A stretch of DNA of 64,000 bases from an uncultured Acidobacteriota bacterium (GCA_963723965.1 CAVRSV010000012.1:658675-722674); one strand, 5' to 3'; shown: positions 1-64,000, numbered from the stretch's first letter. Notes: generated from the sequence alone by a model not told the origin. A program made the numbers and translations.

Positions 1-299
1 GTGCCTTCTCCAAACCGGTCGGCGACGTCGTCGAGGGCGCTCCACTGTTTCGGTGTGAGCCGGCCGCCGCCGGGATTCTTGATGCGGACCATGAACTGGT
101 AGGCCTTCTCCCGGCCGCGGACCTGGCGTTCCTTGCGCTGGTCGCGGTCCTCCTGCTGATAGATTCCGTGGAACTTCAGGAGCTGGACGCTCTCCTTGGA
201 GAAGTGACTGGTGTCCTGGGCCAGCTCGCCGGCGATCTCTCCGCGCAGGCCGTGGCTGTTCTCTTTGATCAGTTCGACCTTGGATTGTCGTTTGTTCAT
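1..299 (-). CDS. Sulfite reductase hemoprotein / ferredoxin-sulfite reductase (CysI/Sir-like), 5' part only; runs off window start
   Basis: Manual translation (not in ORF track): MNKRQSKVELIKENSHGLRGEI...QLLKFHGIYQQEDRDQR...YQFMVRIKNPGGGRLTPKQW; KFHGxYQQxDRD and FMxRxxxPGG are typical of the CysI/Sir N-terminus. Confidence 0.85.
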   Translation of the reverse strand, partial: MNKRQSKVELIKENSHGLRGEIAGELAQDTSHFSKESVQLLKFHGIYQQEDRDQRKERQVRGREKAYQFMVRIKNPGGGRLTPKQWSALDDVADRFGEG

Positions 300-337
300 A
301 GCATATTAATTCGATAGGAATTATAGTATTGAAACAA

Positions 338-366
338 AGTGTAGCCTGCCGAAGGAGAGATGTCAA
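338..366 (-). promoter_or_regulatory. Sigma70-type promoter for the sulfite reductase gene
   Basis: Minus strand TTGACA (366-361), 17-nt spacer, TACACT (343-338). Confidence 0.7.
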
Positions 367-477
367 CTTCGCCGCTGCCCCTCTCGAATCGGGGACGACT
401 TCGCTCCGGGAGCGCGGGGCCCCACCGGCACAGGATTGTGAGCCGGCCCGGCACGGGAAGATCCGGGTTGGCGACCT

Positions 478-1701
478 CTAGCTGGCCAGCAGTTGATTGG
501 CCCAGGACACGGCGGCCTGATAGGCCTGGTGGATGCGGCCCGAGTCGAGGCCGAGTCGCGAAATCAGCTCGTCGGCCTCTGCGGTCCGGCCGTCTTCGAG
601 TGCTTCCGCCAGGAGGAGCAACGGCAGGTATTCGTTGTTGGCCTCCCGGCGCAGCGCCCCCTTGAGCTTTTCCTCGACGGGAAGATACTTCACGGCGTCG
701 GCCGTCGGGATCCCCAGCATCACGTCAATCAGGGAGAAGAGTCCGAGCATCTGCAGGCTGTCCGGGTCAAAGCCCCAATAATCGAAGGTCTCTCCGAGCA
801 GCTCCAGGAATCTGCCCCGCTGGGCGGACAGGTAGACGAGCTCGGTTCCATGTGTGCTCTGGCCCATGTCGCTCAGAATGGCGACTCTCAGCCACTGACG
901 CATCCGGGTCCAGCCGAGCAGCGTGATCGCCTGCCGGATCGATTTGATGCTCTGACGGAATCCAAAGGCGGCCGAGTTCAGATATCCGAGCAGACGAAAG
1001 CTGAGCGCGGCGTCCGCCTGCACGGACTCGGCCAGCTTGGGAAAATCGGGGTCGCCCTCCTCGATCAGCGCCATCAGGCGCAGGCGGGCCATCTGGTTCG
1101 ACGTGATCCGGCGTACGGGCACGTCTTCCGGCGACTTGAAGAATGAGCCCTGGAAGAGCTGGAACCCCTGTCGATGAAAGTCCGACCAGAGCGAACGGTC
1201 TCCAATGTCCTCCGCCAGGCGCAATCCGGGGTAGGTGCTCATTCGCGTTGCCAGTTCCGGGGAGGCGGCCGAGCGGGCCGTCGGAAGACACAGCACGTCG
1301 GCGAGCTCGTAGATGCCTTCCCAGCCCGGATCCCCGCTGAATCCTCCGACGGCCAGCAGGTAGCCACTGGATTTCAGCTCCTCCAGTGCGGTCTGTATCT
1401 CCCGCGGCTGAGCCGAGCCTTCATCGACCTTCACGGCGGCCAGGGCCGGCGGCAGTGCATAGGGCAGCTGTTCCAGCACACCCTTTTCGCCAAACGACAC
1501 CATCAGGCGCTTGCCCCGTTCGGAGACCTGCTGCAGGCCGATGTACGCGCTGGACGCCAGGCAGGAAATCGCCTGATCGGTCAGACCGGGATCCTCGGCG
1601 CCGGACCGTGTCTGCAGGCACCGGATGCCGTAGCCCCAGAGCTTCTGCTGATCGTCGAAAATCGGCCTGCGCGCCAGTACGAGCGGGGTTTCCTGATCCA
1701 T
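478..1701 (-). CDS. EAL/HDOD (YuxH-like) signal transduction protein with degenerate EAL domain
   Basis: N-terminal LARRPIFD, C-terminal HDOD motifs (DAALSFRLLGYLNSAAFG, SIRQAITLLG, GLFSLIDVMLG). Confidence 0.8.
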   Translation of the reverse strand: MDQETPLVLARRPIFDDQQKLWGYGIRCLQTRSGAEDPGLTDQAISCLASSAYIGLQQVSERGKRLMVSFGEKGVLEQLPYALPPALAAVKVDEGSAQPREIQTALEELKSSGYLLAVGGFSGDPGWEGIYELADVLCLPTARSAASPELATRMSTYPGLRLAEDIGDRSLWSDFHRQGFQLFQGSFFKSPEDVPVRRITSNQMARLRLMALIEEGDPDFPKLAESVQADAALSFRLLGYLNSAAFGFRQSIKSIRQAITLLGWTRMRQWLRVAILSDMGQSTHGTELVYLSAQRGRFLELLGETFDYWGFDPDSLQMLGLFSLIDVMLGIPTADAVKYLPVEEKLKGALRREANNEYLPLLLLAEALEDGRTAEADELISRLGLDSGRIHQAYQAAVSWANQLLAS

Positions 1702-1745
1702 ATTTCAACCTGTGATTCTTTCCAGCCTCCGGTTCGACTCTGCGA

Positions 1746-4205
1746 TCACTCCAAATCGAGCGCCGAAACGTCCCAGATGCCGTCGGCATACTCGAGGATC
1801 GCACGATCACTCGAGAATCTCCCCATCCGCGCACAGTTCAGAATGGAACGGCGAGCCCATTCGTCGGGATCCCCGTAGAGTCGGCTGACCTCGTCCTGCG
1901 CCAGAACGTAAGCGCGAAAATCCGCCAGGACCTGGAAGAAGTCTCCCCATTCGAGCAGGGACTGAACGATGGGCTGGAAGAGCCGCGGTTGATCGGGAGA
2001 GAAAGCCCCCCCGCCGATCATCTCCAGTACCCGTCTCAGATCCCCGTCTCGATCGTAGAACTCCCGCGAATCGCCTCCTCGCGCACGACGGGCCACAACC
2101 TCGTCGGCCGTCAGCCCGAAAATGAAGATATTCTCCCGTCCCACCTCGTTCATGATCTCGATGTTGGCCCCGTCCAGAGTCCCGATCGTCAATGCCCCGT
2201 TGAGGGCGAACTTCATGTTTCCCGTTCCCGAAGCTTCCATCCCGGCCGTTGAGATCTGCTCCGACAGGTCCGCGGCGGGAATCACCTTCTCGGCTTGAGA
2301 AACGCAGTAGTTGGGGAGGAACAGGATGCGGAGCCGGCCCCGGACGTCGGGGTCCACGTTCACGACGGCGGCGATGGAATTGATGAGTTTGATGATCAGC
2401 TTCGCCTGCCGGTAGGCCGGAGCCGCCTTGCCGGCGAAGACGATGGTGCGCGGGGTGAACTCTGCCTGCGGCGCATCCTTGATCCGGTTGAAAAGGGCCA
2501 CGACGTGCAACGCATTGAGCAATTGCCGCTTGTACTCGTGGATCCGCTTGACCTGGACGTCGAACATCGTATCCGGATTGACTCCCAATCCCATCTTGCG
2601 CAGCACGTAGCGGGCCAGCCGCTGTTTGTTCTCCCGGCGCGCCCGAATCCACCCGTCCCGAAAGGCGGGGTCTTCGGAAAGGGGTCCGAGATCCTGGAGA
2701 CGATCGAGGTCGGTCAGCCAGGTGGGTCCGACCGCTTCCGTGATCAGCAGGGAGAGGGCCGGGTTGGCCTGGCGCAGCCATCGGCGCGGAGTGATCCCGT
2801 TGGTGACGTTGCGGATCCGGCCGGGGAAGATCTCCTCGAAGTCCCGGAAGAGCTCCCGTCGCAGAATGTCCGAGTGCAGGGCGGCAACACCGTTGACGGC
2901 GTGCCCTCCCACGATTGCCAGATGGGCCATCCGCACCCGCTTCGGATTCCCTTCCTGGACCAGAGAGACCCTTCCCAGCCGCTCCGGATCGGACGGAAAG
3001 CGCTCCCGCACGTGATCGAGAAAGCGTTGGTTGATTTCGAAGATGATCTCGAGATGGCGGGGCAGGAGGCGACCCAGGAGATCGACCGACCAGGTTTCGA
3101 GGGCCTCCGGCAGGACCGTGTGATTGGTGTAGCCGAAGGTCCGCTCGCAGATTCGCCAGGCCTCGTCCCAGCCCAGATCCTCCACGTCCATCAGGAGCCG
3201 CATCAACTCGGGGACCGCCAGGGAGGGGTGGGTATCGTTGAGCTGGATCGCGACGAAATCGGGAAAGGACGACCAGTCCTGGTGCTGCTTCCGGAAGCGC
3301 CGCAGGATGTCCTGCAACGTCGCCGAGACGAAGAAATACTGCTGTTTCAGGCGCAGTTCCCTGCCCGGGGCCACCTCGTCGTTCGGGTACAGGACTTTGG
3401 AGATGTTCTCGCTGACGACCTTGGCCTCCACCGCTCCCACATAGTCCCCGAGATTGAACTGAGCCAGGTTGAATTCAAAGCTCGATCGGGCCACCCAGAG
3501 CCGCATGTGCGTCGCATATTCCCCGCCGAATCCCGGGATCAGGATGTCCGACGCCAGGGCCATGACCGAATCGGCATCCACCCAGCGATAGCGAAGCCGG
3601 CCGGCAGAATCCTGATAGGCCTCGGAGCGCCCTCCCAATTGGACGCGATACAACACCTCGGGCCGCTGGATCTCCCAGGGAGAGCCCTGGCGCATCCAGT
3701 TGTCGCATTCCTCCTGCTGGTAGCCGTCGACGAGCTTCTGGTGGAAGATGCCAAAATCGTACCGGATGCCGTAGCCATAACCGGGAAGCTGCAGGGTCGC
3801 CATCGAATCCAGAAAGCAGGAGGCCAGCCGTCCGAGCCCCCCGTTCCCCAGTCCGGCGTCCCACTCCTCTTCTTCGATGTCCTCGAGATCCCAGCCGAGG
3901 CCGGACAGAGCGACGTTGGCCTCCTCTTCCATGCCCAGACAGAGCAGATAATTGCGCAGGAACCGTCCCGGCAGGAACTCCAGAGACAGGTAGTAAGCCC
4001 GCTTGACGAGGAGTTCGTAGCAGCTGCGCTGCGTCTCCAGCCAGCGCTCGATCAATCGGTCCCGCACCGCATACGCGAGAGCCTGGAACATCGAAGGTCG
4101 CTCTGCCAGGTCCGGGTCGATACCCAGCGTGGACTGGAGGTGCCGGACAATACTCTCCCGGAGTACCTGTCCCTGCCTCAGCTTCGCTTTCGGTGTCGCG
4201 CTCAT
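1746..4205 (-). CDS. glgP: Glycogen/maltodextrin phosphorylase
   Basis: GLGNGGLGRLASCFLDS, QLNDTHP, KRIHEYKRQ, EASGTGNMKF (PLP lysine); start placed at ATG 4205 (MSATPK). Confidence 0.95.
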   Translation of the reverse strand: MSATPKAKLRQGQVLRESIVRHLQSTLGIDPDLAERPSMFQALAYAVRDRLIERWLETQRSCYELLVKRAYYLSLEFLPGRFLRNYLLCLGMEEEANVALSGLGWDLEDIEEEEWDAGLGNGGLGRLASCFLDSMATLQLPGYGYGIRYDFGIFHQKLVDGYQQEECDNWMRQGSPWEIQRPEVLYRVQLGGRSEAYQDSAGRLRYRWVDADSVMALASDILIPGFGGEYATHMRLWVARSSFEFNLAQFNLGDYVGAVEAKVVSENISKVLYPNDEVAPGRELRLKQQYFFVSATLQDILRRFRKQHQDWSSFPDFVAIQLNDTHPSLAVPELMRLLMDVEDLGWDEAWRICERTFGYTNHTVLPEALETWSVDLLGRLLPRHLEIIFEINQRFLDHVRERFPSDPERLGRVSLVQEGNPKRVRMAHLAIVGGHAVNGVAALHSDILRRELFRDFEEIFPGRIRNVTNGITPRRWLRQANPALSLLITEAVGPTWLTDLDRLQDLGPLSEDPAFRDGWIRARRENKQRLARYVLRKMGLGVNPDTMFDVQVKRIHEYKRQLLNALHVVALFNRIKDAPQAEFTPRTIVFAGKAAPAYRQAKLIIKLINSIAAVVNVDPDVRGRLRILFLPNYCVSQAEKVIPAADLSEQISTAGMEASGTGNMKFALNGALTIGTLDGANIEIMNEVGRENIFIFGLTADEVVARRARGGDSREFYDRDGDLRRVLEMIGGGAFSPDQPRLFQPIVQSLLEWGDFFQVLADFRAYVLAQDEVSRLYGDPDEWARRSILNCARMGRFSSDRAILEYADGIWDVSALDLE

Positions 4206-4410
4206 AAGCCAGCCCTTTATATCGGTCCGCGACCGGACAGGACTTAGGGACGACCGGGAAAGTTCCGTGTTCCGAGGGCCGAGTTCCGAGCTCCAAGGTT
4301 CCGCGGGGGTGTGGCCCAAATGGCGGCAGCCTCGCACCGGTCACGCCCGCCCCGCTGAGCAGGGCTTGGACAGCTTGATCTCAAGCCAAGCCGTCGCCCC
4401 CAAGAACCCC

Positions 4411-4447
4411 CTTTGCGGCGTTGCGTACTTCGCGCCTTTGCGTGAAA
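4411..4447. repeat. Short intergenic tandem repeat (CTTTGCG/CTTCGCG type)
   Basis: ctttgcggcgttgcgtacttcgcgcctttgcgtgaaa. Confidence 0.45.
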
Positions 4448-4600
4448 CCGGACCGCCGAGCCCCCTCGCGCCCGCCGAACCCCGGCCAATCGATTTCCAC
4501 GCGAAGTCGCCAGGTACGCCGCCGCCTTCGCTTACCCGCCACCGTGCAGCCCGTCTCCGGAACCCACACGGCCGCACCGCAATTCGGAAATCGGAAATCC

Positions 4601-6802
4601 CTACAGGTTTTCCTCGACGAACCGCGTCATCAGCGTGCGCAACTGATAGACCTGGAAGGGGTCCCTCACTCCGTGGCGCGCTCCCGGGTAGAACATCATC
4701 TCGAAGCTCTTGCCCGCTTTCTGGAGACGATCCATCAACTGAATGGAGTTCTGCGTATGGACGTTGTCGTCCGTCGTTCCGTGCAGCAGCAGAAGCCGGC
4801 CCTGAAGCCGATCGGCGGCGAGGACGACGGAACTCTTGCGATACCCTTCCGGATTGGCACCGGGCAACCCCATGTAGCGCTCCGTGTAGATACTGTCGTA
4901 CAAATGCCAGTCGGTGACCGGGGCGCCGGCCATGCCCAGCTTGAACAGCCCGCTGTGGGTCAGGGAGTAGGCCGTCATGAACCCACCGTAGCTCCAGCCC
5001 CAGAGCCCCACCCTCGATCCATCGATGAAGCTCTGACCGGTCAGCCAGGCGACTGCATCTTCCAGATCCCGCAACTCCACCTCACCCAGATTGTGGTAGA
5101 CGTTCCAGGCAGGTCGGACTCCCTTTCCCGAAGCCGAGCGATTGTCGCATAGAAAGATGAGATAGCCCTTTTCGGCCAACATCTGATGCCACAGATAGGT
5201 CTTTCCACCCCAGCGGTTGCGGACGGTGGGAGACTGCGGTCCCCCGTAGACGTAGATGAGGACCGGATAGCGCCGGGCCGGATCGAATCCCGTGGGCTTG
5301 ATCCACATGGCCTCCATCGGAAATCCGTCCCGGGCCGGAACCTGAAAGAACTCGACCGCCCCGAGTTCGTAGTCCGACAAGGCCGATTCCGGGTTGTCCT
5401 GGATCTCCCGAACCCTGTTGCCGCTCGTATCGTCCAGCCAGACCCGAGGAGGGTGGGAGACATCGCTCCAGGTGTCGAGGAAAAGGCTGGCGGGAGGATT
5501 CAGGCGAATCGAATGGGTTCCCTCCCGAGGGGTCAGACATTCCACGCCCGATCCGTCGAGGCGGATCCGATACAGCTGGACATCGACGGCGCGATCCCGG
5601 CCCGCCGTGAAGTAGACCCAGCCGTTCCCACTGTCGACTCCCGCGACGGAATCCACGTCCCAATCGCCGGAGGTCAGCTGCCCCAGTAGTTCGCCGTCCG
5701 ATGAATAATGGTAGAGGTGGCGGTAGCCGTCGCGTTCGCTCTCCCAGACGAAGGAGCCATCCTCGAGCCAGACGGGCTCCCCGAGAGCACTGACCCAGGC
5801 CGGGGTCGTCTCCCGCAGCAATCGCCGCGAGCTTCCATCGGAGGGCCGGATTTCCACGAGATCGAGCCAGGTCTGTTCCCGGTTCTGGATCTGCACCAGC
5901 AGCCGATCCGCGCCCGGTCCCCAAGTCACCCGTACCACCAGGATCTGCTCCCGGTCGTAGGCCGACAGGTTTGCCCAGCGAAGGACCCCGTCGGCGGCAG
6001 AGACCAGACCGAGGCGCACGCCGGGATTGGGATCGCCGGCCTTGGGATAGAGCTGCGACTCGATCTTCTGTTCGTTCTGCATGTTGTTGACGATGGTGAA
6101 GCGGGGGACGGAGGATTCTTCGAGCTGGAGGAAGGCAATCCGCGCCGAATCGGGGCTCCACCAGTGACCGACGAAATCGCCCCGGCCGTACACCTCTTCC
6201 TGGTAGACCCAGTCGAGCTTCCCGTTGAACCGCTGCGGACCTCCGTCGACAGTCAGGCGGCGTGTGTAGCCACCATCCGTCGAGACCACGAACAGGTCCG
6301 ATCCCCCGACGAAGGAGACCAGCCTGCCGGAGGGGGCGATGGTGGGCACTTCCTCGGGTCGCGAATCCGCCGTCAGTCGATGGGCGACCCCGCCCTTCAG
6401 ATCGTAGAAATAGAGATCCCGCCTCCAGTCGATGAGCAGCCCCCCCTCGTCGGGACTCAGCGTGAACGTCCCTTCCGTCAACAGCGTCTTCGTGTCGGCC
6501 GCGTCAAAGCCGGGCAGAGCCTCGAAGCCCGCCTCGAGGGCGGATGTGTCGTAGAGAGGTTCGCTGGCTCCGGACCGGGCGTCGACTCGGTTGTAGCGCC
6601 CGTTCCCTGTCTTCTCGAGGTAATGGAGCCCGTCGCGGAGCCACTGGCGACTCCGGATCGACGGTCCGTCGAAATCGACGGCGGCGTTGGGACTGTAGAT
6701 CTCATCCAGGTTCAAATGGCGGTTCTGCGCCGAGGCGCTGCTCCAGTTTAGAACCCAGGCCAAAGCGAATACGAGAACGGATCGTAACATCGCCGTAATC
6801 AT
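4601..6802 (-). CDS. Dipeptidyl peptidase IV-like S9 serine peptidase, secreted
   Basis: Signal peptide, DWVYQEE, YPKAG, GWSYGG nucleophile, HGTTDDNVH, C-terminal His. Confidence 0.93.
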   Translation of the reverse strand: MITAMLRSVLVFALAWVLNWSSASAQNRHLNLDEIYSPNAAVDFDGPSIRSRQWLRDGLHYLEKTGNGRYNRVDARSGASEPLYDTSALEAGFEALPGFDAADTKTLLTEGTFTLSPDEGGLLIDWRRDLYFYDLKGGVAHRLTADSRPEEVPTIAPSGRLVSFVGGSDLFVVSTDGGYTRRLTVDGGPQRFNGKLDWVYQEEVYGRGDFVGHWWSPDSARIAFLQLEESSVPRFTIVNNMQNEQKIESQLYPKAGDPNPGVRLGLVSAADGVLRWANLSAYDREQILVVRVTWGPGADRLLVQIQNREQTWLDLVEIRPSDGSSRRLLRETTPAWVSALGEPVWLEDGSFVWESERDGYRHLYHYSSDGELLGQLTSGDWDVDSVAGVDSGNGWVYFTAGRDRAVDVQLYRIRLDGSGVECLTPREGTHSIRLNPPASLFLDTWSDVSHPPRVWLDDTSGNRVREIQDNPESALSDYELGAVEFFQVPARDGFPMEAMWIKPTGFDPARRYPVLIYVYGGPQSPTVRNRWGGKTYLWHQMLAEKGYLIFLCDNRSASGKGVRPAWNVYHNLGEVELRDLEDAVAWLTGQSFIDGSRVGLWGWSYGGFMTAYSLTHSGLFKLGMAGAPVTDWHLYDSIYTERYMGLPGANPEGYRKSSVVLAADRLQGRLLLLHGTTDDNVHTQNSIQLMDRLQKAGKSFEMMFYPGARHGVRDPFQVYQLRTLMTRFVEENL

Positions 6803-6835
6803 AGCAGGCGGGAGGAACGACCTGTCGATCTGCTG

Positions 6836-6900
6836 TTTTCGATTTCCGATTTTCAGTTATTTGCAGAAATCGTCCATCGGAAATCGAAAATCGGAAATCC
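6836..6900. repeat. Heptamer (AAATCGG/AAATCGA) repeat element with 15-bp perfect inverted repeat
   Basis: ttttcgatttccgat (6836-6850) / atcggaaatcgaaaa (6876-6890). Confidence 0.7.
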
Positions 6901-7006
6901 CAGACTCCGTTCGTCTGGCTTCTTCCGCGCGAAGCGGGTAGACTCCGCCAAAACGGCGAATAAATCCGCCTCGCTCTGCGTAGCTTAACCCGAAGGAGGA
7001 CATGGA

Positions 7007-7744
7007 ATGGAAAACGAATCGGCCCCTGTCCCGGAGACTCCCCAGCCGAAGGGAGCCCTGTGGCGTCTTCAGGGGATTTTCTTCGAGCCGTCGGCGACCT
7101 TTGAGGACATCAATCTCAAACCCGGCTTCATCGTCCCGCTCGCCGTGAGCATTCTGATCACCCTCATCGTGTGGCAGGTGATTCCCCACCTCGTCGATCT
7201 CCAGGAGCTGTTTCTGGCCCAGGCGAGAAACAATCCCCAGGTGGCGAATCTCTCGGACGACCAGATCAAGGCAGGTCTGGGGTTTCAGGTGATGATCATC
7301 AAGTACTTCGTCCCGTTGCTGATTCCGATCATGGCTCTGATCTTCGCCGGGGTCTTTCTGCTGATGGTCTCGATCTCGGGCAGCGAGACCACGTTCTCCC
7401 GCGTTTTCAGTGTCGTTTCGCAGACTTTCTTCTTCCAGAGCCTCATCGGCGGCATCCTGCTCGTGATCGTGTTCGTCCTGGCAAAGGACCCTTACGCGAT
7501 CAACCTGCAGAATCCGATCTTCACCAACCTCGGCCCTCTGGTCGACGCCAAGGCCTCGCCGGTTCTGTACAAGCTGGCCTCGTCGGTCGACATACTCAAT
7601 TTCTATGTGATCTACCTTCTGGGGTTGGGGATTTCGAAGGTTTCGAGGCGAATGTCCGTCGGAAAAGGCGTGATGATGGTGGTGATCCCTTACCTGATCT
7701 ACCTGGCGATCTCAGTCGGAATCACGGCCGTGATGGCAGGGTAA
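7007..7744 (+). CDS. Yip1-family membrane protein
   Basis: GIFFEPSATFEDI N-terminal motif, several TM helices, RBS aaggagga. Confidence 0.75.
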   Translation: MENESAPVPETPQPKGALWRLQGIFFEPSATFEDINLKPGFIVPLAVSILITLIVWQVIPHLVDLQELFLAQARNNPQVANLSDDQIKAGLGFQVMIIKYFVPLLIPIMALIFAGVFLLMVSISGSETTFSRVFSVVSQTFFFQSLIGGILLVIVFVLAKDPYAINLQNPIFTNLGPLVDAKASPVLYKLASSVDILNFYVIYLLGLGISKVSRRMSVGKGVMMVVIPYLIYLAISVGITAVMAG

Positions 7745-7978
7745 GCGGAATGGGCGGACCTCGAACCGACGCGACATGAGGAATGTCCCGGATGAGCGAA
7801 TTCACGGCGGCCGCGTCTCACGCCCGCCAAGTCCACCGAGGGGCTCCCAGGCACAGAACACCTCGGCACACTTGGCGATTCTGGGTGAGATCGAGCCGCC
7901 GAGGCCCGACTGACGTGGCGGGGGCGGCCGATCCAAGGCCGGGGCCATCCGGCCTGCGCGCCCCCGGAAATCGAGATT

Positions 7979-8566
7979 CTACTCTTCGGGCTTCTCTTCG
8001 GCGGCCTTCTTCTTCCGGGTGGCCGGTTTGCGCGGTTTCTTTGCCGCCGGCTCTGCAGCGGCGGCCTTCTTGCGGGCCGCGGGCTTTGATTTCTTCTCTT
8101 CGGCCGGCGTAGCCGCTGCGGCGGCTTCCCCGGTCTCGTCCTTCTTCTTGGACTTCTTCGCCGAAGCTTTCTTCTTGGCGGCGGCCTTCTTGGCTGCCTC
8201 GGCCCGCGATTCGGCGTCGACGAATTCGAGCAGCGCAACCTCCGCAGCGTCGCCGGGCCGCAGGCCCAGGCGCAGAATGCGCGTGTAGCCTCCGGCTCGG
8301 TCGGCAAATCGGGGCGCCAGCGAGTCGAACAGCTTGAACACCACCGACTTCTTGCGCAAGAAAGCCAGTGCCTGCCGGCGGGCGTGCAGGCTGTCCCGCT
8401 TGCCCAGAGTGATCATCTTCTCCGCGACCGGACGCAACTCCTTGGCCTTGGGCACGGTCGTAATGATCTTCTCGTTTTCGAAAAACTCCGTGACCATCGT
8501 CCGCATCAGCGCTTTGCGGTGACTCGACGTTCTTCCGAGCCTGCGCCCGGCCCTGCGATGTCGCAT
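7979..8566 (-). CDS. rplQ: 50S ribosomal protein L17 with Lys/Ala-rich C-terminal extension
   Basis: [20 protein letters not shown]; GGYTRI. Confidence 0.97.
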
Positions 8567-8666
8567 GATTTCCTCCGCCTATTTCCTCTGAAAGCCCCAG
8601 CGGGGCTCCCCATTGTCCTCTCGCGGTCCCTGCGTGAACCGAAACCCGGGAAGGGCCGGGTCGCTG

Positions 8667-9656
8667 CTACGCGTCCGCCCGCTGGCCGATGATGCGGCCC
8701 TTGTCGTCCAGCTTCATGCCAAACGACAGGCCCATGTCCGCCAGGATTTCTTTGATCTCGTTCAACGATTTGCGGCCAAAGTTCTTGGTCTTCAGCATCT
8801 CCGCTTCAGTCCGCATGACCAGTTCGCCGATGGTCTGGATGTTGGCATTCTTCAGACAGTTGTACGAACGCACGGAGAGCTCGAGCTCCTCGATCGACTT
8901 GCTCAGGTTCTCGTTGACCGCGCTCATTTCGTCTCCCCCGGCCCGGTCCCTCTCCTCGGAGTCCTCCTCGAAGTTGATGAAGATATACAGGTGGTCCTTG
9001 AGGATCTTCGAGGCCTTGGCCACCGCATCCTGGGGGCGAGTGCTTCCGTCGGTCCAGACTTCCAGATTGAGCCGGTCATAGTCAGTCGAGTGACCGAGTC
9101 GGGCGGCTTCGACCCAGAAGTTCACTTTGCGAATGGGGGAATGGACGGAATCGACCGGAATGTACCCGATACCGAGATCCTCGTCGAAATTCTCGTCCGC
9201 CGAAGTATAGCCGCGCCCTGGCTTGACCCTGACTTCGAGGCGGAAGTCGACAGGCTCGTTGATCGTGGCGATGTGAATGTTCTTGTCCAGGATCTCGACG
9301 TCCGGGTCCGGCTTGAGGTCCCCCGATGTCACATCGCCGGCCTCACCGAGCCGCTCGAGGTAGAGCGTTTTCGGATGATCGACATGCAGCTTCATCGGGA
9401 TCTGCTTGAGGCTCATGATGATGTCGGTCACATCCTCACGAACTCCCGGTATCGATGAAAACTCGTGGAGTACGCCATCGATCTTGACGGCGGTAATCGC
9501 CGCCCCCTCGATGGAAGACAGGAGGATTCGACGCAGCGCATTGCCGATCGTCGTACCGAAACCCCGCTCAAACGGATGGGCGTAGAAATGCCCGTAGGTG
9601 CCGGTGAGAGTCTCCGTCTCGCACGCCAGTCGCTTTGGTTTCTGGAAACCTTTCAT
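8667..9656 (-). CDS. rpoA: RNA polymerase alpha subunit
   Basis: [21 protein letters not shown]; [11 protein letters not shown]; [10 protein letters not shown]. Confidence 0.98.
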
Positions 9657-9734
9657 AGGAGCAATCTCCGTTTTTCTTCTCTAGGAGCCGATGGATGATG
9701 CCTGCGGCCCAACGGCCGGACCGATGACGGCCCA

Positions 9735-10370
9735 CTATTTCGAGTACAACTCGACGATGAGCTGTTCCTCGATGGGAATCTTGATTTCTTCGCGGTTCGG
9801 CAGCTCCAGAACCCGACCGGTGAAATTCTCCCGGTCCAGGGTCAACCAGGCCGGCACTCCCCGTCCCGCCACGTCTTCCATGGCCGCGATGATCAGGGGG
9901 TTCTTACGGCTCTTCTGCCGGACCTCCACCTCATCCCCCACCTTCAGAAGGTACGACGGGATCGTGACCTTGCGCCCGTTGACGCGGATGTGACCATGGC
10001 GAACGAGCTGTCGCGCCTGGTTGCGCGAAGCGCCGAAGCCCAGCCGATAGACGACGCTGTCCAGTCGCCGCTCGAGCATCTGCAGGAGCATTTCGCCCGT
10101 GACGCCCTTTCTGCGGGACGCCTTCTGGAAATACTGGCGAAACTGTCTTTCCTGGACGCCGTAGCTCCGCTTGGTCTTCTGCTTTTCCCGAAGCTGCTGA
10201 CCGTAGCCGAGCACCTGGCGACGGCGGAAAAAGGTGCGGCCATGCTCTCCTGGAAAGTAATTCCGTTTCTCGATGGCGCACTTGTCCGTAAAGCAGCGCT
10301 GCCCCTTGAGGAACAGCTTCGTCCCTTCGCGCCTGCACAAACGACATACCGGGCCCGTATACCTAGCCAA
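9735..10370 (-). CDS. rpsD: 30S ribosomal protein S4
   Basis: [16 protein letters not shown]; [11 protein letters not shown]; IVELYSK; TTG start. Confidence 0.98.
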
Positions 10371-10463
10371 TCCTTATCCTCCCGACGACGGCCGGAAGCC
10401 GTCGCTCCGCTTCTCGTTCAATTCCTCTGCTCCGCATCTTCTCCATTCGCCGGCCGTCCCCCA

Positions 10464-10874
10464 TCAGACCCGTCGCCGCTTGGGCGGTCTGCAACCGTTG
10501 TGGGGAATGGGCGTCACGTCCTTGATCGACCGCACTTCGAGGCCTGCGGCCTGAAGCGACCGGATGGCCGCCTCGCGACCCGCTCCCGGCCCCTTGACGC
10601 GAACGTCGCAGTATTTCATGCCATACATGTCGCGAGCCGCGGCCGCCGCGGAGTGGGCCGCCTGAGAGGCTGCGAAGGGCGTGCTCTTGCGGCTGCCCTT
10701 GAAACCCTGGCCTCCCGCGCTGGCCTGGGACAGCACGTTCCCTTCGAGGTCACTGATCGTGATCAGCGTATTGTTGAAGGTCGCCTGAATGTGGGCGATG
10801 CCGTGCGAAATGACCTTTCGCTCGCGCTTCTTGGTCGTGGTCTTCTTCTTCGTACCCTTCACACCTTTAGCCAT
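10464..10874 (-). CDS. rpsK: 30S ribosomal protein S11
   Basis: ATFNNT; [13 protein letters not shown]; [15 protein letters not shown]. Confidence 0.98.
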
Positions 10875-10898
10875 AATTACCTCTTCAGATCTTCAGCC

Positions 10899-11267
10899 TT
10901 AGCGCTTCTTCCGGCCGATGCGCCCCTTCTTGGGACCCTTGCGGGTCCGGGCATTGGTGTGCGTGCGCTGTCCGTGGACCGGCAGGCCGCGGCGGTGTCG
11001 AAGTCCGCGGTAACACCCAATGTCCATCAATCGCTTGATGTTCAGCTGGACTTCCTTGCGCAGATCTCCTTCGACCCGGCCTTCATCCTGGATGACCTGG
11101 CGAACCCGTCCGGCTTCTTCCTCGGTCAAGTCCCGGACCTTTGCCTGGATGCTGACTCCGGCCTTTTCACAGATCGTCGCCGCGCGGGACTTTCCGATCC
11201 CGTAAATGTACGTCAGCGCGATCTGGACCCTCTTGTTGTCAGGAACGTTGACTCCTGCGATTCGCAT
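10899..11267 (-). CDS. rpsM: 30S ribosomal protein S13
   Basis: RIAGVNVP; [12 protein letters not shown]; TNARTRKGP. Confidence 0.98.
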
Positions 11268-11288
11268 GCTTCGCCTCCAGCCCCGGGA

Positions 11289-11402
11289 TTAACCCTGCCT
11301 CTGCTTGTGCTTGGGGTTCTCGCAGATGACGCGGACGACACCGCGTCTCTTGATCACCTTGCATTTGATACAAATCTTTTTGACCGACGATCTTACCTTC
11401 AT
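11289..11402 (-). CDS. rpmJ: 50S ribosomal protein L36 (below ORF-track cutoff)
   Basis: Manual translation [37 protein letters not shown]. Confidence 0.97.
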
Positions 11403-11435
11403 GCGTCACACTCCCGGTGTCCGCGCTGGCACGAC

Positions 11436-11657
11436 TTACTTGTAACGGTAGACGATGCGGCCGCGCGACAAATCATAGGGGGACAGTTCCACCTTGACCT
11501 TGTCGCCCGGCAGAATGCGGATGAAAAACTTCCGCATCTTGCCCGAAACATGGGCCAGCACCTCATGTTTGTTCTCGAGCGCCACGCGAAACATGGCGTT
11601 GGGAAGCGTCTCCACGACGGTCCCCATGACTTCGATGGCCTCTTCCTTTTTCGACAC
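11436..11657 (-). CDS. infA: Translation initiation factor IF-1
   Basis: LPNAMFRV; SGKMR; [15 protein letters not shown]. Confidence 0.98.
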
Positions 11658-11674
11658 GCCGTTCGCCCCTCAGT

Positions 11675-12427
11675 CTAGTTCAGTTCACTCAAAATCCACG
11701 GCCCGTCGTCCGTGACCGCAACCGTGTGCTCGAAATGCGCACTGTAGCCTCCGTCCAGCGTAACGGCGGTCCAGTGATCCTCGAGGACCCGGGCCCCCGG
11801 GCCCTTGCTGTTGACCATCGGCTCGATGGCCAGCACCATACCCTCGACCAGTCGCGGTCCCCGTCCCGGCGGGCCGAAATTCGGCACCTGCGGGTCCTCG
11901 TGCAGCGCGCGTCCGATCCCGTGTCCCACGAAATCGCGGACCACCGAGAATCCCTGGCTCTCCACGTGCTGCTGCACCGCCGCTGAGATGTCCGAAACGC
12001 GGTTGCCCGGCTGAACCATCTCGATTCCCCGGTAAAGTGCCTCCCGCGTCACATCGAGCAACCGCTGTAATTCCCGCGAAACCTGACCGACGGGAAAAGT
12101 CCGCGCCGCGTCACCGTAATAGCCTTCCCAACGGGCTCCCACGTCCACCGCCAGGATGTCCCCTTCCTGCAGGACCTTCTCCCGGCTCGGGATCCCATGG
12201 ACGATCTCATTGTTGACGGAAGCACAGACCGTCGCAGGGTACCCGCGATAGCCCTTGAAAGCCGGGTCCGCCCCGGCCTTCCGGATCATTTCTTCCGCCA
12301 CCTCGTCCAGTTCCCAGGTGGAGATCCCCGGGCGGACGAGACTGCCGACCCTTTCCAGAACGCGAGCCACGATGAGGTTCGCGCTCCTCATCTTCTCCAA
12401 CTCGGTCCGACTCTTGCGGATGATCAT
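11675..12427 (-). CDS. map: Methionine aminopeptidase type I
   Basis: CASVNNEIVHGIP; GHGIGRALHEDP; AIEPMVN; SAHFEHT. Confidence 0.96.
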   Translation of the reverse strand: MIIRKSRTELEKMRSANLIVARVLERVGSLVRPGISTWELDEVAEEMIRKAGADPAFKGYRGYPATVCASVNNEIVHGIPSREKVLQEGDILAVDVGARWEGYYGDAARTFPVGQVSRELQRLLDVTREALYRGIEMVQPGNRVSDISAAVQQHVESQGFSVVRDFVGHGIGRALHEDPQVPNFGPPGRGPRLVEGMVLAIEPMVNSKGPGARVLEDHWTAVTLDGGYSAHFEHTVAVTDDGPWILSELN

Positions 12428-13095
12428 CGAACGCGCGCCCCGATGATGCGTCGAAGCTCACCGAAGACCGCGGCCGGCTCCCTGTTTCCGTCGACCTCGA
12501 AATAGGTTGGCCACTCCCGATAAAAATCGATGACCGGACGGGTCTGTTCGTTGTAGACCCGCAGCCGCTCCCGAATCACGTCCTCATGATCATCCTTGCG
12601 ACGCTGCAACTCGGTGCCGCATCGATCGCAACGGCCCGCCACCTTCGGCGGGGAAAAGTAAATATTATAAATGTTTCCACAGCCTGGGCAAAATCGCCGG
12701 CCGGACAGGCGCTTGACGATCTGCTCCTCGTCCACGGCGATGTTGACGATCGTCAAGCTCAGGCCGTCCCGGATCTCCTCCAGAAAACGGGCCTGTGCGA
12801 CCGTTCTCGGGTAACCGTCGAGAATGCATCCGCTCGTGCCTTCGAGACTGCGCAGACGACCGCGGACGATTTCTCCAAGCACTTCATCCGGCACCAACTC
12901 ACCCGCCTCCATGATGGCCCGCGCCCGGAGACCCACCTCGCTGCCGCGGCGCACTTCTTCCCGCAGAATGTCGCCGGTCGAATAGTGCATCAGACCAAAT
13001 TCGTCGACCAACTGCTTGGCCTGGGTTCCCTTGCCTCCTCCGGGAGGTCCCAGGAGAACCACGATCGTCGCCGCCTTTTCCGTCTTCCCCATCAT
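12424..13095 (-). CDS. adk: Adenylate kinase (Zn-lid type)
   Basis: GPPGGGKGTQA; LDGYPRT; CxxC...CxxC lid. Confidence 0.96.
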   Translation of the reverse strand: MMGKTEKAATIVVLLGPPGGGKGTQAKQLVDEFGLMHYSTGDILREEVRRGSEVGLRARAIMEAGELVPDEVLGEIVRGRLRSLEGTSGCILDGYPRTVAQARFLEEIRDGLSLTIVNIAVDEEQIVKRLSGRRFCPGCGNIYNIYFSPPKVAGRCDRCGTELQRRKDDHEDVIRERLRVYNEQTRPVIDFYREWPTYFEVDGNREPAAVFGELRRIIGARVR

Positions 13096-13107
13096 CGACT
13101 CCGCGAT

Positions 13108-14520
13108 CTACCGGCGCCCCCGCACCCGGCCCTTCTTCAGGAAACCTTCGTAGTGACGCATGATCAGCTGTGACTCGATTTGCTGAACCGTGTCCATGGC
13201 CACCGCCACGACGATGAGCAGCGACGTGCCTCCGAAGTAGAAGTTGACACCCAGACCGGTCGTGATGAAATCGAGGTCGTACCGGGTGAGGAAATTGTCG
13301 AGCGGCGGTCCCAGCCAGGGGATGGGCTGCACCTTGAATCCGGTGATCAGAAACTCGGGGATCAGGCACACCACCACCAGATAGATGGCTCCGACGGTGG
13401 TCAGTCGACTCAATACGGTATCGATGTACTCCGCCGTTCGACGTCCCGGACGGATGCCCGGAATGTAGCCTCCGTACTTGCGGATATTGTCCGCCACCTC
13501 ATCCGGATTGAAGATGATGCTCACGTAGAAGAAGGTGAAGAACAGGATGCCGGCAATGTAGAGGATGTTGTACAGCGGATATCCCTGGGCCAGCTGCTGG
13601 GTCATGGACTTGACCCAGTTCGCCTCGAAGACGAGCCCCAGAGTCGACGGGAAGGCTACGATGGAAGCCGCGAAAATGACGGGGATGACGCCTCCGGAGT
13701 TGATCCGCAGGGGCAGATGCGTCGCCTGGCCCCCGTACATCCGTCGGCCCACGACCCGCTTGGCATACTGGACGGGAATCCTGCGCTGGGCCCGCTCCAC
13801 AAAGACGATGCCGGCCGTGACGGCCACCATGACCACCAGCAGGAAGAGAATGGTAAAGACGGTCCGCTCGCCCGTTGTCCAGGACAGGATGAGGGAATAG
13901 GCGGCCCGGGGAAGACCGACCACGATCCCGGCAAAAATGATCAGAGAAATGCCGTTTCCGATGCCCCGCTCGGTGATCTGCTCGCCGATCCACATGACCA
14001 GGATCGTGCCGGCGGTCAACGTCATCATCGTCATGATGCGGAACATCCAGCCGGGATCCGGAACGATGGGGGCCTGTCCCGAGGCCTGGGCATGTTCGAG
14101 GGCGGCGGCCGTGAAAAAGCCCTGGAAGGCACTCAGGCCGACGGTCAGATAGCGCGTGTACTGATTGATCTTCTTGCGGCCCAGTTCCCCTTCTTTGGAC
14201 AGCCGCTCGAGGAATGGCCAGACCACGGTCAACAGCTGGAGGATGATGGATGCCGTGATATAGGGCATGATCCCCAGCGCGAAAATCGACAGGCGGCTCA
14301 GATTGCCGCCCACGAACATGTTGAACATGCCGAAGATCGTCCCGCCCTGGCTGTTGAAGAAGGACTGCAGGGCCTGGGTGTTGATGCCGGGAGTCGGGAT
14401 GAAGCTGCCCACCCGATAGAGGGCCAGCATGGCCAGCATGAACAGGATCCGATTTCTCAGATCCGGGATCTTGACGATGTTGCGAATCCCGGCTTGAAAA
14501 GAGGACGTACTCTCAGCCAT
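13108..14520 (-). CDS. secY: Preprotein translocase SecY
   Basis: SIFALGIMPYITASII; GIGNGISLIIF; FGGTSLLIVV. Confidence 0.98.
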   Translation of the reverse strand: MAESTSSFQAGIRNIVKIPDLRNRILFMLAMLALYRVGSFIPTPGINTQALQSFFNSQGGTIFGMFNMFVGGNLSRLSIFALGIMPYITASIILQLLTVVWPFLERLSKEGELGRKKINQYTRYLTVGLSAFQGFFTAAALEHAQASGQAPIVPDPGWMFRIMTMMTLTAGTILVMWIGEQITERGIGNGISLIIFAGIVVGLPRAAYSLILSWTTGERTVFTILFLLVVMVAVTAGIVFVERAQRRIPVQYAKRVVGRRMYGGQATHLPLRINSGGVIPVIFAASIVAFPSTLGLVFEANWVKSMTQQLAQGYPLYNILYIAGILFFTFFYVSIIFNPDEVADNIRKYGGYIPGIRPGRRTAEYIDTVLSRLTTVGAIYLVVVCLIPEFLITGFKVQPIPWLGPPLDNFLTRYDLDFITTGLGVNFYFGGTSLLIVVAVAMDTVQQIESQLIMRHYEGFLKKGRVRGRR

Positions 14521-14969
14521 CAGCTCAAGACCTCGACGCTGCCGCCGGCGGCCTCGATCTTCGCCTTGGCGGAAGCGCTGAAATGATGGGCGCGAACGGT
14601 CAGCTTCTTTTCCACTTCACCTTCGCCCAGGATTCTCAGACCGTCACGGGAGTGCTTGACGAGTCCGCTCTCGATCAGCAACTGGGGAGACACTTCACTC
14701 CCATCGTCGAACTGGTTCAGGTCGCGAACGTTCAGCACGATCCAGTCCTTGCGGAACTTGTTGTTGAAGCCTCGCTTGGGCAACCGGCGGTACAGAGGCA
14801 TCTGTCCGCCCTCGAAGCCGGGACGAGACGAGTATCCGCTACGCGACTTCTGGCCTTTCTGCCCCCGGCCGGCGCGCACGCCGTTTCCGGAGCCAGGACC
14901 CCTTCCCACTCGCTTCTTGGCCTTATTCGCTCCCTTGGAGCGCGTCAGCTCGTGCAACTGAAAGCTCAC
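14520..14969 (-). CDS. rplO: 50S ribosomal protein L15
   Basis: RVGRGPGSG; [17 protein letters not shown]. Confidence 0.97.
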
Positions 14970-15169
14970 GATTTATCTCCCTCGACAACTTGCACCAGGT
15001 GGCTCACCTTGCGGACCATGCCCCAGGTCTCCGGCGTGTCGGGCCGCTCGACGACCTGATTCAGCTTCCTGAGACCGAGTCCTTCGATGACCCTGCGCTG
15101 GGCCCCCGGACGTCCAAGGACACTGCGCACGTACTTGATCTTCACCGTTCCAGCGCTCTTCTTTGCCAT
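14966..15169 (-). CDS. rpmD: 50S ribosomal protein L30
   Basis: [11 protein letters not shown]; [10 protein letters not shown]; position in spc operon. Confidence 0.95.
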
Positions 15170-15186
15170 CGCTTCCTCGCGCTTCC

Positions 15187-15681
15187 CTAATCCTGTTCGA
15201 TCGGCTTGCCCCGCCGCTTCGAGACGTCGTCGGCGTTCCTGAGCTGGGCCAGGCCCTCGAAGGTCGCCTTCACCATGTTGTGGGGATTGGCGGAACCCAG
15301 CGACTTGGTGACCACATTGCGAATGCCGGCCGATTCCATGACGGCGCGCACGGGCCCGCCGGCGATCACGCCGGTTCCTTCGGCCGCCGGTTTGAGCAGG
15401 ACCTGTCCGGCTCCGAACCGCCCCAGCACGGCATGCGGAATCGTCGAACCGATCAGGGGGACGGCGATCATGGTCTTCTTCGCCTTTTCCAGTCCCTTGC
15501 GGATGGCCGATGGCACTTCTTTGGCCTTGCCCATTCCGTATCCGACACGTCCGGCCTGGTCGCCCACCACCACGAGAGCGCTGAAACTCAGATTCTTGCC
15601 GCCCTTGACGACCTTGGTGACCCGCCGAATGGAGACCACCTGGTCTTTCAGTTCCTGTTCCGTCGTCTGTCCGTTTGTCAT
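15187..15681 (-). CDS. rpsE: 30S ribosomal protein S5
   Basis: [10 protein letters not shown]; GTGVIAGG; SLGSANPHN. Confidence 0.97.
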
Positions 15682-15694
15682 CAGCGTACCTCGC

Positions 15695-16060
15695 TCAGAA
15701 CTTCAGTCCGGCTTTGCGTGCGGCCTCTGCCACCGCTTTCACGCGCCCCGTGTAAAGATTCCCGTTCCGGTCGAAGACCACCGTCTCGATGCCGAGATTC
15801 TTGGCCCGGCCGGCGATCTCCTTACCGACATCACGCGCCGCGGCGACATTTCCGCCGTTCGGCAGCTTCTTCCCGTCGAGCTTCAGAGTGGAGACGGTCG
15901 CGAGCGTCTGTTGGGCGCTGTCATCGACTAACTGGACATAGATATGCTTGAGACTCTTGAAGACGCACATCCGAGGCCGTTCGGGTGTCCCGAGGACCTT
16001 TCCGCGCCCTCTGAGATGGACCTTTCTGCGGCGTTCTGCCCTGCTCATGTGCCTAGCCAT
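15695..16060 (-). CDS. rplR: 50S ribosomal protein L18
   Basis: GTPERPR; VVFDRNG; ARKAGLKF. Confidence 0.96.
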
Positions 16061-16069
16061 GGTATCTCT

Positions 16070-16630
16070 CTACGCCCCCTTCTTTCCGACCTTGGTCTTG
16101 ACGACCTCATTCGCGTAGCGCACTCCCTTGCCCTTATAAGCGTCCGGCGGACGGAGGCCCCGAATCTCGGCCGCGATCTGTCCGACCATGTGGCGGTCTG
16201 CTCCCGAGATCTTGATCGTCACCACATAGTTCGAGATCTGGCGCTGCTCCCGCTCGACGGCGATCTGCAGGCCTTCCGGAATGGGGAACTCCACCGGATG
16301 GGAGTGCCCGAGGGAGAAGTTAACGTATCTGCCTCGGACCTCAGCCCGGTACCCGATCCCGACCACATCGAGCTTCTTGGTCCAGCCCTCGCCGACTCCC
16401 TGCACCGCATTGGCCAGCAGAGCCCGCGTCAATCCGTGCTTGGCGCGCAAATCCTTGGCATCGCCGGCTCTCTTCACGGTGACCGTGGAGTCCGCCTGGT
16501 CGATGCTGATGCCCGCAGGCAGGGGCACCGACAGCTTGCCTTTCGGGCCTTCCACCTTGACCTGCCCGGGTTCCACCGAGAGTTTCACGCCCGAAGGCAA
16601 CTTGATGATCTTTCTTCCAATTCGAGACAT
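16070..16630 (-). CDS. rplF: 50S ribosomal protein L6
   Basis: MSRIGRK; RPPDAYKGKGVRY. Confidence 0.97.
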   Translation of the reverse strand: MSRIGRKIIKLPSGVKLSVEPGQVKVEGPKGKLSVPLPAGISIDQADSTVTVKRAGDAKDLRAKHGLTRALLANAVQGVGEGWTKKLDVVGIGYRAEVRGRYVNFSLGHSHPVEFPIPEGLQIAVEREQRQISNYVVTIKISGADRHMVGQIAAEIRGLRPPDAYKGKGVRYANEVVKTKVGKKGA

Positions 16631-16648
16631 GGCGACCTACCGTCTCTA

Positions 16649-17047
16649 TCAGTAGACTTCCAGCAGAAGTTCGCCTCCAACGCCCTCGCTCTGCGCGCGC
16701 TGTCCGGTGAGAACTCCCTTGGAGGTCGAGAGGATGTTGATGCCCAGCCCACCCAGCACCAAAGGAATCTCGTCCTTGCTGACGTACACCCGGCGTCCGG
16801 GCTTGCTGACCCTGGTGAGCTTCCGAATGGCCGGGTCCCGATCACCCAGATACTTCAACGTAATGGCGATCTCCTTGAAGGCACCACGCTGCTCCAGCTT
16901 GAAGCCGGACACATAGCCCTCGTCCTTCAGAATCAGGGTGAGTGCTTCCTTGATCCTCGAATGGGGAACGCTCACCGTTTCGTGCATTGCACCCTGGGCG
17001 TTCCGTATTCGAGTCAGATAATCCGCGATCGGATCCATCACTGACAT
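16649..17047 (-). CDS. rpsH: 30S ribosomal protein S8
   Basis: DPIADYLTRIRNA; SKPGRRVY; GVGGE. Confidence 0.97.
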   Translation of the reverse strand: MSVMDPIADYLTRIRNAQGAMHETVSVPHSRIKEALTLILKDEGYVSGFKLEQRGAFKEIAITLKYLGDRDPAIRKLTRVSKPGRRVYVSKDEIPLVLGGLGINILSTSKGVLTGQRAQSEGVGGELLLEVY

Positions 17048-17112
17048 GTCTTACCAATCTCCTTACACAGCTCCGGCTGTTCCATCCAGCCCCGCAGACC
17101 GGGGCCTGGAGA

Positions 17113-17298
17113 CTACCAGCTCGCCTTCGTCACCCCAGGGACCTCGCCGCGGAGAGCCAGCTCCCGGAAGCAGATGCGGCACAATTTGAACTTGCGCAGG
17201 TATCCCCGCGAGCGGCCGCAACGCAAGCAGCGCGTGTAGGCCCGCGTCGAAAACTTCGGCCTTCTTTGCTGTTTCGCAATCCACGAATTCTTTGCCAT
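17113..17298 (-). CDS. rpsN: 30S ribosomal protein S14, zinc-binding type
   Basis: RCLRCGR...[10 protein letters not shown]...PGVTKASW. Confidence 0.96.
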
Positions 17299-17310
17299 GG
17301 TCTAGTCCAC

Positions 17311-17883
17311 CTACCCGATTGCGCCGATCTGCGCGGTCTCATCTTTCCGTTGAAAAGGAATGCCAAGCCGTTCCAACAGGAACCGCGCTTCCTCATCCGT
17401 CCTGGCTGAAGTGACGATAGTGATGTTCATGCCGTAGACCCGTTCGACTTTGCCGGCATCGAGCTCCGGGAAGATCAACTGGTCCCGAATTCCCAGCGTG
17501 TAGTTCCCGCGGCCGTCGAAAGCGCTGGCCGACACGCCCCGGAAATCACGCACACGGGGCAGCGCAATGTTCGTCAGACGGTCGAGAAACTCGAACATCC
17601 GATCCCTTCGCAACGTCACCATGACCCCGATCGGCATGCCCGCGCGCAGCTTGAAGCTGGCAATGGCACGGCGTGCCTTCTTGATGATCGGCTTCTGTCC
17701 GGTGATCGCCCCCAGATGCTCGGCCACCGAATCCAGCAGGCGGGGGTTCGCAATCGCTTCGCCCACACCCACGTTGATGACGACCTTTTCCAGCCGGGGC
17801 ACCGCCATCTTGTTGGTGTAGCCGAACTTTTCGACCATCGCCGGGACGATCTCTTTCTCGTACGCTTCCTGCAGTCTCGCCAT
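17311..17883 (-). CDS. rplE: 50S ribosomal protein L5
   Basis: ITGQKP; [10 protein letters not shown]; [10 protein letters not shown]. Confidence 0.97.
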
Positions 17884-17891
17884 GGCTTTTC

Positions 17892-18212
17892 CTACCTATC
17901 CAGAGTGGCGCCGCACTTCTTGCAGACCCGAACCCTCTTGCCGTCCGAGAGTTCCTGATACCCCACACGCGAGCCCCGATTGCAGTCCGGGCAGATCACC
18001 TGCAGGTTCGACAGATGGATCGGTGCTTCCCGCTCCACGATGCCGCCCTGCACGTTGCGCTGGGGATTCGGCCGCGTGTGGCGTCGCACCGTGTTGATGT
18101 TCTCGACAATGGCCCGGTTCCGCTGAGGAAGCACGCGCAGGACCCGTCCCGTCCGTCCCGCGTCCTTTCCAGCCAGAACCTTCACCTGGTCGTTCTTCTT
18201 GACGTGTAGCAT
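17892..18212 (-). CDS. rplX: 50S ribosomal protein L24
   Basis: [17 protein letters not shown]; EAPIHLSN; start placed at ATG 18212. Confidence 0.95.
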
Positions 18213-18220
18213 TGCTTCAC

Positions 18221-18589
18221 CTACAGCACTTCGGGAGCCAGAGACACGATCCGCATGAAACGCTTGTCGCGCAACTCCCGGGCTACCGGCCCGAAAACGC
18301 GGGTTCCGATCGGTTCGCGTTGATTGTTGATCAAAACGGCGGCGTTCTCGTCGAAACGGATGTAAGACCCGTCGGCGCGCCGCGTCTCCTTGCGCATCCG
18401 GACGATGACCGCCTTGACTACCTCGCCCTTCTTGACGGTCCCATCGGGAGAGGCCTCTTTGACGGAGGCGGTGATGACATCGCCCAGTCCGGCCTGACGG
18501 CCCGCATCGCCGCCGACCGGCGCAATGCAGCGGATTCTCCGCGCACCGGAATTGTCTGCCACATTCAAGAGTGTCTGCATCTGGATCAT
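18221..18589 (-). CDS. rplN: 50S ribosomal protein L14
   Basis: VADNSGA; IRFDENAAV; [12 protein letters not shown]; SLAPEVL. Confidence 0.97.
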
Positions 18590-18592
18590 GGC

Positions 18593-18874
18593 TTATTCCT
18601 TCGCTTTCTCCAGAACCTCGGTGACAATCCAATGCTTCCGCTTACTCAAGGGCCGGGTTTCCTGAATCCGCACCTGATCACCCACGCCGCACTCGTTCTG
18701 TTCGTCGTGCGCCATGAACTTGCTGGTGCGGCGGATGGTCTTCTTGTACAGCGGGTGCGTCACCAACCGATCCACCGCCACGACCACTGACTTGTTCATG
18801 GAGCTGGATACCACGCGCCCCACCTTCGTCTGTCTTCCAGTCGCCGGTGCACCTTCCTCACGCTCCATGGTCAT
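18593..18874 (-). CDS. rpsQ: 30S ribosomal protein S17
   Basis: [11 protein letters not shown]; HPLYKK; ETRPLSK. Confidence 0.96.
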
Positions 18875-19061
18875 CCGCCTTCTCTTTCCTGACCGTCTTC
18901 ACCCGTGCCAGATCCTTGCGGATCGCCCGGAGTTTGTTGACGTTGTCCAACTGGCCGGTGGCTTTCTGCAGTCGCAGGTGAAACAGCTGCTTGAAAAGCT
19001 CCTGCTCCTCCGTAACCAGCTCGTCGGCCGACATATCGCGAAGTTTCGATGCTTTCATCAC
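18858..19061 (-). CDS. rpmC: 50S ribosomal protein L29
   Basis: [13 protein letters not shown]; RKDLARVKT. Confidence 0.95.
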
Positions 19062-19471
19062 TCACCAAACCGGGTTACGAACTTGGTTCGAATCGGCAGT
19101 TTATGCGCGGCGAGGCGCATCGCCTCCCGGGCCACTTCGACCGGGAGCCCTTCCATTTCATAAAGAACACGACCCGGCTTCACCACGGCCACCCAGCCTT
19201 CCGGCGCACCTTTGCCTTTGCCCATGCGGGTTTCGGCCGGTTTCTTGGTGATCGGTTTGTCCGGGAAGATCCGAATCCAGATCTTTCCACCACGCTTGGT
19301 GTAGCGGGTCATGGCAATACGGGCGGCCTCGATCTGACGGTTGGTGATCCAGCCCGGCTCCAGCGCCTTCAGCCCAAATTCGCCGAAGTCGACGGTGGCG
19401 CCGGAAGTTGCCAGCCCCCGCATGCGCCCCTTCTGCCGCCTTCGGTACTTGACTTTCTTCGGCATCAACAT
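19058..19471 (-). CDS. rplP: 50S ribosomal protein L16
   Basis: [10 protein letters not shown]; QIEAAR; RMGKGKG. Confidence 0.98.
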
Positions 19472-19486
19472 GGCAATTTCACTCCA

Positions 19487-20131
19487 TCAACGCTGCGTCT
19501 TGCGGTCCGCAAAAATCTCACCCTTGTAAATCCACACTTTGACGCCGATGACTCCGTAGGTCGTATAGGCCTCGGCCATCCCGTACTCGATATCAGCACG
19601 AAGCGTGTGCAACGGAAGGCGCCCGTGCAGGTACCACTCGGAACGGGCGATCTCGGCGCCGTTCAAACGCCCCGCCGTGTATACACGAATCCCCTGGGCC
19701 CCGAAACGCAGCGCCGTATCGACGGCCCGGCGCATGGCCCGCCGGAAAGCAACGCGCTTTTCCAACTGCTGTGCGATGTTCTCAGCCACCAGTTGGGCAT
19801 CCAATTCCGGCTTGTGGACCTCCTGGATGTTGATGAAGACCTCGCGGCCCGATTCGCGCTGGAGATCCGCCTTCAGCTTTTCGATCTCGCTCCCCTTGCG
19901 CCCGATGATGATGCCGGGACGCGAGGTGTAGATGATCACCGTCAGCTTGTTGGCCGCCCGCTCTGTCTCGATACGGGAGATGCCGGCGTGATAGAAGCGC
20001 TTCTTCAACAGCTTCTTGAGCCGCAGATCCTCGTGCAGGAGATCCCCGTAATTCTTCTTGGCAAACCAGCGCGACTTCCACGTCCGGTTCACACCGAGAC
20101 GAAAACCGTAAGGATGCGTTTTCTGACCCAA
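19487..20131 (-). CDS. rpsC: 30S ribosomal protein S3
   Basis: [13 protein letters not shown]; [12 protein letters not shown]; [10 protein letters not shown]. Confidence 0.98.
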
Positions 20132-20143
20132 GCTGCTTTCCTC

Positions 20144-20488
20144 CTACTTTCCGTCCGAGATGCGGACCGTAATGTGGCTCTGCCGCCGGCGTTGCCGATA
20201 GGCGCGTCCCATGGGCGCGGGCTGCATGCGGAACCGCGACTTTGTGGGACCGATATCGACAAAGGCTTCCTTGACGATGAAGTCGTCCATCGACGCAGCC
20301 GGGTCGGCCTGCTCCGCATTGGCAATGGCCGATCGCAGGACTTTCGAGATGAGGCGCGCCGAGCGACGCGGCGAAAAACGCAGCATACTCAGTGCCTCCT
20401 CCACTTGTTTCCCACGAATCAGATCGATGACGAGACGCGCTTTCTGCGGCGATCCCTTGACGTATTTAGCCGTCGCTTTCGCTTCCAT
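20144..20488 (-). CDS. rplV: 50S ribosomal protein L22
   Basis: SPQKARLVIDLIRG; SAIANA; SHIT. Confidence 0.96.
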   Translation of the reverse strand: MEAKATAKYVKGSPQKARLVIDLIRGKQVEEALSMLRFSPRRSARLISKVLRSAIANAEQADPAASMDDFIVKEAFVDIGPTKSRFRMQPAPMGRAYRQRRRQSHITVRISDGK

Positions 20489-20500
20489 GATTCCGCCTCG

Positions 20501-20785
20501 CTACCTCATCCGGGAGGCCCGCTCCGTCTTGCTCGTATGTCCTTTGAACGTCCGAGTCGGAGCGAACTCACCGAGCTTGTGTCCGACCATGTTCTCGGTC
20601 ACGTAGATCGGGATGAACTTCTTCCCGTTGTGGACGGCGATCGTCAGAGCTACCATCTCCGGAATGACCGTCGATCGCCTCGACCAGGTCCGGATGACGG
20701 TCCGATCCTTCACCTCCAGCGCACGGGCCACCTTCCTCAGCAGGTGGTCGTCTACAAATGGCCCTTTCTTCAGTGATCGCGGCAT
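20501..20785 (-). CDS. rpsS: 30S ribosomal protein S19
   Basis: [12 protein letters not shown]; TWSRRS; [13 protein letters not shown]; start placed at ATG 20785. Confidence 0.97.
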
Positions 20786-20786
20786 A

Positions 20787-21617
20787 CTATCTCCTCTTGG
20801 CCCGCCGACGGACAATGAACGACTCGGTCCGCTTGTTCTTTCTGGTCCTCTTGCCCTTGGTCTTCCAGCCCCAGGGTGAACAGGGATGCCGCCCGCCGGA
20901 CGTCTTCCCTTCACCGCCGCCCATCGGGTGATCGACGGGGTTCATGGCCACGCCCCGGACCTTGGGCCGCCGGCCGCGCCAGCGACTGGCGCCGGCCTTT
21001 CCGAGCGACACGTTCTCATGCTCCGAGTTGCCGACCTGACCGATGGTGGCTCGACACAGGATGTGAACCCGCCTTACTTCACCGGAGGGAAGCTTGATCT
21101 GGGCATAGTCGCCTTCCTTGGCCACCAGCTGCGCCGAGGTTCCGGCACCCCGGGCCAGCTGACCACCCCGACCCAGGTTCAGCTCCACATTGTGGATGGT
21201 CGTGCCCATGGGAATGTTGACCAGGGGCAGACAATTGCCGACCACGATGTCGGCCGTCGTGCCCGACATGACCTGGTCGCCGACCTTTAGCCCCTCAGGC
21301 TGCAGGATGTACCGCTTCTCGCCGTCCACGTAGTGCAGCCGGGCGATGTGGGCGCCCCGGTTCGGATCGTACTCGATTCCTGCCACCTTGGCCGGAATTC
21401 CGTCCTTGGTCCGCTTGAAATCGATCAGACGGTACCGACGCTTGGCGCCGCCGCCGCGTCGCCGCACCGTGATCTGCCCCTTCGACCCGCGCCCGTTGAT
21501 CCGGTTCTTACCTTCGGTCAACGCCTTGAGCGGCTTTTCATTGCTGAGCTCCGGCGAAACCTTGACCGTACGAAAGCGCGTGCCGGGCGAAGTTGGCTTG
21601 TAACTCTTAATGGGCAT
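20787..21617 (-). CDS. rplB: 50S ribosomal protein L2
   Basis: EYDPNR; [17 protein letters not shown]. Confidence 0.98.
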
Positions 21618-21619
21618 GA

Positions 21620-21913
21620 CTAAACACCTTCGAAGAATTCGATCTTGTGCCCGGGCTTGAGGGTGACGTACGCCTTCTTCCAGGAGGCACGTCGTCCCTC
21701 GAACCGTCCCTGTCGCTTCATCTTTCCCTGAAAGCGGGCGGTCCGGACCTGATCGACCTTGACGTCGAACACCTTCTCGACCGCTTCCTTCACCTGGTGC
21801 TTGCTGGCACCGACCCGGACCTGGAAGGCCACCATCTGGCCCGCGCCCTGTCCGGACAGCGCCGTGCTCTTCTCCGTGATGTGGGGAAAGCGGATGATAT
21901 CGTACACGCTCAT
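21620..21913 (-). CDS. rplW: 50S ribosomal protein L23
   Basis: PHITEKS; WKKAYVTL. Confidence 0.96.
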
Positions 21914-22536
21914 CGCTGCAGTACCTCCTGCAACTCTTCGACAGCCTGTTTGCTGATCATCAGAACATCATGGGCGACGAGATCGAAGATGTTCACCCCG
22001 CCCGTCGACACCATCTTGACCGAAGGCACGTTCCGCGAACCGAGATAGAGCTGCCGATTCTCCCGACTGTCCACCATCAGGACCTTACGGCCCACCTCGA
22101 GCGACGCCAGCCAGGCGACGAAATCCTTTGTCTTGTGGGACTCGAGGTTCAGGCTCTCGAAGACCAGCAGCTTCTCGTTACGCAGCTTGTCGGTCAGGAC
22201 CAGACGCATGGCGCCGCGCCGCTTCTTCTTGGGCAACGCCTGCGCGTAATCACGGGGCTGTGGGCCGTGGGCCGTGCCGCCGCCCCGCCAAACGGGACTC
22301 CGGATCGAACCGATACGCGCCCGCCCGGTTCCCTTCTGGCGCCACAGCTTCTTGCCGCTCCCGCGGACCAGAGAGCGCGTCCGGGTTGCATGCGTGCCCT
22401 TTCGCTGCGCCGCCTGATAGGCCGTGACGGCCTCCCAGACCAGCGTCGGGCTAGCCTCGTAGTTGAAAACATCGTCCGAGAGCTCGAGCTTCCCGACGAC
22501 CTTGTTTTCCAGATTTCTTATTTGCACTTCAGCCAT
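21910..22536 (-). CDS. rplD: 50S ribosomal protein L4
   Basis: [12 protein letters not shown]; WRGGG; GPQPRDY. Confidence 0.97.
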
Positions 22537-22552
22537 GGTCCGCCACTTTCCA

Positions 22553-23183
22553 TCAATAAGAACGGGTGATCAGCACGAAGCTGCCGCGCGCACCCGGGAC
22601 CGAGCCCTTGACCAGCAGCAGGTTGTTCTCACCATCGATAGTCGACGACCCGGAGCTTCCGGATCTTGGCCTGCTTGTCACCCATGTGTCCGGGCGCCTT
22701 CATGCCTGGCAACACCCGGCTGGGATAGGCGCTGGCGCCGATCGAACCGGGAGCTCGGTGAAACATCGAGCCATGCGTTTTGCGGCCGCCCCGGAAGCCG
22801 TGGCGCTTGATGACGCCCTGGAAGCCCCGCCCTTTGCTGCGGCCTGCGATGTCGACCAGCTCGTTGACCCGGAACACGTCCTGCACCAGCACCTGATCGC
22901 CGACGTTGACTTCAGCGCCTTCCTCGGCCACGTAATCGAACTCCTTGAGCGGAAGCGCCGGCGGAACGTTCGCACGCTTGAAATGGCCGCTCATCGGCTT
23001 GTTGGCCCTGACCTTGCGGCCAGCCCGGACCAGGCCCAGCTGCAGCCGGGAACGCTCTCCCGCCTGGCGTTTCTCCACCACAACGCAGGGGCCGGCTTCG
23101 ATGACGGTCACGGGAACCGCGTTCCCGGCGCCGTCGAAGACCTGCGTCATCCCAACTTTCCTACCGATCAGCCCTGCGATCAT
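22553..23183 (-). CDS. rplC: 50S ribosomal protein L3; one extra base near 22640 breaks the frame (probable sequencing error)
   Basis: GRKVGMTQ; KGRGFQG; removing one base restores ...VVDIDGENNLLLVKGSVPGARGSFVLITRSY*; span is 631 nt (3n+1). Confidence 0.95.
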
Positions 23184-23186
23184 GGT

Positions 23187-23513
<327 letters not shown>

Positions 23514-23521
23514 CGGATTCC

Positions 23522-24709
<1,188 letters not shown>

Positions 24710-24795
24710 GTCCTTCAGTCTCCAGAAAAGTTAGGTTTTGGTTTGAGCCCGAGACCGCTTCGTCTCACTCGAACCGGCGCTCCGCGTGCGGACGC

Positions 24796-26890
24796 CTATT
24801 TCGCAAGCAGTTTCCCATGCGCTTTAGCAATCAACTCCTCGGCCGTTGCGGTCGGAACCGGATCGTACTGGCCGAAATGCATCGAATAGGTGGCCCGCCC
24901 CTGGGTCAAGTGATCGCAGGTCCGTGGCATAACCGAACATCTCCGACAAGGGGACGAAAGCCTGGACTACCTGCGACGTCGCTCGCGGCTCCATCTGCCC
25001 GATCCGGCCGCGTCGCCCGTTGAGGTCCCCGATCACCGCACCCATGTACTCCTCGGGCACCACCACCTCGACGCGCATCACCGGCTCCAGCAACCTGGGC
25101 CCGGCCTTCTTCGCCGCATCCTTGAACGCCATCGAGCCGGCGATCTTGAAGGCCAACTCCGACGAGTCCACATCATGGTAGGAGCCGTCGTACAGTTCCA
25201 CCTTCAAGTCTTCCACGGGATAGCCTGCCAGGATACCCCCTTCCATGGCCTCTCCGATCCCGACACGTACCGGGTCGATGTACTCACGGGGGATCGTGCC
25301 CCCCACGATCACGTTTTCGAACACGTAACCGGTGCCGGGCTCACCCGGTTCGATCCGGATCTTGACATGTCCGTACTGTCCGCGACCGCCTGTCTGCCTC
25401 ACGTACCGGCCCTCGCCCTGGGCCGCCTTGGTGATCGACTCCTTGTAGGCGACCTGGGGCTTGCCTACGTTGGCCCCCACGTGAAATTCCCGCAGCAGCC
25501 GATCCACGATGATCTCCAGGTGAAGTTCCCCCATCCCGGCGATGATCGTCTGCCCCGTGTCCTTGTCCGTATGCACTTTGAAGGTCGGATCCTCCTGCAT
25601 CAGCTTGTTCAGTGAGAATCCGAGTTTGTCCTGGTCCTGGCGCGTCTTGGGCTCGATGGCGACCGCGATTACCGGTTCTGGGAAGTCCATCGCCTCGAGG
25701 ACGATGGGAGACTTCTTGTCACAAATCGTGTCACCTGTGGACACATTCTTCAAGCCGACCGCCGCGGCGATGTCCCCGCAATAAACCGAATCGATCTCCT
25801 CGCGCTTGTTGGCGTGCATCTTCAGCAGACGCCCGATCCGCTCGTCCCGTTGGCGGGCTGCGTTGAACACCGTCGAACCGGCCTTCAGCCAGCCCGAGTA
25901 CACCCTCATGAAGGCCAACTGACCGACGAACGGGTCGGTCATGATCTTGAAGATCAGGGCCGAAAAGGCCTCGTCGTCGCTCGCCCTGCGCGTGACCGTC
26001 TCCTCCGAATCGGGCTTCAGTCCCTCGACGGGAGGGACCTCCAGCGGCGACGGGAGGAAATTCACCACGGCATCGAGCAGAGGCTGCACACCCTTGTTCT
26101 TGAAGGCCGTACCGCAGATGCAGGGCACGAACTCCAGGTGGGTCGTCCCCTTGCGGATCGCCCTCAACAGTTCGGCCTCTTCGATCTCGTCTTCAGCAAG
26201 GTACTTCTCGAGAAGGTCGTTGTCGGTCTCGGCTACAGCCGCCACCAGCTTCTCGCGCCACTCTACGGCCGCATCTCTGTATTCCTCGGGGATTTCGATC
26301 TCATCGTACTGGGCACCCAGCGTCTCGACCCGGTAGACGTAGGCCTTCATCTTCACCAGATCGATCACACCCTCGAAATTCTCTTCCTGGCCGAGGGGGA
26401 TCTGCAGGGCGACGGGCTTCGCATGAAGCTTCTTGCTGATCGATTCCAGAGACTTGAAGAAGTCGGCCCCGGCGCGGTCCATCTTGTTCATGAAGGCAAT
26501 GCGCGGGACGCGATACTTGTCGGCCTGTCGCCAGACCGTCTCCGACTGTGGCTCCACACCTGCTACGGCGTCGAAGACAGCGACGGCTCCATCCAGCACC
26601 CTCAACGACCGCTCGACCTCGGCCGTGAAGTCCACGTGACCGGGCGTATCGATAATGTTGACCCGATAGTCCTTCCAGAAACAGGTCGTCGCCGCCGACG
26701 TGATCGTGATACCCCGCTCCTGCTCCTGGACCATCCAGTCCATGGTCGCGGTGCCCTCGTGCACCTCACCGATCTTATAGTTGATGCCGGTATAGAAGAG
26801 GATCCTCTCGGTAGTCGTCGTCTTCCCGGCATCGATGTGGGCCATGATGCCGATATTCCGGATTCGTTCTAAGGGCACTTTTCTAGCCAC
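24796..26890 (-). CDS. fusA: Elongation factor G; one extra base near 24909 breaks the frame (probable sequencing error)
   Basis: AHIDAGKTT; DTPGHVDF; removing one base restores [16 protein letters not shown]...KLLAK*; GTG start 26890; span is 2095 nt (3n+1). Confidence 0.97.
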
Positions 26891-27025
26891 GGTGCTGTCA
26901 CACTCCCTACAAGTCTCTATTTCTAAACCCTCGGACGGTAACCCCACTGGAGCCCCCGCCGGGGGGAATATCATCCCGACCCGCCCGCAACGAGCCGTCG
27001 ATGGGAAAGTCCGGCACTCGGCCGA

Positions 27026-27496
27026 CTACCAACGGTAGTGGGCAAACGCCCGGTTGGCATCCGCCATCCGGTGCACGTCCTCACGCTTCTTCACGGCGCC
27101 GCCTCGATTGTTCGCGGCGTCAATCAGTTCATTGGCCAAACGCTCGGCCATCGTCTTCTCACCCCGGCTCCGCGTGGAGAACACGATCCAGCGCAGACCC
27201 AGAGCCGTCCTGCGGCGCGGGCTCACCTCGACCGGCACCTGATAGGTGGAGCCGCCGACCCGTCGGGACTTGGTCTCCATGAACGGCCGAGCGTTCTCGA
27301 CCGCCTGCTTGAACACCTTCAGCGGGTCTTCGCCGGTCCGTTCTTCGATGATCTTCATGGCGTCATAGAAGATGTGTGTCGCGACCGTCTTCTTGCCGCC
27401 CCACATCAGCTTGTTGATCAGCCGGCTGACCAACTCATTGTCATAGACCGCATCAGGAAGAATCTCACGCTTTGGGACTTCTCTCCGCCTTGGCAT
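27026..27496 (-). CDS. rpsG: 30S ribosomal protein S7
   Basis: MPRRREV; [11 protein letters not shown]; [10 protein letters not shown]; start placed at ATG 27496. Confidence 0.98.
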
Positions 27497-27578
27497 TCTT
27501 TCACTCCAGAAACAAAACAAGCTGCAGGGAAAAACAGAACCCATGCAGCTTGTACAGAAAACAGTTAACCGATGCCGC

Positions 27579-27953
27579 CTATCCCTTGGGCCTCTTGGCG
27601 CCGTACTTCGAGCGGCTGTTCTCACGGCCCTCTACACCCACGGCGTCCAAGGTTCCCCGGATGACGTGATAGCGTACACCAGGGAGGTCCTTGACGCGGC
27701 CGCCGCGGATGAGCACGATCGAGTGCTCCTGTAGATTGTGGCCGATTCCGGGAATGTAGGTCGTAACCTCAATCCCGTTCGTCAACCGCACACGGGCTAC
27801 CTTTCTCAGGGCCGAATTTGGCTTCTTGGGAGTCTGAGTGTAGACGCGGACGCAGACCCCCCGCTTCTGAGGGCTTCCCCCCAGGGCGGGACTCTTGGTC
27901 TTCGACCGAATCTGCTTTCTCCCTTTTCGGACTAACTGGTTAAAAGTTGGCAC
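27579..27953 (-). CDS. rpsL: 30S ribosomal protein S12
   Basis: [10 protein letters not shown]; [12 protein letters not shown]. Confidence 0.99.
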
Positions 27954-28038
27954 TCTTCAGTTCTCCCGCTACTAAAAAGAAAAAAGTGATGCCGAGGCAC
28001 CACAACACCATTCGACGCCAGTCGGAAATGGACCTCAA

Positions 28039-28070
28039 ATGCTAGCTTGACGCAACAGTACGTGTCAAGC
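28039..28070 (-). promoter_or_regulatory. Sigma70-type promoter of the str operon, overlapping an inverted repeat
   Basis: Minus strand TTGACA (28068-28063), 18-nt spacer, TAGCAT (28044-28039); GCTTGAC-N12-GTCAAGC inverted repeat at 28045-28070. Confidence 0.6.
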
Positions 28071-28208
28071 CGACCCTGCGGAAGAGACAATCTTACCAAA
28101 AGCACCCCGCATCTACAAACAGAATTCCCGCCCCAAGCGCTTTACATGGTGCTTCTTGCGAAGCCCTTGCGGGGGCGGCAGTTCGCACACTAAGATGGCG
28201 GTCTTCGG

Positions 28209-29537
28209 ATGGTTGTTTCAATCGGTCACCGGTTTCTCCTCAGCCTCTATTCCCTGCTCTACGGAGCCGGGCTCATCCTCTATGCCGGAGTCGCCACCGT
28301 CCGACGCCTCACCGGGGGGCGTCACAGTCCTGTCCTGGCTCGATTGGGTCCCGGCGGCGTGCCTCCCCCGCAAGAACGGAAGCGAGGGGGGCCGACGGTC
28401 TGGATCCATGCGGTTTCCGTGGGCGAACTGAATGCGGTCCGGCCCCTGATTCAGGCTCTGCTCGCACGTGAGGACATTTCCCTCGTGCTCTCGACCACCA
28501 CCAGTACAGGGCAGGCTCTGGCCCGGCGCGACTTTGCCGAACGGGCGACGGTCCTCTATTTCCCGGTGGATCTTCGTTCGGTGTGCCGGCGTTATCTGCG
28601 GCGGCTGAAACCGACGCTCGTGGTGTTGGCCGAGACGGAACTCTGGCCGAATTTTCTGACCTCGGTCCGCCTGGCCGAAGTCCCCGTGGTCCTCATCAAC
28701 GGCCGACTCTCCGACGCCTCCTTCCGCCGCTATCGGCGCTTTGCCGGCTTCTTCCGCCCGCTGCTGCGCTCGGTCGCCCATTTCTGCATGCAGACCAAGG
28801 TCGACCGGGACCGGGTCATCGAGCTCGGCGTCGACCCTGAGCGAGCCAACTGGATCGGAAACCTGAAGTTCGACTATCGTCGGGCCGGTTCCCCCGACCA
28901 AACGCTTCTGAACGAGGGGCTCCTTCGCATCCTGCGCCGCGAAGCCGCCGACCGGGTGCTCGTCTGCGGCAGCACCAAGCCGGGCGAGGAGGGACCCCTG
29001 GCCGAAGTGGCCGCTCACCTTCGCCGGGACGGCGCTTCCTTGAAGCTGGTCGTCGCCCCGCGCCATCCCCATCGGGGCCCCGAGGTAGCGGAGATTCTCC
29101 GGTCGGCCGGTTTTGAAACGCTGCTGCGCAGCCGCCTCGAACTGACACGAGAAGCCCTGCCCCCGGCCGATGCGATCGTCCTCGACTCGATCGGTGAACT
29201 CGCAGGCGTCTACGAGATCGCCGATCTCGTGTTCGTCGGTGGCAGCCTCGTGGCGGCCGGCGGCCAGAACGTGATCGAGCCCGCCGCCTGCAGCAAACCG
29301 ATCCTGTTCGGCCCCCATATGGACAACTTCCGCGAGATCGCGGCAGTCTTCACATCCCGCTACGCCGCCCTGCAGGTCCAGTCCGCGGCGGAGCTCGAAG
29401 CCCGCCTGGCCGACCTGCTGCGCGATTCCCATGCCCGGGATTGGCTCGGACGCAACGCCCGAAAGGTGATCCGCGACAATCAGGGCGCCGTCGACCGCAC
29501 GCTCGAAGTCCTCGAGCGCTACCTGTCCGGTTCGTAG
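28209..29537 (+). CDS. waaA: 3-deoxy-D-manno-octulosonic acid (Kdo) transferase
   Basis: WIHAVSVGE; ETELWPN; GNLKFD; APRHP; GGQNVIEPA. Confidence 0.95.
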   Translation: MVVSIGHRFLLSLYSLLYGAGLILYAGVATVRRLTGGRHSPVLARLGPGGVPPPQERKRGGPTVWIHAVSVGELNAVRPLIQALLAREDISLVLSTTTSTGQALARRDFAERATVLYFPVDLRSVCRRYLRRLKPTLVVLAETELWPNFLTSVRLAEVPVVLINGRLSDASFRRYRRFAGFFRPLLRSVAHFCMQTKVDRDRVIELGVDPERANWIGNLKFDYRRAGSPDQTLLNEGLLRILRREAADRVLVCGSTKPGEEGPLAEVAAHLRRDGASLKLVVAPRHPHRGPEVAEILRSAGFETLLRSRLELTREALPPADAIVLDSIGELAGVYEIADLVFVGGSLVAAGGQNVIEPAACSKPILFGPHMDNFREIAAVFTSRYAALQVQSAAELEARLADLLRDSHARDWLGRNARKVIRDNQGAVDRTLEVLERYLSGS

Positions 29538-29540
29538 CTC

Positions 29541-29615
29541 CGGAGCCGGGAGCCGGGAACCGGGAATCGGGATTCGGGATTCGAGCCCCGATACCAGGAA
29601 CCAGGAACGGGGAGC
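29541..29615. repeat. Degenerate heptamer tandem repeat (GGAGCCG/GGAACCG/GGAATCG/GGATTCG)
   Basis: cggagccgggagccgggaaccgggaatcgggattcgggattcg...ccaggaaccaggaac. Confidence 0.65.
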
Positions 29616-29648
29616 TCAGAACCGTCACGACCACGCTAGAATAGCCGG

Positions 29649-30743
29649 GTGAGCCCGAAGCGATGGACAGCGCTGGCCGAACCGCTCTTTCGGGCCGGGG
29701 TGCGCGTGCGGCGGGAGCTGTACCGGGGCCGTCTGCTCCGCATGCGCAGGCTGAGCCACCCGGTGGTGAGCATCGGCAACATCTCCGTCGGAGGCACGGG
29801 CAAGAGCCCGCTCGTACACTACTTCGCGGAGTTGCTCCGCGAGGAAGGTCTGGCGCCCGCCGTGCTGAGCCGTGGCTACCGGGGGACTTGGGAAAGGGAC
29901 AACCGACTCGTCTCCGACCACGAGCGACTCCTGGCGACGGCGTCGGAAGCCGGCGATGAGGCGTTCATGCTGGCTCGCTCCCTGCCCGGCACGCTCGTCG
30001 CGGTGGGTCGAAATCGTTGGAAGTCGGGCCGGCTCATCGAGCAGCGGCACCCCCACCCGGCCCGGGTCTTCCTGCTCGACGACGGCTTTCAGCACCTGGC
30101 GCTGGCCCGCGATCTCGATCTCGTCGCCATTGACGCAACCCGCCCTCGCCTCGAGGAGGCTCTGCTGCCCGCCGGACTTCTTCGCGAACCTCCGCAGGCG
30201 TTGGCCCGAGCCGACGCGATCCTCCTGACTCGCTGCCACTTGGCGGAGGCCCGCCTTGCAGAGCTGGAAGAGGAGATCCGGTCGCTGGCTCCGGCCGTCC
30301 TCCGATTTCGCTTCCGCACCGTGCCCGTGGCTCTGCGGCCGCTCGCCGGAGGAGAGACGGAGGCCCTGACGGCGCGGGCCGGATCGCGGGGCGTGGCCCT
30401 CGCCGCCCTGGGGAATCCCCAGCAGTTTCTGCTCGACGTGGCGCGCGCGGGAGTCAAAGTGGTTAACGAGTTCCTGTTCCGCGACCACCACCCCTTCAGC
30501 CAGCGGGAGCTGGACACGGTCATCGAACGGGCCCGCAGGCTTTCCGGGGAATTCGTGATCACCACCGAGAAGGACGCCGTCCGCCTGGAGCACCTGGACT
30601 TCCGGGGGTTCCCCTTTCTGGCGCTGGACATCCGTTACCAAACCTCCGAGCCGGAGACGCTCCACGCCTGGCTCCTCGACCGGCTCCGGTCGATATCGGC
30701 CCGGGGTTCCGAAAAGAGCGAACGAGGAGGACCGACTTCGTGA
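29649..30743 (+). CDS. lpxK: Tetraacyldisaccharide 4'-kinase
   Basis: SIGNISVGGTGKSP; LSRGY; GDEA; LDDGFQH; TTEKDAVR. Confidence 0.95.
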   Translation: MSPKRWTALAEPLFRAGVRVRRELYRGRLLRMRRLSHPVVSIGNISVGGTGKSPLVHYFAELLREEGLAPAVLSRGYRGTWERDNRLVSDHERLLATASEAGDEAFMLARSLPGTLVAVGRNRWKSGRLIEQRHPHPARVFLLDDGFQHLALARDLDLVAIDATRPRLEEALLPAGLLREPPQALARADAILLTRCHLAEARLAELEEEIRSLAPAVLRFRFRTVPVALRPLAGGETEALTARAGSRGVALAALGNPQQFLLDVARAGVKVVNEFLFRDHHPFSQRELDTVIERARRLSGEFVITTEKDAVRLEHLDFRGFPFLALDIRYQTSEPETLHAWLLDRLRSISARGSEKSERGGPTS

Positions 30744-31783
30744 GTCCGAGCCGTCCGAGAGTGCTCGTTCGCTCCACCAACTGGATCGGCGATGTCGTCA
30801 TGTCGCTGCCCGCCCTGCGGGAGGTGCGACGCCTGCACCCCGACGCGCACCTCGCCGTCGTGGCCCGGGACTGGGTGGCGGACCTCTACCGGGAACAGGG
30901 TCTGGTCGACGAGATCGTCTCCTTTCCGAGCGGTCGCTCGAGCCTTCGGCTGATCGGCCGATTGCGGGACTTCGACCGGGCCGTTCTGTTCCAGAATGCT
31001 TTCGAGGCGGCACTGCTGGCGTCCCTGGCGGGCATCCCCGACCGCGTGGGATACGCGACCCAGGGCCGGGGATTCCTGTTGACGCGCAAGGCGCGGCCTC
31101 GCACCCCGGGGCGGCGCCTTCACCAGGTCTTCTACTACCTGGATCTGCTGCACCTGACGGGCCTGTCCGATATCGACTACCTGAACCGCTCGGAGTTCCG
31201 TCCCGACATCCGACTGCGTGCGACTCGCGCGGGACTGGGGCGGGCCCGAGCGCTTCTGGCCGAGGCGGGAGCCCCTGCCGACGGACAGCTGATGGGACTC
31301 AATCCCGGGGCGACTTTCGGACCCGCCAAGCGCTGGCTCACCGACCGCTACGCAGCGCTGGCCGACCGGCTCATTCGGGAGACGGGAGCGACCGTGTTGA
31401 TCTTCGGTTCGGCCGCCGAACGCCCCATCGCCGAGGCGATCCAGGGATCCATGAAGGCCCGGGCCATCATCCTGAGCGGCCGGACCAGCCTCGAGACGCT
31501 GGTGGCGTTGATCTCATCCTGTTCCCTGTTCATCACCAATGACTCCGGCCCCATGCACCTGGCCGCTGCGCTGGAGGTGCCTCAGGTCGCCCTGTTCGGT
31601 TCGACGGACGAGATCGCAACCGGCCCCTTCGACAGCCGGGCGGAAGTCATTCACAAACATGTGGACTGCAGTCCCTGCCTGCGCCGCACATGTCCGATCG
31701 ATCTGAGATGCTTTACCCGCATCGGCGTCGACGAGGTCTATGAGGCGGCCCGGAGAAGGCTGGATGAAGCAAGACAGGACTGA
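30740..31783 (+). CDS. waaF: LPS heptosyltransferase II (GT9)
   Basis: NWIGDVVM; PGATFGPAKRW; NDSGPMHLAAA. Confidence 0.9.
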   Translation: MSPSRPRVLVRSTNWIGDVVMSLPALREVRRLHPDAHLAVVARDWVADLYREQGLVDEIVSFPSGRSSLRLIGRLRDFDRAVLFQNAFEAALLASLAGIPDRVGYATQGRGFLLTRKARPRTPGRRLHQVFYYLDLLHLTGLSDIDYLNRSEFRPDIRLRATRAGLGRARALLAEAGAPADGQLMGLNPGATFGPAKRWLTDRYAALADRLIRETGATVLIFGSAAERPIAEAIQGSMKARAIILSGRTSLETLVALISSCSLFITNDSGPMHLAAALEVPQVALFGSTDEIATGPFDSRAEVIHKHVDCSPCLRRTCPIDLRCFTRIGVDEVYEAARRRLDEARQD

Positions 31784-32360
31784 GCAGTCAGGCGGAAGGG
31801 GAGCCGTCTTCCTGGATCGGGACGGAACGCTGATCGAGGAGGTTCACTACCTTCGCCGCAGCGATCAGATCCACCTGCTGGAGGGAGCCGCTGAAGCCCT
31901 CCGCCTGGCCCAATCGGCCGGCCTGGCCGCCGTCTTGATCACCAATCAGTCAGCCGTTGGCCGCGGCTTTCTGGCCGAGAGCGGTCTTCGAGAGATCCAC
32001 CAGCATCTGAACGAGTTGCTCGAGGCACAGGACACGCGACTGGATGGCATCTACTACTGCCCCCATCATCCGGAAGCAGATCTGGAGGACTACCGCCGGG
32101 TCTGTCCCTGCCGCAAACCCAACCCGGGCATGCTGCTCCAGGCCGCGCGGGACCTGAACCTCGATCCGGAGAAGAGTCTCATGGTGGGCGATACCTTTCA
32201 CGACATCGAAGCCGGACGCCGCGCCGGCTGCCGGACCGCCCTGGTCGAGACCGGCTATGGAGCCGGCACCTGGCGGGACCGCCGACCGGACGATCCGGTG
32301 CCCGACCTGGTCGCCTCGAACTTGCTCGAGGCAGTCCGGTGGTTCCTCGGGCGAATGTGA
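31764..32360 (+). CDS. gmhB: D-glycero-D-manno-heptose 1,7-bisphosphate phosphatase
   Basis: FLDRDGTL; TNQS; YCPHHP; CPCRKPNPGM; MVGD. Confidence 0.92.
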   Translation: MKQDRTEQSGGRGAVFLDRDGTLIEEVHYLRRSDQIHLLEGAAEALRLAQSAGLAAVLITNQSAVGRGFLAESGLREIHQHLNELLEAQDTRLDGIYYCPHHPEADLEDYRRVCPCRKPNPGMLLQAARDLNLDPEKSLMVGDTFHDIEAGRRAGCRTALVETGYGAGTWRDRRPDDPVPDLVASNLLEAVRWFLGRM

Positions 32361-32466
32361 GATTTACGATTTGGAGGGGACCGCGCCAGTCCGTGTTCAT
32401 CCGCGTGCGCCCGTGTTCGTCAATTCGCCTCCAAATCGTAAATCTCAAATCGTAAATCTCAAATCC
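32358..32466. repeat. Intergenic heptamer-repeat element with 20-bp perfect inverted repeat
   Basis: tgagatttacgatttggagg (32358-32377) / cctccaaatcgtaaatctca (32428-32447), followed by further AAATCGT/AAATCTC units. Confidence 0.75.
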
Positions 32467-32507
32467 ATCCATCTGCTATGCTTGGCGCGATTCGGAGTGA
32501 TGGAGTG

Positions 32508-33497
32508 ATGTCCAAGGAATGGCCGGCGACACTTCTGGAGCGCTTTGACACGGTTCGGCTGGTGGTCCTGGGTGACTTCCTGATCGACGAATTCCTCTTC
32601 GGTGAAATCTCCAGAGTCTCACGCGAAGCTCCCGTCCTGATCCTCCACTATCAGGAGACCCGGATCTGTCCGGGAGGGGCGGCCAACACGGTGGCCAACG
32701 CCGCGGCTCTAGGCGCCCGGGTCCTGCCCATCGGAGTGGTGGGTGACGATCGGGGCGCGGACGAACTGGTCGCGATGTGGCCGGACAACGTGGACAAGAG
32801 CGGCCTCATCCGCGAGCCGCGCGCCCGGACCACGCGCAAGTCGCGGATTCTGGCCGGATCGTTTCACTCCTTCCAGCAACAGGTCGTGCGCATGGACTAT
32901 GAGAACCCGATCCCCCATCGACGGGCGTGGGAACGGAGAGTCCTGTCCGATCTATCGGCGGCCTTGCCTGAAACGGGGGCGCTCGTGATCTCGGACTACA
33001 GCCTGGGCAACATCACCGCACGGATCAAACGCGAAGCGATGGCTCTGGCGCACAAATACCGCATCCCGGTGATCATCGACTCCCGCGACCATCCGGCCTC
33101 GTTTGCGGGCGCCACCACCGTCACGCCCAACATCACCGAGGTGGAGGCGTCCCTGCGCCGCGCCATCGGTCACGATCTCGAAAAGCTCGAGAGGTACGGT
33201 GAGCGGGCCCGGCGGAAATGGCGGATCGAGGCCCTCCTCGTCACCCGGGGCAAGCTCGGCATGTCGCTGTTCACCGATTCCGGGGTGGTTCACATCCGGG
33301 CTCACGGCAGTGATGAGGCGGTGGACGTCACGGGGGCCGGCGACACGGTGGCGGCCACTTACGCGGCGGCGCTGGCGGCCGGCGCCGATTTCGAGGTGGC
33401 GGCCCGTCTGGCCAACGTCTCCGCCGGACTCGTGGTCATGAAGAAGGGCACATCGACCGTGACGCGGGACGAACTGGCCAATGCCATGGCTTTCTGA
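32508..33497 (+). CDS. Heptose-7-phosphate kinase (RfaE domain I / HldA, PfkB family)
   Basis: RVSREAPV; PGGAAN; SDY; DVTGAGDTV. Confidence 0.9.
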
Positions 33498-33504
33498 AGG
33501 CATC

Positions 33505-34071
33505 ATGCACGGGACGACGATCACACTCGATCAGGCCGAGGGCGTCGTGCGGGAGGCCCACCGCAGAGGTCAGACCGTGGTGATGGCCAATGGCTGCTTC
33601 GACCTGATCCATGTCGGCCACGTCCGCTACCTGGAGGGGGCCCGCGCCGAAGGGGACCTCCTGCTGGTGGCCGTCAACAGCGACGTCTCGGTGCGCGGTC
33701 TGAAGGGACCCGATCGGCCGGTCACGCCAGAAGCCGAGCGCGTCGAGATCCTCGCAGCCTTCTCCTGCGTCGACTACGTCTTTCTCTTCGACGATCCGAC
33801 GGTCGATCACATCCTGGAGCGGCTCCGCCCCGACGTGCACGCCAAGGGGACGGACTACACCGTCGAGAACGTCCCCGAGCGGGAAACCGTCCGCTCTTAC
33901 GGGGGCCGTGTGGCCATCGTCGGCGACTCCAAAGAGCATTCCAGCCGGGAGCTGATCTCCCGTCTGCGGGCGCCTGCCGATTCCAGCCGGTCGTCGGCCC
34001 TTTCCGGACCGGACCAGGCGGAGGAAGACCGGGCCGAAATACCGAGAGACGCGGCCCGACGCCGGCCATGA
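33505..34071 (+). CDS. Heptose-1-phosphate adenylyltransferase (RfaE domain II / HldC)
   Basis: [15 protein letters not shown]; [11 protein letters not shown]; KGTDY. Confidence 0.9.
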
Positions 34072-35144
34072 CAGCCTTCCAGCCAGACCCATTGTCCGGG
34101 AAGACGGGCCCACCCAGAAGGAAGATCCTGGTAGTGCGTCTGGGGGCGCTGGGTGACATTGTGCTGACGATCCCCGCCCAGCAGCTGTTGCGGCGGAGCT
34201 TCCCTGACGCCCGGTTTCACTGGCTGGCAGAGCCTCCCTACCGCCCTCTCCTCGAGTGCGTCCCGGGCATCGAGCGCGTCTGGACGGCCGATACCAAGGC
34301 CTGGCGGAGTAGCGTTGCCAAGGCCCGCACGCTCCCACGGCTGGTGAGCTCCCTGCGTGCGGAGCATTTCGACGAGGCGATCGACTTCCAGGGGCTGCTG
34401 AAATCCGCCCTGCTGGCTCGTCTGTCGGGCGCCGACCGGATCCGGGGCTTCGCCCGACGCGAAGTGCGGGAAAAGGCAGCATCCCTGTTCTACACGGACC
34501 GGATCACGACCTCACGCGCTCGGCGCCATCAGGTTCTTCACCACGCCGATCTCGTGGATCCGCCCGCCTGCAGCGGCGACATCTCGGCCCGATTCCCGCT
34601 GATTCTCCCCCAGGAGATCGAAGACCGCTTGTCCGACCGGCTGCACCGGATCGTATCGGAGCCCCCCCTGCTGCTGAACCTCGGGGGAGGCTGGGAGACG
34701 AAGCGATGGCCACCCGAGCGCTTCGCCGAGCTGGGTCGGCGCGTCGAGCGGCAGTTGGGCATCCCGGTCCTGTTCACCATCGGTCCCGGCGAAGAGGAGC
34801 TGGCCCGTCGCGCCCTCGCCGCCGCCGGTGCCCCCCGGGAGCGCTGTCTTCAGACGGGTCTCCTCGAGCTGGCCGCGTTGTGCCGCGAGTCGCGGATGAT
34901 GGTTGCCGGAGACACGGGCCCCCTGCATCTGGCGGTCGCGCTGGGCCTACCCACCGTCGCGATCCTCGGCCCGGCGCTCCCCTGGCGGACCGGACCTTTC
35001 GAGCCCGCCGACGAGGTCGTCCTCCATTCGAGACGCTGTCCTCATCCCTACCGCCGGGTCTGTCGGGACCATTTCTGCATGGATATCCCTGCAGAGGTGG
35101 TCTTCGAGGCCGTGGTCCGGCGTCTCGATCGCGCCGGCGGCTGA
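34068..35144 (+). CDS. waaC: LPS heptosyltransferase I-like (GT9)
   Basis: RLGALGDIV; [10 protein letters not shown]; WETKRWP; GDTGPLHLA. Confidence 0.75.
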
Positions 35145-35277
35145 CACCGCAGTGCACCGCGGAGAGCCCTTGACCCGACCATACTTCGCCCTCGCAGAGT
35201 CATCGACCGTTTCGCACGAGGCGCTTCGACGGCTCGAGTCTTTGCGGCGAACCCGGCACGCGCTAAACTCCTTGTCC

Positions 35278-35847
35278 GTGACAGCACAGTCGAGGACAGG
35301 AGGAACCCGCGGATCCACACTTCAGCAGCGTCTTCGCGTTCCCTTGGGCTTCGCCTTCGGCCTCGTCTACATCGTCTTCAGCGACCCCTGGACCCCATTC
35401 CTCTGGCCGGGCCTGGGAATCGCACTCGTGGGACTGCTGACGCGCATCTGGGCGGCCGGTCACCTGCGCAAACACGAGGCGCTGGCGCTGTCCGGCCCCT
35501 ATCGCTACACGCGCAACCCGCTCTACCTCGGCTCCTTCATCATGGGACTCGGCTTTACCCTGGCAGCCGGCCGTTTCTGGATCCTGGCGCTCTTCCTGGT
35601 GCTCTTCCTGGCGGTCTATCTGCCGGTGATGCGCGCCGAGGTGCGGGAACTCGAGACCTGGTACGGGGAGGCGTTCCGCTCCTATGCCCGCCGCGTTCCC
35701 CTGTTCGTTCCCACTCTGCGACCCGCCCGGCTCCAGCAGGACCGATCATTCTCCTGGGCCCAGGTGCGCAAGAACAGAGAGTATAATGCTGTAATTGGAT
35801 TCTGCCTGCTTTGTCTGATCCTGCTGGCAAAGCGGTTTTTCGTATGA
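35278..35847 (+). CDS. Isoprenylcysteine carboxyl methyltransferase / PEMT-family membrane methyltransferase
   Basis: RIWAAGH; GPYRYTRNPLYLGS; YARRVPLFVP; start uncertain (GTG 35278). Confidence 0.8.
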   Translation: MTAQSRTGGTRGSTLQQRLRVPLGFAFGLVYIVFSDPWTPFLWPGLGIALVGLLTRIWAAGHLRKHEALALSGPYRYTRNPLYLGSFIMGLGFTLAAGRFWILALFLVLFLAVYLPVMRAEVRELETWYGEAFRSYARRVPLFVPTLRPARLQQDRSFSWAQVRKNREYNAVIGFCLLCLILLAKRFFV

Positions 35848-36698
35848 AGAGTGCCCGAATTTCCGCCGTACTGCTCCTGGTCGTCTGGCTGAGCACGTTC
35901 CACGCCCTTCCCCGCCAGGACTTCCCGCGACTGCTGCAGGAAGGCGTCCCGTACAAGCCGCCTTTTGCGGCGGGCGAGCAGCTGACCTTCGAAGTCAACT
36001 GGAAGCCTCTCTTCTTCATCCCCGCCCTGAAGGCCGGCGAGATCCGTCTTTCCATCGAACAATCGAATTACCAGGGACACCAGACCTACCGCATTCAGGC
36101 GTGGGCGGATTCCGCAGGCACCCTGACTCGGATGGTGGGGTTTCGCGTCCGCAACTACTTCGAGTCCCAGGTGGACCGCCGGACGTTCCGGTCCTACCGG
36201 ATCCTCCAGCAGACCCGTCAGGGCAACCGGCAGCGCGACCTCGAACTGCGTTTCGATTACGACCACGATGAGACCATCGTCCACGAGACCGACCCCTCCA
36301 CCAACCCGCCCCGGGTACTGCGGGATGCCGTCAAAAAGGGCATCCCTTTGCTGCCCGTCGATGTGATCTCCGTCTTCTACGTGGCCCGCGTGCGCGCCAT
36401 CGACCCCGGTGAACAGTTCAGCGTCGATCTGAACGAGCGGGGCGACTTCCGCCAGATCCGCGTGGTGGCCCAGGACACGGAGAAGGTCGACACTCCGGTC
36501 GGCGAGTTCCCATCGCTGCGCCTCAGTACGACGGGCGGCCTGTTCCGGGAGGGCGGAGATTTCCGGATCTGGCTCTCCCTCGATGATCGGCGTGTCCCCA
36601 CCCAGTTCGAAACGGACGTCAAGTTCGGCAGGGTCTACGGCAAGCTGACTCGCCTGCAAACACCGACCTTCAGCCGACGGGTCGTTCGCCTCCCCTGA
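35844..36698 (+). CDS. DUF3108-like secreted protein
   Basis: Signal peptide; PFAAGEQLTFEVNW; EKVDTPVGEF; IWLSLDDRRVP; ATGA overlap with upstream stop. Confidence 0.7.
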   Translation: MKSARISAVLLLVVWLSTFHALPRQDFPRLLQEGVPYKPPFAAGEQLTFEVNWKPLFFIPALKAGEIRLSIEQSNYQGHQTYRIQAWADSAGTLTRMVGFRVRNYFESQVDRRTFRSYRILQQTRQGNRQRDLELRFDYDHDETIVHETDPSTNPPRVLRDAVKKGIPLLPVDVISVFYVARVRAIDPGEQFSVDLNERGDFRQIRVVAQDTEKVDTPVGEFPSLRLSTTGGLFREGGDFRIWLSLDDRRVPTQFETDVKFGRVYGKLTRLQTPTFSRRVVRLP

Positions 36699-36742
36699 AG
36701 TGGCCGGAAACCGCGCCGGCAGTGTTAGAATCACAGTGGCGA

Positions 36743-37113
36743 CAGGCAGAGCGGGTGGTCGCCGTCCGCTTCGGCGGAGGGAGGAAAGTCCGAACACCAC
36801 AGGGCAGCGTGCTTCCTAACGGGAAGGAGGGGTAACCCTACGGAAAGTGCCACAGAAAACAAACCGCCCCGCTTGCGGGGTAAGGGTGAAACGGTGGAGT
36901 AAGAGCCCACCGCTTCGATGGTGACATCGAAGGCACGGCAAACCCCACGCGGTGCAAGACCAAATAGGCTCCATTCGGGGTGGCCCGTCCCGCCACGTCT
37001 AGCGACGGAGATGGAGCGGGTAGGTCGCTGGAGGACCGGGGTGACCCGGCCCCTAGAGGAATGACCGCCACCCGCCTCGCGCGGGTACAAGATTCGGCTT
37101 ACAGCTCTGCCTG
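36743..37113 (+). ncRNA. rnpB: RNase P RNA (bacterial class A)
   Basis: GAGGAAAGTCC, GAAAGTGCCACAGAAAA, GGGTGAAACGGTG, ACAAGATTCGGCTTA; terminal P1 pairing caggcagagc / gctctgcctg. Confidence 0.96.
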
Positions 37114-37165
37114 GCGCCGGCACCCCCATCCGGTCGAATCGGTGGACGGGGGCGAATATCCGGAA

Positions 37166-38209
37166 ATGAAGCTGACGCGACGAGAGTTCTCAAAGCTCGC
37201 AGCCACGGCTTCCTGGGTGGCCGGGGCCGGAGGGTGGCGTATGGACGAGAGTGCCGGGAGTCTGACGGATGTGACCGGAATCCGGGTCGGCCACTTTACC
37301 CACGACCGGCGCCCCACGGGCTGCACGGTCATCCTCACAGGGCAGCCCATGACCGCCGGCGTGGACGTTCGAGGATCGGCGCCGGGCACCCGCGAAACGG
37401 ATCTCCTCGCACCGGTAAACACGGTCAGTCAGGTCGATGCGGTGCTTCTTTCAGGCGGCAGCGCCTTCGGCCTCGACGCCGCCACTGGAGTGGTCCGCTA
37501 CCTCGAAGAACATGGCCGCGGCTATCCCACGAGCGCCGGCCCCGTGCCCATCGTCCCGGCGGCCATCCTCTTCGACCTGGCGGTCGGAGATCCCCGAATC
37601 CGGCCCGACGCCGAGGCCGGTTATCAAGCCTGCGTCGCGGCCGGCTCCTCGCCCGTCGAGGAGGGAAATGTCGGGGCGGGTGCGGGAGCCACCGTGGGAA
37701 AGCTTCTGGGAATGGAACACGCCATGAAGGGCGGGACCGGCTCCGCCGCCTTTCGAGTCGGCAAACTGGTCGTCGCGGCCCTGGCCGCGGTCAACTGCAT
37801 CGGTGACGTCCGCGATCCGGAGACGGGGCGGATCCTCGCCGGCGCGCGCAATCCGGAGGGCGGGGGCTTCGCCGATCTGCGCAAGGTCCTGCGCTCGCGA
37901 AACCTCGCCCCGCCGTCCAGTGCCGCTCAGAACACGACGCTCGTGGTCGTGGCCACCAACGCCGATTTCGACAAGACGGCCATGACCAAGATCGCGAGCA
38001 TGTGCCACGACGGATTTGCCCGCGCCATCCATCCCGTCCACCTGCCCCACGACGGGGACACCGCCTTCGCCCTGTCGACGGGCGAGATTCGGGACTTCAC
38101 GCTGACCCAGGTTGGCGCCCTGGCGGCCGACGTGGCGGCAGCCGCCATCGCCCGGGCCGTCCTGACAGCCCGCTCGATTCCCGGTTTCCCGGCCCATGCG
38201 TCGATTTGA
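37166..38209 (+). CDS. P1/S58 (DmpA-like) peptidase with possible Tat leader
   Basis: ITDV-like SLTDVTGIRVGH; GVDVRGSAPGTRET; LSGGSAFGL; NTTL; DGDTAFALST; N-terminus MKLTRREF. Confidence 0.88.
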   Translation: MKLTRREFSKLAATASWVAGAGGWRMDESAGSLTDVTGIRVGHFTHDRRPTGCTVILTGQPMTAGVDVRGSAPGTRETDLLAPVNTVSQVDAVLLSGGSAFGLDAATGVVRYLEEHGRGYPTSAGPVPIVPAAILFDLAVGDPRIRPDAEAGYQACVAAGSSPVEEGNVGAGAGATVGKLLGMEHAMKGGTGSAAFRVGKLVVAALAAVNCIGDVRDPETGRILAGARNPEGGGFADLRKVLRSRNLAPPSSAAQNTTLVVVATNADFDKTAMTKIASMCHDGFARAIHPVHLPHDGDTAFALSTGEIRDFTLTQVGALAADVAAAAIARAVLTARSIPGFPAHASI

Positions 38210-38237
38210 GATTTGAGATTTGAGATTTTCGATTTGG
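38203..38237. repeat. Heptamer tandem repeat (GATTTGA)
   Basis: gatttgagatttgagatttgagattttcgatttgg. Confidence 0.7.
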
Positions 38238-38364
38238 GGGCGAAGAGCGAAACGGGGAACCCGGAATGACGGTGAAGTCGTGGGATCGGGTGGCCCCCGG
38301 CAGGTCAGGTTCCACCGTGTGATAGGATTCGCAGCCGAAACGGCGGCAGCGCGGACCCAATGCG

Positions 38365-39795
38365 ATGAACATCTACCTGATCGTCCTCCTCGTCTACGGC
38401 GCCGCTCTCATCTGTCTGGGGCTGTTTCTGGCACGCACCGTCCGGGACGCCCGGGCCTTCTTCGTGGCCAACCGTCGACTCGGGCCGGGCCTGCTCTTCT
38501 CGACCGTACTGGCCGCCAATATTGGCGCCGGCTCCACCGTCGGAGCCGCCGGGCTCGGCTACAGCGTCGGCCTCTCGGGCTGGTGGTGGGTCGGCTCGGC
38601 GGGTCTGGGATCCCTGCTGCTGGCCCTGGTCGTCGGCCCGCGCATGCGCCGGATGGCCGCCCGCTTCGACCTGCTCACCCTGGGTGATTTCCTCGAGCAC
38701 CGCTACGGCCCCGAAGTGCGGGCCCTCGTGGCGGTTCTGCTCTGGCTCGGCACGCTCACCATCCTGGCAGGCCAACTGATCGCCTTCTCCTGGATTCTCC
38801 AAGTCGTCACCGGCACCACCAAGTTCGTCGGCTGCCTCATCGGCGGGAGCGTGGTCATCGCCTACTTCGCAGCGGGCGGGCTCAAAGCGGCGGCCTGGGT
38901 CAATCTCCTGCAGCTGAGCGTGAAAGGGGCCGGATTCCTCCTGGCCCTTCCTTTCGCGCTGGCGGCCGTCGGAGGCTGGGAGGGCCTGACAGCCCGCCTG
39001 GCCGGGCACGGATCCGCCTACCTTCGGCTGACCGGTTCGGGCTGGAGCGACGTCTTGCCCTACGTCATCCTGCTGGCCCCCTCTTTCGTGGTGTCTCCCG
39101 GCCTGCTGCAGAAGATCTACGGAGCCCGCGACGACCGGGCAGTTCGCCTGGGCACGGGCGCGAACGCCGTCGCCCTGCTCGGATTTTCCTTCTTTCCCGT
39201 GCTGCTGGGCATGATCGCCGCGGCCCTCTACCCGAGCCTTCCCCACTCCGAACTCGCTCTCCCCACGGTGATTACAGGAGTGCTGCCGACCTGGCTGGGG
39301 GCTCTCCTCCTGGCGGCGGTCTTCTCGGCGGAAGTCAGCTCGGCGGATGCCATTCTCTTCATGCTGTCCACATCGCTGACGAGAGACCTCTACCAGCGCT
39401 TTCTCAAGCCGGACATCTCGGACCGCCGGCTGCTGAACGCAGGTCGGCTTCTGGCATTCTTCTCGGGACTGGCGGGCATCGCGGCCTCCGTCTTCCTGGA
39501 GTCGGTGATCTCGGCGCTTTCCATCTTCTACGGCCTGATCTCGGTGGCTCTGTTCGTGCCCGTTCTGGCCGGCCTCCTCCGATCCCGGCCGGGGGCGCGG
39601 ACCTGTGCCGCCATCATCGTGATCTCCGTCGGATCGGCCGGCCTCTTTCACGCCGCCACATCCGGAGGCTGGGGACCGCTGTCTCCGACCTTCTTCGGAA
39701 TCCTGGTCTCGTTCGCCCTGTTCGGGCTCGCCGCGCGTCGCCGAGATGTCGCGATCCCGTCCCCCGCGAGGCGGCCGTTTCCGGAATCGGAATAG
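38365..39795 (+). CDS. Sodium:solute symporter family protein
   Basis: FFVANRRL; AANIGAGSTVG; YFAAGGLKAAAW; AVFSAEVSSAD; many TM helices. Confidence 0.9.
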   Translation: MNIYLIVLLVYGAALICLGLFLARTVRDARAFFVANRRLGPGLLFSTVLAANIGAGSTVGAAGLGYSVGLSGWWWVGSAGLGSLLLALVVGPRMRRMAARFDLLTLGDFLEHRYGPEVRALVAVLLWLGTLTILAGQLIAFSWILQVVTGTTKFVGCLIGGSVVIAYFAAGGLKAAAWVNLLQLSVKGAGFLLALPFALAAVGGWEGLTARLAGHGSAYLRLTGSGWSDVLPYVILLAPSFVVSPGLLQKIYGARDDRAVRLGTGANAVALLGFSFFPVLLGMIAAALYPSLPHSELALPTVITGVLPTWLGALLLAAVFSAEVSSADAILFMLSTSLTRDLYQRFLKPDISDRRLLNAGRLLAFFSGLAGIAASVFLESVISALSIFYGLISVALFVPVLAGLLRSRPGARTCAAIIVISVGSAGLFHAATSGGWGPLSPTFFGILVSFALFGLAARRRDVAIPSPARRPFPESE

Positions 39796-39978
39796 CCGGC
39801 GGTTCGGCAACGGATGACCGATTCCGGCGGCCACGAAGCGGTCACACGTCAGATGCCTGTCCATCGGCCTCTGCGGTAGGAGTCCGGGGACCGAGGAGGG
39901 CTGAAGTGCGGAATTCTGTCGTCATCCGGTTGGAGACCCGACCGGGGCGGTGTACCATGAGCCGGACGGAGGCCATCC

Positions 39979-40446
39979 ATGAAACAGCTGCGACTCATCC
40001 CGATCTTCATCCTCTTGACGCTGACCGCCCTGCTGTTCGCCGGCACCGATTTCAGCGGAACCTGGCTTCTGAATGCGCAAAACAGTGATTTCGGAATGTT
40101 TCCGGCGCCCGACAAGATGACCTATCGAATTTCGAGCGAGGACTCGCGACTCGTCATCGAATGGGAGTTCAGCGGAACCCGAGGCACGATGACCGGCACG
40201 GCCACCTACCGGACCGACGGCGGCGAGATGACCAACACCTTCGGCAAGCTGAGTCTGACCTCGAAGGCTCACTGGGAGGATGCCGTTCTCAAGGTCAAGA
40301 GCTGGGGAGACATGGGCGATAACCGCCTGGAGTTCAAGGACTCCTTCATTCTCGAAACACCGACCCGCCTCAAGGTCGAGCGCGTCGTCGACGGACCGGG
40401 CGGCACCATGAACCAGCTCATGGTCTTCGACAAGGTCTCCGAGTGA
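39979..40446 (+). CDS. Secreted hypothetical protein (lipocalin-like beta protein)
   Basis: Signal peptide followed by DFSGTWLLN; RBS ggagg. Confidence 0.6.
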   Translation: MKQLRLIPIFILLTLTALLFAGTDFSGTWLLNAQNSDFGMFPAPDKMTYRISSEDSRLVIEWEFSGTRGTMTGTATYRTDGGEMTNTFGKLSLTSKAHWEDAVLKVKSWGDMGDNRLEFKDSFILETPTRLKVERVVDGPGGTMNQLMVFDKVSE

Positions 40447-40451
40447 CCCAC

Positions 40452-40523
40452 ATCGTCAAATCGTCAAATCGTCAAAATCGTAAATCTCAAATCGTAGATC
40501 TCAATTTCCCTTCCCTTCCCTTC
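40452..40523. repeat. Short tandem repeats (ATCGTCAA, AAATCGT/AAATCTC, TTCCC)
   Basis: atcgtcaaatcgtcaaatcgtcaaaatcgtaaatctcaaatcgtagatctc...ttcccttcccttccc. Confidence 0.65.
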
Positions 40524-40560
40524 ACCCCTCGGTTTCGGTAAAATGCACCCTCCTACCGGT

Positions 40561-40637
40561 GGGGACGTAGCTCAGCCCGGAAGAGCGCCTGAATCGCACT
40601 CAGGAGGTCGTGGGTTCGAATCCCATCGTCTCCACCA
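40561..40637 (+). tRNA. tRNA-Ala (anticodon CGC)
   Basis: Cloverleaf: acceptor GGGGACG/CGTCTCC with G3:U70, anticodon stem CCTGA/TCAGG with loop ATCGCAC, TTCGAAT T-loop, encoded CCA. Confidence 0.96.
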
Positions 40638-40753
40638 ACTTTCAGCCCGATCGAGAATGATGCTGGGTAACAAATGGGTAACAGCGAGCGTCAAAGCCGC
40701 GGACTCCTATCCTGACTTCGTCGATGGTAGCGGGTGGCATTTTCATGCTGTTG

Positions 40754-40775
40754 TTTATAGCAAATTTGCTATAAA
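40754..40775. promoter_or_regulatory. Perfect 22-bp palindrome, candidate operator of the toxin-antitoxin operon
   Basis: TTTATAGCAAATTTGCTATAAA directly abutting ATG 40776. Confidence 0.7.
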
Positions 40776-41171
40776 ATGATGATTTGGACCTTCAAACAAT
40801 ACTTCGTCGAACAGAGCGGACGCAGGATTGTGTTCGACTGGCTGACGGAGATGGAGGCCGATGTCGAAATTACTACTGACTTCGAGATGACGCTCCGGCA
40901 TTTGGCCGCTTCAGAGCGTCACCTTTGGCTTAGGCCGGATTTCGCACCGGAGGATCCGCCGATATGGAAGATTCGAATTTCGGGAAACGACAAGGAGTTT
41001 AGGCTCCTGGGTTTTTTTGGGCCGGGGCGCAGAGAATTCACGGTCCTGGCGATCGCTCAAGAGATGGACAGACAACTCGTCCCCAGGAATTCTCTAGAAA
41101 TGGCGAAACAGCGCATGCGGGAGGTACTCGCGAATGGCAGAAGAGCCAGAGCGTTTTGGTTTGAGGAGTAA
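40776..41171 (+). CDS. RelE/HigB-like (Gp49-type) toxin
   Basis: SGRRIVFDWL; IWKIRI...EFRLLGFF; SLEMAKQRM; toxin-first order ahead of an XRE gene. Confidence 0.7.
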   Translation: MMIWTFKQYFVEQSGRRIVFDWLTEMEADVEITTDFEMTLRHLAASERHLWLRPDFAPEDPPIWKIRISGNDKEFRLLGFFGPGRREFTVLAIAQEMDRQLVPRNSLEMAKQRMREVLANGRRARAFWFEE

Positions 41172-41778
41172 GGAACGACTCAGCGACAAATTGCGACGCG
41201 ACATTTACGTGAGGAAGCAGCTTGAGAAGGGGATTCCTTATCAACTTCGGGCGCTCCGACATCAGGCGGGATGGACTCAGCGCGAGCTCGCCGACAGGGC
41301 TGGGACGACTCAGTCCGTTATCTCCCGGATTGAGAATCAAAGAGGTGACGAGATCAGCCTGGCGACGCTCTTGAGATTCGCCTCAGCATTTGATGTCGGA
41401 TTGATCGTGAGATTCGCACCCTTCTCTGAGCTTGTCGATTGGGTAGAAGGACGCCCCAGGCTTATTCGCGGTCTATCTGTGCCGGCATCAATGAAGCCAC
41501 CACCCTTCATCGCGGATCGTCAGTTGACAGCGTCGACCTTCACCGGAGAGGAGTCCCGGCAGCCGGCTCGGTCCACGACAGAGATTCAATATGTGAGCTT
41601 CAATCCTCCGCTCGAGACTGACGCCATCAAGACCGTGGAGCTTTACCGAACCTCCACGAGCAAGGCGCAAAGAACAATGTTCTTCGAGACCATACCAATC
41701 AGCGACAGGGACATCCGTCTAGAGCTCGACGATCTGGCCCAAACGCAGTATACAAAACTGGCTGAAGAGGTTGCATAG
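41134..41778 (+). CDS. XRE helix-turn-helix (HigA-like) antitoxin with long C-terminal extension
   Basis: LRALRHQAGWTQRELADRAGTTQSVISRIEN...SLATLLRFASAFD. Confidence 0.8.
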   Translation: MAEEPERFGLRSKERLSDKLRRDIYVRKQLEKGIPYQLRALRHQAGWTQRELADRAGTTQSVISRIENQRGDEISLATLLRFASAFDVGLIVRFAPFSELVDWVEGRPRLIRGLSVPASMKPPPFIADRQLTASTFTGEESRQPARSTTEIQYVSFNPPLETDAIKTVELYRTSTSKAQRTMFFETIPISDRDIRLELDDLAQTQYTKLAEEVA

Positions 41779-41781
41779 CCT

Positions 41782-42102
41782 TTGGAGACTAATAAGATGA
41801 CCGAAATCAAGGGAAGAGAGCCCAAGAAGACCGGCGCGGAAACAACGAAGAGAAAGGTCACGCAAGCAGAGGACTACAGGTCTATCTATTCGAACGGCGT
41901 TCAGTTGTCGATTAGCAGCTGGGACGTAAGGCTGCTATTTAGCGAGGTGGCTCCATCTATCCAGACCGGAGAGACGGTGCAAGAGGCGAAAGCCTCAGTC
42001 GTCATGTCGCACAACCATTTTGAAGCGATGTTGGGAGTTCTGAATCGAACATGGGCCAAGCATCTCGAGGAAGAGACGGCCGCGGATTCCGGGCGAAGTT
42101 GA
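41782..42102 (+). CDS. DUF3467-like small protein
   Basis: IYSNGVQLSISSWDVRLLF...ASVVMSHNHFEAMLGVL; starts 3 nt after the XRE stop. Confidence 0.65.
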   Translation: METNKMTEIKGREPKKTGAETTKRKVTQAEDYRSIYSNGVQLSISSWDVRLLFSEVAPSIQTGETVQEAKASVVMSHNHFEAMLGVLNRTWAKHLEEETAADSGRS

Positions 42103-42805
42103 CCAGTGATTCCGAGTGATGTTGACCCCTTTTGGGCGGTGGCCGGGAGAGTGGTCAGATGTCGGAACGGTGGTCAAGATGCCCGGAATGGTGGCCACGT
42201 TCCCCGGAATCGGTGGACATGATGGCGGAATCGGAGGTAAGCGGCGCTGGATAACCGCCGGTAAGGTGGACCTCCTGAGGAAAGGAGGTGCCGATGCCGG
42301 CCAAGAGGTTATCCATGCGCAAGACCCGAGAGATCCTGCGACTGAGGTACGAACTGGGGCTGGGGAAACGGCAGATCGCCCGCAATGCCCATCCCGCACA
42401 GTTCGGTCATCAGGACCCGAGACGGGCGAGGCCGCCGAATCGGCTGTCCCCCCGAGGAGCTCGACGACGAAGAGAAAAATCGGCGACTGAGAGGCCCGGC
42501 GCTCGCCGACGGCTGCGCCGCTGCCCGATTGGGCTTCGATCCACGAGGAACTGCGTGGCCACAAGCATGTCACCCTGCAGTTGCTGTGGCAGGAGTAAAA
42601 GCGGGCCCACCTGGAGGGCTACCAGCACAGCCGCTTCTGCGAGCTGTACGCGGGCTGGAAGAAGAAGCTCGACGTCGTCTTACGCCAGGACTACCGGGGC
42701 GGAGAAAAGCTGTTCGTCGATCATGCCGGAGCTACGGTGCCGATCAGCGATCCGAGGACCGGGCAGGTGCGGCCCGCCTACCTGTTTGTCGCCACGCTCG
42801 GAGCA
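42081..42805 (+). mobile_element. IS21-family remnant: left end plus truncated, frameshifted istA
   Basis: End-like repeats cgcggattcc...gttgacc...gattcc...gttgacc and several CGGAA(T/C)GGTGG units; ATG 42294 MPAKRLSMRKTREILRL; HVTLQLLWQE*K (TAA 42596); GEKLFVDHAG; LFVATLGA then abrupt end. Confidence 0.85.
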
Positions 42806-42898
42806 GTGTCAGTCTCCACGGTTATCCTGGAGCCGCTTCATTCTTCAGATCCTCTTTTGGGAAGAACGGGGTCCGTCTTCGGCGGGCCCCGTCGCAGG

Positions 42899-43318
42899 CT
42901 ATGCCTCCCCTCCCTTGAGGACACTGTGCCAGGCCCCCCACTCCACCTGATTGCTCTCGAGCCCGAACCAGGCGAGGGCCTTGCTCTGGTCCCTGAAGAC
43001 CGCGAAGACATCGTCGGGCAGTTGGTAGATGGACTGAAACTGGCGGGCAATTCCGAATTCGAGATCCCCGGGGGCCACAATAACCATCTGCGCGCGGGCG
43101 ACGGGCGGGACAAGATGCGAGAAGACCTGGGCCGCCTCGGTGCCGTCCGATGAAGGATCGGTTTTCGAGAACTCGATCATATGGTCGAAAGCGCTGTCGA
43201 AATCCGGGTCCTTCTTGAGCTGGTCCGAATAAGCGCGCAAATCTATGGCATCGGTCTGGTTATCGATGATGGTGTGGACCACCTGCAAGTTGCGGTGGAT
43301 CCGGTAGCGGATACACAT
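42899..43318 (-). CDS. STAS/SpoIIAA-like small protein
   Basis: C-terminal part of the 520-aa ORF: IVAPGDLEFGIARQF...VFRDQSKALAWF; start placed at ATG 43318. Confidence 0.6.
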   Translation of the reverse strand: MCIRYRIHRNLQVVHTIIDNQTDAIDLRAYSDQLKKDPDFDSAFDHMIEFSKTDPSSDGTEAAQVFSHLVPPVARAQMVIVAPGDLEFGIARQFQSIYQLPDDVFAVFRDQSKALAWFGLESNQVEWGAWHSVLKGGEA

Positions 43319-43609
43319 GGCTGGGCTCCCAACGACGGATTGACGAGTCGACTTCTCAGGTGTGAAAAGTACGGCCCGCGCGCCGGCAACGTCAATGACT
43401 TTCGGCAATACCGAAACGAGTCGGGTGTACGTGTGCTCACATGCGGGCACGGACGAATCTGGTCGAATTGGATTCGGTTCGAAAGCGGGGCGTTCCGAAA
43501 ACGAGAAGGGCCATGAGTCGGCACCGGAGGCCATCGCCAGGCGGAGTCCTGGGACGACTGGCCCCACGCCCTCGAGGCGTGACCGATCTTCATGAGAATG
43601 GAGGGAGAA

Positions 43610-44044
43610 ATGGGAGATGCACGGCGGGTCTATGGAGTACGGCGCCACACCGAGAGCGGACAGCGCGTGAAATTCTGCTGTGATTTCGAGACCGAGGAGC
43701 GATTCGGCGATCGCTTCGATGTCTTTCACGTCCCCATTGCTGCGCACGGGTTCAACGAGGTCGTGGATCCTTTCCTCGCCAAACTGGTAGAACAGAGCGA
43801 GAACCACGACTGGGAACTGTTCCGCTTCCGGGTCCCAGATCGGGAAGTCGACACTGAAGTCGTCTACTCGGGTCGCATGCATCTGGCCGTCTTCGACGAG
43901 TTCGAATCGGAGCGCCGAAGCATCGGCACCGCAGATTCCGATGAACTGGCGGCGGTTTGCGAAGGAAAGGTCGTCGCCAAGGCGCTCAGCATCGAGGGTG
44001 CGGTGGCGAAATTCCTGAACCAGAAACTCGGCTCGAGGCAGTAG
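43610..44044 (+). CDS. Hypothetical protein
   Basis: RBS ggaggg before ATG 43610; protein-like composition; family not recognised. Confidence 0.6.
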   Translation: MGDARRVYGVRRHTESGQRVKFCCDFETEERFGDRFDVFHVPIAAHGFNEVVDPFLAKLVEQSENHDWELFRFRVPDREVDTEVVYSGRMHLAVFDEFESERRSIGTADSDELAAVCEGKVVAKALSIEGAVAKFLNQKLGSRQ

Positions 44045-44972
44045 GCATCCGCGGAGGGCGGCCCCGCCACGGGTAGACCGGATCTTTCTGCTTGTGCCGG
44101 CCAGGGCGGAAATGACTCCCGACCGGGCTCTCGTGCGCAAAGGAGACGCGCGCTCACCCAAGGGAGTGTGGGCCCCTCTCGCCCGGGACACGGTGGACGA
44201 GAGGAGCCGCCCCTCGGAATGCGCGCCGCTGTGGAGTTGACGCTGACCGCCCGGGTCCCGGTCGACACCGTCCGACTCTTGGGACTCCCTGACTAACGGA
44301 CGCTGCCCTCCGTTCCGGGCGGCGTCTCGGCGCTCCGCACCCCGCGGTTTGCGCGACTCACGTCGCGCAGAGGGAAATCCGGGGCCCGCTCTGTGAGAGT
44401 TCCAGCCTGATCGCGTGTGCACCTTGCGGAACCAATACAACCAACGATCCGATTCCGCCAATCTTCTGATGGCCCCCGCTCCCGTCTTGTGTAAACGTTC
44501 GTCAACTCAGAACCGTTACATATTTTCACTCAAAGGTTAATATTCCGAATTCGAGCCCCTCGCACTCCGGCCGAATGCATGCCGACGCACGACTCATCGA
44601 AGATCGATTCGGGATTCTCGTGAAGGAAGGGGGATCGGTGACCGTCGCGCGGTCTGACTGGCCGCCCCTCGGAGTTCCTCGTCTGGAGGGGCGCCTCTAC
44701 CGCCCGAGCCGGCGTTCCGGCCCGGATGAGGAGCGAAAAGATGCGCAAAGAAGCGAAAATGCGGATCTCCGGGCCGCAGCATATTGAACACGACAGGTTC
44801 CTGCGTTACTCAGTAGAGTGCCATGTGTTCGCCAGACCAATAGCGGCGTTTCCGGGCTACACCCTGGTGCTCGGACGCTTGCGGACGGCGGCGCTTGAGC
44901 CCCTGCCACACCGGCGGTCGCCGGTGGTTGGTTGGCTTCCAACCGACCCTCCCGGCGATCGTCGGAGAAATC

Positions 44973-45410
44973 TCAGGTTTCCATTCTCTCTTTCAGGTTC
45001 CGCAGGGAACGCTCAATGATCCGTGTCCACTCACGCTTCATGGCGAGAGAGTGAAGCACAGCTCCGATCAGGGGCACGGGCAACCGGTATTCGAGCCTGT
45101 AGGTAAATACCGTCGAACCGTTGGAGGCTTTGAAATCCCAGTGCGTCTTGTGCGGGAGTCCTCTGGTGGCTACCCCCATCCAGCCCCTGTTTTCGGTGAA
45201 GTCTCGAATCTCGGTCTCCACAGTCAGGGCAATGCCAAGGGCCCGGGCCCGATATCGGAAGCGCGCCCCATTGCCTCGCAGCCGACCCGTCGTCGGCTGA
45301 AAGTCGGAGACACCTTCGAACCAGTCGGACCAGCGACGCCAGTCCGAGGCATACTCGAATACCTTTTCCACCGGGGCCTGAATGCGAACGCTCCGCTCCA
45401 CGTCAAACAT
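44973..45410 (-). CDS. SRPBCC (polyketide cyclase-like) family protein
   Basis: VERSVRIQAPVEKVFEYASDW...W; SLRNLKERME. Confidence 0.8.
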   Translation of the reverse strand: MFDVERSVRIQAPVEKVFEYASDWRRWSDWFEGVSDFQPTTGRLRGNGARFRYRARALGIALTVETEIRDFTENRGWMGVATRGLPHKTHWDFKASNGSTVFTYRLEYRLPVPLIGAVLHSLAMKREWTRIIERSLRNLKERMET

Positions 45411-45479
45411 GGTGCCGAAGCTTAACAACCTTTCTCCGCGCCGTACAGAATCGTGATCCTGAATGCCGGCGCGTCAAGA

Positions 45480-45991
45480 CGGCCGTAGGGTTCGCCCAGT
45501 TCCGGGGCCACCTGGCGGTGCAGCGACTGCGGCTTGTTCGCCAGCTCCTCCAGGTAATCTGTAGTGTTCTCGCCGTGCTCCGCGGTCCGGGCGTTCGACC
45601 ACCAGGGTCTTTCCCCGCCAGACCAGCCGGATGTCGTCCACCCCCACCCAGGCTTCAACGTCGTTCGCGGTTTCCACTGCTCCCACAGCTCGTCGATTCG
45701 GGCCGATGACTGCTTCCATCCCCAGCATCCTTTCCTCCAGTCCGTTCTGTCTTGGCAGACAACCAGACGACCGGATTTTAGGGCCGAGGGTGGGTATTTT
45801 CTAAACGTTGGATGGGTCATTTTCTCGCCGGCGCGTCCACCGAGGGGCGGCGCTGGCGAAAGAGAGGAGAGTTCGGCGGACCCGCCGCCCGGTTGGACAA
45901 AGTCCGCAACGTGGCAGCCCTCCGGCTCCGATCGAGAAGTCCGAAAAGTCAGACACGCATTCGGACTTTTTGTCCCGTTTCCAGAGTGACA
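45480..45991 (-). mobile_element. Second IS21-family remnant (terminal end plus fragments of istA C-terminal half)
   Basis: Minus-strand end TGTCACTCTGGAAACGGGACAAAAAGTCCGA with repeated AAGTC(C/A)GA; fragments AWVGVDDIRLV and YLEELANKPQ...QVAPELGEPYGRL in different frames. Confidence 0.55.
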
Positions 45992-46116
45992 TCTACTCGC
46001 TAAAGTGCCTCCTCCAAGAGCTACGGCAAGCCGGAGACTCCGACAAGCGCTAATTCTGGGAGGATTTCAAAGAACTGGCACACTCCCTGCTAAGACTGCC
46101 TTCAGGAGGAGGAACC

Positions 46117-46383
46117 GTGCCAACCAGGATCAACCGGTCAACGTCGGAGCATCTCAGCGAAGATGGACTCCTACTCGATTACCTTCGCTGCCCGATCTCC
46201 GAACGGGATTCTCGCTTTCTCGACACCTCATCCGCCGCGCGCCTTACGGGCCTGTCGAGAAGAACGATTCAGTGGTGGGTTGAATGTGGCCACGTGGCGG
46301 CCGTGATGATTGGCAGACGATACCAAATCGAACGAAGATCCCTGCTCTCTCATCTCGCCCGTCTAGCTCAAGGTTTCGATTGA
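46117..46383 (+). CDS. Excisionase-like HTH DNA-binding protein
   Basis: LDTSSAARLTGLSRRTIQWWVECGHVAAVMIGRRYQI; RBS aggaggagg. Confidence 0.75.
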   Translation: MPTRINRSTSEHLSEDGLLLDYLRCPISERDSRFLDTSSAARLTGLSRRTIQWWVECGHVAAVMIGRRYQIERRSLLSHLARLAQGFD

Positions 46384-46492
46384 TCCCCGCACCCAACGGT
46401 ACGTTCCCAACTTCGCGCACAGGAGAAGCCCGCTCCCGACTTGTGTACTCGAGTGGACCGATCACCAATCGTATCCAGCCGATCTCTTTGAC

Positions 46493-47146
46493 TCAGTCGA
46501 TCAGCTGTGGCGTGTCCTTGGCGGATATCCATCGACACATCACCTGCCAAAGCGCGACAACTATGAGGAGTTCGCCAAGGATCAGCACCGGAGGCATAAG
46601 CACGTATTGGACGAGATTTCCCCAGAGATCTGGGAACCACGTGCTTATCCCCACTACCGTCAAGCCCGCTATGAAGACTGTGACGAAAGGAACTACCTGC
46701 CCAAACCGCCGACCAAATACCAGCTTCGTGAAAAGCATGAATGAAGACACAGTCAAAACGCCAATCCACGCAGTCAGTGTCCAGAGAATTCGAGCGGATG
46801 CAAATAACCCGGGAACTGAGAGGATAGCAGGCAGAAAGAAAGTGACGCTCTGCATGATGAATGCGGAAACGAACTTCGCAGACACAACAAGCTCGTCGGA
46901 GAGTGGCAAGGTTCTGAGCCAGGTGAAGGTCCCTTTGCCTCTCTCGAAGTATGCCAACCAGTCTCCATAAGCCATCATGAATACGAGGTTGAACATGCAA
47001 ATCACAACCAACGCATATTCCGGGGATCCAGGTTCCCTCCACCAGAATCCCCCGCAGATTACTGCGACGGCGCAGAGCCAGGACAAGACGAGTTCAAGTC
47101 GATAGAGGTATAGGTCCTTGAGGACGAGCACGCAAAGCTTCTTCAC
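46493..47146 (-). CDS. ABC-2 type transporter permease
   Basis: LVLKDL; ERGKGTFTWLRTLPLS...VVSAKF; about six TM helices. Confidence 0.8.
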   Translation of the reverse strand: MKKLCVLVLKDLYLYRLELVLSWLCAVAVICGGFWWREPGSPEYALVVICMFNLVFMMAYGDWLAYFERGKGTFTWLRTLPLSDELVVSAKFVSAFIMQSVTFFLPAILSVPGLFASARILWTLTAWIGVLTVSSFMLFTKLVFGRRFGQVVPFVTVFIAGLTVVGISTWFPDLWGNLVQYVLMPPVLILGELLIVVALWQVMCRWISAKDTPQLID

Positions 47147-48000
47147 CGCTCATCATCCCTTGTCAGGAAGTAGAGTCTCTCCAGATCCGGCGATTCGGAG
47201 CGCCAATGCTGATCCCAATCCCGCTCACAGGTTCCGCGTTGATGGAAGAGGAGGAGATATTCACCATTCCTGCACCATGACTTGAGCAGGGACGGCGAAC
47301 GGACAAGCGCGGGTGGGACCTCGGTCTCCGGGACGTGGTACAGCCTCATTTGCGGGATCGCAGCCAGTGTTGAGCCGAGGACCAGTCTTCCGTTGCGGAT
47401 GACTCTGAATTCGGTCGTCATGGCTTCAATATCCTGAAAAAGATGGGATGAGATCAGTGCGCAGACACCGCGGTCGGAGATGAGGGAACGGACATACTCC
47501 TGCAGCTCAACACGCGACTCGGGGTCCAAGCCGGCAGTCGGTTCATCGAGCAGGAGCAATTGAGCCGAGTGGGCCAAGCCGATCAACAGGTGCAGCTTGA
47601 CACCAAGTCCCTTGGACAGCACGCGGACCCGACTTTGCAGCGGTAGTCCGAATCTTCCCACCCACTCAGATACGAATCCCCGGTCCCAGGACTGAAAGAT
47701 CCGTGCACAAAACCAAAGGGTCTGCTCAACGGTCAACCCCTCGTACAACCGCGGGTGCTCGGGGACGAATGCTATGTTCTCCCGCAACATCCAGTTGGCC
47801 CTGGCTATCGGCTGTCCTCCCCATCTTGCCTCGCCTCCATCGGACGTGAGTTGTCCCGCAAGACAGTTCAGAAGCGTCGTCTTACCTGCCCCATTCGGGC
47901 CAAGTAGCCCGCATGCCGAACCGGGTTCGACCTCCAGATCGATGGGCCCGAGCTGAAATCTCGGGAACTTCTTGACCAGACCCGACACTTCCAGTTTCAT
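47143..48000 (-). CDS. ABC transporter ATP-binding protein
   Basis: GPNGAGKTT; LSKG signature; LLLDEPTAGLDP; ISSH. Confidence 0.92.
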   Translation of the reverse strand: MKLEVSGLVKKFPRFQLGPIDLEVEPGSACGLLGPNGAGKTTLLNCLAGQLTSDGGEARWGGQPIARANWMLRENIAFVPEHPRLYEGLTVEQTLWFCARIFQSWDRGFVSEWVGRFGLPLQSRVRVLSKGLGVKLHLLIGLAHSAQLLLLDEPTAGLDPESRVELQEYVRSLISDRGVCALISSHLFQDIEAMTTEFRVIRNGRLVLGSTLAAIPQMRLYHVPETEVPPALVRSPSLLKSWCRNGEYLLLFHQRGTCERDWDQHWRSESPDLERLYFLTRDDER

Positions 48001-48009
48001 ACCACTCGC

Positions 48010-48465
48010 TCAATCTATATCAACGCCCAGATCCTCCAGAATTCGTGGGATTTCGTACTCCGAATTGGTGACAACTCCGTCCTGTGCGATTCGAAGAAGA
48101 CAGGGGACACTCGTGATTCCCAGATCCCTCAGATCGTCGGTTTTGACTCTGAAGATGGGTAGAGGGATGGGGATTTTCAATTGATAATACCGAAGATACG
48201 GCAATGAATGAGGGCTGATTCCCACCACCCCGGAAGGGCGGCCTATCTGTTGGATGACTTCACGGCAACTCGGACAGAGAGGGCTAAAGACCAAGACCTT
48301 CGAATTCCGAAGGACTCCCTCGCAAGGTCTCGCCACTCCGTTTATGTCGGTGCACACCACGCCTTCAACTGACCTCCGAGCTTCTGTACCCTTCCGACAT
48401 AGTACACACGAGGTCAGACAGAGCATGAGGCTAAGCCCCCCAAACAGGGTAAGATCGATTCGCAT
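48010..48465 (-). CDS. Exported thioredoxin-fold protein
   Basis: Hydrophobic N-terminus with Cys; FSPLCPSC active-site-like motif; GITSVP cis-Pro-like loop. Confidence 0.6.
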   Translation of the reverse strand: MRIDLTLFGGLSLMLCLTSCVLCRKGTEARRSVEGVVCTDINGVARPCEGVLRNSKVLVFSPLCPSCREVIQQIGRPSGVVGISPHSLPYLRYYQLKIPIPLPIFRVKTDDLRDLGITSVPCLLRIAQDGVVTNSEYEIPRILEDLGVDID

Positions 48466-48471
48466 GGCCCC

Positions 48472-49020
48472 CTAACCCTCCAAACAGATCCGGAGCGCCT
48501 TGGCAAGAACTTCAAGTAGAGCCGCCGCTAATGCCAACGCACAGCCGACGGCCCAGTAGGTGAATACAGAGAAAGACGGGCCAGACAGTCGCCCCTCGTC
48601 GCTGATCAGGCGTCGGAGCATCCAGAGTCCGAGTGATTCCGAACCCGACGCAATAATGCAGATCGACAAGAATTCCAGGGGGACGTAGAGAGCCGCATAG
48701 AAAACCTCACCCGGACTGACGAGCCAAAGTGAATGGAGGTGAAATCCGAGGAAGAGAGAGTTCCAGGCGAGAACCATGATTGTCACGATGCCAAATGTGC
48801 CCGAACCTAAGAGTACCAGCCCAATCACTCGGGAATTTCTCGCGAGAATCACAGACAGGTCCGTGAAGAGCCCCGTCAATATGTCATTCCCACCCCAGTG
48901 CCCGCGCGGGCCTGGAAACAAAGGCTCACAGTCCCACCCCCACAGGGCGCCTGCTCCCACGCAGAGGCCAACCAATATCAGGTTAAAACGAAGCATGGAC
49001 CCAGGCCTAAGGGAGCTCAT
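48472..49020 (-). CDS. SpoIIM/DUF95-family membrane protein
   Basis: ILARNSRV...TFGIVTIMVLAWNSLFLG...VPLEF...AALLE; start uncertain. Confidence 0.7.
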   Translation of the reverse strand: MSSLRPGSMLRFNLILVGLCVGAGALWGWDCEPLFPGPRGHWGGNDILTGLFTDLSVILARNSRVIGLVLLGSGTFGIVTIMVLAWNSLFLGFHLHSLWLVSPGEVFYAALYVPLEFLSICIIASGSESLGLWMLRRLISDEGRLSGPSFSVFTYWAVGCALALAAALLEVLAKALRICLEG

Positions 49021-49218
49021 GTCAGATAACCTGCAAATAGGCGGCGTACAGGACGCACCGCCACCCCTGGGCGCCCGGGGGAGAACACCTGGGCCCACGC
49101 TCCGTTCCGCGAATACCCCACAACCAACGACGCGGAAGATCCGCCGGTCGCGGGAGGCAGGACCAGGCTGAACGCGACGCTCAGCCCACTACGGACGCGT
49201 ACGGTCTTCGGGGCACTG

Positions 49219-50382
49219 TCAGGGGCAGAGGATCTGCTGAATGCGGTCGGCGAAGTCCAGAAGGGACCGGCCGTCTTCCGGCGCCACACTCCCCTCGCCG
49301 AGGTAGGCCGACACCTCCGCTGAGAAGGCATCGAGCGTCTCGCAGGCAGCGGCTTCATCGCCGTTTGTGACCGAGGTGAGAGCGGGTTTGAGAAAACCCA
49401 GCAGCGAGGAGCGCTGGGTCCTGGTGAGACGATGCTCCCGGCCAAGACGCCGGACCGTATCAATGGTCAGGCTCAGATCGACGGACGGGGCAAATTCGTA
49501 GGCGCCGACGTCGCAGGCGCCGGAACGGGGCTGGGGTCGCGAAATCCCTCGTTGATCCGTGGCGACACCGCACTGGCCGGTGGGAATGTGATCGATCGCG
49601 GGACTTCCTTCGGTCAGGGCATGGGTCGGCGTAAACCCCCCGTTTTCGGACAGCGGGACGAGCTGCGCATCCGTCGCAGGAAGGTCGCTCGAAGCCGAAA
49701 GACCGCAAGATCCATCGCTGTCGAGGTTGTTTCCCAGGCTGGTGACGGGCCCCTGGCAATCGCCGTCGGCACCGTTGGCCAGAATCGTGTTCCTCAATCG
49801 CATCTGGGGCGTAGCACCTCCCAGGCCGGCCCCCGGCTGAGAGGAGGAATTCGCTGCCACCGTAGCCAGGTTGTTGCGGATCGTTCCCTCTCCGACGAAG
49901 AGTCGACCCGCGTTGAAGATCCCTCCACCCAGACTGCAGACCCCGCCCTGGACCGTGACCCCGGAGAGCGTGAGGCCTGCGCCGTTCAGGATGTGGATCA
50001 CGCGGTCCGATACCGGTTCCGAAAACGATCCGCCGTCGATATAGGTCACGGCAGCCCCCGCGCCGCGGATGGTCACGTCACTCGAAATGTCCAGATCACC
50101 CGATTGAGACGCGTCTTCCCCAGGTCCAGTCAGAGAAAGCACGTAGGTTCCCGCAGGTAGAAGGATGGTATCCGCTCCGCTGCCGGCGGGACAGCGGTCG
50201 ACCGGCAGATCCGTGTTGGCCGCGATCACGGCTTCCCGCAGCGTGCAGTTGCCATCAATTGCGAGGTCGTCGGCCGTCGTGGTCACCGGGATGGTCGTCC
50301 CGGCCCGGGATGCGACCGAGAGTGCGATCCAGATGAATATGAGAGGCACGGCCTTGGACGGCGCACCTCGACGCTTTGGCAT
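49219..50382 (-). CDS. Secreted CSLREA / choice-of-anchor Q domain protein
   Basis: VTTTADD...CTLREAV; GDLDI; NGGFTPTHALTEGSPAID; DQRG...CDVGAYE. Confidence 0.85.
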   Translation of the reverse strand: MPKRRGAPSKAVPLIFIWIALSVASRAGTTIPVTTTADDLAIDGNCTLREAVIAANTDLPVDRCPAGSGADTILLPAGTYVLSLTGPGEDASQSGDLDISSDVTIRGAGAAVTYIDGGSFSEPVSDRVIHILNGAGLTLSGVTVQGGVCSLGGGIFNAGRLFVGEGTIRNNLATVAANSSSQPGAGLGGATPQMRLRNTILANGADGDCQGPVTSLGNNLDSDGSCGLSASSDLPATDAQLVPLSENGGFTPTHALTEGSPAIDHIPTGQCGVATDQRGISRPQPRSGACDVGAYEFAPSVDLSLTIDTVRRLGREHRLTRTQRSSLLGFLKPALTSVTNGDEAAACETLDAFSAEVSAYLGEGSVAPEDGRSLLDFADRIQQILCP

Positions 50383-50539
50383 GGCTGGGCTCCTTGGGCA
50401 GGATTATACCGCCCCGGAACTCGCGATGGTGCCCGAGTTGCGGCTCCCCCCGGGGACGGCACGAACTCAAGGAAGAAGCAGTCAGCGCGGCGTGCGGGCG
50501 CTCCGAGGAACCCTTCAGCCGAATTGTTCAGCGTCGGCT

Positions 50540-51367
50540 CTAGATTTCGACGACCGGGCCCGCATTCAGGCTGATCACTTCTACCGGATTGGCCCGCTCG
50601 GTCACATAGATTCGGCAGTCCGGTGCATTCGCCTCGATAATGTAGTAACCCCTGCGGGAGGTCTCGAGTGAATTGAGAAACCGCTGTTTCGCCTCACTCG
50701 ACCAGTAGTGCATGGGAATCACCCTCTTCGGTCTCAAGAAGTCCACATAAGAGACCGCCTGCGGTGTGATCTCACGCTTCCAGTCGATGGGCACGAGCAG
50801 GAGATCGACCTGCTCCGGCAGCGCATTCTTCAAACGCTTCTGCACCTCCGGACGATCGAGGGCCAACATGTCGCCCTGCGAATCACCGGCGTAGAAGATG
50901 CGAAATCCCTTGTAGCTGATCAGATATCCATAGTTGTCGTCGGGAACGTCTTCCGTCACCGGGATTGCCCGAATTTCGACGTCGCCGCGCTTGAAATCAC
51001 TCCCGGAGACTACTTCCGCGCCCGGAAACTCCCAGTTTTCGCGGGCCATGTCGGGATGCGCGTAAACGACGATATTCGGTGCAAGGGTTCCGAAATCTCG
51101 CGCCGGAGCAACATGACCATAGGTTCGCGATTCCCCGTCGTCCATCAGAATCGTGACGCCATCGTCGAAGCTGAGGATGAATGCGGCATGGCCAAGATAG
51201 TGAACGCCGACCACCGGACCGAGCAATGAGGCTACGGGGTGGGTCCCGGCAGTCGCGGTCTTCTCCAGGCTATCGGCGCGGTAGGTCGGCACACTCTCCT
51301 CGACACAGCCGACATACAGCAAAGTCAGTGCCAGCAGCAGAGGTCCGAAGCCCCAAGAATTCCTCAT
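50540..51367 (-). CDS. MBL-fold hydrolase-like lipoprotein with degenerate metal motif
   Basis: LLYVGC lipobox-like; YLGHAAF; YAGDS; VIPMHY; start placed at ATG 51367. Confidence 0.75.
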   Translation of the reverse strand: MRNSWGFGPLLLALTLLYVGCVEESVPTYRADSLEKTATAGTHPVASLLGPVVGVHYLGHAAFILSFDDGVTILMDDGESRTYGHVAPARDFGTLAPNIVVYAHPDMARENWEFPGAEVVSGSDFKRGDVEIRAIPVTEDVPDDNYGYLISYKGFRIFYAGDSQGDMLALDRPEVQKRLKNALPEQVDLLLVPIDWKREITPQAVSYVDFLRPKRVIPMHYWSSEAKQRFLNSLETSRRGYYIIEANAPDCRIYVTERANPVEVISLNAGPVVEI

Positions 51368-51625
51368 TCCTGTCTCCTTCCGCCATCCACTCCGGGAGCC
51401 GGGGCAACCGGCGCGGGATGGGCGAGTCACCCTGGAAACACCGATATGCGCGCCTCCTTCGTTCGGTTGAAGAGCAAGCGGCACATCCTGACAAGACAAG
51501 CCCGAAAGCTCGTCCACTTACCCGGAATTGACTAGACAGTCCCTTCGATGACCAGTCGGCTTACTCGCATGTGAATTTTACCAGAGTACAAGAAACGAAT
51601 TGCGAGACCTGATCCGAAGATGGCA

Positions 51626-52495
51626 TCACCGGGACGAAGGAGGGAGTGGGCTCTTATGGGTACGGGCTGCAGTCGGGCTGGTCCCGGCCCGTCCGGTGAG
51701 AGGATCCGGATGCCCCGCTTCGACGACGCTGCACTGCGCCTCCTCCAACAGGAAGGGCATGTAGTAGCCGCCATTGAAAGTCTTGTCCGTGGAGATCCGT
51801 CCTCGGGCCAGAACAACGGAACCCAACGGAACGTCCGCGCTCGTCGTGGCGACCAATTCACCGCCCCGATCGTCCAGGAGGTGGATCCAGTTTCTCCCCA
51901 TGATGTTCCGGTTCACCCGAGCAACCAGACCGACGACACTCACCCGTTTTCCGGAAAAGACCGCCGTCCTTGCTTCAATGTCGTGAATGGTCTCGGTGTC
52001 CGGCAGGATGGGGAGAGATCCTTTCTTCGGAGCCGGCAGAGTCCGCTGGTTGCTTCGCGAGCTCCGGGGAACCGCAGGATGGCCGGAAGGCAGGCCCTTG
52101 ACAGTGCTGACGGCGACGGGCGTGCGTTCCTTAACTCGAATGCGATCAACGAAGCGGATCTCAGGAAACCGCCTGGAGAGCGACGGGCTTTGGAAGTCGC
52201 GCATGAGCAACCCCTTCTGGTACTCGACAATGTCGCCGACAGCAACACCGGAAATCGTGGCAGCCAGCCAGAAGGAGCGATGATCCGCATTCACGCAGAG
52301 GTACCGGTAATCTCCGACATCAATCACCTCGGTGACCGAGCCTTCGAGCCAACCCGGACTCGAACCCCCCTCGGACCCGCTGGGCGGCGGAGCAATCGTC
52401 ACCTGCTTCGCCGGAACGGAAACGGAAGAGGAGCAGCCCGCCAGGAGCGCCGCCGCCAGCGCAACACACGCCAGTTCCACACACTGTCTCTTCAT
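51626..52495 (-). CDS. Lipoprotein with two OB-fold-like domains
   Basis: LLAGC lipobox; GSVTEVIDVGDYRYL; LMRDFQSPSLSRRF; LPSGHP; NIMGRNWIHL. Confidence 0.65.
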   Translation of the reverse strand: MKRQCVELACVALAAALLAGCSSSVSVPAKQVTIAPPPSGSEGGSSPGWLEGSVTEVIDVGDYRYLCVNADHRSFWLAATISGVAVGDIVEYQKGLLMRDFQSPSLSRRFPEIRFVDRIRVKERTPVAVSTVKGLPSGHPAVPRSSRSNQRTLPAPKKGSLPILPDTETIHDIEARTAVFSGKRVSVVGLVARVNRNIMGRNWIHLLDDRGGELVATTSADVPLGSVVLARGRISTDKTFNGGYYMPFLLEEAQCSVVEAGHPDPLTGRAGTSPTAARTHKSPLPPSSR

Positions 52496-52524
52496 CTCAT
52501 TTTTCCTTCCCGCCTGGCCCCGCT

Positions 52525-55477
52525 TCAATCCCCCCTGCCGTTGGGATGGCAGCTGTAGCAGGCTTGACTCTCGTAGACATAGCCTCCGACTTCTCTGTGA
52601 TGGCGATCCGTGCTGGCCCGGTCGTGTTCATGGCAGTCGATGCAGCTGAACTGCAGATAGTTTGACGAGAGATGGCAGTCGGAACAGGCCAGCCCCCGGT
52701 GAGCCCCGCTGTTGATGGGAAAGCTCGAGTGATCGAACTGGGCCCCTTCCCAGGTCGTCGCCTGGGTCCCGTGGCAGGTCGCACAGTCCGTGGGGAAACC
52801 GGCCGCGGCGTGATTCGGGTCGGTCGTCTGATCGTACTCCCGGCGATGACAGCTGACACAGTCCGAGGCCAGGCCCTGGTAGACGCCGTTCGTATGGCAG
52901 TCGGCACAGGCCGCCGTCTGGTGGCGGCCCTGGAGCGGGAAGCTCGAGTGATCGAACTCGGCTCCTTCCCAGGTCGTCGCCTGGGTCCCGTGGCAGGTCG
53001 TACAGTCCGTGGGGAAACCGGCCGCGGCGTGATTCGGGTCGGTCGTCTGATCGTACTCCCGGCGATGACAGCTGACACAGTCCGAGGCCAGGCCCTGGTA
53101 GACGCCGTTCGTATGGCAGTCGGCACAGGCCGCCGTCTGGTGGCGGCCCTGGAGGGGGAAGCTCGAGTGATCGAACTCGGCTCCTTCCCAGGTCGTCGCC
53201 TGGGTCCCGTGGCAGGTCGCACAGTCCGTGGGGAAACCGGCCGCGGCGTGATTCGGGTCGGTCGTCTGATCGTACTCCCGGCGATGGCAGCTGACACAGT
53301 CCGAGGCCAGGCCCTGGTACACGCCGTTCGTGTGGCAGTCGGCACAGGCCGCCGTCTGATGGCGGCCCTGGAGGGGGAAGCTCGAGTGATCGAACTCGGC
53401 TCCCTCCCAGGTCGTCGCCTGGGTCCCGTGGCAGGTCGCACAGTCCGTCGGGAAACCGGCCGTCGGCGTGATTCGGGTCGGTCGTCTGATCGTACTCCCG
53501 GCGATGGCAGCTGACACAGTCCGAGGCCAGGCCCTGGTACACGCCGTTCGTATGGCAGTCGGCACAGGCGGCCGTCTGATGGCGGCCCTGGAGGGGGAAG
53601 CTCGAGTGATCGAACTCGGCTCCCTCCCAGGTCGTCGCCTGATCCCCGTGGCAGGTCACGCAGTCCGTCGGGAACCCGGCTTCCACGTGATTCGGATCCG
53701 TGGCTGCGTCGAAGTCTTTGCGATGGCAGCTGACGCAGTCCGAGGCCAGGCCCTGGTAGACGCCGTTCGTGTGGCAGTCGGCACAGGCGGCCGTCTGGTG
53801 GCGGCCCTGGAGGGGGAAGCTCGAGTGATCGAACTCGGCTCCCTCCCAGGTCGTCGCCTGATCCCCGTGGCAGGTCACGCAGTCCGTCGGGAACCCGGCT
53901 TCCACGTGGTTCGGATCCGTGGCGGCGTCGAAGTCTTTGCGATGGCAGCTGACGCAGTCCGAGGCCAGGCCCTGGTAGACGCCGTTCGTGTGGCAGTCGG
54001 CACAGGCCGCGGTCTGGTGGCGGCCCTGGAGGGGGAAGCTCGAGTGATCGAACTCGGCTCCCTCCCAGGTCGTCGCCTGATCCCCGTGGCAGGTCACGCA
54101 GTCCGTCGGGAACCCCGCTTCCACGTGATTCGGATCCGTGGCGGCGTCGAAGTCTTTGCGATGGCAGCTGACACAGTCCGAGGCCAGGCCCTGGTAGACG
54201 CCGTTCGTGTGGCAGTCGGCACAGGCCGCGGTCTGATGGCGGCCCTGGAGCGGGAAGCTCGAATGATCGAACTCGGCTCCCTCCCACGTCGTCGCCTGAT
54301 CCCCGTGGCAGGTCACGCAGTCCGTCGGGAACCCCGCTTCCACGTGATTCGGATCCGTGGCGGCGTCGAAGTCTTTGCGATGGCAGCTGACGCAGTCCGA
54401 GGCCAGGCCCTGGTAGACGCCGTTCGTGTGGCAGTCGGCACAGGCCGCGGTCTGATGGCGGCCCTGGAGCGGGAAGCTCGAATGATCGAACTCGGCTCCC
54501 TCCCAGGTCGTCGCCTGATCCCCGTGGCAGGTCACGCAGTCCGTCGGGAACCCCGCTTCCACGTGATTCGGATCCGTGGCGGCGTCGAAGTCTTTGCGAT
54601 GGCAGCTGACACAGTCCGAGGCCAGGCCCTGGTAGACGCCGTTCGTGTGGCAGTCGGCACAGGCCGCCGTCTGATGGCGGCCCTGGAGCGGGAAGCTCGA
54701 GTGATCGAACTCGGCTCCCTCCCAGGTCGTCGCCTGATCCCCGTGGCAGGTCACGCAGTCCGTTGGGAACCCGGCTTCCACGTGATTCGGATCCGTGGCT
54801 GCGTCGAAGTCTTTGCGATGGCAGCTGACACAGTCCGAGGCCAGGCCCTGGTAGACGCCGTTCGTGTGGCAGTCGGCACAGGCGGCGGTCTGATGGCGGC
54901 CCTGGAGGGGGAAGCTCGAGTGATCGAACTCGGCTCCCTCCCACGTCGTCGCCTGATCCCCGTGGCAGGTCACGCAGTCCGTCGGGAAACCCGCTTCCAC
55001 GTGATTCGGATCCGTGGCGGCGTCGAAGTCTTTGCGGTGGCAGCTGACGCAATCGGTCGACTGGCCTTGGAAACCGGCGGCGTGACAATCCGTACACTCG
55101 ATCAGCCGATGGGTTCCCTCCAGCCGGAAGCCGGTTACCGTTTCATGATTCCAGCGATCCGGAGAAACCGGTTTCCAGCCGGTCGCGTCGTGGCAATCCC
55201 CACAAACGATACCCAGCGCCAGTGAATATCGATCATCCTGTCGACGATCCCAGTGGCAGCTCTCGCAATTCGTCGGCGTACCCTCGAGTTGCCCGTTGAT
55301 GTGGCACTCCTGACAGGCGACGGTACGGTGCCTGCCGGTCAAGGGGAAGCTGGTTTGGTCATGCTCCTGAACGTTGCGGCGGGCGCCTTCCTGGCCCGAC
55401 CTGAGGGGGGACGGCGCCGCCGCCAGGCCGACGAGACTCCCCAGGGCCACGAGAGCGATCATCCAACCTCTAAGCAC
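52525..55477 (-). CDS. Giant secreted multiheme c-type cytochrome, 39 CxxCH motifs (~983 aa); one extra base at 53463 splits it into ORFs 52628..55477 and 52525..53565
   Basis: Signal peptide; 6 N-terminal CxxCH, 10 repeats with 3 each, 3 C-terminal; span is 2953 nt (3n+1). Confidence 0.92.
52724..55052 (-). repeat. Intragenic tandem array of near-identical 219-bp (73-aa) tri-heme units
   Basis: Anchor ctcga(g/a)tgat at 52724, 52943, 53162, 53381, 53601, 53820, 54039, 54258, 54477, 54696, 54915 (period 219, once 220). Confidence 0.95.
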
Positions 55478-56933
55478 GCACTTCCTCCCAGCCGGTGTTG
55501 GTCATCGGGACTTCTTTGGTGACCATGGAGACGCCGACCTTCTCCAGGAAGTCTCTGGGTGAAGACCCACCCAGGAATGCAAAGACGTAGTCGTTCCCGA
55601 GCGTGCGGCACTCCGCGCTCGCGCATTCGACCCGTACCTCTCCGGGGAGAATCTCGCACACCTGGCTTCCCAGAAGAAGTCGAACCTGACCGGCGGCGAC
55701 TGCTGTTTCGAGGGCCTCCCGGTTCTTCTCACGGATCCGCGAAAACTCGGTCCGCCGATACGAGAGTGTCACTTCGTTGGTCGTCTCCTTTCCGAGGGAA
55801 ACGGCAGCTTCGACGGCGGAATCCCCTCCCCCCACCACGAGGATGCGCGCCGAGCGATACTGGGCGGCATCGCTCAAGGTGTAGAGAACTTTGGACAGGT
55901 CATGGCCGGGAACGGAGAGTTGATTCGGCGTTCCCCGCTTCCCGATGGCAAGGATGACTTTCAGGCTCCTGTATTCGCCCTTCGGAGTGCGGGTCACGAA
56001 TGTACCGTCGGGTTGGCGCTCGACATCTTCAACTCGTTCGAATTCGTGCACGATGAGCCCGGATGTCTCGATGATGGTCTGCCAGACACTGAGCAGTGCC
56101 TCCTTGGGCGCATCGGAGATCCACAGAGAACCGTACAAGGGAATCTTGATCGGCTCCGCCATGACCACCTTGCGGTTGGGATAACGGCGAATCGTGTTGG
56201 CCAGATTGCCCTGCTCCAGGATCACGAATTGGAGTCCGGCGGCTTTGGCGGCCAGTCCGGCTGACAACCCGGCGGGGCCTGAGCCGACGATCACGAGGTC
56301 GAGAACTCCCTCACTGCGCTCGTGGCTCTCGAGGATCCGGTCCACAACCAGCTGCCCCTCCGAGATGGCGTTCTTGATCAGTCCCAGACCACCCAGTTCA
56401 CCCACGGCGTACAGCCCGGGCTGATCGGTCTGAAAATCGTCGTCGATCTGCGGGACTTCGACCCTCCGTCCCCCGCCGCTCCCCCCCAGCTGGCAAGCGC
56501 CTGTCGGGCAGACCTCGGCACAGGTCCCGGCACTCGTGCAGGCATTCACATTCACGACCGCGGACTTTCCGGCGACGATCTCGAGGACTCCTTCGTTGCA
56601 GGCGTTGACACAGGCGCTGCAGCCGATGCAGACGTCCTGATCGATGATCGGGACGATTCGTCCGGCAGCATTCCCATTGGCCTCGCGGGCCTTCTTGAGT
56701 GTCCAGAGCGCCATGGGAACGCCGCACCGGTCGCAGAAGGCCGAATCGACCGCCACCGGGCTCTTGCATTGCGGACAGGGCCGCGTCGCTTTGGAGGGCG
56801 CCGGCTTCGGGGAGGCCCCTTCGGCCCGCCGATTCATGGAGGACAAATGGAAATGTACCGGCACCGTGGCCAAAAGTGCGAGCACGAGGAAGATTCCGAA
56901 CCACAGGAGATATTCCATTTCGACTTCTTTCAC
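55470..56933 (-). CDS. Membrane-anchored ferredoxin / FAD-NAD(P)H oxidoreductase (TrxR/YpdA-like)
   Basis: N-terminal TM helix; CPQC...CDRC; CIGCSACVNAC and CTSAGTCAEVCP; PGLYAVGE; GSGPAG; GGGDSA...YRR. Confidence 0.85.
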   Translation of the reverse strand: MKEVEMEYLLWFGIFLVLALLATVPVHFHLSSMNRRAEGASPKPAPSKATRPCPQCKSPVAVDSAFCDRCGVPMALWTLKKAREANGNAAGRIVPIIDQDVCIGCSACVNACNEGVLEIVAGKSAVVNVNACTSAGTCAEVCPTGACQLGGSGGGRRVEVPQIDDDFQTDQPGLYAVGELGGLGLIKNAISEGQLVVDRILESHERSEGVLDLVIVGSGPAGLSAGLAAKAAGLQFVILEQGNLANTIRRYPNRKVVMAEPIKIPLYGSLWISDAPKEALLSVWQTIIETSGLIVHEFERVEDVERQPDGTFVTRTPKGEYRSLKVILAIGKRGTPNQLSVPGHDLSKVLYTLSDAAQYRSARILVVGGGDSAVEAAVSLGKETTNEVTLSYRRTEFSRIREKNREALETAVAAGQVRLLLGSQVCEILPGEVRVECASAECRTLGNDYVFAFLGGSSPRDFLEKVGVSMVTKEVPMTNTGWEEVRA

Positions 56934-58645
56934 ATCCTGAACATGAACCGGACGAAGAACAGGTCCTCACTGCGCAGCTGCCCGAAAGTGTGTTCCTCCT
57001 GAAAGGACACGGCCAGCGCTCGGCCGAGGGCGAGGAACAGCTCGTTGAAGAGCGTATGTCGAGACGCGAGGTGGACGATTTCCGGAATGCCCCCAACGCT
57101 GTTGAAACGCAGCCCGTTGAAGGACGTGGAGTAGCTGGTGTTCCAGGAATGCCGGCCCAGCGTCTTGCTGACGGAGACGAAGAGGGAGTTGGATTCCGAT
57201 GTGTCGCCCCGGTTCAGATTGTAGTTCGCGTAGAGAGAGATCCCGGTCTCGGCGAATTGGCCGGTGGAGATCCCCATCTGTGTCGTGTGGTTCCGGATCG
57301 CCTGATCCCTGCGCTCGCTGACCCGTTCTCCGACGTAGACCCGCCAGCCATTCCGGAGCCGGTAACGCAGGCGCGCCCCGTATTGCATGTTGTAGTAGAA
57401 GCGTTCCAGCTCGCTGAAGCTCGCCAGCGGATCCGCCCCGTTTTCGAGCAGGAACCGATGGAAGTCGAGGCCTTTTCCGGAGCTGAAGTTCGCAATGACG
57501 TCGAAATCCTGCAGGAAATCGACGCGGGTGTTGAGGAAGAGTCGAGAGAGTCGATCGGCGGAACGTACGTGGCGGCCGAGTTCGAACTCCGCGTTCCCGT
57601 AAACGACGGCTCGTTCTCCGATGGGTGACAGACCATTGAGATACACGAATCGCCGTTCGCTCTTTCCCGAGTAGAGCAGTTCGTTGTAGCTCACCGAGAA
57701 GCTCTGCGCCCGACGACCAAAATAGCGGGCGAAGACTCCGTATTTAAGGAAGCCGGTCTCCAGACCCGTGCCATAGAGATCGGGCTTGAGGCCGGCATAG
57801 CCTCCGACAAGAACGTTCGACTTCGGGCGGTAGCCGCCTAGAGCTCCGAGCAGTTCCCCGATTCCGGCCGTGTCGTAGAGGTTCATCTGGCCCATCGCCA
57901 GAGAGAAAGGCTGTCTGGCGTCGTCGTAGACGAGCCGGGCATCGTAAATGCTCAGGATGTGACGCGAGGATTCCCCCAGAGTCAGCCGGTCCCTGAGGTC
58001 AAACTGGAGATTCCAGCCGGCCCCGGGCTCCCCAATCACCATGCGGGCGCGGTTGCTGAGCTGATTCACCATTCCCGCCTGGTTCCGGATGCCGTACCAG
58101 TCGGAGGAAAGCCTCCCGCGAACCTTCAAAGGAGGCTTCGGCTTCTCGGGGATCATGAACGGCGGCAGTCCGATCGGGTGTTCGACGGGCTCCAGCTTGC
58201 GCTCCCCTCCGGCGGGACTCTTCTCCGCCACGACTTCGGCGTGCTCGCTGATCTCGGCAAGTTCGAGCACGACCTCGACGCGACTCGTCTCGCCGGCTGA
58301 GATCTCCAGCGGCTCGCGGCGATACTCCTTGAATCCGGGCGAATTCACCGCCAGTCTGTAGGAACCGGCCGCCGCGACCGTGAAGGAGAAGGTCCCCAGG
58401 TCTCCGGTTACCGTCTTCCAGCCTTCAGTTCCGCCGACCGGCTGCAATCGTACATCGGCCCCGGGGATGAGGGCCCCGGAGCCATCTTTGACGACTCCTT
58501 TCAGCAATGCCGTTCCGTCGTCCGGCGTCAGCGGCGCAGCGATTCCGGCCCAGGTCAACAGACTGAGCACAGCCCCGGCGATCCGGAGCCTGTGCCGGCC
58601 CGGCCGGGCTCCCTTCCGTCTCGGCATCGGTCGTGTCGACTTCAC
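56930..58645 (-). CDS. Putative outer-membrane beta-barrel porin with N-terminal carboxypeptidase-regulatory-like domain
   Basis: Signal peptide; LKGVVKDGSGALIPGADV...GSYRLAVNSPGF; alternating aromatic-rich strands; C-terminus LFFVRFMFRM; GTG 58645 overlaps upstream stop. Confidence 0.7.
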   Translation of the reverse strand: MKSTRPMPRRKGARPGRHRLRIAGAVLSLLTWAGIAAPLTPDDGTALLKGVVKDGSGALIPGADVRLQPVGGTEGWKTVTGDLGTFSFTVAAAGSYRLAVNSPGFKEYRREPLEISAGETSRVEVVLELAEISEHAEVVAEKSPAGGERKLEPVEHPIGLPPFMIPEKPKPPLKVRGRLSSDWYGIRNQAGMVNQLSNRARMVIGEPGAGWNLQFDLRDRLTLGESSRHILSIYDARLVYDDARQPFSLAMGQMNLYDTAGIGELLGALGGYRPKSNVLVGGYAGLKPDLYGTGLETGFLKYGVFARYFGRRAQSFSVSYNELLYSGKSERRFVYLNGLSPIGERAVVYGNAEFELGRHVRSADRLSRLFLNTRVDFLQDFDVIANFSSGKGLDFHRFLLENGADPLASFSELERFYYNMQYGARLRYRLRNGWRVYVGERVSERRDQAIRNHTTQMGISTGQFAETGISLYANYNLNRGDTSESNSLFVSVSKTLGRHSWNTSYSTSFNGLRFNSVGGIPEIVHLASRHTLFNELFLALGRALAVSFQEEHTFGQLRSEDLFFVRFMFRM

Positions 58646-60540
58646 CAATCGCTGATCCTCCATGAGTCGAACGTGTGACAGCGCTCGCAGGCTGCATAGC
58701 TGGCCCGATGAGGCGATGCGTGGCAATCCAGGCACGCCGTATCGGGAGAATCGGCCTTGTTGGGGACCCGGGTCCGGGAAACGAACTCCAGCACCGTCTT
58801 CTGCTGCCACGGGACTCGCTCGTGGCAGCGCTCACAGGGAAGTTGAGCGTGCCGTCCCAGAAGGGGAAAGGCCGTCTTGAAGTGATTGAAGAACTGGACG
58901 GTGAATCCCTTCGTGCTGTGACACCGCGCGCAGTCCGCGGGCTGCCGGTACTGATGGGGGTCTGCGTGACAGCCGGAGCATTGAAGGGAGAGGGGGTGAT
59001 AGCGCCGAGCCCTTCTTCCCACGCCGGCCGGCCCGACCTCCGCCGCGGGGTGGCATTGGACACAGGCGACACCCGCGTGCAGTCCCGTCAGCGGGAAACC
59101 ACTCTTCTGATGATCGAACCGGGTGACGGGAAGAAAGCGATCCATGTTGTGACAGCGCTCGCAATTGCCCGCCAACTGGCCCGCATGCGGGTCCTGATGA
59201 CAACCTTTGCAGGCATGGTTCAGTGGTGCAAAGCGGATCGCGACTCCGGCGCCCCCCGGGAACCGTCCCTGTTCCTGATGGTGACATTCTGCGCACGGAG
59301 TCTGGAGATGGGCCCCTTCGAGAGGGAAGTCGGACCCCGAATCGTGGGAGAAGCTCAGCGTCGATTCACCAAATCCGAACGTGGAGTGACAGGCTTGGCA
59401 CTGGTCCCCAAGTTGTCCCAGGTGAACGTCCCGATGGCAGCTGTCACAGGCCAGGCTCAAAGGCCGGTAACGGATGAACCGGACGGCCTGTCCGTCGCTT
59501 ACCGCCTCCTCTGTCCGGTGACACCGGGCACATTCGACGTCCAGGTGTTTTCCGGTGAGATGAAGACGCGCCTGCTGATGATTGAACGTCGTCTTCTCAA
59601 AGCCCTCCTCGACATGACAGGCGGAACAGTCCTGGCTGAACTGCCCCCGGTGGGGGTCTTGTACGTGGCAGTTCCTGCATTCGCCGAAAGCGATTGCCTT
59701 GAATCGATTCTCCGGGTGACAGCTCCGGCACGGCACCCCGGCATGCTTCCCGCGGAGCGGAAAAGAGGAGTCCTCGCCGTGAAATCGGAGACGGGCCTGT
59801 CGGACTCGCCAGTTCGAGACACTGTGACACTGCGCGCAGTCGGAACCCAGGGACGGCTGGTGCGCGTCGCTGTGACAGTCGGTACAGCTCGAAAAGGCGA
59901 CGCCCTTCCACTGACCGCCCCGATGACACTTCGAACACTCGAGATCGCGGTGCGCACCGCGCAGGTGGAAGGCCGCCTGCTCGTGGTCGAACCGGACCTC
60001 GGTGAACTTCCGCTCCACGCCGTGACAACGCCCGCAGTCGCCTCCCAGGCTCCCCTTGTGAACATCTTCATGACAGGTGACGCAGGTGCGGTCTTTCAGG
60101 AGAAATGACCGGCCGGAGACACGCTTCACCGACCGCTCCGGGGAATGGCAGGATTCGCAGCGCCCGACTCGTGCGTGATAGCCGGTCAGGGGGTAACCGG
60201 TTTCACTGTGATCGAAGTGCGCCGGATCCCATGGGAGCAGGGAGGCCTCTTCCCCGCGGTGTTCGGGATGACAGGTCGCACACTGCTCGCCGCGGGTTCG
60301 ATGGAGCCCTCGCCGATCGTGGATGCGGGCGGCGATTTGGCGGTGGCAGGCCAGGCACTTGCCGTCGTCGACACCCTGGCCCGGGGTGTGACAGCGATCG
60401 CAGCCGTCCAAGCCTTCCACATTCTGGTGGGCCCGACTCAGCGCGCCGGGAGAAACCAGCGACTCGAGTCCCTGCGCGGCGCCGGATCCGGAGAATACCA
60501 TCAGTGAAAGCCCCAGCACGAGCGCTCCTTTCTTCACCAA
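58642..60540 (-). CDS. Secreted multiheme c-type cytochrome, 24 CxxCH motifs
   Basis: Signal peptide; SPGALSRAH; 24 CxxCH counted; recurrent FDH...FPLxGxH units. Confidence 0.93.
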   Translation of the reverse strand: MVKKGALVLGLSLMVFSGSGAAQGLESLVSPGALSRAHQNVEGLDGCDRCHTPGQGVDDGKCLACHRQIAARIHDRRGLHRTRGEQCATCHPEHRGEEASLLPWDPAHFDHSETGYPLTGYHARVGRCESCHSPERSVKRVSGRSFLLKDRTCVTCHEDVHKGSLGGDCGRCHGVERKFTEVRFDHEQAAFHLRGAHRDLECSKCHRGGQWKGVAFSSCTDCHSDAHQPSLGSDCAQCHSVSNWRVRQARLRFHGEDSSFPLRGKHAGVPCRSCHPENRFKAIAFGECRNCHVQDPHRGQFSQDCSACHVEEGFEKTTFNHQQARLHLTGKHLDVECARCHRTEEAVSDGQAVRFIRYRPLSLACDSCHRDVHLGQLGDQCQACHSTFGFGESTLSFSHDSGSDFPLEGAHLQTPCAECHHQEQGRFPGGAGVAIRFAPLNHACKGCHQDPHAGQLAGNCERCHNMDRFLPVTRFDHQKSGFPLTGLHAGVACVQCHPAAEVGPAGVGRRARRYHPLSLQCSGCHADPHQYRQPADCARCHSTKGFTVQFFNHFKTAFPLLGRHAQLPCERCHERVPWQQKTVLEFVSRTRVPNKADSPDTACLDCHASPHRASYAACERCHTFDSWRISDW

Positions 60541-61406
60541 TTGACTCCATAGCCGAAGTAGGTGGCCACCGCGATGTGAATCAGAATCAGGACCGAGGCC
60601 AGGATCGTGAAGGGGCGGTGGAAGATGTGCCAGTACGAGAACAGCCGCTGGCTCGCCTCGAGGACGGCGAGCTTCTTGAGGAGCCGCCTCTGCTTGAGGA
60701 CGAGCCGAACGACCCGGACCCGCCGTCGAAGACCCTTGCCCTGAATTCCGGAGATCCGCCAGGCCTGATGCACATGAGAGAAGCCCTTAAGATCGTCTGC
60801 GATGACCACGGCGACCGTCATCACGAGCCCGCGCCGCTGCTGGCGCACTCTCGCCAGATACTGCTCGAGCGCCTCCAGCAGCCGGTCCCGGCTGGAATCC
60901 GATCCGAGTTCGGCAACCCACTCGGAGAGCTGCTGTTCGATCTGGGCCAGGGACATCTCGTTCCCTTTCCGGGTGCGCGGGATCTTCGAGTAGAGATAGC
61001 GGCCGATGATGCCCGAAAGGACCATGGCCATCGTCGAGTAGAAGCCGATTGCGGCCAGTCCTCCGAGTTTTCCGGTAGTGTGCAGCGCGACCAGGGCGGG
61101 CCCTCCGAGCCCAAGGAAGATATGGACCTGGAGCCACTGCTTTTGATTCCCGAACCTCTGAAGGAAATGGGACCGCTTGCGAATCGTGTACAGGAATGTC
61201 AGCAGCATCATGCTTCCACCGACGATTCCCAGGAGTCGTCCCTCGCCACCTGAAGGCTTCAGCAGGGAGTGGAGCGGATGAAATGCACGATCGGGGAGAG
61301 GTGTCAGATAGTAGCCCATCCCGTGGGCCACGAGAGTGCCGAAGGCGACCAGATAGGCCGTCACAATCAGCCCCAGACAGGTTTTGAACACTCCGATTCT
61401 CAACAA
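60534..61406 (-). CDS. Inner-membrane protein with conserved His (cytochrome b / ferric reductase-like)
   Basis: TM helices; WLQVHIFLG, VALHT, WHIFHRP, ILIHI; SGIIGRYLY. Confidence 0.75.
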   Translation of the reverse strand: MLRIGVFKTCLGLIVTAYLVAFGTLVAHGMGYYLTPLPDRAFHPLHSLLKPSGGEGRLLGIVGGSMMLLTFLYTIRKRSHFLQRFGNQKQWLQVHIFLGLGGPALVALHTTGKLGGLAAIGFYSTMAMVLSGIIGRYLYSKIPRTRKGNEMSLAQIEQQLSEWVAELGSDSSRDRLLEALEQYLARVRQQRRGLVMTVAVVIADDLKGFSHVHQAWRISGIQGKGLRRRVRVVRLVLKQRRLLKKLAVLEASQRLFSYWHIFHRPFTILASVLILIHIAVATYFGYGVNW

Positions 61407-61888
61407 TCGTCGGCTTTCTTCACGCGGTGAAGCCGGACCCTACACGGCGGGTCTCCGTCAAGCGGCCGGGTCGGCCCCCGTTTCGGGATCCGCACCTCAC
61501 CTCCGATATCGCAGTCGGCGTCAACGCCGGCTTGGGCGCTCACACCCTTCGCTACTGGCCCGGTGAAAGAGACAAGCTGGAACGATCCGTCCCGCACCAG
61601 CTCCGCTGGGTAGGTCACAGGGTTGAGCTTCTCGATTGCAGTCGGCATGCCACTGTTGGCTGGAGCCACTCAACCTACTCAATTTCTGCTATTTACGCGG
61701 GCGTCAGGCTCCTTTTGCCAACCCTCGATGTCCGCCCGCTACGGGTTACGCCGCCCCATCCGGTGGGACATTCGGACCCACACCGACCCACTCGGATGAA
61801 TTCCCCCGGGTCGACGGGCTGATTGGAAAGCCGCACCGTGAAGCTGCTATGCTGGCTGGAACGAAGCTCACACCAGGAAGCACTCGTC

Positions 61889-62353
61889 GTGAAAAAAGTT
61901 CTCTTGTCCCTTGCGGTCTTCTGCCTGACTTCCCTGTCACAGGTCAGCGCAGACCCGAATCCCCAGGCGTTGCGTCAAGTCACCAGCCAGATCCTCTGTA
62001 CCTGCGGTTGCTCCAACATGCTCGTCTCGAGTTGCGAGTGCAGCAAGGCGGCCGAGATGACGAAGGAAGCCGCCGCCCTGCTGGACGAAGGCAAGTCCGA
62101 GAAGGAGGTCCTGGCGACCTTCGAAAAGGAGTACGGCCCGACGGTTCTGGCGGCCCCGCAAGCACAGGGATTCAATCTCATCGGCTGGATCATGCCGTTC
62201 ATTGCCCTGGGGATGGGCAGCCTCGTCGTGGCAGTGGTCTATCGGAGGCTGAAGTCTCCGCCTCCTCCGGCCGAAGCGGATAGCGCCCTCGCAGAGTCTG
62301 CGGTCACAGACGAGCATCTGCGGCAGCAACTCGACGAAGAGCTCCGACTCTAG
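61889..62353 (+). CDS. ccmH: Cytochrome c biogenesis protein CcmH/NrfF-like
   Basis: Signal peptide; ILCTCGC...CECS; YGPTVLAAP...GFNLIGWIMP; start placed at GTG 61889. Confidence 0.8.
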   Translation: MKKVLLSLAVFCLTSLSQVSADPNPQALRQVTSQILCTCGCSNMLVSSCECSKAAEMTKEAAALLDEGKSEKEVLATFEKEYGPTVLAAPQAQGFNLIGWIMPFIALGMGSLVVAVVYRRLKSPPPPAEADSALAESAVTDEHLRQQLDEELRL

Positions 62354-62758
62354 CGCTCCGAGTCAGCCATTCGTATGCGCCTTCGGACGGTATCGGACTC
62401 AGGACCTGAGCGCGCCGTGGAGGCAGGATTGTGCATCCCTTCCCTTTTGCCCCATTGGCGCTGACTCCAGCACCCATGCCGAGAACCTCACGATCCGCGC
62501 CCGGACAACAGGAATCGCTGGTCCTATGGGACCCCTGCGGGCGAGCGGCCCCCGTTCTCCATGACTGGAATCCTTCGTGCATTGAATCAAGTCAGGTGCA
62601 CAGTATGACTGAAAGAAAACGAACGAGATCGGCAAGGAACTGCGGCGGCTCTCCGCCCGCTCCCATGGGGCCTACCGATTGCCGCCGCCTTTAGCAGCCT
62701 GCACCTGCCGCGAATTCCGACGTGCCGATCCCGTTGATCGATAGAGGAGAACGTCACC

Positions 62759-62992
62759 ATGTTTCTTGGAGGATTCTTTTCCCTCCTGGTCCTGGTCGGC
62801 GTCGCCGTGGTTGTCGTCTGGCTGGTCTCCGGCGGAGACGGCCTTTCAACGCGTCGTCCCGGATCAGGTGGCGAACGCGACACGCCCCTGGAAATCCTCA
62901 AGAAGCGCTACGCGCGAGGGGAGATCAACAGGGACCAATACGAACAAATGAAGCAGGACCTTCTCGACGACGGAAGGAGCGATCGCACATGA
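62759..62992 (+). CDS. SHOCT domain membrane protein
   Basis: TM helix followed by PLEILKKRYARGEINRDQYEQMK; RBS gaggag. Confidence 0.85.
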   Translation: MFLGGFFSLLVLVGVAVVVVWLVSGGDGLSTRRPGSGGERDTPLEILKKRYARGEINRDQYEQMKQDLLDDGRSDRT

Positions 62993-63144
62993 GAATGCCT
63001 CGCCTCCTCGTCATCGGATTGATCCTGATCGTGGTGGGCATCCTGGGACTGCTCGTGCTCGGCTCGGTCTGGTCGCAGTGGCCGTGGATGTACGGCCATC
63101 GAGGCATGATGCTGCCCCTCGATGCTTTCCTGCCCGGCCTTTGA
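62989..63144 (+). CDS. Small membrane protein (51 aa)
   Basis: ATGA overlap with SHOCT stop; MRMPRLLVIGLILIVVGILGLLVLG... Confidence 0.55.
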   Translation: MRMPRLLVIGLILIVVGILGLLVLGSVWSQWPWMYGHRGMMLPLDAFLPGL

Positions 63145-63187
63145 GCCTGCTGACGACAGTTCTTGACGCAGCAGGTCGTTCCAGCCG

Positions 63188-63213
63188 ACGACTCCCCGGA
63201 CTCGGGGAGTCGT
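63188..63213. other. 11-bp perfect stem-loop in intergenic region
   Basis: ACGACTCCCCG-GACT-CGGGGAGTCGT; no U-tract. Confidence 0.5.
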
Positions 63214-63290
63214 TCGTGCCTGTCCCGGAGCCGGGCCGTGACGATCGGTTGCAGCGACCCCTAACCACTCTTTCCTGAAAGGAATTCAAA

Positions 63291-64000
63291 ATGAAAAAGA
63301 GCATAAGATTCTTCTCCACAGTGGCCGGCGTCTTCCTGCTGAGTGCTGCCTTTGCGTTCGCACAGGGCGGCATGATGGGGAACGGCCAATCGGGAATGAC
63401 GAACGGGACCCAAAGAAACGGCTCCTCCAACCAACAGAATGGTCCGGCCAGTCCCGGGACGTTTCACCAGCAGATGATGCAGTGGCGCGAGCAGTTCCAG
63501 TCCAAAGTTCGGAACGATGACCAGCAGCTTGCCGATCTGATGCAACAGCTGAGAAACGCCAAGTCCGACAACCAGAAGATCCAGCTGATGCAGAAGATGT
63601 TCGGAGAACTGGTCAGTGAGAGGGACTACATCCACAACCAGACGCTGACGATGATGATGTACGGAAATGGCATGATGTACGGAGACGGAATGATGTACGG
63701 CGGTACACCGATGCAGGGCGGACCGTCCGGCATGATGAGCCGGAATCAGAACGGCATGAGAAGCGGAAGCCAGAACAGTGACCAGATGTACCGCCAGATG
63801 ATGCAGAGGCGGCAGGACATCCAGTCTCAGGCGCAGACCACAGACAAGGAGTTGGGGAACGAGCTCCAGCAGCTGCAGGCCGCCAAGAGCGATACTCAGA
63901 AGGTCCAGATCATGCAGGAAATGCTCGCGAATCTGGTCAACGAGAGGACCTACGTGCACGACCAGGTGTTGTCCATGATGATGCTGAACCGTCAGACCCA
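63291..64000 (+). CDS. Secreted Met/Gln-rich protein with duplicated helical domain; runs off window end
   Basis: Manual translation MKKSIRFFSTVAGVFLLSAAFAFAQGGMMG...; RBS aaagga; open to end of window. Confidence 0.8.
   Translation, partial: MKKSIRFFSTVAGVFLLSAAFAFAQGGMMGNGQSGMTNGTQRNGSSNQQNGPASPGTFHQQMMQWREQFQSKVRNDDQQLADLMQQLRNAKSDNQKIQLMQKMFGELVSERDYIHNQTLTMMMYGNGMMYGDGMMYGGTPMQGGPSGMMSRNQNGMRSGSQNSDQMYRQMMQRRQDIQSQAQTTDKELGNELQQLQAAKSDTQKVQIMQEMLANLVNERTYVHDQVLSMMMLNRQT

What the first reader, a model, noticed from the sequence alone, without database searches (positions are those of the whole stretch)
51626..61406. Complete trans-envelope electron conduit: PCC3-like porin-cytochrome operon with 63 predicted c-hemes and a built-in NAD(P)H oxidoreductase
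Seen: six co-oriented genes, the first five joined by overlapping stop/start codons: His-rich membrane protein, 24-CxxCH cytochrome, beta-barrel, TM-ferredoxin-FAD/NAD(P)H enzyme, 39-CxxCH cytochrome, then an OB-fold-like lipoprotein; ccmH lies divergently. Known: porin-cytochrome complexes (MtrCAB, Pcc) carry out extracellular electron transfer, and the bioinformatically defined PCC3 type has an inner-membrane protein, two large multiheme cytochromes and a porin. Inference: a self-contained path NAD(P)H - FAD - FeS - b-hemes - periplasmic cytochrome - porin - extracellular cytochrome, possibly bypassing the quinone pool, in a probable Acidobacterium. Direction of electron flow cannot be told from sequence.
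Basis: partly seen in the sequence, partly recalled or inferred. Interest (0 to 1): 0.9.

Follow-up and report, generated by a model that had tools for sequence, protein, structure and literature searches.

The report
Acidobacterial porin-cytochrome cluster with NAD(P)H flavoenzyme
Six translationally coupled genes in an Acidobacteriota genome look like a wire of heme proteins from the cell interior to the cell surface, fed by an NAD(P)H-type flavoenzyme and not, as in known systems, by a quinol dehydrogenase; one cytochrome gene carries a one-base frameshift in this assembly.

Summary
The six minus-strand genes are real and overlap by 4-8 nt.

- **A** (290 aa) has the exact motifs published for the PCC3/PCC4 inner-membrane protein, with four invariant His.
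- **B** has 24 CxxCH.
- **C** models as a ~22-strand beta-barrel.
- **D** is a membrane-anchored Zn-ribbon, 2xFeS and TrxR/YpdA-like NAD(P)H flavoprotein.
- **E** has "39 hemes" only if two reading frames are added together. One extra base at window 53463 splits it into 26 + 13 motifs. The same-genus orthologue is intact.
- **F** is a lipoprotein of no known family.

New here:

- The barrel family always sits between two multiheme cytochromes.
- All 10 of 10 loci with a 23/24-heme upstream cytochrome carry A and/or D. Of 46 loci with a small upstream cytochrome, 45 carry neither.
- A and D are linked in 11 Acidobacteriota families, in shuffled gene orders.
- Some relatives fuse the FeS domain to the A domain.

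Most likely this is an outward NAD(P)H-to-surface electron conduit. It is a new variant of porin-cytochrome systems. Protein locations, cofactors and direction are inferred, not shown.

The parts
60534..61406 (-). Gene A: 290-aa inner-membrane protein, putative di-heme b transmembrane electron carrier (PCC3/PCC4-type IMP)
   Evidence: No Pfam or NCBIfam hit at E<=0.01. Motifs W91-x3-H95-x13-H109, S131-G-x-x-G135 and W259-x3-H263-x13-H277 are seen in the translation. H95, H109, H263, H277, W259, G132 and G135 are invariant in 69 sequences. The model has pLDDT 91.4, with five long membrane helices and a helical insert at 153-247. Weak sub-threshold hits among 69 members: DUF4405 in 47, Ferric_reduct in 33, Ni_hydr_CYTB in 19.
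58642..60540 (-). Gene B: 632-aa multiheme cytochrome c with 24 CxxCH in eight diverged triheme units; inferred periplasmic wire
   Evidence: 24 CxxCH in triplets. Cytochrome_C7 E 1.2e-29. N-terminal Sec-type signal by eye. No DNA tandem repeat.
56930..58645 (-). Gene C: 571-aa outer-membrane protein with signal peptide, CarboxypepD_reg domain (residues 48-128) and a ~22-strand beta-barrel (residues 175-570)
   Evidence: Pfam; AlphaFold2 model; Foldseek matches only to outer-membrane barrels; 140 homologues at E<=1e-3, and the only names sources give are 'hypothetical protein'.
55470..56933 (-). Gene D: 487-aa membrane-anchored cytoplasmic flavoenzyme: TM helix, Cys4 ribbon, two FeS motifs, TrxR/YpdA-like FAD and NAD(P)H domains
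   Evidence: Pyr_redox_3 E 1.3e-43 and Fer4 families. Best PDB relatives are YpdA/Bdr 7a76 and 7a7b (E 1.6e-30 and 6.8e-29), then TrxR and TrxR-type FNR. Invariant C53/56/67/70, C102/105/108/112, C132/138/142, G217-x-G219-x-x-G222, G368-G-G-D-S and Y392-R393 in 64 sequences. No Cys in the flavin domain between residues 240 and 360 (sequence).
52525..55477 (-). Gene E: tandem-repeat multiheme cytochrome c, 39 CxxCH in two frames (26 + 13), broken by a 1-nt insertion; inferred surface wire
   Evidence: Cytochrome_C7 E 1.2e-37 and 2.8e-17 for the two pieces. The same-genus orthologue is one 914-aa frame with 36 CxxCH.
53463..53463 (-). Extra base (A on the minus strand) that shifts the frame of E; it lies in the first unit of the second repeat subtype
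   Evidence: The unit starting at 53614 is 220 nt and all others are 219; sequence read.
52717..55048 (.). 219-nt tandem repeat array inside E (10.6 copies, 96% matches); each unit encodes 73 aa with three CxxCH and six His
   Evidence: Tandem Repeats Finder; unit alignment.
51626..52528 (-). Gene F: 300-aa putative lipoprotein of unknown family, found only in the closest relatives
   Evidence: No Pfam or NCBIfam hit. Lipobox LAGC by eye. Found with this query only in L015 and L016 among 68 loci. The Atlas gave no named family.
61823..62353 (+). ccmH (cytochrome c maturation), divergent neighbour
   Evidence: PF03918 E 1.2e-17.

Best explanation
This is a conserved Acidobacteriota electron conduit across the whole cell envelope.

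Proposed path:
1. D, anchored to the cytoplasmic face by one helix, oxidises NAD(P)H on FAD and passes electrons through its FeS clusters.
2. The electrons reach two b-type hemes held by the four invariant His of A (H95/H263 near the cytoplasm, H109/H277 near the periplasm).
3. B, a 24-heme chain of eight triheme units, carries them across the periplasm.
4. C, a ~22-strand barrel, lets the heme chain cross the outer membrane.
5. E, a chain of about 13 nearly identical triheme units, takes them to the surface and on to Fe(III), humics or a partner cell.

The net flow is outward. It acts as an electron sink that need not pass through the quinone pool.

Shown here: the genes, motifs, folds and gene linkage. 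Inferred: cofactors, contacts between the proteins, their locations, the direction of flow and independence from quinones. In this assembly E is out of frame. I think a consensus error is more likely (about 2 in 3) than a real pseudogene.
For: 1. **Core module.** In 68 loci fetched by homology to C, the barrel gene is flanked by an upstream multiheme gene (5-24 CxxCH) and a downstream one (mostly multiples of three, 9-27 CxxCH, or 36 where D lies in between) wherever the contig allows.
2. **Coupling of the long upstream cytochrome to A/D.** All 10 of 10 loci with an upstream cytochrome of 20 or more hemes hold A and/or D. Of 46 loci with a 4-14-heme upstream cytochrome, 45 hold neither, and the exception (L018) has the upstream ORF cut by the contig start. 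12 further loci could not be classed: 10 with the upstream cytochrome not found or cut off, 2 with no barrel ORF found.
3. **A-D linkage in 201 phylum genomes.** 16 of 24 strong A hits (E<=1e-50) have a D-like gene within 8 kb. 15 of 18 strong D hits (E<=1e-80) have A within 8 kb, and 2 of the 3 misses start at contig ends. The 16 loci fall in 11 families. Orders seen are A-D, D-A, divergent, and separated by cluster genes.
4. **Fusions.** In L083 one 869-aa ORF joins cNMP-binding, 2x4Fe-4S and the A-like domain, and the next ORF joins c-hemes, Fer4 and Pyr_redox_3. L084 has the same two-ORF layout by profile hits. In L091 a Pyr_redox_3 + cNMP + Fer4 ORF directly precedes an A-like ORF and a 10-heme cytochrome.
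5. **Membrane anchor of D.** 17 of 18 D homologues inspected keep an N-terminal hydrophobic segment followed by basic residues.
6. **Motifs of D.** The FAD and NAD(P)H motifs are invariant and the flavin domain has no redox-active CxxC.
7. **His content of E.** Each unit has six His for three CxxCH, as expected for bis-His hemes of the c7 type (sequence; the ligation and the low potential are inferred from recalled knowledge of c7 cytochromes).
8. **Published precedent.** The papers read already propose a transmembrane redox role for this type of membrane protein, and report an FeS gene beside it in PCC4.
Against: - No experiment exists for any member of these families.
- E is frameshifted here, and again at two other places in the same-family genome G005. 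The conduit may therefore be broken in this strain.
- The A model has no Foldseek match in the PDB (best E 0.72) and no profile match to PDB sequences. Its link to di-heme cytochromes b rests on motifs and sub-threshold Pfam hits.
- The second FeS motif of D has only three invariant Cys.
- Neither B nor E has a lipobox, and nothing here shows that E is outside the cell.
- 8 of 24 strong A hits have no D within 8 kb. Several of these lie at contig ends.
- Related genomes are not independent samples.
Confidence: 0.5

Rival explanations
1. The porin-cytochrome conduit is the same, but A is a quinol:cytochrome c oxidoreductase that exchanges electrons with the quinone pool, as originally proposed for PCC3. 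D is then an accessory enzyme, for example one that pre-reduces, repairs or regulates the system, and is not the main electron entry point.
For: He et al. 2017 hypothesised a quinone-active cytochrome b role for the membrane protein (passage read). Members of the A family give weak hits to Ni_hydr_CYTB, a quinone-reactive cytochrome b family (19 of 69). 8 of 24 strong A hits have no D nearby.
Against: The linkage runs both ways (15 of 18 strong D hits have A). Gene order is shuffled but the linkage is kept in 11 families. An FeS domain is fused directly to the A-like domain, which argues for direct electron hand-over. No quinone-site motif was identified, and none was searched for.
Confidence: 0.2
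2. The conduit runs inward. Electrons from Fe(II), reduced humics, a cathode or a syntrophic partner enter through E, C and B. A and D use them to reduce NAD(P)+ or a cytoplasmic acceptor.
For: PCC3 was first found in Fe(II) oxidisers and modelled as an uptake path. Multiheme chains are reversible in principle (established knowledge).
Against: Reducing NAD(P)+ (about -0.32 V) from Fe(II) is uphill. Moving electrons inward also works against a membrane potential that is negative inside, and no energy-coupling element is seen in A or D (inference). Bis-His c7-type hemes are usually low-potential (recalled).
Confidence: 0.07
3. This is not extracellular electron transfer. Both cytochromes stay in the periplasm as an electron store or as a reductase for soluble compounds that enter through C, which is an ordinary substrate porin. 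A+D then work as a NOX-like NAD(P)H-driven periplasmic reductase system.
For: No lipobox and no localisation evidence for E. Foldseek's best matches for C include ordinary substrate channels such as chitoporin, OccK/OprD and AlgE. PCC4 is described as having only periplasmic cytochromes.
Against: The barrel gene lies strictly between two multiheme genes in nearly all of 68 loci. The repeat number of the downstream cytochrome varies widely (3 to 13 units). One relative has a single 51-heme cytochrome beside barrel, D and A (L088). All of this fits a wire threaded through the barrel better than a diffusion porin.
Confidence: 0.13
4. In this particular genome the cluster is a decaying remnant. 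The frameshift in E is real, so the outer part of the wire is truncated to 26 hemes followed by a nonsense tail.
For: The extra base is in the assembled sequence. The orthologue in G005 is also out of frame at two places.
Against: All other genes are intact with coupled starts. The same-genus orthologue is one clean frame with all units 219 nt. One G005 shift is a lost G in a G run, a typical consensus error. Contigs of runs X2 and X4 that match 53402-53460 run on into letters that, read by eye, keep the frame (tables 7 and 8).
Confidence: 0.33

Closest known systems
PCC3 porin-cytochrome gene cluster (He et al. 2017, Front Microbiol 8:1584; bioinformatic definition in Proteobacteria)
   Same: A ~300-aa inner-membrane protein with five helices, SGXXG and two WX3HX13H motifs. 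A 21/24/27-heme 'periplasmic' cytochrome (B has 24). A larger repeat-built second cytochrome. A beta-barrel gene in the same cluster.
   Different: The barrel has about 22 strands, against up to 42 described. The D flavoenzyme is not mentioned in the main text (FAD, ferredoxin and pyridine nucleotide each occur 0 times). The cytochromes here are c7-type triheme repeats. The host is Acidobacteriota. Sequence homology to the reference PCC3 proteins was not testable here.
PCC4 cluster, subgroup II (same paper)
   Same: The inner-membrane protein has the same motifs, and an FeS-cluster gene lies directly upstream of it. In one genome the two were annotated as one gene.
   Different: PCC4 has three small periplasmic cytochromes (4, 5 and 10 hemes) and no extracellular one. 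Its FeS protein is a pfam13247 type, and no flavin domain is described in the main text.
MtrCAB of Shewanella and OmbB-OmaB-OmcB / Ext clusters of Geobacter (recalled knowledge)
   Same: The logic of a periplasmic multiheme cytochrome, a sheath-like outer-membrane barrel and a surface cytochrome.
   Different: C hits no Pfam family beyond CarboxypepD_reg. The known systems are fed by quinol dehydrogenases (CymA, ImcH, CbcL; recalled). They are not fed by an NAD(P)H flavoenzyme.
NOX / FRE ferric-reductase type transmembrane electron exporters, and MsrQ with Fre (recalled knowledge)
   Same: Cytoplasmic NAD(P)H, a flavin, then two stacked b hemes on His pairs spaced 13 residues apart, moving electrons outward across the membrane.
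   Different: Here the membrane and flavin parts are separate genes. The flavoprotein is TrxR/YpdA-like with two FeS clusters. The acceptor is a multiheme cytochrome. The Ferric_reduct Pfam hit is below threshold (14.2 bits against a cutoff of 28) and no fold match was found.
YpdA/Bdr bacillithiol-disulfide reductase and TrxR-type ferredoxin-NADP+ reductases (PDB 7a76, 7a7b, 3ab1 and others)
   Same: They are the best solved relatives of D's flavin domain (E 1.6e-30 to about 1e-11).
   Different: D adds a membrane helix, a Cys4 ribbon and a ferredoxin domain. TIGR04018 scores 172 bits, below its cutoff of 340.

Membership tests
PCC3 (He et al. 2017) | Outer-membrane beta-barrel gene next to a multiheme cytochrome gene | tested here: met
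   The model has about 22 strands and pLDDT 83.7. Foldseek matched only outer-membrane barrels. B ends 4 nt inside C.
PCC3 (He et al. 2017) | Conserved inner-membrane protein of ~300 aa with five TM helices, SGXXG on TM4 and WX3HX13H on TM3 and TM5 | tested here: met
   A is 290 aa. The motifs lie at 91-109, 131-135 and 259-277 and are invariant in 69 sequences. The model places them on helices 88-109, 116-140 and 249-283.
PCC3 (He et al. 2017) | Periplasmic multiheme cytochrome with about 21-27 hemes | tested here: met
   B has 24 CxxCH, within the 21, 24, 27 range. Periplasmic location itself cannot be tested with these tools.
PCC3 (He et al. 2017) | Extracellular multiheme cytochrome with many repeat-borne hemes | tested here: inconclusive
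   E has 39 CxxCH in 219-nt repeats, but in two frames. Its location cannot be tested.
PCC3 (He et al. 2017) | Sequence homology to the reference PCC3 proteins of Sideroxydans and Leptothrix | not testable with these tools
   No reference sequence could be fetched by name.
MtrB/PioB-type porins | Match to the curated porin family model | tested here: not met
   The Pfam scan of C at E<=0.01 lists only CarboxypepD_reg and CarbopepD_reg_2. NCBIfam lists none.
Di-heme cytochrome b / ferric-reductase transmembrane superfamily (Ferric_reduct, Ni_hydr_CYTB, DUF4405) | Significant match to a family model or to a solved fold | tested here: inconclusive
   A itself hits PF01794 at E 0.048, 14.2 bits against a cutoff of 28. 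Among 69 members, DUF4405 hits 47 (best 5.7e-6), Ferric_reduct 33 (best 1.5e-4) and Ni_hydr_CYTB 19. Foldseek has no match at E<0.7 and the profile has no PDB sequence match.
NOX/FRE enzymes | FNR-like FAD/NADPH dehydrogenase domain fused C-terminally to the heme domain | tested here: not met
   The flavoprotein is a separate gene of the Pyr_redox_3 / TrxR type. The resemblance is functional only.
YpdA family (TIGR04018) | Score above the curated cutoff | tested here: not met
   172.4 bits against a cutoff of 339.9. The Pyr_redox_3 superfamily is met: 149.8 bits against a cutoff of 30.
Cytochrome c7-type triheme repeat cytochromes | Match to PF14522 with repeated CxxCH triplets | tested here: met
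   B scores 102.4 bits and the first frame of E 127.9 bits, against a cutoff of 24.8. The triplet spacing is seen.

The most novel reading that the evidence does not exclude
A+D form a split, NOX-like NAD(P)H:cytochrome c oxidoreductase that exports electrons across the inner membrane without using quinones. Together with a periplasm-spanning 24-heme wire, a barrel and a surface wire of up to about 39 hemes in one polypeptide, this gives Acidobacteriota (Aminicenantes included) a non-respiratory electron sink. That sink would link fermentation directly to iron, humics or partner cells. The same A-plus-FeS-flavoprotein module, in several fused forms, would be a general, unrecognised inner-membrane entry point for multiheme cytochrome systems in many phyla.
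Probability: 0.33. Interest if true: 0.8.

Novelty: new variant of a known kind. Interest (0 to 1): 0.62.

Why it matters
Known extracellular electron transfer systems of Gram-negative bacteria draw electrons from the quinone pool. How the bioinformatically defined PCC3/PCC4 systems connect to metabolism is an open question.

This cluster, together with the linkage and fusion data from relatives, points to a specific and testable answer. A di-heme membrane protein would be fed by a membrane-anchored NAD(P)H/FeS flavoenzyme.

It would also assign a function to two large unannotated families:
- the A family, with 2486 representative clusters at E<=1e-3;
- the D-type architecture, with more than 2500 proteins at E<=1e-10.

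It also offers single-polypeptide heme wires of tunable length, built from 3 to 13 triheme units.

Tried and rejected
- **Complex prediction of A with D.** No verdict: score 0.21 against a mark of 0.32, and the controls were not run. This is not evidence either way.
- **Read laying.** Only Logan contigs were available and they are fragmentary in the repeat. In X1, the best holder, no laid contig covers 53440-53459. X3 covers only 53501-53677. The frameshift is therefore not settled.
- **The look-up of sequencing runs.** No RNA holder is listed, so expression could not be examined.
- **Promoter and terminator scan.** 1 promoter-like site and 3 terminator-like sites, fewer than in shuffles. Uninformative on co-transcription.
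- **Search for fused forms of A ('longer').** Nothing at E<=1e-5, which is weak evidence by the tool's own note.
- **Pfam on seven long hits.** One A-half joined to c7 cytochrome domains (P0247) and one A-half joined to a partial Pyr_redox_3 (P0233). These may be gene-call artefacts and are not used.
- **Atlas for F.** No named family.
- **Atlas for A.** An 805-aa Pyr_redox + Fer4 cluster aligns structurally to A (TM 0.75). I keep this as a lead only, because I could not fetch those sequences.
- **Programmed frameshifting in E.** Rejected. There is no slippery site, and the same-genus orthologue needs no shift.
- **A as a NOX/FRD member.** Rejected as a membership claim and kept as an analogy.
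- **Literature.** Seven searches (as listings, plus the papers read) found no description of this acidobacterial cluster or of a flavoenzyme partner for the PCC3/PCC4 membrane protein.
  - Read as passages: PMC5566968 (also its whole section 16), PMC9900912, PMC6344600, PMC7399161, PMC11323493.
Supplementary Tables 3-6 and Figure S4 of PMC5566968 list the 'other redox proteins' beside such membrane proteins and could reduce the novelty claim.
- **The search of earlier findings.** It was closed.

Full report
**Observation**

The window holds six minus-strand ORFs:

| Gene | Coordinates |
|---|---|
| A | 60534-61406 |
| B | 58642-60540 |
| C | 56930-58645 |
| D | 55470-56933 |
| E | 52525/52628-55477 |
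| F | 51626-52528 |

Each start lies inside the previous gene's end. The overlaps are 7 nt (or 4 if B starts at the GTG at 60537), 4, 4, 8 and 4 nt. A 108-nt gap follows F. CcmH is divergent at 61823-62353 (PF03918, E 1.2e-17), with an unassigned 131-aa ORF between it and A. A consensus scan for promoters and terminators was uninformative.

**The cytochromes**

B has 24 CxxCH, arranged as eight triplets about 70-75 residues apart. It matches Cytochrome_C7 at E 1.2e-29.

The ORF from 55477 has 26 CxxCH and then runs about 277 codons in a wrong frame. The remaining 13 CxxCH are in another frame that ends at 52525.

E contains a 219-nt tandem array (52717-55048, 10.6 copies, 96% matches). Each unit encodes 73 residues with three CxxCH and six His. 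One unit, starting at 53614, is 220 nt. Compared with the next three units it has an extra A at window 53463 on the minus strand. It is the first unit of the second repeat subtype.

Comparison with relatives:
- The same-genus genome G002 has the orthologue as one 914-aa frame with 36 CxxCH, and all units are 219 nt.
- The same-family genome G005 has it in three frames (21 + 17 + 7 CxxCH in overlapping ORFs) through two 1-nt deletions, one of them in a G run.

Public runs gave only fragmentary contigs. Contigs of X2 and X4 that match 53402-53460 continue with letters of the other repeat subtype which, read by eye, keep the frame (tables 7 and 8). I rate a consensus error at about two in three. 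The count of 63 hemes depends on that.

**The barrel**

C has a Sec-type N-terminus (by eye) and a CarboxypepD_reg domain (E 4.4e-16).

With an alignment of 63 homologues, AlphaFold2 gave mean pLDDT 83.7 and about 22 long strands between residues 175 and 570. Foldseek found 321 PDB matches at E<=0.001. All the listed ones are outer-membrane barrels (usher pores, chitoporin, OccK/OprD, AlgE, BtuB) at TM 0.24-0.39, so there is no close solved relative.

Homologues number 140 at E<=1e-3 among the 8000 candidates scored. The only names that sources give them are 'hypothetical protein', and most are about 420-450 aa without the N-terminal domain.

**The inner-membrane protein**

A has no curated family. 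It carries W91-x3-H95-x13-H109, S131-G-x-x-G135 and W259-x3-H263-x13-H277. This is exactly the signature published for the conserved inner-membrane protein of PCC3 and PCC4 (passages read).

A full scan of 1.84 billion representatives gave 2486 relatives at E<=1e-3 and 143 at E<=1e-30. In 69 of them H95, H109, H263, H277, W259, G132 and G135 are invariant.

The model (pLDDT 91.4) has helices at 2-34, 54-83, 88-109, 116-140 and 249-283, plus a helical insert at 153-247. The basic loops at 74-90 and in the insert suggest that both face the cytoplasm. That puts H95/H263 towards the cytoplasm and H109/H277 towards the periplasm (inference).

No PDB fold or sequence match was found. Members give consistent but sub-threshold hits to DUF4405 (47 of 69), Ferric_reduct (33 of 69) and Ni_hydr_CYTB (19 of 69).

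**The flavoenzyme**

D has the following parts:
- an N-terminal hydrophobic helix followed by basic residues;
- four invariant Cys (53, 56, 67, 70);
- one canonical Cx2Cx2Cx3C motif (102-112);
- a second FeS motif with only three invariant Cys (132, 138, 142-P);
- two dinucleotide-binding motifs (G217-x-G-x-x-G and G368-G-G-D-S, with Y392-R393).

The flavin domain has no CxxC.

Its best solved relatives are YpdA/Bdr (E 1.6e-30), thioredoxin reductases and TrxR-type ferredoxin-NADP+ reductases. It is below the YpdA equivalog cutoff. More than 2500 proteins match D at E<=1e-10, and the sources name them only generically. 17 of 18 D homologues inspected keep the N-terminal hydrophobic segment.

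**Comparative evidence**

The cluster A-B-C-D-E-F is kept in the same order in G002 and G005. Their public records are titled uncultured Acidobacteriota.

I fetched 68 loci by homology to C, mostly labelled Aminicenantes or Acidobacteriota. They show the barrel gene between an upstream multiheme gene and a downstream one with 9-27 CxxCH, mostly in multiples of three. Two classes appear:
- All 10 of 10 loci with an upstream cytochrome of 20 or more hemes hold A and/or D.
- 45 of 46 loci with an upstream cytochrome of 4-14 hemes hold neither. The exception has the upstream ORF cut by the contig start.
- 12 loci could not be classed. In 10 the upstream cytochrome is missing or cut off, and 2 of those hold A and D. 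In the other 2 no barrel ORF was found.

In a sample of 201 genomes of the phylum:
- The A profile hit 47 genomes.
- 16 of 24 strong A hits have a D-like gene within 8 kb. These 16 fall in 11 families. The orders seen are A-D, D-A, divergent, or separated by other cluster genes.
- 15 of 18 strong D hits have A within 8 kb, and two of the misses sit at contig ends.

Ten further loci show the same parts in shuffled orders, with cytochromes of 19-51 hemes and distant barrel relatives. One has barrel-D-A and a single 51-heme cytochrome.

More distant relatives recombine the same domains:
- cNMP-binding + 2x4Fe-4S + A-like domain in one ORF. It is followed by an ORF with FHA, eight CxxCH, Fer4 and Pyr_redox_3.
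- Pyr_redox_3 + cNMP + Fer4 in one ORF, directly before an A-like ORF and a 10-heme cytochrome.

Related genomes are not independent. Still, keeping the linkage while the order is shuffled, together with the domain fusions, is the strongest support available here for direct electron hand-over from the FeS flavoenzyme to the membrane hemes.

**Mechanism and direction**

I read the system as NAD(P)H to FAD, to FeS clusters, to two b hemes, to the 24-heme periplasmic chain, through the barrel, and into the repeat cytochrome at the surface.

Outward flow is favoured for three reasons:
- NAD(P)+ reduction from environmental donors is uphill.
- Inward electron movement opposes a membrane potential that is negative inside.
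- A and D show no coupling device.

This is inference. Bis-His c7-type hemes, suggested by six His per three CxxCH, usually have low potentials (recalled). Such a path would dissipate energy, which suits an electron sink for fermenters. The genome has 23 ORFs of at least 100 aa with four or more CxxCH, including a second cluster on contig C7, but only one A and one C.

**Comparison with known systems**

The cluster meets the published layout and motif definition of PCC3. Homology to the reference proteins could not be tested, and it differs in three ways:
- barrel size;
- cytochrome type;
- the D gene. The main text of the defining paper does not mention it: FAD, ferredoxin and pyridine nucleotide each occur 0 times.

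PCC4 subgroup II has an FeS gene beside its membrane protein, which is a partial precedent. Searches of the held literature found no description of this acidobacterial system or of a flavoenzyme partner (passages). The supplements that list neighbouring redox genes were closed.

**Verdict**

The system is a new variant of porin-cytochrome conduits. All functional steps remain inferred.

The complex prediction gave no verdict.

Noticed in passing
L083 4313-10257 (G189) and L084 4152-10328 (G135): In L083 an 869-aa ORF joins cNMP-binding, 2x4Fe-4S and an A-like membrane domain. The next ORF (1084 aa) joins FHA, eight CxxCH, Fer4 and Pyr_redox_3. L084 has the same two-ORF layout (878 and 1142 aa) by profile hits. 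D-like hits 1.8-2.9 kb from weak A-like hits occur at 9 loci of the phylum sample.
   Followed up: partly
L091 6547-11984 (G119): A 791-aa ORF with Pyr_redox_3 + two cNMP-binding domains + Fer4 lies directly before a 275-aa A-like ORF and a 10-heme cytochrome. Cyclic-nucleotide control of such modules is possible.
   Followed up: partly
L088 6035-13398 (G094): The order is barrel, D, A and one 1252-aa cytochrome with 51 CxxCH. A single polypeptide may replace both B and E.
   Followed up: no
L013 4347-6561 (G002): The orthologue of F is split by about 1.4 kb that holds a 415-aa ORF without any Pfam hit. This may be an insertion.
   Followed up: partly
L014 7983-11349 (G005): The orthologue of E is in three frames through two 1-nt deletions, one in a run of G. 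Repeat cytochrome genes seem prone to consensus errors in these assemblies.
   Followed up: yes
window 60534-61406 (protein A): The Atlas structure search lists an 805-aa cluster (56 members, Myxococcota commonest) with Pyr_redox_2/3 and Fer4_10, part of which aligns to A at TM 0.75. This may be a full D+A fusion. The nearest feature clusters are in Gemmatimonadota and Verrucomicrobiota.
   Followed up: no
G000 contig C7, 154036-173181: A second group of ORFs with 5, 11, 8, 7 and 19 CxxCH lies elsewhere in the same genome. In all, 23 ORFs have four or more CxxCH.
   Followed up: no
window 61427-61822 (+): A 131-aa ORF without any Pfam family fills the gap between A and ccmH and ends where ccmH starts.
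   Followed up: no
window 55300-59300: Runs labelled soil, salt-marsh and marine-sediment metagenomes hold half or more of the sampled words (X1-X4). No RNA run is listed.
   Followed up: partly
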